Source of the DNA: Podarcis bocagei | Taxonomy: Eukaryota | DNA: 64,000 nucleotides | Strand: one strand, 5' to 3' | Assembly: GCA_964188305.1 (NCBI GenBank) | Contig: OZ076892.1 | Shown here: in pieces, positions 1-64,000 of the stretch | Layout of the letters: each line of letters begins with the position of its first letter | Numbering within the stretch: the first letter of the stretch is position 1 | Notes under the pieces: generated by a model | Databases searched by the model: none | Told to the model about the DNA's origin: nothing | The model's input: the letters and a program-made list of their open reading frames with translations, nothing else | Program-made: the position numbers and the translations under genes

Positions 1-692
1 AAATCCTTGAAGCTTGGGCTTCCCCTTCGAGTATGGAAAGAAGACCAATTTTGGGGTCCATTGCCACTAGTTGTTCTGATTTTTAAAAGAGGGACTGTGA
101 TAAAAAGTGACATGTTCAATTCACTCATCTAATATTGATCAAACAATAGTCAAATATTTTAAGTGGTTTGTTTTTTTTGGGAAGATTAACAAAGAACAGA
201 TCAAATTATGATAATTACTATCTATAGTGGTGGACCAGCTGTTTTTCAGTTGAACTGCCATGTGTGATCTCCTCTTTGAAGAATGCCTGGTAAGCTTTAG
301 AAGAATCCCAAGCTTGCCAGGAAACATACCAGGGAAACCACTGCTATAAACCAACCCATGTAAGATTGCAATGTTATTTCCACCAATTATTACCGCCCTT
401 ACCAAACTGGTGCCCTCCAGTTGTTTCGGTCCCAGCGAGCATGAATGTATGGTGTTGACGCTAATGGGAATTACAATATACTCCAAAACATCTGGAGGGC
501 ACCAGGTTGGCGAGGGCTGAGTTGCCATGTCCTTCCAATGTGTTGCATCAGGGTAGTAGCTACCGGATCCCCCGTTCTCCTGTCAGGATAAGTAGCACCT
601 AGCTGTTGGTGATGTATCTTTGAGAAGATATGAAGCAATACTTTATATTGCCAGACTATATTACCCTAAATAGTTTGGGACTGTTTGAGTTT

Positions 693-945
693 GAGAGCCA
701 GTGTGGTGTAGTGGTTAAGAGCGGTAGTCTCGTAATCTGGGGAACCGGGTTCGCGTCTCCGCTCCTCCACATGCAACTGCTGGGTGACCTTGGGCCAGTC
801 ACACTTCTTTGAAGTCTCTCAGCCTCACTCACCTCGCAGAGTGTTTGTTGTGGGGGAAGAAGGGAAAGGAGAATGTTAGCCATTTTGAGACTCCTTAAAG
901 GGAGTGAAAGGCGGGATATCAAATCCAAAATCTTCTTCTTCTTCT
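693..945 (+). mobile_element. Squam3-type (Ther1/MIR-derived) tRNA SINE with (CTT)n tail
   Basis: tRNA-like head GAGAGCCAGTGTGGTGTAGTGGTTAAGAGC with B-box-like GGTTCGCGTCTCC; CORE-like GGGTGACCTTGGGCCAGTCAC; (CTT)n tail; 17-bp direct repeat TAAATAGTTTGGGACTG at 667-683 and 946-962. Confidence 0.85.
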
Positions 946-3774
946 TAAATAGTTTGGGACTGGCTGTTCCCCTCGGTTTCAACCAGAGGTCTTCCCTGGA
1001 CCTGTTGCTAGAGAGAGAGTCTTTTAGGTTTAAATACAATTGGTCAATCATGACACATTCTCCATGTGAAGTATCTGCCCCACCAGTGAACTGGAAGGGT
1101 TGGAGAGTTGCTGTCAACATTTTGTTATTTACTTCTTTGAACATTTATAGACACCCTTTCATTTTAAAATAGCAAAGTGGTGTGCAGGACAAAATCAATA
1201 CAGTAAAATAATAATGTATTAAAAACACAAATACAGCAGATATCAAGAATTTCTAGCAGAGCTAGTACAACAAACCAGGGATTGGGAATAGCAGGTGGGA
1301 TGCCAACACCACAGCAGCATGCTGTATCTCTATGGCAGTGGTAGGGAACCGCTAGCCCACAGGTGTAAATAGACCTGCTAGGCCTCTTCATTTGGCCCAC
1401 CAGGCTTCTTCAGCAAAGGATGAAAAAGGGGATTGGTCACATGATGCTATTGTGATGTCAGATGATTGACAGGTCGGTGACCCCATGCACCTGTCAAAGT
1501 TGTTTGGGTGGGATGTGTGTGTTGCAGGTAAGGATTTGTCTATGGACTTGAGGAAAGTCATTCCATAACATGGGAACCACTATGAAGAAGACCGAAACAA
1601 AATCCAGAGTGAATTTGGGAGTTGGTCCCCAAAATTTTACACAAAGGCAAAAGAATTTAGGTATCATTTGCCCAACTTTTCAGTGGACATTTGCGTGTCC
1701 TGGAGTAGATTGGTTCTGAAAAGCAAGTAGCTGATTGTTGGGCACACTTTCTTTTAGCAGAAACGAGGCAGGGGGAAGTGGTGGAAGATGTTTGTGTGGT
1801 GGCATCGAATAGACACATGGATAAAACCTATTTGCGAATTGCGCAGTAAGATGAGATTGCCGAAGTGATTGCTGAGTGATGGACATGAATGATTTCCTCC
1901 CTGCGGCCTTGCATTGATGGATGAAGAAGAATTCATGTCACATTGCACATTATATAGCTTCCCCACTTTCCCCCATTATTAAAATCCCAAGAAATAAGGG
2001 GGGGGGGAATGTACCAGAGGGAGAAAGATAGGCCACAGCACATAATCTAGCCATGTGAGAGTTGATTCTTGAAACAGACCTGAAATACAGCTGTCTCCAA
2101 CCAAATAATGTGTACAAAAGTGTATATGTTACAGGAAAGTGTGCATTAAAAAATCTATATTATAGAAAATAGCATGTATTTATAATCTGATGCAGAAATG
2201 AGGCATGGAGAAATGAGAAATGGAAAGAAACTAAAATTTACAGATTTGTCCATCTCTATTTCCATCCTCCGTTGTTCCTCCTAGTGTCCGATTCAAACCC
2301 AAGCAACTTTCTCCAGGTGATTCGTGTTCTGCCCCACTTCTCGCTGTGGCCACTCTGCTGCATGCATGGTCCCTGAGGGCCCGATTTCAGTGTGAAGTTG
2401 GCCATGAGGAACAGTTAAACATTTATTGGGCACCCCATTTGAATGAAGCCAAAGAGAGAGGAGGGGAAGGGAGAGACAAGCATAACAAGGGACATACAGG
2501 AACAAACGGAGTTACCCTCCAACCTCTCTATTTCACTCTCCCCAAAGCCATGCTTCCTCCCTATGTCACTCTTGCTCTCTCCAGCTTGTTCCCCTCATCA
2601 CTCCTGCTCCTTGCTCTTCTTGAGCGCCTTTGTCTGGCTGGAACGTATCCTTGAACTCTGATAATGCCTCCTGCATGCCTGGATGGAGGGTGGGAAGATG
2701 GGTTTGTAGAAACCTCCTGCTTGTGCATGGTTGGAACGTAGCCTACTGTACAAAGGCACAAGTCACATCCATTGCTCCACCCACTTTCCCCTCTGGCTCC
2801 ACCCACCATGGCACGCGGCCCCCAGAAGGTTACCAATGAGGGAATGTGGCCCTTGGGCTGAAAAAGCTGCCCCACCTTAAGTGTAGCCAACTCTAAGCTA
2901 GACCAATGGCTCAGCTCAGTATAAGAACAGCTTGGTATGAAAAAGTTCCTCTCTTCATCAAGTCACAAACCACCTGCTAGTCACCTTTGTCGATTGCCCC
3001 AAAGGTCTCGTGTTACGATATCGGCAGCCCTTAATTCTAGTGCTGTGCATCTTTGCCTCCGCTGCAGCGCATACAAAGGTGTGCGGATATGTATTATTCC
3101 AGAATGTCCTTATTTCACTTGTACAGGTCAAACCTTGAAGCAATTGCACTGTTAAGGATAATGCCGCTTTTCTTTCTCTTTCAGCCATCCCTGGCGCCTG
3201 GCACCTTTCTTCTAATCTGGACATCCCTAGTGCATCTCATTTCCCTCGGGGGCAATTGCAAAGCGGTGTGTCATTACTACCCGCTTACATTTGTTTTCCT
3301 TTCATTTCCTTTTAGTGCCCTCCTGTCAAGTTGTGTTTGACTGAAAATAAAAACCCGGGTTAATGTTATCTTGCATCTCAATGTCACTACTCAAGGTTTT
3401 TTACGACATCAATTAAATCTCCAAGCTCAGCCTTGCTTTTCATTTTGTCTTACTTCTTTCTTTTTTTTTTTTTTTACCCCTAAAGCAAGAGCCATAACTC
3501 AGAGCTTTTAAGTCCCAGTATAATCTTTCCTTTTTCTTTCTCTGTGTAAGAAAATGATTCTTTTCTTTCTTTGTCTTTCTTTTTTTGTACCGTTGGCTGA
3601 GGAGAAGCACCAGAATTGAGTGCCATTAAAAGTGTGATATAAAAAGGAGACTTCGGATAGAAATCAAGAAGGGGTGGAGAAGATGCCCTCTACACAACCC
3701 CCTCCAAGAGGAAAATTTTCAGAGGCCTCACAATGCTGGGGCCAAATCCCAACGTGGGTGGGTGACAACATACA

Positions 3775-3956
3775 CATAAGAACATAAGAAGAGGCTTCCT
3801 GCTGAATCAGGCCAGGGGTTCTTCTAGTGTGACACCAGGGTCTCACAGTGGCCATTCCGATGTTCTTGTGGGAAACCTGCAAGTCAGACCTGAGTGGAGC
3901 ACCAGCACTCTTCCCACCTTCTGATTCCCAGCAACCGATATTTCAACACTGCCTCC
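3775..3956 (-). mobile_element. Old CR1 LINE 3' UTR fragment with (TTCTTATG)n-type tail
   Basis: CATAAGAACATAAGAA tail on the + strand; similar to copies at 24520-24980, 32170-32462 and 59806-60093. Confidence 0.65.
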
Positions 3957-5602
3957 TACAATGGAGGAAGGACCTTGCTTCAACAGAGCTGCCAAGTCAT
4001 AAAGGATGTTAATGGCCAGTTCACTGTATGTGGTGGGGATCAATTCAGTCTGCTTTTTGCAGCAGAGCAGCTCAATCCAACACTAGAGGTTCAGAACACA
4101 ACACCCGGCCATGCTGCACACAATAATACATTTCTTGCATGTTAAATCAATTTTGCACAAAGGTACAATTGAGAATTCCTAATGCGGAGGTGGGCTGACT
4201 TTAGGTTTGCAGACCTACTTTTTCTTTGTTTTATTACGAACCTGAGATCCACCAACTGGAGTCAGGCGCAAAAGAAATACCCCTAGATGATGATGATTAA
4301 AACTGAACCTAGGAATTTGCTTTGAGTACCAAGACTGAAGTGGGCTCACAGTTCTTCCAAACAAAAATCCACTCCTGGTTCAACTGGGCAGCTGGTCCAC
4401 TCCTGGGCGACTGTTTTATTTCTTAAATCCAGCAGAATCATTGCAGGCTGGAGGAGTTATTTTGTTACAAAACAACAGGAAGTCAGAAATCCTTGCTGAT
4501 GTACTGGAAATCATCCAGAGATCTACCATTTGATCTTGTCCTGTCATTTGCCCAGCCCTTGTCCTTATCTCTCTGAAATCCTCAGTTGTCCTTAGAACTC
4601 TGAAATCAAGTCCAGGTCATTCAGAACTCCAACATCCAGGGTGAAATTTTGGTGGAGAGAAAGCTGGAAGTGCCCCAACGTTGTTCAGGTTCTGTGTGCA
4701 AAACCAAAACGGCAGAGATCTTTACCTCTTTTCTCTGGCATATAGCCTTCTACATATTCCTTTGGTAGACAGAGTAAAACCTGAACAGAGCTTTCAAGAG
4801 AATCAACCAGTTGTTCTCCAGGGTCTCAGAGGAAAGTGAAAGGGGATGAAAACCAATGCTCCCTGACCCCGAGCTCATTGATGCAAAGTCGTGGCCTTGC
4901 GATGCTCTTCACTTTGGTTGAGTTTCACCGTCACTTGGCTGTGCGTTGTTCCAATTACGCAGTGGCGGGTGAGAACTAGAGGCTAACGGTGCCTTTCATC
5001 CCCAGCCCGCAGTTATCCGCTTGCAACTCTTTCTGTTCCTACTCCATTATGATACAGTGCATAGCACTTTGTTCCTCCAGTCGTCGAGACCTGCAGATCC
5101 GGGGGCACATTGACACCAGATACTGAGTGAGTATCTCTCGGGAAACTCCAATGAGCCAGAGACAATGGAGAGGGAGGAGAAAGACGCCTTCTTCCTTGAC
5201 ACACGCTGGAAATGTTGACCCCATCAAGAGAATGATCGCATGTGTGTAGAAATGAGATCTTCTCGGGCACCTTGCAAACATGGCTGGGCTGTAACTGAAT
5301 GGAAAATGCCACAGCAAAAAAATAAAATAAAATGAAGAATAAGAAGAATCCCATGATCATAATTTAACAGCCTTCTAGTGCATATATCTGCAAGAAGCAT
5401 AACTCTAAGAATAATCTGTTAAATGATTTAATCACAGTAGGTGGCAAGCAGTATATGATCCAGGAACATTGAATATTTGTTTTCACCATAATTTGCTACC
5501 CTGCCTATCAAACAGGACCAAAGCTGGAGAGGTTGTCTCCTTGTATCTCAGGGTGTTCTATGAGTAGTCCAGCTTTCAGATTGGTGGCAAATGGCTAAGG
5601 AC

Positions 5603-5885
5603 CAGAGGAGGTTGGTCTGTTAGGGTGATTGGGGCACTGATCCACCAGCCCCACTGTCTGCACTCAGTCAAGCCCCACCTGCCTGGCTTTTACTTACACC
5701 CAACACAGAGAGTGCCCCTAGCTGTCAGCTTCTTCCATGGTCTCAGTGTTATCCCTTGTAAAACTGAGCAGGGAGGAGGAGGAGGACAAAATCAGAACTT
5801 ATTGGCTCTGTCATTGGTTCTCTGGCTCCACCTATTGCTTGGTTCCCTGCCTTCCGCCCTACCAGTCTCAATGAGCACTTGCTGC
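5603..5885 (+). mobile_element. ~290-bp interspersed repeat, probable old hAT-like MITE (also 15058-15354 and 30014-30294)
   Basis: Three copies share GGGGCA(C/T)TG..CCAC, CTTAC(A/T), GTCAGCTT, a purine-rich GGGAG block and TTCCCTGCCTTC(C/T)GCCC in the same order; ends resemble degenerate GGAGGCTGG...CCAGCCACC inverted repeats. Confidence 0.6.
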
Positions 5886-5924
5886 TACCGCTGCTACCGC
5901 TGCTACCGCTGCTACCGCTGCTAC
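5881..5924. repeat. (GCTGCTACC)x~5 minisatellite
   Basis: Directly visible 9-bp tandem unit; causes the CYR/LLP/SSG repeats in the ORF track. Confidence 0.95.
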
Positions 5925-6334
5925 GGCTAAGCATTTCCCCAAAGTTCTCCCTTGGGAAGTTCGATGTTGACTATACTGCAGCTAGGGAGACTTCACCAAT
6001 GTTTGCAAACATTCCTCTCCTATCATTTGTTGTCCCTTGTTATTTGATTTCATTTTTTGAAATTCAATGGTGTTTGATTACTGGCAGGTACTGCTATTAA
6101 TGACAGTATTTCAAAGGTGACGTGGAGTGCTGTTTGTCACCTGAATTAAATAGATTGCAGGTTGTAATATTTCACATTGGATGCCTGCTCAAACAATCAA
6201 GAGACGCCAAAAAGAAAAATGAGAAAATCTGGAACATTGTGAATGAATCAGTGCTACTGGAAAAGATACCCACACACCCTACATTAAGCTGATCAGCCAA
6301 TTCTGTCTTGTTTGGTGTTGCTAGATGCATACAC

Positions 6335-6482
6335 ACCATATATTTAAAGCACTTCCCCCTCTTCCCAAAAAAACCCTGGGAACTTTAGTTTACTCTCAAA
6401 GTACTACAATTTCCAGCACCCTTAACAAACTACAGTTCCCAACATATTTTTTGGGGGGAGGGGAGATGTGCTTTAAATGTGT
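6335..6482. mobile_element. Fold-back (palindromic) MITE-like repeat; related copies near 12240-12460 and 58490-58630
   Basis: ATTTAAAGCAC...GTGCTTTAAAT inverted ends; internal GGGAACT(T/G)TAGTTT / AAACTACAGTTCCC inverted pair. Confidence 0.6.
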
Positions 6483-8038
6483 ACATAACCTGTCAGCGGT
6501 CATAGATTTCTTTCCTTGCATTGTGTGCCGTTCCATCCTGCTGGGAACATTTTGCATATCCCCTTCCCATAAAATGCACAATCCATTCACCACCACCACC
6601 ACCAACAAAAAAGGAATATAAGAAGCTGCTTTATACTGAAACTTTCGGTTCACCTAACCCAGTATTGCCTACACTGACTGGCAGGGGTTGTCCAGGGTTT
6701 CGAACAAGGGGCATTCCCAGCCTTACCTGGAGATGCTAGAAATTGACCCAGGACCTTCTGCATACAAAGGCAGATCTTCTCCCACTGAACTATGGTTGCC
6801 CTTTCCCCTTTTGTTCACATTGTTTCTGCAAAATACATCCTTCATGTGAACTTTTTACACATTCCAAAATCATAGAACGGCCTGATTAAGCTGGGAGTTC
6901 TGCTCCTTGAGAACCTTTGGGTTTGTTGGAGCAGATCAATCTGCCGCAAAAAATTAGATCCAATGAACCTTGCCCAAGAAGAGGAGTTTGGCGCCTCCTG
7001 CTTCCGCCTGTGCCAGGAATGGAGGTCTTCCTCGAAACCGCAGGGAGAGACAGACAGAGATAAACAAAGAATGATGGGAGAAACTAATTCTTTGAATTCT
7101 TCTCTGGGTGGGAGAGGAACAGCTGCGGATTGCCCTGTGGTCTGGCACTTACTACTCTATGGAATGCGAGGGTAGGCAAAGGCACTGGGTGCATGGAGCT
7201 CTCCTACTGCCGCATCACCCCATATCCATTCCTGGAAGCAGACAATATCCTGCTAATTGGGCTTTAATCTGAGTAAAGTACAGGCACATACGAGAAGCAA
7301 TGAGACGACAAACTGTGGATCATCTCAGCTACAAGGATTTAAAGCTTGGAATTGAGATAAGGTTTCATTCGGTGCCAGAGATGGTGGGGGGAAGATAGCC
7401 TACAGTTGTTTTTCAAAGTTTTTCTTCTACATTTCTGGTTTAGCAACCCTCCTCGGAATGCAAGGTTAAAATATAATATAAAAAGGGAGGGTGGAAGAAA
7501 CTGGATTAATAACATGAAATTAAACATCAAACTGGAACTGCATGTGTGAGAGGAATGGAATGGAGAGAAAGATTGACTCTTTGAAAAGACTATGTTGGAA
7601 TATAGAAAGACCACCCACACTCTGTTATTTTCAAAGGAATGTGAAGGAGACTGAGGCAATTTGGAATGTACTCTAACCAGAAAGATAACTGACTACATTT
7701 TTTTCATTTTGAAAGGAGGAAAGGAGTCTGCCAGCTGCAAGGTCAGAGGTTTTCTTATTAATCATTGGTAGTTGGAATCAGACCGCTCTTCCTAGGTTGG
7801 GGGGGAAATGGTGAGGGCAGTTTATTTGTTGGAACAGAGGGGTCTCTAACAAGCTCTTGAATTAAGGGATGAAGTGATGCAGAGGCTTTCGGAAAACTGT
7901 GAGACAACCACTTCCCCTGAGTCACAATGGGAAATATCAACAGTTGGAAGAATGAAGGACACAATAGCATATATGGTGGAGACAACTATCTTGAAGGGAA
8001 TGTAATTGAAATTATTAAGATTTTGGAATGCAGAAAAT

Positions 8039-8076
8039 AAAACAAACAAACAAACAAACAAACAAACAAACAAACA
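8039..8076. repeat. (AAAC)n microsatellite
   Basis: Directly visible. Confidence 0.95.
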
Positions 8077-8308
8077 GGAGTGCATCAAAACTAGCATTTT
8101 AACTAAATTGTATAATTTGGTATATAAATAATTGACTTTAATAATTGTATTAATTGGATAAAATTGGCATTGTTATAATGAGGCTGTTATTGGAAGGATA
8201 TTGGAAAATCAATAAAAAATATTTATGGAAAAAGAAGAAGAAGAAGAGGAGGAGGAGTTTGGCAACTGGCCTGTAATTACTTAGATTTTTTTGAATCCAG
8301 AGAGGGTT

Positions 8309-9160
8309 TGTTGAAGGGTGGTTTTGCAACTGTCTCCTTCAAGTAGGCAGGGACACCCCCCCCCCGTAAGGAGGCATCAGTCACCTCCCTGGCCCAACCT
8401 GCTATCCCTTCCCTGCTATTTTTTATCAGCTAAGAGGGGCAAGGGTCCTGAGTGGCCCAAGAACCTTGTCCACATCCTTGAGTCTTACTACCTGAGACTT
8501 ATCCAACATAACAGGACTAGACTGCGCTCGGGACACCTCTCAAGATTCATCTGCTGTAACAGGAGAGCCAAGGTCTGTGGGATGTAAACACAGGAGCAGT
8601 CAATGACAACATTCCTAGAGTGTACATGTTAGAACATGGGGAGGGATGTCTGTCCAGCAAGCAGGTAAACTTCCTGGGGACGGACTTCCTCCGCATGTGA
8701 CCAGAGGTGGGTGTGGCCTCACCTGTGCAGGTAATGACAAAAGCACAGGGCAGGCAGCCATCTCTCTCTCTCTGCCATCACCTTTCGAAGAAGCAGGATG
8801 CCCTCTTGGCTCTCAGCCAAGAGAGGAGAGGGCTATCTTCCTATAAGATAGATTCTAAGTGTATTTTACCTTTTTAAGCCTGTCTGCCATCTGGGATCAT
8901 ATTGTGAACAGATCGTGAGTAAACTCTTTTATACTTTTATAAAGACTGTGTTGTGTCTTGTATTTTAAGAGGGAACAAAAGGGGAAATTACCAGAGTAAT
9001 TATTATAGAGGTTCTAGCGAACCTGTGCACACGTTACCGTTGCGAACTTAAAGGGGAATGTTTGTAAACTCTGCTGATATTTTGGGAACTTTTTAGCACA
9101 AGTTGGATAAGGATATAATTAGTCAATATATCCTCTCCTGCACCCCAGAACATTCCCACA
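8309..9160 (+). mobile_element. Probable solo LTR (~850 bp)
   Basis: TGT...ACA termini with imperfect inverted ends (TGTTGAAGGG vs reverse complement TGTGGGAATG); degenerate TATA-like ACAAAAG near 8737 followed by a CT-rich tract; AGTAAA polyA-type signal near 8918; degenerate 5-bp flanks GGGTT/AGGTC. Confidence 0.5.
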
Positions 9161-12100
9161 AGGTCCTGGCAGATGCAAGCAATTGAATTCTCAAAATGCT
9201 TTGCAAACAGGACACAGCAAGCTACTATTGGTTTTACCACCTCCTTCAGGCCGAGTGTAAGAGGCACAACACTACCCAGAAAATCTCTGCTGGATTGCAC
9301 AATGAAGATGCAATGGAGGCAGCAAAGTATGACTTCTTTGTTGCCTTCACTGCCATTGGGTAGACTCAATGATGAGTCCTCACCAAAGTTTGATTGCATC
9401 GGGTTGGATTTTTCCTTCACTCGGGTTTGAGCCATCTGCCAGCTTGTTTTCTCTCCCTAAGTTCTAGGGTATGCCAGGGAGCCAAATAGGCTCCAGGAAA
9501 TGGGAGAGGGTGCTCAAGGGCAATTGTGTCAATAGCCTGAGCCATCCAGATGTTCCATGCTGGCTGGGGCTGATGGGAGTCCAGCAACATATGAATGGTA
9601 CCAGGTTAGGGAAGGCTGGTCTAAACAAAAAAAGCCCCCAATGCCTTTCCTTGTTGAAATGGGACTCCACCCCTATTCTCATTTGGCTTGGCATTTTCTG
9701 CACCTTTTCTACTTCCCAGACAACCGCAGTGACCCACAAATCCAAAGAGAGCAACAAGGACTAGGAAGAAGAGGGCAGTCGGGCTATATTGAACAGTAAG
9801 TCCTTTGCCTGCAGGCTTCTAGTTAGAAATTATTGTCTGCAAACAGACTTAGCCTGGTTGAAATCAATGGGATTTAGATAAATAGTTGGATGCATTGATT
9901 TCAGCAGGTGCCCACAGTGCAAAACGCAGAGCTTCCACATCTGAAAGATTAGCAGTGTGCATTCATTTTGGAACTAATGAAAAATGGAATCAATTGGGAC
10001 TAGTATTCAGTTTTCAGCCACCCCAAAACAAATGAAATGAGCGAGTACAAATGGGTGCGTGGGTATGTAGTTCTTTGTTCCATTTAGGGATTGGGGTGTT
10101 ACTTTACACTGGTGACTGTGGAGCTTTTTCATCAACTATTTATTTTTTGATATATAGCTTTCAGGCAAGCCTCTTGAAGTACTGAATGTGGGGTTTATTT
10201 GTGATGAGTAGGAGAATGCAGCCACCATGGAAAAGCCCATTTCCTAGGCCTGCCAATCAAATAAAATTGAAAGTGGGCTTGTGAGCAAGCTCTCCAAAGC
10301 TGATCTCAGGTTCCAGGGAGGTTCATATGGGTGCAAATAAACTGCTACAAAATAATTGAAGGCAAGGATGAGGAACTTGCAGTCCTTCAGTTGATGTTGG
10401 ACTACAACTCTCATAATCCTTGACCAACGACCGTACTGGTGGGGACTGAGAGGAGTTAGAGCCCAGTCACATATACAGGTAGGTGGGGGCAGGTTCCTCA
10501 TCCCTGGTTTAGGGCTTCAAGTGCCATTGCTGGGGCGAAGATGAATGTATTTTTCATTGATCATTAACAAAACAAGATGTTACACGGACACACACAAAAA
10601 TCGTCACAATTTTATTTAAAAAGCAAATGTGGTGTTTAGTAATTAAAACGCTTGGGGTAATGAAACCATCACTATAAACTATTTAATGCACAAACGCTGG
10701 AGAGTGAAACCAATTTACTAAATGAACCCTTCATTTCTCTCCCTGCCCCCTGTTTCATTTGACCTTAGTAAATCCACCAAAGAACAAAATGAATCTGCTT
10801 TCCTCACTCACATATTTATTTTTAAAACCTATATTTTGCTCTTCATTAGCAGACCCCAGGGTGGGTTACAACAATAAAATACATAATAACCAAATATTAA
10901 AATCAAATTTAAAAACCACACCTTCTTAGTTACTGAAGGCCCGTGTCCCAGGGACAACATATATCAAAAGACCTGGTGAAAAACAGCCAAGGAAAAGAAA
11001 AGAAGACGTTTGCAGCTGCCATCTAAAACTGAGCACAATTGTCACCAGCTGGATCTCCAGGGGGAGTGCATCTTACAGTTGGCGTGTGATAGCTTAGCAG
11101 GCCTTCGTGAACCCTTTCACCACTTTCTGCTCCTAAAAAAAAAGAGGGCTGAAGATATGTTGCTTCCATCCTCTGCAACACACAGGCTGAAGTTCAACTG
11201 GGATGAAGAAAACATGGACTGGCCCGATTGATTGGCTAAGACAGTGGGACTCTCTACCTCCCAGGCCGCTTGCTCAGGTGGTCTGAATCTGCTACAAGCA
11301 CTTGGCGTATGTTTCATTGACACACTTGGAAGTCCTCTAGGCATCCTGGAAGAAGATGTAGCTGTAGCTTTTTCCGAGGGTTCCTAAATAAATAAAAGCT
11401 TGCACATGTTAATTTGGTTCCAAGAGACGTTCGCGTTGGCCTCCTGCAACAGTGCAGCCTCTTCAAGAACACTGTCTTAGTTCATAAGTGTCTGGGATCA
11501 TAGACTCTGCCCTCTTCATCTCCCTTTTAGAGTTAAAAATTTATGGCTCCACAGATGGGCTACTCTGAGCAAACCTCTAATCTCTTTTGCTTGGGATGGT
11601 TCATTGCATCAAGAAGCTGCTAAAACGGAAAGGCTACATGGGGAGGAAAGCAGCTGTCTCCATCGTCCGGCACTGCTTGGAGTGCGTAATTACATAACAC
11701 CCCCTTGCCTGAAGTTTATGCTTGACTGCAATCTATATAACCTTTTTAAAATTAATCTTGTTTCTCCCTCCCTCCCCATGCCCCCACTTCTCTCTCCGTC
11801 TCCCATGCACACAGGCATGCACATAAATATAGCTGTCGAAATTCTAGGGAGAAAATGCAGTTTTGGAATTTATTGGGATTTGTAGCCTGTCTCATCCCTA
11901 AAGCTCAAAGCAGGCAACACTAATAGGTTAGTTAAATGAAGTAAATGAATTCAATATGAAAATTCTAACACCGTGGCAGCTTAATGCTACCCACCAAACA
12001 ACCCTCCAAGCCAAAAGAAAGGAAAAAAGGAAAGCCTTCCTATTTTGGAAAATGTATGAACCACTTGATCAAAAAGTTATCAAGGCGCTATCCAAATCAA

Positions 12101-13329
12101 ACCAAGGACAAGGCACAGCTATGACAGGCAGGTCGCTTGGTTGCAGTTTCCCACACTATGATGGGAGGCATTGTATTTCTGTTTAAATTCATTCATCCAT
12201 TCATTCATTTCAATGGGTCTACTTTGAGTAGAACTTAGGTCACACCCACACCATACATTTAAAGCAATTTCATACCATATTAGCATTCACGGTGACTCCT
12301 GGGAACTGTAGTTTAAGAGTGTTGGGAATTGTAGCTCTGTGAGATCAGCATCCTTAACCATCGACATTTCCCAGGGGTCTCCAAGACTTTCTTTGTGAGC
12401 CCATGTGCTAACCCCAAGACTTTATTTAAAGGCATAAAAGAGTGCTCTAAGTGTATGGTAGAGCATGGAGTAGGATCCATAGTACTTACTTCTAAGTACT
12501 AAAATACTAAGCATTTTAATATAGATTGGCATCTATATTAAAACACACAATTTTATGAAAAACTGGGTATTCCTTTTTGGTGGTGCATAAATAACCACCT
12601 TAACCCCAACTGTGGAATTCTCCTCCCTGCGAGCTGCATCTGGTCTCTTCAGCTTTTTACTTTCCACCGTCTGCTTCTATTTACTTATTTATTATATTTA
12701 TTATTCACCCCATAACTCAGTCCTATGGGCAATGTGCAGGGAATTTGAAATGAATCTTAAAAGACAAAAATACATAAAGCACCACAATAAAACCTGCAAC
12801 CAGCAGAGAGAATAAGATGGTCCTTTTTAGGCCAACCTTTTTATTAGCTAGTGGCATGACTTTATGCTGACTGTGGGGTTTGGGAGTCATCGGAAGGTTT
12901 TATCAGTCTTGATTTACCATCATTTTAAAATTATTATTTTTTTAAAAAAACTTTCTATTTGTAAATAATGTTTAACCACGGTTCATCTATTTCCCCACTC
13001 CTAAGAAGCAAACATAGCATAGCAAAAAAAAAAAATGTAGTCAGTAACAAAATAATCAGAGCACACACATGAGCCAGTTTCTACAGCACATACAGTAACA
13101 GCAGTGTCGTTCCTGCCCATAAAGTGTGTTAGGAACCAATGATAAATAAAACATGGCCCAGTGGAAACTTTTGATAGTGAAAGTGAACTACAGAGCTCTG
13201 TCAGAGACAAGGCAGGGGTAGACAATTTGCCCCCCTCCAAATGTGGTTGGACTACAACTCCCATCAGCCCTAGCCAGGGTAGCTGATTTTATTTCTTGCA
13301 TTATTTTTATTCTGACAATTTACATACTG

Positions 13330-13745
13330 CTTAATTACAATTGGCTCTGAGTGGTTTAAAAGTAGTCGAATATTGTTAAAATAAAAATCGGAATTCAGTT
13401 CAAATGCCAGCTGGAATTAAAAACAAATATTTAGCAGGAGCTGGAAGTTCCACAGGGAGGGGGGCCTGCCTGGCCTGAACTCGAAGGGAATTCTGCAAAA
13501 CTGGCCCCACAATACTGAATACCACAGTCCTTGTGGCTATGAGCCAGGTATCTAAGCATTCAGAGACTACTAATAGGAACTCCACTGAAAACATCAGGCA
13601 GGAATATAAGGGATCAACTGGGCAGTAGTTGTTATAAACCATAGTATCCAGGGTGGGCTCATTCTGGAGTAGCTGCACTAACACCTGTTTAAAGGCAGCA
13701 AACACCACCTAAAGACATGTCCACCGCACCCTGGGCTCATCCAGT
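13330..13745 (-). mobile_element. Degraded L2 LINE 3' region
   Basis: Minus-strand translation has an L2 C-terminus-like ...ATRTVVFSIVGPVLQNSL..(Q)ARQAP motif; L2-type 3' UTR composition. Confidence 0.5.
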
Positions 13746-14658
13746 CTACCCAAACCCCCAAATGTCTTTCAGCAGTGAGGATGAACAGGAGCCAAGAGAG
13801 CAAGAAGCAAAATGCATCATTGCAAGAGTGTTGTCTGCACCATCGAGCTGCATAAACGACAACTGATTTGACAGAGTATGTGAAAGCACGGGACTGGGCA
13901 CCTCAGTGGGAGCTGCTACAACAATGGCATCCAGGGCACTGCAGAAATGAGTGCTAATTGCTCACAGCATGTTGCCGAGTGCCTCAGAGACCCATCTATC
14001 ACTTCTGGTATGACCAGCCTCTGGACCACCTAAAACAACTCTGCTGGATGGCTCTTTGAGGACATGATGGAAGGGTGATATAACATCTGGTATCCAACTA
14101 AGTTCTACTTAGAGGAGAACCCACCAAGACTTGACTAACTTGGGTGCATTCATTTCAGTGGGTCTACTCTGAGCAGAACTCAGTCGGATACAACCTCTGG
14201 TCAGCTTCAAAGCATATTTTCTCTCAGCCTGCTTCATTGTCTGCATGCTCTGTAGCACCAGAGAAGACCCTTGGCAGTGATTGTGTCAATAGTCCTCCTA
14301 ATCTCACCCGTCCCATAGGGAGACCAAAGCCATGATAGGATCATCGGCTCTGTTCCTTGAAAAATCCTTGAGAGCATTCTGGAAGCTACCAAGTTTCAAT
14401 AGTCAGGGATTCTGGGAGTGGCAGTGGGATATAAACTATCTTAATGAATACGAATAAAACAAACAAAGGCTGTAGTTAAAAGCCAATAGAAAAGCCAATA
14501 GAGAATCTGTTAAGCAGTAAGTAAATTAAAAGCTCGGTAAGAAACCATGGTCACCAGCAGAACACCAGTGTAGGAGGAGACAAACAAAGCTCCTGCAGAA
14601 AGGAGTTCTATATTCTGGATGCCACAGCCAAAATTGCCCTCTCATACTGCAACTCAGA

Positions 14659-15004
14659 CGTGAGTGGCGCTGTGGGTTAAACCACAGAGCCTAGGGCTTG
14701 CCGATCAGAAGGTCGATGGTTCGAATCCCCACGATGGCGTGAGCGCCTGTTGCTCGGTCCCTGCTCCTGCCAACCTAGCAGTTCGAAAGCACGTCAAAGT
14801 GCAAGTAGATAAATAGGTACCTCTCTGGCGGGAAGGTAAATGCTGTTTCTGTGCGCTGCTCTGGTTTGCCAGAAGTGGCTTAGTCATGCTGGCCACATGA
14901 CCCGGAAGCTGTACGCCAGCTCCCTCGGCCAATAAAGTCAGATGAGCTCTGCAACCCCAGAGTCGGCCACGACTGGACCTAATGGTCAGGGGTCCCTTTA
15001 CCTT
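14659..15004 (+). mobile_element. Sauria SINE (Squam1), full length
   Basis: GTGGCGCTGTGGGTTAAACC A-box and GGTTCGAATCCC B-box; diagnostic body CCTGCCAACCTAGCAGTTCGAAAGCAC...GTGCAAGTAGATAAATAGGTACC; (ACCTTT)n-type tail; 14-bp TSD TACTGCAACTCAGA at 14645-14658 and 15005-15018. Confidence 0.95.
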
Positions 15005-17271
15005 TACTGCAACTCAGAAGGTGGTGGAACACACAAAAGGGCCCACTCAGATTACTGTATTGGAGGCTGATCTATTAGGTTGAATGGGGCATTGCCCCAC
15101 CAACCTCAGCCTGCCCTCTGCCAGCCCACACCTGCCTGCCTGCCGTCTTACTTACAACCTGCTCCAGAGGCTAGGATTGCTGGTCAGCTTCCTCCTCCTT
15201 AGCCCCAATGTTGTTCTTGTAGATCTCAACAAGGGGAGGATGGGGATAAAATTAGGAATGGCTGGCTCCGCCTGTCATTCACTACCTGGCTCCAGATACT
15301 GTTGGCTTCCCTGCCTTCTGCCCCACCAGTCCCAGTGAGTTCCAGCCACCCCTGCATTACCTTTCTACTCATTCTCTCTCCCACTTCTCTGTCCTCTCTC
15401 AGGAAAAACGTGAAAGTGAGAGAAACCAAATTGGGAGATATGTCCATGCATAGATGCCTGTCAGAAGAGCTTTTGAACAGAAGTGCTCTTGAACTGGCTA
15501 AACTACTTCAAAAAAGAAACCACTGGTTTCCAAGCTCTATACAGCTTGGAACATGCAGCCTTCCCCCCCTTAACCACTTCAAATATTTTCTCCTCTCCCC
15601 CCAATAACTGGTTGAATGCTTTCCCTAAATCCTACCCCACATGAATGGGTTGGATGATTGGGAGAAGGCAACTCTAGACTAAAATCAAATGATGTTCAGG
15701 CAAGTGTACCACAGTTGCATTTCCCTAGTGCAGAGGTGGGGAAACTTTGGCACTCCAGATGTTGTTAGATGATAACTCTCATTTCTCAGCATTGGCTATG
15801 CTGGCTAGGACTGAGGGGAGTTGGAGTCCAACAACACCTGAAGGGCCACAAGCGAGTTCTCTGCTCTGCTCAAGTGAGAAGACCCTACCAGAATGAGCTC
15901 CTGTTCTTCACCCTTTCCACTTAGTAATTGATGTCTCTGAAACATTATTGTATCCCTGCCTGGACTTGGCTTCCTGCCCCCCCCCCGGTACCTGCCCCTC
16001 ACCTGGCTCATGGACCCTGGAGGCCTGACGCCTAGTGAACCCCGAGTGAACTCTGACCCCTAGTGAACCCTGACAATGGCTTAAAGGAGATCCTCTGCAG
16101 TGTAATTCCACTCCTCCCAACCACCTGAAAGCAAGCACAGAGCATGGCTAACAGGAAAGTTTCTGTGCATTAGATCATTTCCATCGACTGGTTTTGCTGT
16201 CCCTGAGCCCACAAAGGAATGGATTCCTAATTAGCTTCTTACTTAAGTAACAGAATAATGATGACTCAGACCCAAAGACCCAGAAGGTATTATAAAAAAA
16301 CCCAATCCACAGTTGCTTGGGATGCTGAAAGTAGATTTCAAGTCTGGCAGACCACAGGCTTGCAAGATCTGCTTTGTTTTCTACTAGAAACCTGAAGTCT
16401 GCGAATAGGACCCAGGTGCAAAAGAAAGGCAGGCTGGTAGTGGAGAAGACAACAAAGTCATTAGGATTTAGGAACAAGGCACCTCTGATCACATGTTCAG
16501 CCCAGGAATGTGTTTAAAAAATGCTTGATGACCTACTGCCTATCACCCAAATAATTACTACTAGATCCCAGTATGCCTTCTGTCCACCCTTGCTTTGAAG
16601 GATCATGGCCTTGGGGAATTCTCTTAAAACTATCCACCAAGTAGTCACATACAATTAGAAAATCATGCATTGCACTGCATTGCAAAATTCAGAGTAGGCT
16701 ACAAGGCTAGCATTAGTGGCACTGAGAAAACTACAGGTCCCAGCACTCCCTTGTACCTAGCCAGCAGTTGGAGCAGCATGCTGCTTGTCAGAGCGTGGGG
16801 GGCAGGGAGAGACCTGTTTTCCTCCATCCTTTGTTCTGACACCATCATTGCAGCATCAATGAAGGTACAGGAGGGCATGGAGATGGAGTGAGAGTTTTTA
16901 GAGGAGGAAAGGGAAGCAAGTGCTGGGCAGGCAGGTTTTTCATAGTGGGTGGGAATGGATTTTACCCTGCCTCTTCCCAGTGACATCAGAATGGAGATGG
17001 AATAGAGTCTAAAATTCTCCCCAAATGAGCCTTGGAATAACTCGAGCTGTTTCCAGGTTATCAAAAAATAGTTTGATTTTGCTGAGCATCGCTGAATGAG
17101 TATCACTGGTAACTTCTGCCTGCTGTGCTTCAGGCTTCAGCTTTTACAGCATATGGCTCCAGGACTTGAACTGAGGACCTTCTGCCCCCAAAAGCACCCT
17201 CTGGGTTCAAATTGGGGTATGGCCACTCACAGCCCTGTCCTGGCTTTGCCAAGCTCTCCTTGACCGGATTT

Positions 17272-17537
17272 AGAGATGTGAGAGTTTGTCAATTTCAGTT
17301 TCTAGTTTTCCAAGTTCACTTCTCCACATTTCACATTCGTTTGTGATATTTTAAAAACAAAGGTCTCGTGAGAATTCAGCAGCATTTTTTGTGTGAATTT
17401 CTCCTAATATTTTATTATATTGCAAATCTCAGAGAGGTGTGAACTTCAAAGAACAGCTGTGTTGTTCTTTGAAAGTGCAAATTGTTTCAGAAAGTGCAAA
17501 GTAAATGCAGACTGAATAGAATTTCTCCCTCATCCCT
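17272..17537 (+). mobile_element. Abundant AT-rich MITE-like repeat with AG(G/A)GATG...CATCCCT ends
   Basis: Shared motifs TTCTCCACATTTC, ATGAAAATTCA(T/G)CAGCA, GAATTTCTCCTA. Related copies at about 2050-2255(-), 31254-31410(-), 42860-43280, 44160-44560, 55690-55930 and 59628-60716. Confidence 0.7.
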
Positions 17538-18572
17538 TAATTGGGTAGCAATGGAATGTAGTAGTTGAAAAGTCTTTGTTGTTCTGTTCCAGCCAGCCAG
17601 AAGCCTAGTATACCCTCTTCAGCCTCCACTGGCCCCAGAAAAAAAGTTTTGAAGGAGAACATAATCCTTGTGACCTCTTTCCTGTACCATTTACTGGAGG
17701 ATAGGACTTGACTAGACATGATCAGTCTGGACAGCAACCATAAGAGCAACCATCCGTCAGAGTTCCGCATTGCTCATTCTCCCCTCAAAAATCAGATTGA
17801 GTATCTCTTGCCTTATGAGTGGATGTCACAGGAGTGATGCTTAAAAGGATGCCTTGCGAAAGGTAGAGGTTTGAGTGAGATGATGCGAGAGCCACAGCTG
17901 CCCATCATAATATGAAAACAGCTGTGCTTATCCTGAACAAGGGAGATCACACACCCTGTACCACCTGTTCATGCCTGGGAGCTGAGGAAAGCAGGTGGTA
18001 CCTCTTTGGCACAGCCGCTGCAAAGATTAATTGCTCATTCCAATAGAATATGAGAAGAGTGGATGACATGTCATCTCCAGAAAGCTACTGACCAGCACTT
18101 CATCAATGTCTCCCAGAGCCATGGATGGCCTCTAGCCTGGCCAATCATTTTCAGATTAGTAGGTTTGTGCTTCTGTCAGTTTCTTTCAATGTTCTTCACA
18201 TGCATCACTTGAGGAGGAACCTCCCTATGAGCTTTCAGATTTCACTTTAGGTGAAACCCTATGGCAATCAATGAATCTCCAGAACACCCCTGATAAATGT
18301 TGCAAGTTGCATCCATGCTCTTTCACTTCCTGCAATATGGCTGACATTGGATTTCAACAGGAACTTCTAAATTCAAATTTCACTGTTGGTGAAATGTTGC
18401 TGCCAACTCAAGATTCGTAAGACTAACGAAGTCATTGCATCACAAGCTTTCATGGAACAGGCAGCAGCTGCAAGAAACAGTCTAGAAAGTTGAATTCTTA
18501 CACTGTGGAATTAAAACAGTTGAGAAATTGAAGAGAAAGAAAAATAACATCAGTAGTTACGAAATAAGTTTA

Positions 18573-18762
18573 GGGGAAGGTTTGTAACTCAGTAGTGGTG
18601 CATCTCTTTTCCATGCAGAAGGTCCCAAGTTCAATTCCTGGCATCTCCAGATAATGTTTGGAAAGACCCCTGCCTGAAACCCAGTAGAGAGCCACTGCTG
18701 GTCAGTGTTGGTAATAATGAGCTAGATGGACCAATGATCTGACTCAGTATATGGTGGTTTCC
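18573..18762 (+). mobile_element. Older tRNA-derived SINE with CR1-like tail
   Basis: A-box-like TAACTCAGTAGTGG and B-box-like GTTCAATTCC; 3' GGACCAATGATCTGACTCAGTAT. Related pieces at 6625-6800(-), 18838-18960(-), 19070-19270, 52240-52320 and 63540-63625. Confidence 0.7.
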
Positions 18763-19309
18763 TTTTTTGCTCTGGTAATCCCTCCCGCCTGCTACAAAAT
18801 CACTGAGATGAGCTTCCACTTAACCATCTGCAAACACAGGAACATAGGAAGCAACTTTCTACAGTGTCAGTCCATTGCTCCACCCAGCTCAGTGTTGTCT
18901 AGGCTGACTGGCAGCAGCTCTCTGAGATATCAGGCAGAAGTCCTTCCTGTGCTCTACCTCACACTGCAGAATGGTGGAGGGGATTTCCCTTCAACCCTTC
19001 TTGGAATAGCTGCAACTGCTTGTTGGGTGCTCATTCTTTCTTCCAGGATTTTCTGTAGCAACCGAGGAGCAAGCATAGCTCACTGGAAGAACATATGTGT
19101 TACCAGCAGAAGATTGCAAATTCAATCACAGGCACCTCCAGTTGAATAATGAACAAATAGCTGCTGGTGGGAAATACCTCCATCTATCTAAGACCTTGGA
19201 GAGCTGCTGCCATTCAAAGTTGGCAGTGCTGGCCTAGACAGGCAAATGTCCTGGTCTGAAGGATGCAAGAAGCCATATCATTCACCATTCTATCCTATAT
19301 TCGTCACAC

Positions 19310-19550
19310 TCAGCACTGTTTCCATTCCGCTGCAGTTCATTTTCTGCCAAAAACCATGTTAGTCCTCTCTCTGTCCACTGTGGCAAAATTATGCAATATA
19401 TATAATTAATTGTGTAAATTACATTGTCATCATGTTATCCCACTCCCGTTCATTTCAATGCAAAGAAAATACAACGCAGATATGGGCCAAAACACAATCC
19501 CTTACATACCATTTGTGGTCCATTTGTAGATCGAAAGCAACAACAACAGA
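19310..19550 (+). repeat. Ancient-looking ~240-bp interspersed repeat with palindromic AT-rich core (5 copies in window)
   Basis: A core resembling TTATTCCACCCCATTCATTTCAATGCAAAGGAAAC recurs at 19434, 29477(-), 46741, 47441 and 61511(-). Confidence 0.75.
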
Positions 19551-21797
19551 TAAGAATTGGATTGATTTCTGTTCCAGACGGGGGAGAAATAAGTGAACAT
19601 CAGCAATTTCCTCTTTTGCTTCTGTTGGGATTGTCTGACGTGCCTAAGTATTAGGCAGCTCCCTGTGTTCTTAACTGTCACAACTTGCTAACTTCAGTGT
19701 TCACAATGCAGCGAGATAAAACTGGCAGCTGCTGCTGGCTGGCTTGTGGGTGGGGTGAAATATCTCTCAGCCCTCCCTCTAGGGTGGCCAGGTTGCAGCC
19801 CATTAACTTTAACATTGCATCTGGAGGTTTTGTAGCCTTCAGTCTGTCCTTCCTCCAGCCCTTTCACTCACCTTCTTTGCCCACCTTGTATAGCAAATGG
19901 GGCTTAAATATGGCTGCAGTGCAAGTAGGACCTAAGGAGAACTAAAAAGTTGACTTCCTCAAGATGGTGGACTGTGTGGCTTTTCTCCTGAGGATTAGCA
20001 TGGTGCATGAAGACCTGGATATTATTTCTTTGTTTATTATACAGTTTATTAAAACAGGATCAACTAAGCTGCCAGGGTGGGGAACTTCTGGCCTGAGGGC
20101 CCGATTAGGGTCTATGAGGGAGTTTTCCCCAAAGCACACTCACTTGCCCAGCACCAGGTGTCATCTGTGATGTTAGGTGTGGGACAAGTAAGGACATGGC
20201 TGCAAAGGAACATTTGGGGACTTACAGTGAGCTCCCAATTGTTCTTTGGCAAGTGGAGCTCACTGACAGCATACCCCACTGGGATTTGCAGCACAAAGCC
20301 CCACCCACCTGTCAACGTTGCCCTGAGGATCTAAGGAGTTAAGAATCAGACCCACTGCTTGGATCCTGTTCATTACATCAGTAGTTTTTAGACTTTCTGC
20401 TTTCAGAGACTACATTCCGCATTAACTTGTCTGCCTGGAAGAACCTCTTGAGTTGGCATTGGGACACTCATGCATCCTAGAAGTTCTGGAACATCTCCAA
20501 AAACCAGAGGCGGTGGGTGCTGTGCTACAGGGGGCAACACAACAACGCTGTAGAATGGAGCGTGAGAGACGGGGGCCACTGAATGTTAGCATTGCACAGG
20601 GCGCCAATGCAATTTGAGCGTCCAGAGTCTGGGCTCCTTTACCATCAACTGTGTGATGAGAGGCAAAGATTTTTACAGGTGCGCCATGGAGATATATATA
20701 TCCTGATCTGTGGAAACCACTCCCACTGATCAGCATTCACCAGGTGAAGGTGTTTGGAGAAGTGTCCTTTGAACAAGTGTGCCTCAGGGTGCTGACCAGT
20801 GGGGCTCAGTCTAATCTATTTACCTGCCTCCACCCAATGGCAACCTGAAATATACAGCAAAAGCAATCCAACCAAACAGCCTGAGCCCACCACAAGCCCA
20901 TCAACTGCCAATAGTGCTGAGCAGGTGAAAAAAAAAGAGGCTTCAAAGGTTACTTGAGGAATACCTAAAACATTTGTACACAGCCCCCATCGGGAAGGCC
21001 AAACCTATGTGGCAAAACAGTGGATAGGTTGGGTAGGACTCCCATGCAGAACAAACAGGTGTTCAGGTAGGCACCAGCCCTACAGGAAAATGCCAGTTCT
21101 GAACTCCAAGAGGAAGTTCTTGCTGTCCTCCCTCCAGGAGGCAGTCTCTTGAGACTTGCTCCTCTGAGAGGTGGCACAGATTTGAGCCCATCATTAGGAC
21201 AGGAATGGCAGTTCCTCAAAATACACATTTTTAAAAAATGTGCTCATACTTCTTTTGAGCAGAAAACTGCACCAGAATAGTCCCATCTGTATTTTTTTTG
21301 AGCAGAGAGCTGCAGTGGGTAACTAAGTTCTAAATTGTATGTGACTCCAGGAGGTGCTCATGAGGTCGGTTCATTTCAGGATTCATGAAGATTGAATTCC
21401 CCAGGTATCCCTCCTCACAGCCAGCGTAAGTGAGGAAATGGCTGGGCTTGTTGGTCCTCACTGTCATGCTGAGCAAATGAAGAGTGAGTTATTTAACATA
21501 TATATTGAAACTCTGGCAACTGCAGGAAGGAAGGAGAGGTTAATTCATGGTGTAGAAGGAAAGAATAATTATTACAGCTGTAAGTTAGCTTTATATGCAG
21601 TTAGTGTAGGAAGCTTTTGAAAGGGATCCACTGAACAATCCCCAGCCATTAGTGGATGTTTCAGCTCAGGAGTGGGAAAACTTTTTAAATCTGAGGGCCG
21701 CATCCCTCATGAACAGCCTCTCAGGGGCTGAATGCCAGTGGTGGGCACATCAAGAGGTGAAAAGCAGGTGGACCAATAGTTGCTCAGGCTGTTGGTG

Positions 21798-22188
21798 GCC
21801 GAACTTAAAAATGGAAAGTGTAATGCTGGTGGTCAACAAAAGAGGTTTAAAGATTCTCTCAAGGCAAATCTAAAAAAAATGTAGTATAAACACCAACAAT
21901 TGGGAAACACTGGCCTACGAGCGCTCCAATTCGAGAACTGCCTTTACCATAAGTGTCACGGGCTTTGAAGACGCTCAAACTCAGGACGAAAGGGAGAAAT
22001 CTGCTAAGAAGAAGGCACACTTGGCAAACCTTCACCATGGTAAGCTCCTGCCTGGAAACCTGTCCCCACTGTGGAAGGACATGTGGATCCAGAATTGGCC
22101 TCCACAGCCACTTAAGGACTCACTGTTAAAACTGTGTTTATGGAAGACAATCTTACTTAGCTTTGAGTGATTGCCAAAGAAGAAGAAG
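21798..22188 (+). mobile_element. RTE-clade LINE 3' end (5'-truncated, decayed)
   Basis: Translates with frameshifts to ELKNGKCNAGGQQKRFKDSLKANLKK..SINTNNWETLAYERS...CPHCGRTCGSRIGLHSHLRTHC (C-terminal zinc finger); (GAA)n tail. Confidence 0.85.
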
Positions 22189-23518
22189 ACACTTTCAGAA
22201 ATTTTGAAAACTTGTGGGTTTTTTTAGGGGGAGGAAGAACAAAGGCAGCATGGAACCCTTAGACCACATCATAGTTTGTAAGTACTTTAACATAATTCTG
22301 GGTGGATTTATCATGAGTTTCCATTAAACATGCACGAGGAAATGGGATGGGATGGGGCAGCGCTAGTTCTATCTTCCCTGAGAACTGGACTTCAGTGGGT
22401 CCATCCATCTCTATTTCTGAGTCTGGGAAATATTGATTCTGGTGCTGCTAATTGAATGGGGAAGGTTGGTAGCTGGGTAACCTGCCTTTCAGGAGGTTTG
22501 CCACCACTGCTGATATTCTTATTGTGAAATTCCTGAAGAACTTCAGATGAACTCTGGGGCTCCCTAGAACACCACTGGTCTGCATGATCTCCGTGGCATA
22601 TCATTAGTGTTTCCAGAGGCACCAGCAGGACCAACACAGCCAGGAAGGCTTTCTGTGCTGCTACAAACAAATTTATTGTGGCAGAGTTACAGGGGCATCC
22701 ATCAGTTGGGAATCACTGGTGCCTTTGAGAGGAACATCTGCCTGGACTTTAAACTCCTTTATTCATTACAAATCAGGTGTCCGCCCCTGATGAGCTCACA
22801 GCTGTCAGATGTAAGCTTATTGGGCTACTGCCGGGCTAGTGTCAGTGGTGGCTTATTAAGCAGATGAAGATATATATTCAAAAAGCAGAAGGTGCAAGCT
22901 GTTTGCTAACCAGATAAGGGATGGCCCCTGCAGAAAAAGACCGAATGGGAGACAAGACTGATGACTGAACTTCCTGCCAGTAGAACTGGGTTATTGTCTT
23001 TTCATACTGCACAGAGAGCCTGATGATTCCACGAGGCATCATCAAGGAAGTAGTAGGCATCAACCAGCCACATACTCACAAGGACAAAGCAGGCCACTGG
23101 TTTCACAACACATGTAACTGTCAGCATCATCTTAGAATAATAGAACCGTCTCATTGAACATTCCTGCTTGATGCAGAAAATTGAGAACTGGAGCACCCCT
23201 AGCTGATGCCTGCCCAGTCTCTGCCTGAGGACTTCCAATGCAGGAGAACTCCGTTGCCCCACCCCTGTAATGGGTCCCATGGTCTTCTGAGGGTGTTTCA
23301 CATAACCAATGTGTAGCTATTCTTTCCCAGATGGCATTATACATCACTAGTATGAAGGCTTGGGAAGAAGGGCACAACATTTTTGTGTGTTTGCTACATT
23401 TATGCACACACACATACATAGATACTGTTTTCTCTTCCCTTATATAGTTTTTCTCCCGACTCCTATTGGACAGGGTGGATCCTGTAATGAAAGAGGGCAA
23501 CCAAACACTGTAAGTTCC

Positions 23519-23533
23519 CCACCAGGGGGTGCT
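23519..23533 (+). promoter_or_regulatory. Candidate CTCF site
   Basis: CCACCAGGGGGTGCT closely matches the CTCF core CCACCAGGGGGCGC; motif match only. Confidence 0.4.
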
Positions 23534-24519
23534 CAGAGAACAAGAGGCCACCAGGGGTTTGGCACTGCAGGTGCCTTGGGTGCAGTGGCAGAAAGTCGCT
23601 GCATAATCATAGCAAACAGATGAAAAATCCATGCTTAGCCAAACAAACCTTCATACTCTGATTACAGGACTCTGGCCTGTTTTTGTTTATATACACTGTT
23701 TTCTCTTCCCTTATATACTACTTCTCCCAACTCCCCATGGTACATGCCTCTTTCTCGATTACCTTCTGGCCTGTTAAACTTCTTTGTTGTCCTCACAGAG
23801 GCAGTCCAAATTTCTTCTGTTGTTCACCTCTTTGCCCTCCCCACTGTAAACCTCTTTCAATTTCCCCCCAAACTTTTTCTAGGTTTTTGGTATGTATTTA
23901 TGTGCTGCTGTTTCACCCCCCATTGGCTATAGTGAGGAATCGAAAACCAGTATATAACATTTTTTTCTGCATAAGTGGATGGACTCCATCCTCCTGGGTG
24001 GAATAAGTCTGTCAAATTTCTTAAAAATAATAAATCCCTTACTTTTCACATCCTGGAAGCACCCGTCATGACATAAAAAGTGAAAGATCTATGATTTTTA
24101 CTTGTTAGGAAAACATAAATATTGGGAAAGAAACTGGTTGCCCTAATAGTCCACTTACACCCTCCTGTGACAGCCAAAACGCAGAGGATAATGATGAGCC
24201 ACATGAATTAAACCTCTTTTTATTGACTTCAATATGCCTCCCTCAAAACACTATGACTGGAAGGACTCAGAAAATAATTCATTGTTACAGAAAGCCGGAC
24301 CCATCTGTCAGAACAAAAGATTCCCCACTTCTCCACCCCTCTTGGGCTCTAGGCATTTCTCTTGTCAGTTTGGTTTCATTTCTCAGAGAAAAGGGCCATG
24401 ATTTTAATGTTTCGACTTGGAAACTTAGTGGGGTCATTGGTCTGCCTTAAGACAACCTGCTTTGGAAACATGAAATCATGACCCAAATCACACCAATTTG
24501 CCTCATTATTCAAGATACA

Positions 24520-24980
24520 AACCCAGAGACCACACACACTCCTGGTGTATAGAAGGGCAACCAAAATTATCAACGAAATGAAGGAACTCCACTATGAGGA
24601 AAAGTTGCAGAGTCTGAGACTTTTTCATTTTAGAGAAAAGATGAATAAGAGACGACATGGTAAAAGATTAGAAAATTATGGCATGGTTGAACTATAGAAC
24701 TTGCTCCCACAGGAGGCAGTGATCACTACCAACTAGGATGGCTTTAAAAAAGGATTGGACAAATTCATGGAGGATAAGACTGCCAATAGCTAATAGCCAT
24801 GATGATGACTATGCTCTGCCTCCACGGTCAATGGTAGTAATGCTTCTGAATACCAGTTGCTGGAAGCTACAGTTGCTGGAGAATGTTCTTGGGCTTGCAG
24901 GTTTCCCATAGGCCTCTGACTGACCACTGCGAGAACAGGATGTTGGAGTGGATGTGGAACTGATCCATTAGTCCCTTATA
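24520..24980 (+). mobile_element. Old CR1 LINE 3' fragment
   Basis: AGAAGGGCAACCAAAATTATC (RRATKII) and TATGAGGAAAAGTTG (YEEKL); 3' UTR GGATTGGACAAATTCATGGAGGA...GAGAACAGGATG. Confidence 0.75.
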
Positions 24981-25276
24981 TGTTTTCCTCCTGTTTCTTT
25001 TCTTTTTTGAAGGGGGTGATGGTCTGAGCATTGCCTGCTTTTCTTCTGTGAAATGGGTATTTTGTGTGCCCTTGACAGTTCCTTAGATTTCCAAATGGTC
25101 CCTTGGGGCCAAAAAGGCTTAGGTCCAGAGCAACTGCTTCATGATAGGCCTTCAAACCCTTAACCAGAGCTCCTTTCTGTTTATTCTCATTCTTTGCTTG
25201 CCTATCCAGTATAGCTTGAATAGCGTCACCAAGGCAAAATTGCACCAGAAGCACATTAGCAGATTAATGTCTGTCT

Positions 25277-25287
25277 GTGTGTGTCTT

Positions 25288-25349
<62 letters not shown>
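25277..25349. repeat. Compound (GT)n(GA)n microsatellite
   Basis: Directly visible. Confidence 0.95.
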
Positions 25350-25350
<1 letters not shown>

Positions 25351-27159
25351 AGTGGACTGCAGGGGGGGGCAGTAGTTTTTGAGTCGTGTAAAAAGCATAA
25401 CATGGCAAACTATTAGGTTGAAAGAATGGGGCTTTGGGGATCGTGACAATTACTGTATTTAATTTCCCCCCTCCTAATGCTGAGAGCCAAATGGGAGATT
25501 CGTTTTAATTCATTCAAACAGCAAGAAGCAGTGCCTGTCAGCCTGTACCTTTTAATCGATGCTCAATAGAAAGAACGGAAAAAGATGGTGGGGGCTTAAG
25601 TGTCGCCTAATGAATGGGTCTCTGGAAGGTCAGCCCAGTGCTCATTAGCTAATAGAGGAGTTACTTGTTTTGCAAATTGCTTGCCCATTTGGAGCAGCTA
25701 TGTGTTAATTTTCACGGCTGGGGAAACTGAGAAGGAGGCATGGTGGTGGGTGGGGGGAAACTGTTTTTGAAGACTTCAATCTGTCATCGGAAGTGGGACA
25801 GAAATAGAATGAGAGAGAGAAAGAAGGAGCCTTGTCAGTTTCATTAATTCCGGAACACGTCCTGCAGCTTGGGATCAGAAATTACCATGATCACAGGGTG
25901 GGGAGAGTGTTATCGGATGAAAGAGAACGTTTCCTTCTTTTTGCTATGCTATAGTAGTTGGAACTTCATATTAGGACTGGGGATATTTGGATGCAAAACC
26001 TGCACAGTCCTGACCTAGGACTGGTAGTTTCTCAAACTAACCTAACTTACCAGAGTGTTGAAAATGGGGGGGGGGGTAGGGGATGAGGAGAGCTAGGCTC
26101 ACCATCCAGAGTAACTTGCAAGAAAGGTGAAATTAAAAGGAATGTTTTGTTTCCATCAAGAGGATGATTGCTACATCTGCATCCTGATTCCGTTCACGTT
26201 TACACAGAACTCAGTCCCACTCAGTTTACTGGGACTGATTCCCAAGTGAGCATGTGGAAGAAGCAACCCTGATCCAGGATAGGATTCCAGGATAGGGGCA
26301 CAGAAAGGAACATTTTGGCAGGTTCTTCTCCCTCCATCATATCTGCAGACATGTGTCCTGTCTGTCAGGCATCTGAAACCTTGATGCACTATACCCTCTC
26401 TGAGATACCTTGCAGCTGAGGTTTAGCAAAATTGATTTTCATGAATTCAGGAGGAATTTGTGCAACAGTTCTGTCTTGATCCAGCAAAGCCGGTTCCGAG
26501 ATAGAAGAGTCAAACTACCTCCCTTTGATTTTGATAATTTGATTTCTCTGCTGTTAAGCAAAATATCAGAAATGTCTAGGTACACTTAGTTTGGCAAAAT
26601 AATTATTCTGTCCTGTTGTGGATTCCACTCTGGTCATCCAGCCATAAAAGATAATTTAGGTGGTGGTGGGTCTGCTTCCCCAAAAATAGATGATGATGAT
26701 GATGATCAAAAGACTAGGTAAACAGGAATGTTTTTAACTTTCCCCTGAAAGCCATTAATGAGGGAGGCAGGCACACCTCACCAGGGAGGGCATTCCACAA
26801 GTGAGGAAACTGCTGCAGAGAAGTGTTTTGAGTTATTAATTTATTTTTATGTTGCCTTGCAGCGAGAACACCAGCACTTAAGCAAGCAATGCACTTCTAA
26901 AATTCTAGATTATGTTTTAAAATAACGATTAAAGACCCCACTGCCTGTTTTATTTCCTTTTCTTTTTTTAGTTTATTTCTAAAAGAAAAAGAAAGGAAAG
27001 GAGAAAGGAAAGGAAAACATTGCCTTCCAGAAAGCACTCTAATATCAGAAATTTCTCCAGGAGAAAATTGGCTCAAATATCTCACATCAGCTTGATATTT
27101 TGAGGTTAAATCCTTCACGTATTCAAAGAGGGCAGTAATTAATTTTCCCTCTGTTTGTG

Positions 27160-27675
27160 TCACAATGGACCTAAGATCAGGCTCCATTCCCAAGGCCTGG
27201 AAAGTAGCCAATGTAACACCAAATTTAAAAAAGGGACTGGGGGAGAGGCAATCCTGGAAACTAAAAGCCAGTTAGCCTAACAACTGTTCCAGCAAAACTG
27301 GTGTAAAGCATATGAAAAAGCAAGTTTTGCTGAAGCAGAACTAGTAGGGTTTCCACAAACTCCTGTCTGACTAACCTTTCAGAGCTCTTTTGCAAGTGTC
27401 AATAAAACACATGGATGCAGGTGGCCTAGTCGACACTATGTGCTTTGATTTTTGAAATGCTTTTGATAAAGTCCTTCACTAAAGACTCTTGAGTGAGCTT
27501 AGCTCTCATGGAATAAGGAGACTGGTCCTCTTGTGAACAGGCAACCAGTTAAGGAACAGGAAGCCGAGAGTAGGCATAAACGGGCAGTTCTTTCAGTGGA
27601 GAGATGCATGAAATGGCATTCCTCAAGAATCAATATTGGGACTTGCACTTCTAAAGTTGCTAATAAATGACCTGA
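27160..27675 (+). mobile_element. Decayed CR1 reverse-transcriptase fragment
   Basis: Motifs with stops and frameshifts: GSIPKAWKVANVTP..KKG, KPVSLTTVP.KL, DF*NAFDKV.H, GIPQESILG....LINDL. Confidence 0.85.
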
Positions 27676-28663
27676 GCAGCCTTACAGCCTGTCTGGGCTT
27701 CCTGGAGAGACCATGTGATGTTGCATGGTTACTCCAAGAAGCCTTGCCAGGCTGGGATCATGTCTGCAAAGAGTCCTGCACCACTTTGAGCAACGATGGG
27801 ACTTAAAGAAAAGTTTGTACTAATTGAAAAGAACCTTCAGCTGTCTTGCTCAGTTCCAAAGCTGTATGCACACATAATGCCCTGTCCCTTGACATTTGTA
27901 TGCTTGTGTGTGAAGTTCTCCCACTCCCTGTGAAAGGTGCAAAGAAGTCCTGCTTTTGTAGGGAGAGGAGATTGTAGGGAGGAAAATAAGCAAGTGGGGT
28001 TCAGCCTAATATAAATGGCAATAGTGCATGCATGTGAATAAAAGAGAAATCTGAGAACTAGTAATTGATCAAAGGAGGAATGATAGAATACTTATGCAAT
28101 CAACCCCAGCCACAGCAGTGGAATTTATTTTCTTTTGCTGGTGATCTGGAAGAAGGGGAGTCAGCTCCCTCCTCAGTCTGCCCCCCACCCAAGTCCTCAG
28201 GCCACCCTTCTATCTTTTATAGACAGTGCCCTCCCTGTAAGTTTTTCAAGTTATTCTACACCCAGAATCAGCCACTAGCTCATTCTTTTTATTCATTTCC
28301 CCCTACACTGGTGAAAACTACAAAGAATATATTTTTTTGGAAGAAGAATCTCTGGTGAATTAGAAAGCAATCACTGCAAATTAGAATTTGATGAAACAAT
28401 AAGTCTCTTTATTAAGCCGTTCCAGGCTCATAGCTTAAAAAAACTCCTCATTTGTTGCTGGCTTCTAGGGAAGGGTTTAATCTTTCCCCTTCTTTATTTC
28501 ATTTTCTTTTGTTGCAAAGACATTTGCACACTCAACATTTTACCCCTTGCCTGTGGCAAAAAGAGGTAATTATGGCCTAGGCTGGGGCATGTGAGGCCTC
28601 AGCAAGCGATGCTGGGATTCCTGGAAAGACCTTGGCTTGGGATATTGGAGAATCTAGACCTTG

Positions 28664-29238
28664 GCATCTAGATCAAGGGAAGTAATAGTGCCACTGTATT
28701 CTGCTCTGGTCAGACCACACCTGGAGTACTGTGTCCAGTTCTGGGCACCACAATTCAAGAAGGACATTGACAAACTGGAACGTGTCCAGAGGAGGGCAAC
28801 CAAAATGGTCAAAGGCCTGGAAACGATGCCTTATGAGGAACGGCTAAGGGAGCTGGGCATGTTTAGCCTGGAGAAGAGGAGGTTAAGGGGTGATATGATA
28901 GCCATGTTCAAATATATAAAAGGATGTCACATAGAGGAGGGAGAAAGGTTGTTTTCTGCTGCTCCAGAGAAGCGGACACGGAGCAATGGATCCAAACTAC
29001 AAGAAAGAAGATTCCACCTAAACATTAGGAAGAACTTCCTGACAGTAAGAGCTGTTCGACAGTGGAATTTGCTGCCAAGGAGTGTGGTGGAGTCTCCTAC
29101 TTTGGAGGTCTTTAAGCAGAGGCTTGACAACCATATGTCAGGAGTGCTCTGATGGTGTTTCCTGCTTGGCAGGGGGTTGGACTCGATGGCCCTTGTGGTC
29201 TCTTCCAACTCTATGATTCTATGATTCTATGATTCTAT
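28664..29238 (+). mobile_element. Young CR1 LINE, 5'-truncated 3' end (ORF2 C-terminus plus 3' UTR)
   Basis: Uninterrupted ORF ...[38 protein letters not shown]...[14 protein letters not shown]; (ATTCTATG)n tail. Confidence 0.97.
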
Positions 29239-30701
29239 GAATCCTTGTCAGTCTAGGTTAGATGGAGAATTCCTGTCTTCTCTCATACTCACCCACCCAC
29301 CCCTGAAGCAAATAGGTCAGTGAACTCCAATGAGAACAGGAGCAGAAGAGGCTTATTTGCCCCTTGTCTGGAATGGAAATCAAGCCAGTAAATGCTATCG
29401 GTGTTTGTCGTCATCATTGCTCTCAGTCTGCAAATGATATGCAATTTATTATGCCCTCCTACGTCTGACTGGCACGGTGTTTCCTTTGCATTGAAATGAA
29501 TATGGTGGAGTAACATAAATACAGCGTGACTTATATAATTTGCATAATGCACATAAATTATGGAGTAAGTTATGTAAGTTTGTCCCAGTGGGCAAGGAGA
29601 CAAAGGGATGTGCATATTATGAATATGGGGCAGAACAAAAATAAATAAATGCCTTTTTACATCCTGAAAGGTAAACCTCCAAAATGGTAGGCTCATGCAG
29701 CTAGGACAAGCCTTGTCTGAACCTCTCCTGGCTACCCAATGCTGTTAAAAAGCAGCCATGGATCCTGACACGCACCTGCAGTACTACTGGTGGGAGCAAG
29801 GAGAGAAAGTTCACCTGCCCCACTGACACTTCCATTCCTGAATCTTTTGCCCTAAGGAGTCTTTGTGGTTTCTTTCTCTTTTTTCCTTTTTTGCAGGTGC
29901 AGCTGGTTCAAATCCCCCTGTTCAATGTAATGAAGACATGGCATGAAGGGATTTAACTGGCTGCAATAACATAAACATGGTGTGTGTGTGTTGGGAAGCA
30001 GTTAGGGATGGAGGTAGTGGAGGCTGGTTCACTAGAGAGAATGGGGCACTGCCTCACCACCTCAGTCTGCCTCTAGCCAGCCCCAGCCCACCTGCCAGCT
30101 TTCTTACTTACAACCATTCCAGGTGTGGCCCTGACTGTCAGCTTCTCTCTTCTCAGTCTCAGTGCTGCTCTTGTGGAACTAAGCAGGGAGAAGGATGGGA
30201 GACAAAACTAGAGTTATAATTGTCTCCGGCAGCCATTTGCTGTGGCCCCACCTCCTGTTTCCTTCCCTGCCTTCTGCCCCATCAGCCACCTCTGGAGACT
30301 GGAGGATTTGTTTTGGTTCACATTTTTAATCTGTGGATCAGAACATAGTTATCCTATGGCTATCACACTCTTAGGGATTTTGTGATACACTTCTAGGCTA
30401 CAAAACAAACAAACAAATTGAATTAAAACTGCATATGGGGGGCAGGAAGGGTCACAAACTCTTTGCCCTGTGCTCTGGTGACAATTCCGCTTGCCCCGAT
30501 AGTGCTGGAGCAAGGGTTCAACCAAACCTGGTGCTCTCCAGATGTTTCGGAGAATAACTCCGAAACACCCCAGCCAGTGTGGCTGATGGGTGATGTAGTC
30601 CAAAACATCTGGTTGCCAGGTGGGCAAAGCTTGGATTAGATTCACATGCCACAGGACCAATTCAGGGTGCCCCAACTCCTGAAGTAGCTTTGGGCTGGGG
30701 A

Positions 30702-30705
<4 letters not shown>

Positions 30706-30748
<43 letters not shown>
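30706..30748. repeat. (TA)n microsatellite
   Basis: Directly visible. Confidence 0.95.
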
Positions 30749-30750
<2 letters not shown>

Positions 30751-31669
30751 CATACAATCTTGTTATGTCTATTTTACATCTGAGTGGAATGCAAATTGGG
30801 ATTAAGTGACATGCCTCCCCCAAGGAGTTTGTATCAAAGATTTCTTATATGCCAAACCCAGAGGTTGCCCAAGCTGCCAGAACTCTCTCTTCCCCCACCC
30901 TCCGCCTCTTTCTGTCTTGTTTTCTTCTATTTCCCCTCCTCCCCATCACTACCTATGTATGCTGGGAAGTCAGAAAAACTCACATGCTAAGTTAATGTAG
31001 CTGGAGCTAGCTGGCGTGTAATTTAATTACAGCATGCTTAAAAGATTATATCTATGATTAACAGAATTTATATGGATTAGCGCTGGCTGGGTTTTAAACT
31101 GCTGCCAAAGCTCCAGGAAGCAGGGAAGCAACTGGCAACATGTTGTGGAAACTGTAAAAGGCTGTTTGGGGTCTGGCGGTGACTTTTTCATTGAGGACAC
31201 TTTGACTTGATTCAGATGATCTGAGCGGGGAGAGTGTGTTGGGTGCGGCGCTCGGGATGGGAAAGAAATTTGGTTCAATTTGCATTTAAAAGCAAATCTA
31301 GCTAATCTGCAGTTTTTGAAACAATACATGATTCAAAACACGTCAGTTCTTCAAAATTTGCGCTTCTCTGAATTTTGCAGTGCGGTTCTCCAGCCAAGTA
31401 ATGTGTATGGAAGGAAATATGCAGTTTTTATTTGCCACCCTCCCACAAATTATTAGGATGGTGCATAGCAATATAGAAACATTTTTTTTAAAAAAAGTAT
31501 TAAAAGTAGCACAGAACAATCATTAAAACAGCTGGCTACTCAAGAAACATTTAAACTTTAAATTGAATGCTTCTTGGGAGGTGGGTGTATATGGTTGTTA
31601 TATGTATTTTTAAAAAACTAAAAAAGAAGGAGGTTAAAGACAATTGGACTCTCCTTTCTGTTAGGTTTC

Positions 31670-31946
31670 TGTTATGCCACTGTGCAGTGCTTGGAGTCAC
31701 AAGACTCTGTTTACATTCCAGACTGTTGGAAGTCTCATGGGAGACGGATGTTGATGTTACTGGTTTCCTGTTTCTTTGTTCCAGTTGGTTCTGTGTCTTT
31801 CACAGAGAGCAGATGCATATTCTCTTCTGTCCTGTGTAGTAAGCAATAAAATGTAGCAATGTAGCTCATTTTTCTGCTGCCTGTTTGTATACTCTGCGTA
31901 ATGGGAACGTGCCTGATGCCTCATTAAATGCTTAGGTCGTTAATCA
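31670..31946 (+). mobile_element. Possible short solo LTR
   Basis: Starts TGTTA and ends TAATCA (degenerate TAACA); internal AATAAA near 31845 preceded by a T/C-rich tract; no clean TSD. Confidence 0.3.
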
Positions 31947-31964
31947 CCGTCGGAGGAGGAGAGC

Positions 31965-32462
31965 CTGATGGATTCTGAAGTACAAAGAGGAGGAGAGCTA
32001 TTTCAGTTCGGTCGTACTGAACTTCCGACACTTCCTTGGAGGTTTTTAAGCAGACTTTGGTTGGCCAACTGTCATGATGCTTTAGCTGAGTTTCCTGCAT
32101 TGCCGGAGGTTGGACAAGATGACCCTAGGGGTCCCTTCCAACTCAACAATTCTATGATTCTATGATTGCTGAACTGCAGAATTCACAACTGCAACTTGTT
32201 GCTGATGGCTGCCAAATGACAAATTCATGGAGGAGAAATGCATCAATAGCTCCGATTGCTGGCAATATGCTACTGTCAGGATCAGAGGCAGTCTGTCTCC
32301 AAATGCTTGTTGCCGGGAATCACAAGTGCAGAGAGTTCTGCTGTGCTCAGGTCCTGCTTGTGAAGTTCCCACAGGATCTGGTTGTTGGCCACTGTGGGAA
32401 CAGCATGTTGGAGTAGATGGGCCTTTGGTCTGATTCAGCAGGGGCTCTTCCTACATTTTTAT
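31965..32462 (+). mobile_element. Two adjacent decayed CR1 3' ends of different subfamilies
   Basis: First ends GGTCCCTTCCAACTCAACAATTCTATGATTCTATGA (~32166); second carries the GACAAATTCATGGAGGAG...GGCCACTGTGGGAACAGCATG 3' UTR. Confidence 0.75.
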
Positions 32463-33226
32463 GCAGCGTTGAAAGAAAGAAAAAAGAGAGGGAGTTTAAC
32501 ACAAGGAAGCAGTTTAGCAATTACTGCCTTATTGGTCCTCAGCAGTTTTGCAAGCCATCCTGGTTCGTAGCAGGATGCTGGAGCTAATGGGGAGCACACT
32601 GACTGTCACAGAACACACTAGTGCAGCAGTAATTAAATGCACTCTTATCGGTGCGGTCGCTTAAGTTAATGTGTCACATTATAAAGTGTGAGCAATTTTC
32701 CTTACTTTTAATGCTCTCAGTAAAAGTTCCCCGGAGCCGAGATGAAGTGTATGATGATAAATTTTAAAGCTCTTTCCCCATAGTTCTGCCTCCTCTGTGC
32801 TCTGCGTGGCTCAGAGGCAAGTAAAGTTTGGTCCAAGGTGGAGAAGGCAAGTAGATTAACGAAATGATGGTGAGGAGGGGAGGGGAGGAAGAAAAATCCA
32901 CATCAAATGGATGGCAACTACTTTCGAGGTCTTTTGCTTTTAGGCAGAAATGACTTTGCCCTAAAATCTCTCCACTTTGCCAGAGAGAAGAGAAACAATT
33001 TTTCTCAACAGGGAGGAATGTGCATTTAAATAAGAAAGGACATTACAATGACCATTTCTATTCAGGCCAGCATTAAAAAAAAAGGTGGCTCTTGGAATAG
33101 GACCCATTAGATGATGCATTTAATTTACACATCAAAAGATTTGTTCTGGCCTGGCTTTCTCCTTTTACTTTTCTCTTAAGATAAAAGTATACAATAGAAA
33201 AGGCATTTTCAAAGTGAAAATTATTT

Positions 33227-33290
33227 TTCCTTCCTTCCTTCCTTCCTTCCTTCCTTCCTTCCTTCCTTCCTTCCTTCCTTCCTTCCTTCC
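33227..33290. repeat. (TTCC)n microsatellite
   Basis: Directly visible; source of the GRKE repeats in the ORF track. Confidence 0.97.
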
Positions 33291-33399
33291 CAAAGTATAC
33301 CACATGACACCCAGCAACTAAATTTCCATCTTTTGCAATGGATGCCATACTTATAGTATGCAAAATCAAAACCTAAATTACAGGCATGCATTCTTGCAT

Positions 33400-33485
33400 A
33401 TTTTCCCCCAAAATATAGTCCAGCCCCCCACAAAGTCTGAGGGACAGTGGACCAGCCCCCTGCTGAAAAAGTTTGCTGACCCCTG
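33400..33485 (+). mobile_element. Right end of a hAT-Charlie-type element (OposCharlie1-like terminus)
   Basis: GTCTGAGGGACAGTGGACCAGCCCCCTGCTGAAAAAGTTTGCTGACCCCTG ends in a CAGGGGTC-type TIR; family assignment is from memory of the OC1 terminus. Confidence 0.55.
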
Positions 33486-36400
33486 CCCTATAACATAGGA
33501 TCGAACATAGATATCAATGACCAACATTTTGTGTAGGGCTCTGGCTAAGCAATGTGTGATCTCTTGTAAGGAACGTCACTGGCCAGGTAAAAACTTATTT
33601 ATTGTACTAGAAATTGATAAACTTTCTAGGGAAATTAAAAAAACTTAGGTTTGAGCTTGCCTTTCTTTCTTTCCTCCCTCTCTCCTCTTCTTTTTCCTCA
33701 TATGACATTTCTTCTTAGATTGGAAGCTTTAGACAGGCACTGTCTTAGAAAGGACTTTTGGAAATCATTCCTGAGACCTTTTCCCCTCAGGGTATAAATG
33801 CTGTAAATAAATAAAAAATGGGTGCTGAGCACGCCTTTCCTTTAGCTGGGCAATTCAATCCAAGCTGAGAATCCTGCAGTCAGGGTGTCTTGGCTAGTGC
33901 AGATACTTTTAAAAGACCCCAGCCTAAGGTCCATGTAATCCAGCATTGTAGTTCCACCAGTCAGCCAATGGATGTACTGTATATGGGGCTGGAATACCAG
34001 TAGCTGAGAATCGTAGGAGGGGAGAGTGGTTGTGTGTTCAGGTCTTGCTTGTGGGCTTCCCACAGGCATCTGATTGGCCGCTATGTGAATGGGATGCCAG
34101 ATGGACCTGATTCAGCACTGCTGTTTGTAGACTGGACTTCTCATGCACCTCTTTGTCTTTTTACCTTTCAGCATTGCACCGCAGTTGGGTCTGTGAGAGT
34201 TGGAAGCCAGGCAATTCATTACTCCTTTTATGAAATCTATGTCCAGAGGAAGTGCTTGCCCTGATGGTCCATTCATTCCATCAGCTGCTGCCCTCTATTT
34301 GAGTTCCAGGGAACCACAAAAAAGAACAAAAAAGAAAGAAAGAGGGAATTTAAAAAGAACAGCCCTCGGCATGCTCATAAGAGGCCATTTCAAAATCTAA
34401 TTCCCTTTTGCTTCTTCCGTGGAGCAGCTCAGCCCTCTTCCACTGACTTTTAAGGTCATTAGCTGGAGCCAATGTGTGGACCTCGACTCCCTAATGACTT
34501 CCAATAGACTAATTACCCTATTGATTGATAGCCTAATCGTTGCTACTGTGACCAGTAATGATAGTCTTAAGTCCAAGAGCTGGGAGCAAAAGGACAGCTA
34601 CAGAATGTAGGATGAAGAGGGGAGAAGTGATCAGGGATGCCTTGGAGACAAATTGCTGGGGGCAGGGTGGTAGAGAGCCATCTAGCATAGAGTTCGCAAT
34701 GTGACCTACATAGATACCTCCAAATTATTCTGGGATCTGAGCAGCCAAGCAAAAGTTAATTAGATTACACTTTATTTTACAGAGAGGTCGAAGTCTTTGA
34801 ACGTGTATTGATGGGGGACCTTTAGCCTTCTGCTTGGGACAGCAACCTGCAGAGAGATAGTGGAGGACAAAGAGGTGGGCAGGAACATGTTACCATTGCA
34901 CCCAGTAACCTCTGTGTAATGACAGCAACCCTCTATGGCTTAGAGAAGTATTAGTCAGGACAGCCTGTCTTGGAATAGGGGCAGGGCTCTTTCCTAAATT
35001 CTCTACATCTTCACCAGTTTCCTTCCTGGTTTTTAGGATTCTGAATTCCTTGAAAACACAAGGGCTTTGTATGAAGAACAAAAGAGCCTGCTGGATCAAG
35101 CCAATGACCATCTAATCCAGCTTCTGTTCTTATAGCAGCCAACTTGATTTCTGCAGGAAACGGACAAATATGACTCTGTCCTCCTGTGGCTTCCGGTGAC
35201 ATTTCTGAAGCTTTATTGCCTCCAACCATCAAAGGCATAACCTAAGTTCTGAAGAGGGTTTCAAACAATGGTTTGTTGAACATGCTTTGAAAACTTCCCT
35301 GCCCTTGGGAATCCTGTCTTATCAAGGATGGTCATGGGAATGTTTCTAAGCATGTCCAACTAAATGCTGTTAGAAACCCTCTTTAGACCTTTGCATCAAT
35401 CACCAGAAAGTCTGGAAAGATGCTTTGATGTCTGTGGGTGTGGAGGGGTGGGGGTTGAATTGGCACTCCCGTGCCTGGCCATGGTTTAAGCCAGGAGGTC
35501 ACCTAAATTAGTGCCGTGCCCAAATCCATCCTCCTGTATTTCACAGGTTTTCCTTCCCTGTGAAAGAAGCTTGTTTTTTTCTGCCTCATTCTCAGGGTAC
35601 TTGAGAATTTCTTTAGAAATGTAGTAGGTACTGGGTTTCAACTGACTTTATTATTGTACGATGACTGAGGGTGGTGGGCGGGCTTCTATTTCTAAGTCTC
35701 TGTTTTGTACAAACGACCCCAGCAACCCTTGTATCCTTAGTTTGCTATGTGGAGGGGATCATGTAAGCAGCATCCACCTGCAATCTCAAGTGATTCGGCC
35801 CTACACAGGTTTACCTCTTCAATGAGAACTAGGCCACCATCATAACAACTTTCTTTTATTGTGGTTTTTTTAAATGCTTGTGCAATAACAGGCAGTGAAT
35901 TTAAAGGATGGAAGCTAGCGGGTAGGCCACTGATTAAAAGAAACACTAAACAAATATTGTCTCTGCTTAGAAGCTGGATGACATGGTTCCAACATTTATA
36001 ATGAACAAGGAGGGGAAAGAATGTTTTTTTAAAAACAAAAAATAAAGATAGCTCTGGTTGCCTAGAAACCAATGCTTGTAAGCACCTCTAAGTAATTATG
36101 AGGCAAGGAATAACTCTTCCGCACTGAGCAGGTGGTGGGTGAATCGGAAATCCATCCGTGTTGCTTCTGAGAGGGTGTGATATGATGTTATTCTCAGCAT
36201 ATTCCCATTTAACCAGGTTGGTCCTAGAAGCTAAAATGCCAAGGGAGTCACAGGGAAGCTACTCTGCCATAAACCTGCCAAGGCCTTACCCTGCCCCCCA
36301 TCCTGATGCCCATTTCTGTTCATCAGGGTAGTCTGTTACTAAGGCAACAGAAGCCAAAAGGTATCATTTTGGAGTTCCCACAATGTTTAAAGGGGTCACT

Positions 36401-37215
36401 TGAGGATGGGGGAAGAAATGAATTTGCAAAACAGGCTACAAAAGCAATTAAGCTTACTAATAGGTGGGGAGGGACTTGATATAGAGTAATATGAACATGA
36501 ATAGTGTGGAGAGAATAACTTTCCCCCTCATTCTTCCATAATAGAGAAGGCAGGTGAAAAAGAAGACCTTTCCTACATCTTTCAGCAGGGGGAGTTCTAC
36601 ACAACTGGTAGTTGTGTAGTATCACCTGACACTTTCCTTAAAGTCATCCGCTTATTGTTTTAAACTGTTTTCATATTTTGAGTTGACATTCTAATTTTTT
36701 AATATATGAAATTCCTTTAACAGTTGTTCTATACATACTTGTTTTCTAGATGTTATTGTACATCGCTGTGGGAAGCCTTATGGGCTCCTCATACATAAAT
36801 GAAATAAGTACATAATGTGTATTCCTAGTACTGCGTAGTAACTCGCAGGCTCCATCCTTTGTCCTCCTTAAAGTGAAAAAGCAATTGCAGAGCCTGGGAA
36901 CACATGAAGGACTAACAGTAGCTGTTGTTTCTTGTTAATCTGGAATCCTGACCTCTCCATTTCCCAACACAGAAGTGGGTAAGCTCAGGGACAGGGCCCC
37001 AAAATGCCACCCACCTCTCTATTGAGCTTTTGGGACTCTTCTCAGGCCACACCCCCTCCCCAGACACTCCACTCATTCGCCTTGCTTCACATCTTCAAGT
37101 GTTTTTGCCTGGCTAGGACATGTCTCTGAATTCTGATAAAGTATCTTATTAGCATTAATGTGGGATCAAGTTGAGAAAATAGCCTACTGCAAAAAGGTAA
37201 CATGTATATCCATTG

Positions 37216-37571
37216 TGTTGGAGGAGACTCTTGAGAGTCACATGGACTTCAAGAAGATCAAACCTCTCAATTCTTAAGTAAATCAGCCCTGAGTGCTCAC
37301 TGGGAGGACAGATCGTGAAGCTGAGGCTCCAATACTTTGGCCACCTCATGAGAAGAGAAGACTCCCTGGAAAAGACCCTGATGTTGGGAAAGATTGAAGG
37401 CCCAAGGAGAAGGGGACGACAGAGGACGAGATGGTTGGACAGTGTTCTCGAAGCTACCAGCATGAGTTTGACCAAACTGCGGGAGGCTGTGGAAGACAGG
37501 AGTGCCTGGCATGCTCTGGTCCATGGGGTCACGAAGAGTCGGACACAACTAAACGACTAAACAACAACAAC
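37216..37571 (+). mobile_element. BovB (RTE) LINE 3' end, 5'-truncated
   Basis: KLRLQYFGHLMRREDSLEKTLMLGKIEG.RRRGRQRTRWLD..VHGVTKSRTQL is the BovB C-terminus; (CAA)n tail; TSD ATATCCATTG (37206-37215) / ATATTCATTG (37572-37581). Confidence 0.95.
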
Positions 37572-39296
37572 ATATTCATTGCGGAGCCCAGTTTTGTCTC
37601 TGGCCCCACCCACCAATGGCATGTGGCCCTTGGCCTGTCAAGGTTCCCTGCCTCTGCTGTCCCAAAATAAATATGTCTGATATCTTTGGGTTCTGCTTTG
37701 CAACTGCTCCACTGGGAGAGAAAGCCACACCCTTCATGCTCCAGAACTCACAGAACATCTTGCCAGCTACTCCAATTAGCAGTCCAGGCAGGTAGCCTGA
37801 CCGAGCTCAGCCCTCGACTTTCTCTTCTCTCTAATTTGCTACAGAAGTGAAGCAAATTGCTAATAACCCTTCCAGATGGCTGGCACGTGAACATATTACC
37901 TTCCAGCCTGCAATTAGGCTACAGAGTTTGGTGCTCGCGCAGAGACCATTCTGCACTCCCCTCCCCACCAACGCCCTGATCTGATAGTTTTTGTCTGCAA
38001 TTGCTGGCAAATCCCGTCTGCGGGAGGAGGACAAAATGCTGGCTGCCTCTTGAAAGGGCCATTATTGGAGCTGGCTTTGTCAATATCTTTCTGCATTTGC
38101 CACAATGTGCTTCTGGCCGAATTGACAGGAAGTAGGTTTTGCCAAGTCAGATAAACCAGAGGGTACTGTTTGATAGTGTGTGTGGAGACAGCACCACTTG
38201 GAACAATTGCAGTTCCCTCCTAGAGTTTCAGTTTGCTTTGAGAGACGAATGTGTTCCCTGCAGATGACACAGGGGCAAAATGAAGAACATGCCTGAGATA
38301 ATCCGATCGAAACTCCTCTCAGACTTATTGAGATCTTTGCTGAGATAGCATGATGATGTGGTGCACTTTGCTTACATCTGCTTACAATGCACTAAGCTCT
38401 GGATTGCTATTAGGTTTACCAGTCATCGGTGCACTAGAACAGAAAGCCTTCTGTACATGCCATTCCTTCAGCCACTGCATCATGAAAGAGTTACCTGTCA
38501 AGCATACAGTATTTATTAGGGGTGTGCATCAGCTCTGTGTTGGAGCCAACTAATGAGGTGAATCAGGGTGATGTGGAGGCCTTTATGACCCTTCCAAGCT
38601 GTAGTACAATTTAATACTGCCTATCCCCCTGCACCCCTGCACACACTGAGTTGGATCAGGGCCTCCACATAGCTTCATGTCACTCTGTTGCTTCTGTGCT
38701 TTTATATACCTTATGTTTTCCTTGTCTTTATGTTTATCTAGATCCATAGGCTTTGCAAGAAGTGAGATTGCCCAAAATGTTGTTAACAAACATCAACAGA
38801 AGATATTAATTTTTTAAAAGTAAGAGCTTCGTTTAAGTTTCTAAATTAAAAACAACCACCACCTGCTTTAAGAAAAATGGGAAAGATAAACAGCTCTTCA
38901 TAACTCCACAGGCAGCATTCTAGACAGCCTCATGCTGTAAGGCCCACTGGAGGACACAAACAAGAAAACACACAATTCAGCCATCTCTTAAGTTTCTTAA
39001 GGCAAGAAAGAGCAGGAGGAACACCTTCCTCATAAGAGTTTATGAAGGAAAGTGATTCCCTTTTACTTCCCTCATAAAAAGGCCCTGGACCTATTTGTCC
39101 ACAATTTTTTAAAAAATCATACACTGGGATGGGGATCCTGTGCCTGTCAATTTCAGCAACTTTGACAAAAAAGAAAGAAAAAAAGTGGGTTGTAATTTTG
39201 ACAGCGTAGGAAGTTGCCTAGACCACTCGTCCATCTACAATAGGTCTGTTATATGAACTGCAGTTACTATAACAGACTGAGGTTTCAATTTGAGGA

Positions 39297-39439
39297 CCAC
39301 TGAGCCTCTTGGGCTTGCAGATCAGAAGGTCAGTGGTTCGAATCCCTGCAATGAAGTGAGCTCCCATTGCTCTGTCCCAGCTCCTGCCAACCTAGCAGTT
39401 TGAAAGCATGCCAGTGCAAGTAGATAAATAGGTACTGCT
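39297..39439 (+). mobile_element. Sauria SINE 5' fragment
   Basis: GATCAGAAGGTCAGTGGTTCGAATCCC...CCTGCCAACCTAGCAGTTTGAAAGCATGCCAGTGCAAGTAGATAAATAGGTAC. Confidence 0.85.
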
Positions 39440-39600
39440 TGGGGCAGTCCCTGGTGAGAGCATGCCACTCAAATAAACACAGTGTCTAACAAATGAGCAA
39501 ATATTTCACTGGTTGCAATTTAAGATGGAAACCTTAACTAAAGTGGGTGTTCCCAGGTATAGCTGAAGGTAAGAGACCATTCCTTCACATCTACTTAGGG

Positions 39601-39921
39601 CAGGGGTCTGCAACCCGTGTGGCTCTTTTACACCTTTGCCGCAGCTCCGGGGCGGATACTAGCAAGGGGAGGAGGCGCATTGTGAGCCCTGACACTCCCC
39701 ACTGTGGCGGGCGCTGTACTGGCTGTACATGACGTTGCATGGGGGCGGTGCATGCGTTAGTCATGCACCGTCCCGACGTCACCTTCCCGCCCGCTGTCAG
39801 ATCGCGGCTCCGGAGATATATTTGTTTTAAATGTCGCAGTGGTTTTGCGGCTCCCAGGTTTTTTCCCCCTTCGGAAACGGGTCCAAGTGGCTCTTTTTGT
39901 CTTAAAGGTTGCAGACCCCTG
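39601..39921. mobile_element. Intact non-autonomous hAT (Charlie/Buster-type) MITE, 321 bp
   Basis: Perfect 15-bp TIR CAGGGGTCTGCAACC; perfect 8-bp TSD ACTTAGGG (39593-39600, 39922-39929) with central TA; subterminal GTGGCTCTTTT near both ends; CpG-rich interior. Confidence 0.95.
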
Positions 39922-42900
39922 ACTTAGGGAATCTGGGCAGGGAACATTTAATCTATCCTACTTGCTTCTGGCCAGAAGGGTTAAGTGCCCACAGGCCAGG
40001 CACCTCATGTGAAGGCTATTGTAAGAAGAGGGGAGCCTAGTGTGGTGATTTCAGCTGGGGACACACACAGTCAGGAGGACAGAATGATGCCTCTGACGTC
40101 TGCAATTCTAAACACACTCACCAATAACTGCAGCACTCCATTGGACTTATAGATATGGTTAGGATTGTGCTTTTGGTAAGGCTTGACTAGGGATCCGCTC
40201 CAAAATTATTCACAGCTTGTTGTGAACTGCTCTTGTGAACAGCCAGTGTTAATGATGCAAATGCCAGTTGGAACTATATGCATTTAATTTCCTTCGGACA
40301 TTCCTATCTGCACCCCACCGCTTCCAATGCTTATGCCATTTCCCAAACTCTGTGTTTAAGACACAGGGTGTGATGGGAGTTGTAGTCTACTGCTCCACAG
40401 GTATAGGCTGGGTCAGAAGCAGGGATCACCCAGTCCAGTCCTGAATTATGTTGGAACTATCTCAGTACAGATTTCCTCACAGATACTGGATGGAGAAAAC
40501 TGGTTGTGGATCTAAGCTTTCACTTACTGCTGGAAGAAGCAAGCTGGGGTTCTGGCAATGCTGTGGGATACTTTTCAATCACAAAGCTGCTCAGCTGAAG
40601 AATAAAGGATGGCTGGGAACTGTCAGATGGCTTTTCTCAACAGCTAAGCTGCTTACAAGGGCTTGGGTGAGTGGGCTGGATGAGATGGAGGAGAAGAAAA
40701 CAGGAGTAATGCCATTTCCAGACAGCCTGAAACAAGCTGGGGAGGGGACCCTCAAAGTTCACAGCAGAGAAACAAGGCATGGAAGACACCTATTTTACCT
40801 GTTGAGAGAGGAGGGCTTGCCTGGCCGTGCCGCGGTTTAACTCTCCCATGGCCACTCCCCCTCCTGGCACTGATTGGCCAGTGAGGCCACACTCAGTGTG
40901 GCCCCACCCAGCACCGGCGAACCGGCCAGGATGACATGGAAGGGGGTGTCAACTCTCTGCCCCCCTGTCGGATCACTACAGAGTCCCAGATGCCTGGCCA
41001 CAACACCGCCCACCAGATGAGGCGAGCAGATTTATCACTCCCTCTAATACTGAACTTGGTTGGCACGTGCCAATCACTTTGTAGGCAAAATGGGGCTAAT
41101 GAGAAAGAAGGGGAGGTACTATATCTCTGTGCTTGGGTGGATTCTCAGGTATGTAAAACTACTAAGCAAATCAGAAAATGATTGTGACATTTGTCATTTG
41201 CTTTGCCGTGTTCCACTCACCACTGGGACTCTGCAAACAAAGGGAATTTTTGGGTAAGGATGGAGAGAATGTTGTTTGGACTGAATTTTTAGAAGGAACA
41301 TACCTAATGTCTCCCCCCACCCCCCGGAATAATACATAGATTGGAATGCAATTTTTTATATATATTGTGATTCCCTAAATATTGCAACACTGTTATTGGC
41401 TCAGACAACATCATTATTGCAAAAATTGGAGGAATGCGATATCTGAAGGACAATTACATTCCAGTCTGTGTAACGGTCTTGGGGTGTGTGGGTGTGCAAA
41501 ATTGGGTATGTTTACTTAACAATGCAGATCAAATGAAGTTACACATTTAGAAATGCATACATCACAGATATGGATCAGTTCCTTGTCTACCATTAAGTCG
41601 ATGTTGAAAGAGCTGAGGGAATCTACAAAGGCTGCATTGATGGAAAGGGACCTATCCTTTTGCAAAGGAGTTTGCAAGACTCTTCAATTTTGTGATGGCC
41701 ACAAGTACAGAGAGCTTTCAAAGGAGGCTGCAACACCTGCCATCCCTCACCATTTGTCATGCCGTCTGGGGCTGCTGGGATTTGGGAGTACATAAACGTA
41801 TGGATGGCCATAGATTAACCACCCCTGCCCCAGGGTACCGGTCTTCTGCTGGTGGGATGTACAGCGGAGATTGGGAACCATTGTCAGCTTGAGCTCTGTT
41901 CCCTTCTGGGCAATCTTCCAAGGGCCACATGCCAGTGGTGGGTGGGGAGAGAGGCAAAAGTGGGTGTATACATGTATACATTTTACTTTTTGTATAGCAG
42001 GCTAGTTTCATAAATCCATCTCTGTCTTCCATCCCAGGCAGGCAAAAGGCATCACTGCTGTTCAAGGACACATTTCCAACCAAGCAAAATCACTCAAGGA
42101 GGATGTTAAGTTAGGCCAGTGTGAAGTGCAGCCTGGGCAAACAGGGTGTGGCAGGGGATTGTGAATTGCCTGGGGAGTGTCCCAAGGGCCAGAGAGAGAG
42201 GCACGGAGGACTGCATTTGGCCCTAGGGTCTGAGGATTCTGACCCCCATTGTAAAGGTTCAAAGCCCTTTAGGGTGTTGTAAATTTGGGTGTTAACTCAG
42301 CTTTCTGAAAGAGGTTTGTATAGGCTAAGACAGAGAGTGGGGGACCCCCATATTCCCAAACTATCCCTGTTCTTTTATTGCTTTGTTGTCTTCTTTCTAT
42401 GTCTTGATGTCTAGACTGATAAATCTTAGTTGCATCCAGTTTGCAATTTCCTGCTCCTCCTCACAGTCTTTTTTCTGGACCTTGAGGCGAGAGGTCATCT
42501 TGCATCTAGCTTCTGCGAACAGAGGGATAAGCATGGCTTCTTTGCTTCTCCAACTAGATAGTTAGCTAGAACTACAGAACTCTTTCCTGTCCAGAATGTG
42601 CTTCCTTAAAAAAATAAGCTTTCTTACTTTATACCAAGTCTCAATCTGAATACTTTTCAACTAAAGCTGTGCTCCAAGCAAGGATTAATTTGACTGAAGT
42701 TAACTACTTCTTCTGCATATAAGCTCTATATGCTAACATAGGGAAGCATATCTGCCATTATTGATCTTCTCTTGGGGGAACCCACAGAGTTCCCATGAGC
42801 ACAATTCCAAAATCATTACATTCAATGGTTCTCTTTACGTTTCTATTCTGTAGCATACATGGATGGGCAATTCTGTCCATTTTGCTTGCTCTCCATTTCT

Positions 42901-45119
42901 CGTTTTCCCCTCTTCAGTTCTCCACATTTTCTGATCACTTTGCAATTTTTGTAAAAGTCCTCATGAAAATTCATCAGCACTTCTGTATGAATTTCTCCTA
43001 TTATACACATTTTTGCATGCAATTCTGCGCGCACACACACACAAACAAACACACTATTTGCAAGCAGTGCATTTCTAATGTTATCTTCAGCAATGTATAT
43101 ACATGTTTATGCAGGCATTTTTGGTCACATTATTTGGGCTGGCGTACTGCATTGCAAAATTCAGAGAAGTGTGAATTTTGAAGGAAGGTTGTGCTATGAT
43201 TCCCACCTTGTTTTAGGGAATGCAATTTTGGTGTATTTGCCTTTAAATGTGAACTGAACCAAATTTCCCCACCATTCTTAGCAGCATCTGTCCTCTGTTG
43301 AAAGCATTTCTGACCCAGAAAATGGACTGCCCAGTGTGTACCACATAGTGCTGATTTAAAAGAAAAGACCTCTGCTGCCTCCCCGGCCATCAGCAGGGCA
43401 CCAATTCTCCATTGATAGCAGGAGGATTGTGAGCGAGAAGTGAGCAATCTTTCAGAACTCATCAAACACTCTGGTCGTTTGAGGTTTTTATATCTGACTA
43501 TCTCCTACATTAGCCATTTAAATTAAAACATTTATAATTAATTGAGCCAATCATGCCTCCTCCCCACCCACCCCTGCTTTGGGGGATTTGGAGCGTATGA
43601 GCTGTCAGTAAATTTTAGTTTCTTAAGCAGTAGAGTAGCCATTTCATTTACGGGCATCTCGTTTCCCTGCAAGGCATGAATCAAGGGCAGACAAAGAGCA
43701 GCTTTAACATGAAAATCAATTGATAGGAAAGACAGATGAATGCATATTTTTCAGAAGCGGAAATGAAGGGAAAAGCAAGGATGTCATTAGGAATGGACCC
43801 GAAAGACAGCAAGAGAGAGAGAGAAAGGAGTGAAAGGGAAGAAGAGGGAGAGGGAGGGAGGTCAATATCCTAAAGAGATAATTGGGAAGATAAAGAGTAC
43901 AGAAGAAAGTAGTGAAATTGGGGTTTCTTTGTACCTTTGTACATGCAAGTAATGCAGGTCTAGTATACCTGAATAAAGTAACTGCTAAATTCCCTGCTAC
44001 ACCATGAAGCTCGTTTGCTGACCTTGGACAAGTCATTCTATCACAGCCTAACATACCTGCCAGGATCTTTCAGATGTGCAGTGTCTCCTGGAAAACTGGC
44101 ATATATTGAGGCAAAGAATTTGAATGGGACTAGAGAGACAGCTCATGGGAAGCGGGGAATGGGGATGGGCAAATATGTCCATTTCAGCTTCAGGTTCTTT
44201 CCAATCTTAAGTTCAGTTCTCTACATTTCCACATCAGCTTGGAATTTTTAAAAATAGGTCCTCATGAAAGTTCAGCAGGATCTTAGTGCAATTTTCTCCT
44301 GATAGGAACGCTTGCATTTTGCCTAATGAACACACTTTTGCAAAGCAATTGCCCCTAGAACAATTCATGTCTGTCTGTTATTTTCAGCCATATATGCATT
44401 TTTTAAAGGCACACTTTACCCTAGTTATGTTCACTTTTGTACACATTACGTGGCTGGGGAATTGCATTGCAAAATTTGGAGATGTGGAAATTCCTGCATA
44501 TCATATCGGAAAGTGTGCATTAGCAAAGTTTGCCTCCCAATGCAAAAGTGGATTGAATTAGAATGGATCTCAGGAAACAGCTTGTGGAAAGTAGAGGGTG
44601 GGATAAGGGGACTGGGTTGTATATCACTATTCCATTGCTGTAACATTGTAAAATGGGACTTCCCACTTTGGGCAATTAGATTCTCAGAATTAATTGAAAA
44701 AGTTTTAGAGCTCTCAGCAAGAGGTGGAGGGGGGCGGGTAAGTAATGTGCTGGAGGAAAAGCCCATAAAGAAGCCAAGCCGCCAGCATTCTCACTCAAGT
44801 ATTAAATAGAATCATCTGTAATGGAAGGGAAGTTAAATAAGAAAGCGTAATAAGCAGAGAGAATGGGTGATGGGGGGCTTTTCTCTTCTGTAATTCAAAG
44901 GAAATAGAATTGATCCTGCTGGGTTTCAGTTTGTCATTCAGTAATAATCATTTCCTGATCAACAGGTAGGAACAATTCAAGCTCTTTCAATTACATTATC
45001 ATCCTGCTAACCGTACCTGTAGCGACTGCTGAAATCATCTGCTCATGATAAGAAGTGAAATGCTCACCAAACGTTAGGGATGCATGGAAACTGTAGACAT
45101 GTATTTGTATGTATTTATT

Positions 45120-45298
45120 GCATTTACATACAACCTTTTCTTCCAAGGAGCTCTTCCTCTTCCCATTTTATTCTCACAGCAACCCTGAGAGACAGTGACT
45201 GGTGCAAGGTCACCAAGAGAGCTTCATGGCTGAGTGGGGCTTTGAACCCCAGTCTCCCAAGTCAAAGTCCAGCACTTTAACCACTACACCACACTGGA
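45120..45298 (-). mobile_element. Old MIR/Ther1- or Squam3A-like SINE
   Basis: Reverse complement CCAGTGTGGTGTAGTGGTTAAAGTGCTGGACT...CTGGGTTCAAAGCCCCACTCAGCCATGAAGCTC..GGTGACCTTG. Confidence 0.7.
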
Positions 45299-45741
45299 TG
45301 GGAGTTGTGGCCCAAAATAATCTGGAGGGCACCAATGTTGGCTACATTTGGTTGACAGTGGTGGTAGCACATCACCAGGTTTTCAGGCAGGAGACTTTTC
45401 CTGCCTTCCCACGGGATGTCAGAGATGGACCCTGGCACCTTCTACCTCCTGCAAACTCTATCTCTGGAGGCTCACCAAAGACCAAGGACTCTGCACACTG
45501 GCTCTCAATGCTGCTCATGGAAGCTGCTTTTTCTGCTCTGCATATTTCTCCCAGCTTTGTGTAGGTTCCTGAAACCCAGTCCCTTCTACTTCCTCCCAGT
45601 GGTGGTATTTGTGGACAGCTTAGACATGGGTGACTTCTTTCTATCCCTGACATGTGACAGAATGACACATCTTGGCATTGTGTGTTTTCCCCCGGCAGAG
45701 TGACAGAATACATTAACACCAGCATGGTGCCTTCACATTGG

Positions 45742-45742
<1 letters not shown>

Positions 45743-45781
<39 letters not shown>
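45743..45781. repeat. (TG)n microsatellite
   Basis: Directly visible. Confidence 0.95.
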
Positions 45782-45783
<2 letters not shown>

Positions 45784-47980
45784 AGAGAAGGCAATTGCAA
45801 AACATCAAAGCCCTGCTGACTCCTGGTGTTGGTAGAATTCATCATAAAATCTTTGTTTATGTTCCATGAGTCAGGTGGAATAACAAAGACCTGACAGTCA
45901 ACACCCCCTCATGCCCTGACCGCCATCGCTCTTCACTGAGAAGAACAGCCGCAACATACCTGGGAACCCATCAGGAAGACAGTGGGGCTACTGTGACAAT
46001 GATAGGGACATCTGTGGAGGGGAGCCAGCCCATCTGGAAATGGGGCTTGAGAACCATTAATCATTCAGTGAATGCATGTAACTGATTCCTTTTCAACCTG
46101 CACAGAATATTCTCTTATTCTGGCATTTGTTTCCAAACCAGCATACTCATCATGTTCCAGGGGTGGGGAACTTCTCTCCTGTGGGATGAATGTGGCCCTC
46201 CAGTTTTCTCTATCTGGCTCTTGGCATTATCTCCAGGCCACACCCATCTCCACAGGCCACACCCCTCTCCAGCCATGCTTCACACCCTTTTGAAGTGCTT
46301 ATGTCTGCTTGGACCTGTCTCCTTGAATTGTGTTCATGCCTTGTGCTTCTGTGGATTGAGAGGTGTGCGCATAGTATGTGTTTGTGTGTGTGTGCATGCA
46401 CAGATGTAGAAACAGTTTGGGGTAGATGGAATGGAAGCTACTGCATAAATGTAAGACACACATCCATTGCTCCATCCACTTCTGGTTCTGGCCCCATGCA
46501 GTTTTGCCTCTGACTTTCCCCACTTTTGCCTCTGGCCATAGCCATCACTTCCATGTGTAAGGCTGTTAAGGAGACATCATTTCCCATTCTGCCTTGAATT
46601 CGTGGCATGCAGCAACATTTCCATTCTGCTGCAGTTTTTCTTCTGGCAACAACTACACTATTCATCTTGCTGTCTGCACTAGCAAATTTACTTACCTTAT
46701 GTAATTTGCATAATTAGTTACATAAATTAAGTTGTCGCCATGTTATTCCACCCCATTCACTTCAGTGCAAAGGAAACACTATGCAAAAAGGAGAAAAAAA
46801 GTAATCATTTACATATCATTTGTGGACTGGAAGCAGCAGCAACAGCGATTTCGGATGGGGGGGGGGGAGTAAGAAGGCATTGCTTTCCATTCAGCTCTGT
46901 ATTTAGCACATGAGGCACTGTTTCTGTTCATCTCCTGCCAACAACTACATTTTTCGTTTCACTGTCTGCTGTGGTGAAATTCCATAACTTCCATAATTTA
47001 CATAATTACACACAACTCCTACTGGAATGCTCGTTATCCAAAATATCAGAATTATACTCAAATCTTGCTATACAAACAGCTGATTTAGATATCCAAACAG
47101 CCAGAGTTTGTCCACTTCCTTGCATGTTTGTATTTTGTTGGTCAGCGGCAGCCATGTTAGGCAGAAATCATGGAGGGAGGGAGAGAGGTCTGACAAATCA
47201 GGGATCAGGACAGATTGGACAAATCAGTTTTCCCTTTGTTTGGCTTTTGCTGATTGGCTGCAGCAGTTTCAGACAGAAAGCATGGTTGGAGAAAGCATGG
47301 ATTAGAAATGTTTCCATAGGAAATAATGTGAATCATCATCTTGTTATGTGAATTGCTCATCTAATGAATGATTCTCTGGGAACACATTGTGTTTGGAAAG
47401 CAGGACATGCATGTATATAAATTACCTGTTACATTGGTATTATTCTATTCCATTCATTTCAATGTGAAGGAAACACAATGAGAATGGCAAGGGGTTTAAT
47501 AAACTATGTATCATTTGCAGACTGAAAGGAATAACAACTGTGAATGCTGATTATATTTGATGGATTTGACATGGGCTGAAAAACTGAACTCCAGAAACTT
47601 TTGTTCCCATTTTTTGTTTTCATCTCTGACACCCTATTTGGGCCAACTTTCACTCATGAAGCAAACATGAAATTAGGTAAATAGTTTTGACTCAGTTCTG
47701 GTTCCCACTTTACTGCAGAAGTTTGTCAAAAGTCCACTCAAGAGCTATTTCTGTATTCCTCCGCCCTCTCTCTCATCTACTAGGAATCAACATTGATTGA
47801 AGATCAATAGTAGCCTGTGCTCATGAAATATTAGGTAGGGATGCACCATGTATCCTTGGCCTTTTTGACTTCTGGAGTGAAAATCATGTATTTGAAGTTG
47901 GTTGTTCAGAATAAGGCAAGTTGTTTCCAAAAAGGATTAATGCATCCACACATCCACAACATTCATTCAGTGAGGTGATG

Positions 47981-48028
47981 GAATCATAGAATTGTTGAGT
48001 TGGAAGGGATCCTGAGGATCATCTAGTC

Positions 48029-48062
<34 letters not shown>

Positions 48063-48192
48063 TTTATTATTTATAACCCACCCATCTGGTTGGGTTTCCC
48101 CGGCCACTCAGGAATATGCAGCTGTCCCATACGGGGATCAAACCTGCGACCTTGGTGTTATCAGCACCATGCTCTAACCAACTGAGCTATCC
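47981..48192 (-). mobile_element. tRNA(Ile)-like-head SINE with CR1 tail, interrupted by an L2-type tail fragment with (AAT)n at 48030-48110
   Basis: Reverse complement head GGATAGCTCAGTTGGTTAGAGCATGGTGCTGATAACACCAAGGTCGCAGGTTTGATCCCC; tail CCCTTCCAACTCAACAATTCTATGATTC. Confidence 0.75.
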
Positions 48193-49073
48193 ATTAGGAA
48201 CCCCACACATACCCCTCCTTAAAAAAAGTAGATTGTTCTGTAAAGCATTTCCAAATTAAGTCTATTTGTCTGGATGGAAAGAAGCATAATAGTCAAGACT
48301 CTTCATCAACAGTCTGACATATGTTAAACAGGAAGGTAGTCAATTCTTTGATGACAGGAAGTAGCTAGCCAGTCAGCAATTTGACAGATAACTACAGAAG
48401 GCAAAAGTGTGGTCTGCACCTTGATGGGTAAAACAATGATAAGCAACAGCCTGGCACATTATGATATTACAAGTTGAATAAGAGACAGCAGTGCAATACA
48501 ATAGCACATTGAATAAGAGACAATACACATTTCATAGAATCATAGAGTTGGCAGAGACCACAAGGGGCATCGAGTCCAACCCCCTGCCAAGCAGGAAACA
48601 CCATCAGAGCACTCCTGACATATGGTTGTCAAGCCTCTGCTTAAAGACCTCCAAAGAAGGAGACTCCACCACACTCCTTGGCAGCAAATTCCACTGTCGA
48701 ACAGCTCTTACTGTCAGGAAGTTCTTCCTAATGTTTAGGTGGAATCTTCTTTCTTGTAGTTTGGATCCATTGCTCCGTGTCCGCTTCTCTGGAGCAGCAG
48801 AAAACAACCTTTCTCCCTCCTCTATGTGACATCCTTTTATATATTTGAACATGGCTATCATATCACCCCTTAACCTCCTCTTCTCCAGGCTAAACATGCC
48901 CAGCTCCCTTAGCCGTTCCTCATAAGGCATCGTTTCCAGGCCTTTGACCATTTTGGTTGCCCTCCTCTGGACACGTTCCAGTTTGTCAGTGTCCTTCTTG
49001 AACTGTGGTGCCCAGAACTGGACACAGTACTCCAGGTGAGGTCTGACCAGAGCAGAATACAGTGGCATTATTA

Positions 49074-50109
49074 CCGTATTTTGCGCCCCATAAGACGCTC
49101 CGGCCCATAAGACGCACCTAGTTTTTTGGGGGGGAAATAAAGAAAAAAAATTTTATTTCCCCCCACAGGTGCGGGGCTGGAAGAACCAGGTCGGGGAACA
49201 GAGGGAAGGCACGCTCTGCCTCCCCGCTGTCCCCCGAGCTTGTGGGGCTGGCGATGGGGAGAAGTGCACCAGTCCCGGGAGGGCAGGCAGCTCTGCCCCG
49301 CCATCCCGAGCGGGGCAGGACTTAGCGCACCGCTCGGGATGGCGGCGTAGACCCGCCTGCAGTCCCGCGAAGGCAGGCAGCTCTGTGCCGCCATCCCGAG
49401 CGGGGCAGGACTTAGCGCACCGCTCGGGATGGCGGCGTAGACCCGCCTGCAGTCCCGGGAGGGCAGGCAGCTCTGTGCCGCCATCCCGAGCGGGGCGGGA
49501 CTTAGCGCACCGCTCGGGATGGCGGCGTAGACCCGCCTGCAGTCCCGCGAAGGCAGGCAGCTCTGTGCCGCCATCCCGAGCGGGGCAGGACTTAGCGCAC
49601 CGCTCGGGATGGCGGCGTAGACCCGCCTGCAGTCCCGCGAAGGCAGGCAGCTCTGTGCCGCCATCCCGAGCGGGGCAGGACTTAGCGCACCGCTCGGGAT
49701 GGCGGCGTAGACCCGCCTGCAGTCCCGCGAAGGCAGGCAGCTCTGTGCCGCCATCCCGAGCGGGGCAGGACTTAGCGCACCGCTCGGGATGGCGGCGTAG
49801 ACCCGCCTGCAGTCCCGCGAAGGCAGGCAGCTCTGTGCCGCCATCCCGAGCGGGGCAGGACTTAGCGCACCGCTCGGGATGGCGGCGTAGACCCGGGATT
49901 GCAGGCAGCTCTGCACAACCCTCGGAGCCGGTCTCCCGAGGGTTGTGCAGAGCTTCCTGAAGCCTGGAGAGCGAGAGGGGTCGGTGCGCACCGACCCCCC
50001 TCGCTCTCCAGGCTTCAGCGAAAGCCTGCATTCGCCCCATAAGACGCAGGCACATTTCCCCTTCATTTTTGGAGGGGAAAAAGTGCGTCTTATGGGGCGA
50101 AAAATACGG
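49074..50109. mobile_element. Non-autonomous Tc1/mariner-superfamily (pogo/Tc2-like TIR) transposon, 1036 bp
   Basis: TIRs CCGTATTTT(G/T)CGCCCCATAAGACGC; TA duplication at 49072-49073 and 50110-50111; subterminal CCCATAAGACGC repeats near 49104 and 50036; no transposase coding. Confidence 0.93.
49271..49894. repeat. GC/CpG-rich 90-bp tandem array (~6.9 units), each unit with a 17-bp inverted repeat
   Basis: CTTAGCGCACCGCTCGGGATGG... recurs at 49321, 49411, 49501, 49591, 49681, 49771 and 49861; arms GCCGCCATCCCGAGCGG / CCGCTCGGGATGGCGGC. Confidence 0.97.
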
Positions 50110-50974
50110 TACTTCCCTTGATCTAGATGCTATACTCCTATTGATGTAGGAATGCAAACTGAAATGCAAGTAATGTGCACACTAACCACTTGGTTATTGT
50201 GATATAATGGCAATTTTATTGCTTATATTTGCATTTTTTTAATTTAAAAAAATCTACCTTTTAAACATAGGAGGTCTTGTAATTCAAAGTCAGGATATAA
50301 TTCTTTTAAATACAGAAATTAAAGCTCCAGTTCTCTACATACACAGTGAGACTTACATCTAAGTAGACATACATGGGACTGGAAAGCATGTAGTTTCCTG
50401 GCTCCCTCCCACAAACATGCAAGCAGAGGCTCTTAAAAATGAGAGGAGATATTTATTCAGGCAAATGACAGCACACACCCAACAGCAGACACAAGGCTCA
50501 GATGTCATGGTTTTGGAGTTCAAGAGAAGGGCAAGTCGTTCAGAACTAGACCGAAGCAACAAAGATGTCACGACAAGTTTCCATGCCTTGCCCACCAAGC
50601 TATTAAAGACAAGGTGCAGTACGCTCACTTGCAAGACTCGCATGTCATTCAGGAATGTTGAAATTTCAAATGGTTACTCCTTCATAGGTAGGGTCCGATC
50701 TGCGAAGGTGCTATCTGATTCTAGGTGACAAGACTGCACCCACTTGTTTGGGTTTCTGGCCAGTTGCTGCTGCCCCCAGTTATGCCTTCCTGTTCACTGC
50801 TCCAAACTCTCCCCAGCTTCCACTGCAGAATGTGGGGGTGGGCAGAGTCAGCATCCCTGCTCCCCATTCCAAAGTGGCTGAAGTTTGGGCAGAAAGGTGT
50901 GATTCTCCACCCTCCAACCCAGGTTTCCAACATTCATCCCCCTCCCCTGTTTCTTTCTCCTTGTGTGTCAGAAC

Positions 50975-51385
50975 CCAAACAAATGGATACAAGTTAGAAG
51001 GAAGGTTCCAATAAATATTAGGGAGAACTTTCTGGCAGTAAGAGCTCTTTGACAGTCTCGGAAGGTGGTGGACCCTTCATCCAACAGAGGTTGGATGCAC
51101 ATCTGTCAGGGATTCATAAAACTGTAGAGTTGTAGGGTTGGAAGATATCCCAAGGGACATCTAGTCTAACACTCTGCAATACAAGAATAACAGCTAATTA
51201 AAGGAGATTCCAACTAAACACCAGGAAGAACTTTCTGATGGTAAGAGCTGTTCATCAGTGGAACGGACTCCCTTGGAAGGTGGTAGACTCTTCTTCTTTG
51301 GATGTTTTTAAGCAGAGGTTGGATGGCCATCTGTCATGGGTGCTTTAGTTGACATCCCTGTGTTTTGCAGGGGTCGGACTGGATG
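50975..51385 (+). mobile_element. Cluster of decayed CR1 3' fragments (two + strand pieces flanking a - strand tail)
   Basis: AGG(G/A)AGAACTTTCTG..GTAAGAGCT and CAGAGGTTGGATG motifs occur twice; TAGAGTTGTAGGGTTGGAAG reverse tail lies between them. Confidence 0.7.
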
Positions 51386-52994
51386 AGCACTGTTTTCCTG
51401 TGGCAATTGTGTGCCATTTGGAAGGCTATTTTATGGAGACGCTTAACTGTCACATAGCTATAAACTTGTGGCCACTGGGATAGTTCTCCTATAACAAGCC
51501 CTTTAAGAGACATTTGATTAATTGATTAATTAGCAAGCGATCAGGCTTACCCAAATCTTATGAAAAATCTTGGATTTTAAAATAAATTTAAAAAATAGAT
51601 GAAGCAAACTCGCAAGTGATGCATTATAAACCCTTGGAAGTGTGAAAGAAGATATTAGAGGAAGTAGCCACTAATCCCACTCACTTTAAAGTCAAATTTA
51701 ATACGCAGTCTTGTAATACTGGGCACTCTCCATTACCTTGAAGAAGGACTAATAACTATTGATATAATGTGATTGTTCTGCCAAGCTGCAAAGGGAAGTA
51801 GATTGTTGCTGTGGAAAGCACTTGGCAAACATAGTTTCAGAAAGCTCCTGGATGAGTGGAGTTCAGAAGCTCCTTTCAGAGTGCTATCTTGCACTGTTCA
51901 AAGGCACTGCCTCATACCTGACATCATAGTCATAGAATTGTAGATTTGGAAGGGGGTCCTGTCCAATGCCCTCCAATGCAGAAACTACACCTAAGAAATC
52001 CCTGGCAGATGGCCAGCCAAACTTTGTTTCAAAACCTCCACACATCTGTCTGTGAGCTGTAGACCACGTCAGTTTAGAATTTGCAAAGAAAGAATTTCTG
52101 TTTCACACTCATTCCTAAATCCTTACCCATTGTGCCACCAAACCTTCCTAGAAGGTTAAGGTTGTGAAGGAATGCACCTTGAAAATATTGGGTTTCACTG
52201 AACAATTACAAGAACCTCAACCCAACATTATTATTTTCAGGGGAAGGGATGTGGCTCAATAGCACAGCATCTGTTTTGCCAAAGATCCCAGGTCCAAACC
52301 CCAGCATGCCCAGGTGAAGTTTCCAGGTCCAAAGCTGGTCTTCTTGATTTCAAAAATGGACCAGTGTGTTTTAAGTTTAGGGATTTGGCTCCATCTCTTC
52401 TTCAACTACTACCACTTAAATTTTGGTTCAGAAAGTACATAGACAACTAAACTTTTAACAGCCAAGGAGAAGGATGCATCCTCTGGCCTTCCTGTTGGGA
52501 ATCTTTCTGGTTGCAATCGCTTTGCAGACAGCAGAGTATAATGAAAAAGAATGCAAGGTGAGGCAGTGAGCTTGGGAGCAATTACCGAGATCGCCTGGCA
52601 GTCCATTTGATCGGACTCGTGTTCACCCTCCCTGCCCATTCCCTGGTATCTTTTCCCAGGCAATACATTTGGAATTAAGGACAAATTGTAATTACTTTCG
52701 TTGGTAATGAGAGCTTCTGAAGAAAAAGAAAGTGATAGATTCCAAATTTTATCAGAGCTGACAGGGAACATTATTTGTGTTGCATTAGTACTGGCACATT
52801 GTCAAACTTGAAAGGCCCTAAAGATCGCTTCCCTCCTGCTCTTCCCTACAGGGGAAGAGTGGTCAACCAAGGCATTCACAAAACGAAACCTAGAAATGAC
52901 AGACACTACCCTTGCTTCACGAGAAACCCATGCAGGTCTTTATTCTGAACAGGGAGGGACAAATGTGTCAGTTTCAGTTTCTCATCTTTCCTTT

Positions 52995-53388
52995 AAAAAT
53001 ATATATATATATTTCTGTTATTCCATTTTATAATATTCAACAATGAATGTAAATCCACACAAATTCAAGAATGTTTTCTGTGACTTTCCTCCCTTCCGTT
53101 CTGCAGTTTGTTATTTTTCTATCATATTCTTACTGCGTATCCAAATTTACCCTTTTTACCAGTTTATCCTTTTTAATTCCCTTAGATTTCTTACAGCTTG
53201 TGTTTATTTCAACGTTTTCAAATGTTTACAGTTTGTTTTCATATATTCAATAAATTTCCCCCATTCTGCTACAAAACATTTATCATCTTGATCTCTTAAT
53301 ATTCCGCTAAGTTTCACCATCTCTGCATGTTCCATCAGTTTTAGTTGCCAATCTTTTTGGGGGGTCAGTTCCTCTTTCCAGTTTTGTC
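52995..53388 (-). mobile_element. L1 LINE ORF2 C-terminus plus 3' UTR (decayed)
   Basis: Minus strand reads WKEELTP..DWQLKLMEHAEMVKLSGILRDQDDKCFVAEWGKFIEYMKTNCKHLKTL, typical of squamate L1 ORF2 ends; A-rich UTR and AT-rich tail. Confidence 0.75.
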
Positions 53389-53489
53389 CACATCTTTAAT
53401 CTCCATGGAGAGATCTACAAGTGTTTCAGGGGGTTCCAGTTCTGGGTCTAAAGCTGTTGAGTCATTTAATGTAGCCAATATCCATCTGC

Positions 53490-53853
53490 GAGAGTCTTTG
53501 TATTGACTTGTGGCACCCTTCAGAATGGGATTTATATCACAAAGTTCCCATATTTGCCATCTCACTGAAGGAGGGAAAACCACTGGATTTTCAAATTTCT
53601 CTACCTACTCATACCTTTGCAACATACTTATGACAAGCCGGCAGGAGTTTACTCGGTTGCTGCTGATGCTTCTCTGATTCCTGGATGATACATTCAGGAG
53701 AGAAGAGCTCCTCAGAGAGTCTGGCCAAATGTTCATCCATTTTCTTCACCATCTCCTTCTCTATCTCTTTCCCCTCATTCACCAGGCACTTCTCTTCATC
53801 CTCCAGAAACTGATGCACTTGTTTCCTTATCAGTTCCCATTATTTTAAGAAGC
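53490..53853 (-). pseudogene. Processed (intronless) TRIM pseudogene fragment, RFP/TRIM27/TRIM39-like coiled-coil and linker
   Basis: LLKIMGTDKE/fs/QVHQFLEDEEKCLVNEGKEIEKEMVKKMDEHLARLSEEL..QQPSKLLPA/fs/VISMLQRYE*VEKFENPVVFPPSVRWQIWELCDINPILKGATSQYKD. Two frameshifts and a stop codon; segments that are normally separate exons are contiguous. Confidence 0.85.
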
Positions 53854-53983
53854 TCTCATCTTTCCTTTCCTGTGTTTTCTCTATGTAACAGCATAGGAGC
53901 CAACCCCAGGGGGTCATGGGTGCCTGGGCATCCACAATAATATAATTGCAAGGGCCAAGCACCCACAAAGTCATTGAGAAAAG

Positions 53984-53998
53984 CCAGCAGGTGGCAGC
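53984..53998 (+). promoter_or_regulatory. Candidate CTCF site
   Basis: CCAGCAGGTGGCAGC matches the CTCF core; motif match only. Confidence 0.4.
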
Positions 53999-54879
53999 GG
54001 CACTACCTCTGAGAGAGAAGCAGTTCAGCTCCTTTCTTTGCAGCCAGAGAGTGAGGCAGTCTCTTCACATGTTCATGTTGAGGGTGTGTGTCCTGGCAAA
54101 GGCCAGGAAAAGAGACCTGGAAGGCTACATTTGACCCTCAGGCCTGAGGTTCCTCATCCCTTCTCTATCCTATTTCCACTGGGATGCCCTTAGCATCTAT
54201 CCTGTGGTCCCCAGGATTGGTGCCTTAGTGCTTATGTTTTCATCTGGCCCAGCTGCAACATTTTCTGCATCTCACCACACTCAACTTTTTTTCAGATTGT
54301 TGATCTCCCTTTTTCAAATTAACACTGACTGCATTATATTGGAGGCTTTTTTTTCCCTTTTAAGGTGGGAAGGGTAATTAAGTGCCACAAAATTAAAGAC
54401 TGAGAGGGAAATGATGTAAAGAAATTAGTTCGGATATTAAATGGGAAGTTTATATGAGACCTTTACAGCATTTTGTCAAGCAGAAACCAACTCATTTATT
54501 TCAAACGTTAAAAAGGAGCCCTCAATCAATCTCAGAACTTCATTTAACACCGTAATGAATTCAATTGACCTTTATGTTGCAGGGAAACTGTGTTTAAGGA
54601 AGGGGGAGGCAGCAACTTATCTGAGTGGCAAGTTTATCACTACTGGCAACTGATGGTTGATGAGGGGATTCTAATTCCCCTTGTTTAGATATACACACAC
54701 TGTTGTCCCTGAGCCTGCTGAACAGACTGCTCACAAATCCTGATTCCAAAGGAATTTTTTTTTAATTACATCAGTGGAATGCAAATGTGTGTTTCATTGA
54801 GACATTGGGGGGACGGATGGACCTGGGAGGGCCAAATTTGACTCAGCTCTGCCCACCTGTGGACTTGGTGTGATATCAG

Positions 54880-56110
54880 GCTAGACTGGAGGGGCAGGGT
54901 GGAGGTGCTGCTGTAGACCACAGGAGTTCATTTTCCACCAATGGGAAACCCCTCATTCTTGAAGTGAGACTGGAGGGTCAGCATCTGATGTTGGGCCAAA
55001 GGGACAAGTTAGGAATGCTGTTAGGATACTACTCACCTGGTGCTTAAATGTCTCCCTGATCAAGCTGGCCAAGGTTGCCTCTGGTATGGGGTTGAAGGGA
55101 CCCAGGACCGTGGTTTTGGGTGACTTCAGAATTCATGCTGAGGATCCCTCAGGTCTGGCTCACAAGTTTATGTCCTCCATGGCAACCATGTGCCTCTCTC
55201 AGAAGGCCATTGGTCCAATGCACAGATGTTCATTGGTCTAGAGCAGGGCATACCCTTGATTTAGTGTTTGCCCCCATGAAGGTAAGGGTGGTGGTGGTCT
55301 GGGAATAGGTAGGGTGGATATCACTACATTCTCATGGTCATACGACTTCCTGGTGAGGTTTGGATTTGCTGACAATTCTTCCTTGCAAGGGTAGGACACC
55401 AATGGTCCACCCTAGAGATTGCTCTGGATGGTCCCCCCCCCCCCAGTGAGTAGAGTAGAGCAGAGCAGGTGATCTTGTTAAGGCCCTAGTTTCTCTTTGG
55501 AATTTTGACATGAGCACTCTTCAGGGTCCCCTCTGGTGTAGCTATGAGGGCAACAAAGACATCCTACTTCACTGTCTCCATTGTGTCATTTGAGAGGTGT
55601 TTCTTGCGGTTTAGAGGTTGGTTACTCCTCACCAGGGTGGTAGACCTCTGGAGAACACAATGTTTAACTGTAACCAAATGACTAAACACTTGTACATAAT
55701 TTCCTTTAATTATACACATTTTTTCCCCAGAGCAATTTTCACAAACAGAACACATTTTTCTATGACATTTTCACTAATATATGCATTTCCTGCACGCTTT
55801 ACCCTTGTACATGCTTTTCTGTAGACATAGGTGGAGAACAGCAGCGCAAAATTTGGAGAAGTGTGAGTCAAGAAGGATGACTGTGTTTTGGTTCACATAT
55901 TGTTTTGGAATGCATTGGCCTTTGGATTGGCCTTTAAATGATGGTAGTATTGTTATACCCACTTCTGGGTCAGGATAGCCAGACCACTGTCATCCATGGT
56001 AACCTCTAGGCTGGATTACTGCAAGGTGCTCTATGTGGGGCTGCCCTTGAGGTGGCTCCAGAAACTGCATCTAGTGCCAAATGTGACATATTGACTGTTC
56101 ACTGGGGCAG
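54880..56110 (+). mobile_element. Decayed L2 LINE pieces (endonuclease ~54880-55540; post-RT region ~55965-56110) with other repeats in between
   Basis: RLEGQGGGAAV..RSS and AGHTLDLVF endonuclease motifs; VTSRLDYCKVLYVGLPL..LQKLHLVPN motif. Confidence 0.75.
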
Positions 56111-57197
56111 GACTAGGGTTTAGTGTTACATGGAAACCTGGCTCTGAGGGCTTGCATTCCAAGACATCATGCACAAGGGTCAAGCGATGAAGCTGGGATG
56201 GCAGCCAAGCTCCAATTTGTAACAAGGCTGTTGTCAACAGCCAGCTGATCCCTGCTGACAAAGCATCCCTTGGGTCTTCCCTGTGAGAATCCACGACTTT
56301 TTCCTGTTCACTGCCCACTGCAGCATTTGACCTGACTGCACCTGCTGGGTTTACTTACTACCTGCCATACCACCACCCATCTATGTTCCTAGCAGTCTTA
56401 AGCTGAACACCTGGGTCCTTTTTGTTCACTTCCAGGCAACAAAACAAAAGGAAGGAAGACTTTGTCCTCACTCAAGGACTTATCCCACCTTCTTCAGCTG
56501 GCACGGGAACAAACATTTTGTTCTGCAAACTAACCAGCAGAGAAGGGAACAAAAAATAAAAAATAAAAATGTACGGGCAACTTTCCTACTCCCAGAGCAA
56601 TTATTATCAGCTAATATGAGCTGAGAGTCCCCACACCTCTCCTGCTGATTGAAATCTCATTTGTCTCTGTGCACTTTCAAAATGGAAGTGAATGCAATCA
56701 CTACCCCTGGAAAATAATAGAGAGCTGGGATTTGAAGCTCAGGGTCACCCTCGTTACTTAAAGAGAGGAGGAAAGAGTTGACTGGGGACAGAAAGATTAT
56801 TTGTCAAGTACAGTCATTCCAGTGGAAATAGTAGATTAGCAGTCTGATCTGATGCATGTTTACCCAGACATTTATCAATGGAACTTACTCTCATGCTTAA
56901 GATTGCAACCTTACAACTTGCTTTTATGCATGTTTACTCAGAGCCCCACACCCTTAGGAATGCAGACAACTGCTTTAAACTGATCCAGACTATTGACTAA
57001 TCTAGTGCCAACACTGGTAGCCATTGATAGTCTGATCTTCCATGACATTGTCTAACCCCTCTTCAAAATCATCCAAGTTGCTGGTTATTATACAGGAGCA
57101 AACTTCATAGTTTAACTATGTGCCATATCAAGAAATTCTATCCGCCATGACTCCAAGATCTTTTGCCTGGTCAGTCACTCCCAATTCAGACCACATA

Positions 57198-57935
57198 TGT
57201 GTTGGCATCCATCTGTCTTGGGAGGCAATGGAAGGGTAAAGTCAAACCTATGGGAAGTTACAGCACCTGCTGTGGCTGTAGAGACCAATATGGGAGAGGT
57301 ATGTTTTATTGCAGGTGGGGCAGACGAAAGCATCCAGTCTTGCTGCTACAGGTGCACCATGGTGTTTCTTCTCTCTGCCCTCCTTCCAACGGTCATTCAT
57401 CCTCTGGTCACTGCTATGGATGCACGGCCTGACTGTATCCAGGCACTGCAATCAAATGCAAGGGATTCTCATACAGTGGGGTACATGTTGCCAGCCTTCA
57501 TGTCACATTTTCAGACATCCTTGTAACACAGAGTAGGTCTGTCAACAGCCCTAGGGCCTGAAGCCAGCTCCCTGTAAAGCATGTCTTTGGGGATCCAGCC
57601 ATCTTCCATTCTGTGTACATTACCAAGCCAGCACAGACGTTGCTGAGACAAAACTGTGAACATGCTGGGAAAGTGGGCTTTGGAGAGCGCATATTGGTTT
57701 GAGACTCTGTCCTGCCATGTGATGCCCAAAATCTTCCTGATGGACCACATATGGAAAGCATTGAGGCATAGCTCTTGGTGGTTGCAAGTTGTGAATGAGT
57801 CACTTCTATAAAGCAGCATGCTCAACACACAAGCCTGGTAGGCTTCCATCTTGGTGTTGGTTGTTAGCATCACATTCTCCAATACCCTTTTGCAGAGGTG
57901 AGCCATTGTCGTAGCTGCCTTGCCAATATGCTTGC
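57198..57935 (-). mobile_element. RTE-clade LINE 3' part (decayed)
   Basis: TKMEAYQACVLSMLLY..IRKILGITWQDRVSN..QQRLCWLGNVHRMEDGWIPKDMLYREL..GPR...RP.LCYKDV; C-terminal zinc finger FVCPTCNKTYLSHIGLYSH. Confidence 0.9.
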
Positions 57936-59805
57936 ATATATGATATTATTTACCCTCTCCTGAATCTGTGGTTATATCCAGTGTTTGTCCTACTCACTGT
58001 AAACTGCTGAACCTAATGGACATGGGACTACTTTGAGCAAAACTTAGTTGGTACAACCCATGGGTTCTTCACCATAAATGGCTTATGCCTCACACTATCC
58101 TTACCCCCATTTTGGGGTACCCCCCCCTTTGCCTCTTAGATTGTGTTTCCAGCCTGATTGATAGATGCCTTCAAACTGGCAGTGGTGGTGGGGTGGTGGT
58201 GGTGGTGGCACCTCCAAGAAAACAAAGAGATTGAGTCGTCATCCCTGGCACGATAAGTCACAAAGGGGAGCTGTTTGCAGCATCAGTAACAGATGCTTTC
58301 CAGGTGATATCTGACAAGCTATTAACAAAGCAGACTGAGAAAAGGAGATGCTTTGTAACAGTGATGGTTATGCAAGATTAATGCTGATTTGGAAGCTATT
58401 ACATCCAACACCAGCTATCAGATGCTACGCTTTGAAAAGAGATCTAAGGGGTTTTTACTCTTCCTTCCCTTTTGCTTGAAAACAGGGAAAACAGTCGTGT
58501 CTTCTCCCAAAGAATTCTGGGAGCTGTAGTTTGTTAAGGGTGCTGAGAGTTGTGGGAGAGCCCCATTCCCCTTACAGAGTTACCATTCTCAGAGTGGTCC
58601 CTTCACAGGAAACTCTGAGAAATGTAGCTCAGAAAAAAGAAAGTTCCATTGTGTCTAATGGGGTTTACTCTCCGGTCAGTGCATTAAGGGCTTTCATTCT
58701 AATATCAGTATCAGAGGATTAATAGACACATCAGGTTCTGAATACCTGGGGGGAATCACCCAATGCCCTCTCTGTTTCCAGCACCTCCTCCTTCTCAAAA
58801 CCTTTTCAATATAATTAGTTTTCACAATCTGTTTGTTTTTTAAAATGTAAAATGTAAATTTTAATTTGGCGAAAGGCTAGATTACCCAAACTCTTCAGAA
58901 TGAACCAATGTGGCATACATACTTCAGATAATTTGCTGTGGACTCAAGATGATTATTTATATTCTGCTATCAGCTTCCAGTGCATTGTAGTGGCAGCCAA
59001 TAATTTAAGTTGCTTTAAAATTGTTTTTAATTTTGTTTTTAATGCTGTAACCTGCCCTAGGATCTTAGGATGAAGGGCAGGTTATTGATATTGATAATAA
59101 TATTAATAATAATAGCTTCCCCATGACATAAGGCCTAATATCTAATAATAGAAAATTGACTTTGGGGGGAAAAATTAAAACCCAACAATATGAGTAGTAA
59201 TAGTAGCATTACTGGTAGTATTACTATTAGTTCTGGGTAATGTTTGAACAGTTGATAAATAAATGCTTCCATGTAAGCCACTGTCAAAATTACATTGAGT
59301 GGGATGGAATACATGAGTCAAATTTTCCACTTCCTTAGACCCACACTGATTTTCTGCAGCAGGAATTTCTCTCATGTGGCTGCTTAACTGAGCAGACATT
59401 AAGCAGACAAATGACATTGTGTCTCCCACACATTGGGGGGAGAATCAGCAAACTACACTGGGAGCTTGTATACCTGAATAAATGATGCATAATGGTTATG
59501 CATTCATAACTCAGGTCTTCACTGGGTGAATTTTTTTGGTGGCGGTAAAACCATACCCGGCTTGTGCTACTCCGGAGTGTAGGTGGCGCTGGGAGAAATC
59601 ACACAATAGAAATGTTCCTTCTTATAGAGTGGGGTGTGTGTGCAAATCTATCAGTTTTGGTGTCGCTCTTTTTTCCAACCGGAAGCTCAGTTCCCCACAT
59701 TTCCACATCAGTCTGCAATTTGTATTTCATTTTTTAAAAAAAGACCGCATGAAAATTCATCAGCATTTCATTGTGAATTTCTCCTACCATGCATTTGTAG
59801 GTGAG

Positions 59806-60093
59806 CATAGTTAAACTTTAGAATTTGCTCCCACAGGAGGCAGTGATGACCACCAACATTTTTGGCTTTAAAAGAGGATTGGACGAATTAATGGCGAAGA
59901 AGGTTATCAATTCCCACTAGCCACAATGGCTATGCTCTGCTTCCACAGCCAGAGACTGACTGACACCACTTGCTGGAAGCCACAGGAGGCCTCAGTAATG
60001 ATGGCTTCCTACAGGCACCTTGCTAGCCACTGTGAGAACAGGATGTTGGATGAGCCATTAGTTTGACCAAGCAGGCTCTTCTTGTGTTCTTAC
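59806..60093 (+). mobile_element. Old CR1 3' fragment inside the AGGGATG-type MITE
   Basis: GCATAGTTAAACT..CTCCCACAGGAGGCAGTGATG..AAAAGAGGATTGGAC..GCAGGCTCTTCTTGTGTTCTTA. Confidence 0.75.
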
Positions 60094-60121
60094 GTTTTTG
60101 CATGTGATTTCTCCTGATATA

Positions 60122-60475
60122 GGGACACAGGTGGCGCTGTGGGTTAAACCACAGAGCCTAAGACTTGCCGATCAGAAGGTCAGCGGTTTGAATCCCTGTG
60201 ATGGGGTGAGCTCCCGTTGCTCGGTCCCAGCTCCTGCCAACCTAGCAGTTCAAAAACACGTCAAAGTGCAAGTAGATAAATAGGAACCGCTCCAGCGGGA
60301 AGGTAAATGGTGTTTCCATGCATTGCTCTGGTTCGCCAGAAGTGGCTTAGTCATGCTGGCCACATGACCTGGAAGCTGTACGCCGGCTCCCTTGGCCAAT
60401 AAAGCGAGATGAGCGCCGCAACCCCAGAGTCGGCCACGACTGGACCTAATGGTCAGGGGTCCCTTTACTTTTACC
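60122..60475 (+). mobile_element. Sauria SINE (Squam1), full length
   Basis: Same structure as the 14659 copy; 12-bp TSD TCTCCTGATATA at 60110-60121 and 60476-60487. Confidence 0.95.
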
Positions 60476-62439
60476 TCTCCTGATATAATGCATTTTTGTA
60501 TCTTATTTTCACTAATATATGCACACTTTAACCTACTTTATACATTTTTTTTGTACACATAGCATGGTTGGAGAACAGCACCGCAAATTGTTCTGTTGGA
60601 GAAATGACAACTTTGAAGGGATGGCGGTGGCTCAGTTCACATCTTGTTTCGGAAATTGCGAATTATGTAAGTTCGCCTTCAAATTTGCACTGAGCCGAAT
60701 TTCTCCCCCTTCCCTAGCAAGAACACTTTAATTGTGGTAGAGAAATCTGTTATGTGATAGTCTAAGGGTGGTGCAGCCAAGGCAGCGAGTTTACCACCAC
60801 CACCATCACATCCTTCCAGCTCCTTTGCTAGAATAATCTTCCCAATAAACAACTGAGCCAATGCTAATGAGAAAAAAGTAGTTACAATGTATATACAGAG
60901 AAGCCATCTATTGTTGAGTGGGAAACTCTATAATTGCGCTAGAGATAATTGCCTTTTTGCAAGAATCCCATTCATAACCAACATGTATTAACCTTTGAGG
61001 CAAATAGAACAACAACAGAAGATGGGGAAAAAATCTATATCTGATGCGCCAGCAAAAGGTGGGGGTTTATTTGGTGGGGGAGAAATCCACTCAGAACAGC
61101 CAGTTTCATGACCCTGAACACCAACTTTGCTGGACTTTTCAAATATTCTTTGTCAGTCCCTTCAGCTTAAAGACAGACGGCTCTTTCTGCTTTCCTCACT
61201 GTTTTTCCAGCATCAGCCCTGACTAGAGACATCCGGGATCAATTCAAGGTGTCCTTTCTGACAGCTGAGACTGCAATCCTAAGTGCACTTGGAAGTAAAT
61301 CTGACTGAAATCAGTGGGAAATGCTGATAAATAGAAAGGTCAGAGAATCCTGATGAAAACAAAAATAGGAGTGGAAATAGGCAACTTTTACTTATTTGTC
61401 CCATGTCTGGAAAAGAACTCTGTCCAATGAATTTGGTTAGTGTCTCCTGCTGCTGTTGCTTTCAGTCCACAAATAATCTGTAATTAAGCATGTTTCCCCC
61501 TGTTTGTATTGCATTTCCTTTGCACTGAAATGAAGAGGTTGGAATAACGTACTAACAAGTCAACCTGCATAACTTATGACATTAATTACACAAATTATGT
61601 ATATTATATAGTTTTGCTACAGCAGGTAGCGAGATGAATTATGAACTTTGGCAGAAGGGAAACTGCAGCAGAAGAGAAACAGTGTTGCATGGCACAATGG
61701 AAAACAGGGCATTTTCACATTCCTACTTCTGAGAAATAAACTAACATTAGTTAGTAGAGCTGGGCAGAAACCTCTCATCTCTGACCCAGAATTAATTCAG
61801 ACCTTATTGAATTCCAAACTCCAAACTCTGATCCTGGTTCGGTTACCTCCAGGCATGCTTGGCCAACTGATTAGTTGTTGTTATGCCACATCTTCCTCCT
61901 TCCTGGAGTCCAGGACAGCTATCAATAATCTTAAAACATGAGGCAAAGCTGTGTGTCACCTGCATACTTATTTAAATAGGTGAAGATGCACCCAGGTATT
62001 TCCTTGATCTCTTGACCTGAGTCTTCTGTTTTCGTTTATTTTAATTATGGATGGAACACACACACACCCCTACCTCACATTGTAATGAGATTATTTTATC
62101 ATATATTTTAGTTATGGGTGTTCATATTTCACTGTTTGTGCATTTGCTATTTTATTTTGCAACCTATTTTGGCAACAACAACAACAACAGTATTCAACTA
62201 CCATGTCTTGTTAACACAAAGATGTCCACTTCTGCAATGGGACTTCCTCCCCCTCCTCCCTTCACATGCAACTCTCGCCCACATCTGCTTCAGAAGGTTC
62301 ACTGAACATCTAGAAGAGATTTAGGGGACATACAAGAGGAGGAGACGGGGAGAATGCTTTGTTCAGCAAACAGAAATCCTCGCACTGATGGAACATTCAC
62401 TTAGCATTGTGATGGATATATCCTAATATATTTATTTTA

Positions 62440-62810
62440 TGTATATAAAAATGCCCATGCACCATTCAGGGCAGCTCATCACATTAAAAATCACAATACA
62501 ACAAAACAAACCTTAGCCCAAACCTCTGGATGACCTTACCCAATGACTCATGCAGATATTAAAGAGCATGGGAGAAAAAATTGATTCCAAGAAGCAAAGA
62601 TGTCTAGGGGTCCTTCCTCTTATGTGGCCTGCCTGACCTATATGGTTGATCTCCCGCTGCCCCCAATATTTTAAATGGTGACACCACCAACCACTGGGCA
62701 TAGGTCCTTAATCACCCAGCTCCCCAACACATCTTGGACAAGCCACCCTTTAGAGCTTTTCAGGCTCAATGAAAGGAATTTAATTTGGAGCTCTCTCTGA
62801 CTCCCTGCAC
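62440..62810 (-). mobile_element. Decayed L2 LINE fragments
   Basis: Minus strand SIFSPMLFNICM matches the L2 RT motif GSILSPMLFNIYM. Confidence 0.55.
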
Positions 62811-64000
62811 CTGGCAGGCTAGACTGATGTCGGCGCAGCCTGAGCATCAAGAGCCAGCAGCCTCCTTGTCCACTTGTTCCTTCCCTGGAATAAATGGCCC
62901 TTAACAGCATTTCCCATCCTATTCCCAGGTGATTCGAGAGTGATGAGAAGTGAATGGCCCTTTCAAAGTCTTTCTTGCTGCAAAATGAGCCTCTTAGGTT
63001 CAGTTTAGTGCACTTCTTTTTGGCTGTAATCGTTTCGGCTGCCATTGCCAAGCTGATCTCTGAACTGAGCCCCTGGTGGCACCCCCTTCAGGGAAGGCCA
63101 ACTGTTTCCCTCAAGCAGAACTTACAAAGGAGGCTTAAGAATAGAGCTGGCAGGGAAATTTTGCTGACAGAAAGCAGCCGAGGCAAAGTTGGAGGTTCCT
63201 GCTGGAGAGGAACATCTCAGGAGAATTTTGCAGTCATGGAAAGGACTCAGTAAGACCAGTGTGTGGTGTTTCTCAAGGGTTTCCCAAGCATTTCAGCTTG
63301 GGACACATGGAAAACACTGAGATCTTGGAATGAGATCCCACCATGAATTTCACCTAGGGAAGTTTCAAGGCAATTTGGGAATTGGGGTGGGCTCTGGGGG
63401 GCCTTCTCAGGTGCAGCCCAACCATAAGAGTGAGTGAGTGAGAGAGAATTGATGAATGGTGGATTAATGAATGAGAGAGAGGGGAGAATAAAGGCTAGAG
63501 CCATCTAGCCTTTGCATTTCCAGAGATGGCTAGGAGCCCTGGAGAGCTTTTGACAGTTAGTGTAGGCAATGCTGTGCTACAGACCAATGGTCTGACTCAG
63601 TATGAGGCAGCTTCCTAAGCTCCTATGAGAGGGCTGGTGGCAAAAATCACTGAGCAGCAGAAGACTTTAGAATCAGATGCCATCCCGCACATTCATTGAA
63701 TCATAATTATTCCCATTCATATTTCAAGGGCAGGTGTCCAGATTTGTAAAAGGGCTGGGACATCTTTTTTGCTTCTAGAGTGGGATGTCCCCTGGCCAAC
63801 CCTTCAGGGGCTGCATGGCCCAAACCAGGTAGGATATATCTGCCATCTGATGCTGCACCACAACACTTAAAATCTCAGAGGGGACTGTTTCTATGACTCC
63901 TCCCAGTTTCCTTGTTTTGTTGGGACATGACTCAGTTTATTCAGTGACTGTTCCAGATACCTAGACTTCTGTTGTTTTTCCTTTGATTCAACTCCCCTCA

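Follow-up and report, generated by a model that had tools for sequence, protein, structure and literature searches.

A dead TRIM-mRNA/L1 chimeric retrocopy enclosed by a 15-bp direct repeat in the lizard Podarcis bocagei

Layout of the insert

The DNA analysed here, referred to below as the window, is a stretch of 64 kb from Podarcis bocagei (assembly GCA_964188305.1, contig OZ076892.1). It carries a well-bounded, dead TRIM-mRNA/L1 chimeric retrocopy, which lies between two copies of the 15-mer TCTCATCTTTCCTTT and which reads, on the minus strand, from a piece of a spliced TRIM transcript into the 3' end of an L1 element. An initial annotation, made from the sequence alone, had proposed that the 15-mer pair brackets 859 bp (52995-53853) and that the enclosed minus strand runs from a TRIM coiled coil and linker through the L1 ORF2 C-terminus into a UTR and an AT-rich tail. 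Both proposals were confirmed. The features of the locus are listed here in the order of their plus-strand coordinates:

52980-52994, no strand assigned: target-site duplication copy next to the 3' tail of the element (exact 15-mer; two copies in the window, none expected)
52995-53014, minus strand: AT-rich tail of 20 nt, A3(TA)nT5 in the sense of the element, read directly
53015-53203, minus strand: L1 3' untranslated region of about 190 nt, following the ORF2 stop codon; it aligns weakly at the nucleotide level with the UTRs of the L1 copies at loci L002 and L003 (see below)
53204-53386, minus strand: last 60 or so codons of L1 ORF2 (53386-53207) with the stop codon TAA (53206-53204), frame open (BLASTP)
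53386-53397, minus strand: TRIM/L1 junction zone, where the alignments to TRIM (L003 exon 7) and to L1 (L002) overlap
53389-53462, minus strand: first 74 nt or so of TRIM exon 7, the start of PRY/B30.2 (about residues 310-332 of the protein P0001; exon start mapped on L003)
53463-53495, minus strand: TRIM exon 6, a micro-exon of 33 nt (length and position as in L003 at about 18806-18838 and in L001 at about 15714, both bounded by AG/GT)
53496-53614, minus strand: TRIM exon 5, linker (BLASTP to P0001 residues 264-300; alignment to L003 exon 5)
53615-53638, minus strand: TRIM exon 4, a micro-exon of 24 nt where the gene has 23 (about 16 of 23 nt match L003 13042-13064)
53639-53846, minus strand: TRIM exon 3, coiled coil, 208 nt where P. 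muralis has 231 (phmmer, BLASTP and blastn)
53847-53853, minus strand: TRIM exon 2, probably its final 7 nt, running straight on into exon 3 (CTT before exon 3)
53854-53868, no strand assigned: target-site duplication copy at the 5' end of the element (same exact 15-mer)

Apart from the copies at 52980-52994 and 53854-53868, the window contains no further match to the 15-mer, even when one mismatch is tolerated, and its chance count was 0 in 100 shuffles of the sequence. Direct reading of the flanks revealed that the repeat can be extended neither at its left nor at its right end. A scan of the whole window for exact direct repeats of at least 15 bp with a spacing of 100-1500 bp returned seven cases, including the 15-mer pair; the remaining ones are units of tandem arrays or apparent scars of other insertions. 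Both flanks of the insert are unique in the window and in the lizard loci that were fetched, and a paralogous empty site was not found among them. Moreover, ten open reading frames from the insert and its flanks were looked up in a protein collection, and none had an exact entry. In keeping with an origin from Podarcis, repeats dispersed over the window are 88-94% identical to P. muralis loci, as compared with 68-84% to Rhineura.

The position of the duplication places the presumed nick on the plus strand at ...CCTTT/CCTGTG, which has a run of T before the cut and no purines after it. The endonuclease of L1 prefers TTTT/AA. The site at this locus does not fit a consensus of that type.

Identity and structure of the two parts

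The TRIM part, which contains no introns, begins with what are probably the final 7 nt of exon 2, runs through exons 3-6 and takes in roughly 74 nt at the start of the PRY exon. Its homology assigns it to the squamate RFP/TRIM7/TRIM39-like family of the RING/B-box/coiled-coil/B30.2 type, in agreement with the RFP/TRIM39-type origin suggested previously. Indeed, a phmmer search of 1.84 billion representative proteins with the open stretch of 76 residues at 53839-53612 (minus strand) yielded 57 matches, the best being the Rhineura TRIM protein P0001 (E 2.5e-19) and the 56 others further TRIM proteins. When the best match and seven others were scanned for domains, a B-box was detected in all eight, a RING in seven and PRY and/or SPRY in five. 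These proteins, from Rhineura, Gekko and Hemicordylus, bear source names such as RFP-like, TRIM41-like and similar. The query aligns at about their residues 185-250, which corresponds to the coiled coil. A second open stretch at 53604-53368, which lies in a different frame, aligns to residues 264-332 of P0001 (BLASTP, E 9e-17) and thereby covers the linker and the first PRY residues (LDP...LS..K.V). At the nucleotide level, exon 3 of the insert is 69-75% identical to the TRIM genes in six genomic loci (blastn). Three pieces of the insert gave no significant Pfam match, and TRIM69, at E 0.29, was the sole match of the coiled-coil piece among PDB sequences.

The initial annotation had left about 100 nt between the TRIM and L1 parts as an unassigned linker. 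This reading has to be corrected because the alignment to P0001 and the mapping of exons show that the segment belongs to TRIM exon 6 and the beginning of exon 7. Thus, the chimera has two components and not three. A further candidate, in which the coiled coil would be the L1 ORF1 of a HAL1-like element, was rejected because the homology runs on through the TRIM micro-exons, the linker and the start of PRY.

For the exon structure, comparisons were made one exon at a time against a TRIM gene of Rhineura (L001) and five segments from the TRIM cluster of P. muralis (L002-L006). In the P. muralis gene encoding P0129, which lies in L003, the relevant exons are all bounded by AG/GT:

L003 about 11547-11777: exon 3, coiled coil
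L003 13042-13064: exon 4, micro-exon of 23 nt
L003 about 17374-17494: exon 5, linker
L003 about 18806-18838: exon 6, micro-exon of 33 nt
L003 from about 20611: exon 7, PRY-SPRY

The introns between exons 3 and 4, 4 and 5, 5 and 6, and 6 and 7 of this gene measure about 1.26, 4.3, 1.3 and 1.8 kb, respectively, and the Rhineura gene has the same exon layout with introns on the kilobase scale at the same positions. All four joints are seamless in the insert. The contiguity of exons that are separated by introns in TRIM genes, as claimed earlier, therefore holds exon by exon against the P. muralis and Rhineura paralogues. The joint between exons 2 and 3 suggests a fifth spliced joint, which is represented by 7 nt only: exon 2 ends with CTT in L001 and L003, as it does in the insert, and the intron ends with CAG. 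Judged by these alignments, the TRIM part has lost its introns relative to paralogous genes.

These observations bear on the view that no retrocopy exists and that the TRIM homology reflects genuine exons of a local gene or the duplication of a genomic stretch at the DNA level. The TRIM homology itself is in line with such a view, but nothing more is. The exon-wise alignments already contradict it, as exons 3-7, probably together with the end of exon 2, follow one another with no introns between them. It is further opposed by two frameshifts and a stop codon, by the confinement of the block within a duplication of the size that L1 makes and by the absence of RING, B-box and SPRY coding sequence from the flanks in the window. 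Indeed, full-length TRIM proteins used as queries found no TRIM homology in these flanks. We thus regard this explanation as extremely improbable.

The TRIM part bears three disabling lesions. A deletion of 20 nt near the start of exon 3 causes a frameshift, one extra base in exon 4 causes a +1 frameshift, and exon 5 contains an in-frame TAG at 53607-53605. Two in-frame deletions of 3 nt, one in exon 3 and one in exon 5, are also present. The domains that are left comprise the coiled coil, the linker and about 25 PRY codons, and no RING, B-box or SPRY is found in one open frame. Because the insert is devoid of RING, B-box, SPRY and a promoter of its own and carries the three disabling lesions, it is a dead, non-functional fragment, probably without biological consequence. 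With three lesions in 466 nt, the neutral divergence can be put very roughly at 4-5%. At such a value the 15-bp pair could still be intact, and the lesions could therefore postdate the insertion.

The parent of the TRIM part was sought among 238 squamate TRIM-family sequences, many of them from Podarcis, and among the TRIM genes in the six genomic loci; two profile searches were seeded with a full-length TRIM and fragments from the window. It was not found in either set. The closest squamate TRIM proteins are at most 57% identical to the coiled-coil piece and at most 46% identical to the linker piece.

The 3' part of the insert was identified through P. muralis. Locus L002 contains, at 12086-13981 on the minus strand and within intron 3 of a TRIM gene, an open frame of 631 residues with an RVT_1 domain, which matches human LINE-1 ORF2p (E 5e-74) and whose alignment to one PDB chain extends from the reverse transcriptase to the C-terminus. 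The L1 stretch in the window aligns to residues 576-627 of these 631 (BLASTP, 44% identity, E 1e-13) and, with E 2e-11, to another L1 end located in L003. As it matches the end of a frame that is itself like human ORF2p, the stretch represents the C-terminus of ORF2, and the earlier assignment of the 3' part to an L1 ORF2 end with its 3' UTR is borne out by way of the P. muralis frame. The 63 residues encoded at 53395-53207 retrieved nothing from Pfam or a word-index protein search and nothing relevant from the PDB. F-box leads for this stretch (protein atlas, 0.85) were discarded as chance. Features of an autonomous L1 are missing, since only the last 60 or so codons of ORF2 are present and ORF1, endonuclease and reverse transcriptase are absent.

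The P. muralis L1 copies of L002 and L003 both finish with AATAAA and A12-14, and the L1 in the window belongs to a family different from theirs. The UTR of the insert gave no blastn match in the six loci (one from Rhineura and five from P. muralis). The tail had been described as AT-rich, and this part of the description stands, while its exact form, read directly, is A3(TA)nT5 and not a poly(A) run. It thus differs from a canonical poly(A) tail, the comparison being with two P. muralis L1s of another family.

The junction and the route to the chimera

Homology to TRIM reaches 53389 or beyond, and homology to L1 has set in by 53386. Since the alignments to both sources overlap at 53397-53386, up to about 9 nt could derive from either. 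The junction lies inside exon 7, away from any exon boundary, and shows neither a splice-site signature nor a run of A. Here, the two parts abut directly, from mid-exon to mid-ORF and in the same minus-strand orientation. The 3' UTR and poly(A) of the TRIM mRNA are absent, as the TRIM part ends about 74 nt into exon 7 and is followed by L1.

It was considered whether the locus may have arisen by two independent and abutting insertions, one of an L1 3' fragment and the other of a TRIM retro-fragment, with the 15-bp repeat being due to chance or belonging to one part only. The plus strand is rich in pyrimidines, so short matches to the 15-mer are common, and a third, degenerate copy (10 of 15 positions) can be aligned at the TRIM/L1 junction. 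This candidate was rejected because six equally good matches, the best inside the insert, are scattered over its pyrimidine-rich sequence, as expected of chance. Within the insert, neither part has a flanking repeat or a poly(A) run of its own beyond what chance provides. Moreover, the TRIM part ends in mid-exon without a run of A exactly where L1 begins in mid-ORF, the orientation is shared, and chance would not be expected to yield an exact pair of 15-mers. Two insertions are thus quite improbable. A variant of this scenario, in which L1 landed inside a longer TRIM retrocopy, was rejected because the flanks contain no PRY/SPRY homology.

The duplication, the identities of both parts, the loss of introns relative to paralogues and the abutment in one orientation were observed directly. 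Taken together with the points raised above, a single L1-mediated insertion of a chimeric cDNA, by whichever route the chimera was formed, is highly probable, which we put forward as a strong inference and not as a demonstration.

As to the route, we tentatively propose that L1 reverse transcription switched template from L1 RNA to a spliced TRIM mRNA during one target-primed event. In this scheme, the L1 enzyme would nick the plus strand after ...CCTTT (52994), and copying of L1 RNA would start at its AT-rich 3' end and cover about 390 nt, which take in the 3' UTR and the final 60 codons of ORF2. Within the few bases shared by both sources, the enzyme would then switch to an internal position of the spliced TRIM mRNA, some 74 nt past the start of the PRY exon, copy this mRNA back through exons 6, 5, 4 and 3, and halt after 7 nt of exon 2. 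The 15-bp duplication would finally result when the staggered break was repaired. A template switch is favoured by the intra-exonic junction without a splice signature, the shared bases at the junction and the intact L1 frame, whose 60 codons are free of stops, as would be anticipated with the enzyme's own RNA as the first template. Three points speak against it: no parent TRIM was found among the 238 sequences and six loci despite the perfect repeat, the tail has the form A3(TA)nT5, and the nick at TTT/CC is atypical.

Alternatively, a TRIM-L1 hybrid RNA that existed beforehand may have been retroposed in a single step, or the insert may be one 5'-truncated member of a small L1-dependent family derived from a chimeric master copy. 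Such an explanation is a real possibility, although we lean somewhat away from it. A possible source of the hybrid RNA would be a TRIM gene or pseudogene with an L1 3' fragment in or just past its last exon, where the two could be fused by read-through, cryptic splicing or ligation. L1 3' fragments do occur in intron 3 (L002) and, in sense orientation, 2.5 kb downstream (L003) of P. muralis TRIM genes. Moreover, some human mRNA/L1 chimeras have been traced to splicing into L1, including intronic L1, or to RNA ligation (bioRxiv 10.1101/2025.02.02.635956). The TRIM part is far from annotated lacertid TRIMs and bears two frameshifts and a stop codon, yet the 15-bp repeat is perfect; non-coding drift of the source would explain the divergence and the lesions as well as the perfect repeat. 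A tail unlike the normal poly(A) of L1 and the atypical nick site also accord with a hybrid RNA. However, the junction lies off an exon boundary and has no donor or acceptor signature. Searches of the rest of the 64-kb window and of some 145 kb from the TRIM cluster of P. muralis gave no second copy of the insert, but a sample of this size has very little power and is far too small to exclude a family. In the search of representative proteins, none of the 57 matches to the coiled-coil piece exceeded 57% identity, hence this search brought up no family members among gene models.

When both routes are compared, the template switch is only slightly favoured over the pre-formed hybrid RNA. The combination of a divergent TRIM part and a perfect repeat could fit a source locus that was already divergent or dead, and that was itself possibly a TRIM-L1 hybrid. 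Carried further, the insert would belong, as a 5'-truncated copy, to a retroposon lineage of lizards with a body derived from a TRIM transcript and an L1 3' end, amplified by L1. A lineage of this kind is unlikely, but it would account for the distant TRIM part alongside the perfect insertion scars.

Relation to known LINE chimeras and significance

Bipartite chimeras of LINEs have been described in human, mouse and rat, where U6 or mRNA sequences are fused to L1, and in Magnaporthe, where the chimeric element is known as MINE (PMC2104539). They consist of a cellular RNA at the 5' side and the 3' end of a LINE, which are fused directly in the same orientation and flanked by one pair of direct repeats of 10-20 bp, and they arise when the LINE reverse transcriptase switches template during target-primed reverse transcription (PMC2104539). 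The lizard insert resembles these chimeras in the order and orientation of its parts, the direct fusion and the single repeat pair (PMC2104539), and its exact duplication around the whole chimera, 15 bp in length, falls within their range of 10-20 bp. In contrast to them, its 5' part is an internal piece of a spliced mRNA that is incomplete at both ends and not a full small RNA; the squamate host, the tail that is not poly(A) and the atypical nick site are further differences.

In the human genome, 17 mRNA/L1 chimeras have been reported, one of which was shown with a 15-bp duplication (bioRxiv 10.1101/2025.02.02.635956). In many cases, first exons are joined to L1 at splice sites, and the L1s are often long and capable of coding, a pattern that suggests 5' transduction, cis-splicing or trans-splicing (bioRxiv 10.1101/2025.02.02.635956). 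As in the human chimeras, spliced host exons lie upstream of L1 inside one target-site duplication in the lizard. However, the lizard piece starts at exon 2/3, ends within the last exon and is followed by only about 390 nt of L1.

The insert also has features of an ordinary processed pseudogene, as it is an intron-less copy of a spliced mRNA, flanked by a target-site duplication and dead on arrival. It differs from such a pseudogene in that the mRNA 3' end and poly(A) are missing and L1 supplies the 3' end. HAL1-like elements are also different since the coiled coil in the lizard insert is that of a TRIM protein, not of L1 ORF1, and continues into the linker and PRY exons.

No squamate report of a chimera of this kind was found in the literature searched, and a TRIM-mRNA/L1 chimeric retrocopy is apparently new to squamates. 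The joining of LINE RNA to cellular RNA has already been documented for mammalian L1 and for a fungal LINE; the locus described here, which is clean and mapped in full, suggests that squamate L1, too, can fuse a host mRNA with its own RNA in the course of one insertion. If the retroposon lineage considered above were true, a fragment of a host immune gene would have been amplified by L1. The insert provides a data point on the shuffling of host sequence by reptile L1, and it would become a dated marker should a comparison of the orthologous site across lacertids be possible.

CR1-like ORFs and a neighbouring tandem array

Besides the chimeric retrocopy, the window carries further putative traces of non-LTR retrotransposons, among them two similar ORFs. 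It also holds a block that is bracketed by an exact direct repeat.

28661-29152, plus strand: ORF of 163 aa
48604-49068, minus strand: ORF of 154 aa
49084-49098 and 50033-50047: 15-bp exact direct repeat CGCCCCATAAGACGC

By recognition, both ORFs resemble the C-terminus of the reverse transcriptase of a CR1-type LINE. They mismatch at only two of the residues they share, and would suggest a young family that has been active recently. The two copies of CGCCCCATAAGACGC enclose 934 bp containing a GC-rich 90-bp tandem array, and the pair looks like the target-site duplication of an element holding this array. The immediate neighbour of the element is the CR1-like ORF that ends at 49068.

A further putative non-LTR ORF and short direct repeats

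57511-57906, minus strand: ORF of 131 aa
667-683 and 946-962: 17-bp exact direct repeat, spacing 279
23424-23446 and 23695-23717: 23-bp exact direct repeat, spacing 271

By recognition, the 131-aa ORF resembles the C-terminal region of another non-LTR reverse transcriptase, one that would belong neither to L1 nor to the CR1-like family. The two repeat pairs probably flank two short, SINE-sized insertions.

TRIM loci of Rhineura floridana and Podarcis muralis

In the TRIM locus of R. floridana (L001, CM057607.1), the 1006-aa gene model XP_061469465 (2001-56065) comprises two complete tandem TRIM genes, each with the RING-to-SPRY layout, that were fused in one prediction. Two stretches of the P. 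muralis TRIM cluster (L002 and L003, OZ076955.1) contain L1 sequences.

L002 12086-13981, minus strand: uninterrupted L1 ORF2 fragment of 631 aa
L003 23641-24290, plus strand: L1 3' end

The ORF2 fragment, which spans the reverse transcriptase to the natural stop and is followed by AATAAA and a poly(A) tail, sits within intron 3 of an RFP-like TRIM gene, antisense to it. This find points to recent L1 activity within the TRIM cluster. The L1 3' end in L003, which consists of the final 109 ORF2 codons, the UTR and poly(A), follows a TRIM gene at a distance of 2.5 kb and shares its orientation, an order that could yield TRIM-L1 read-through transcripts.
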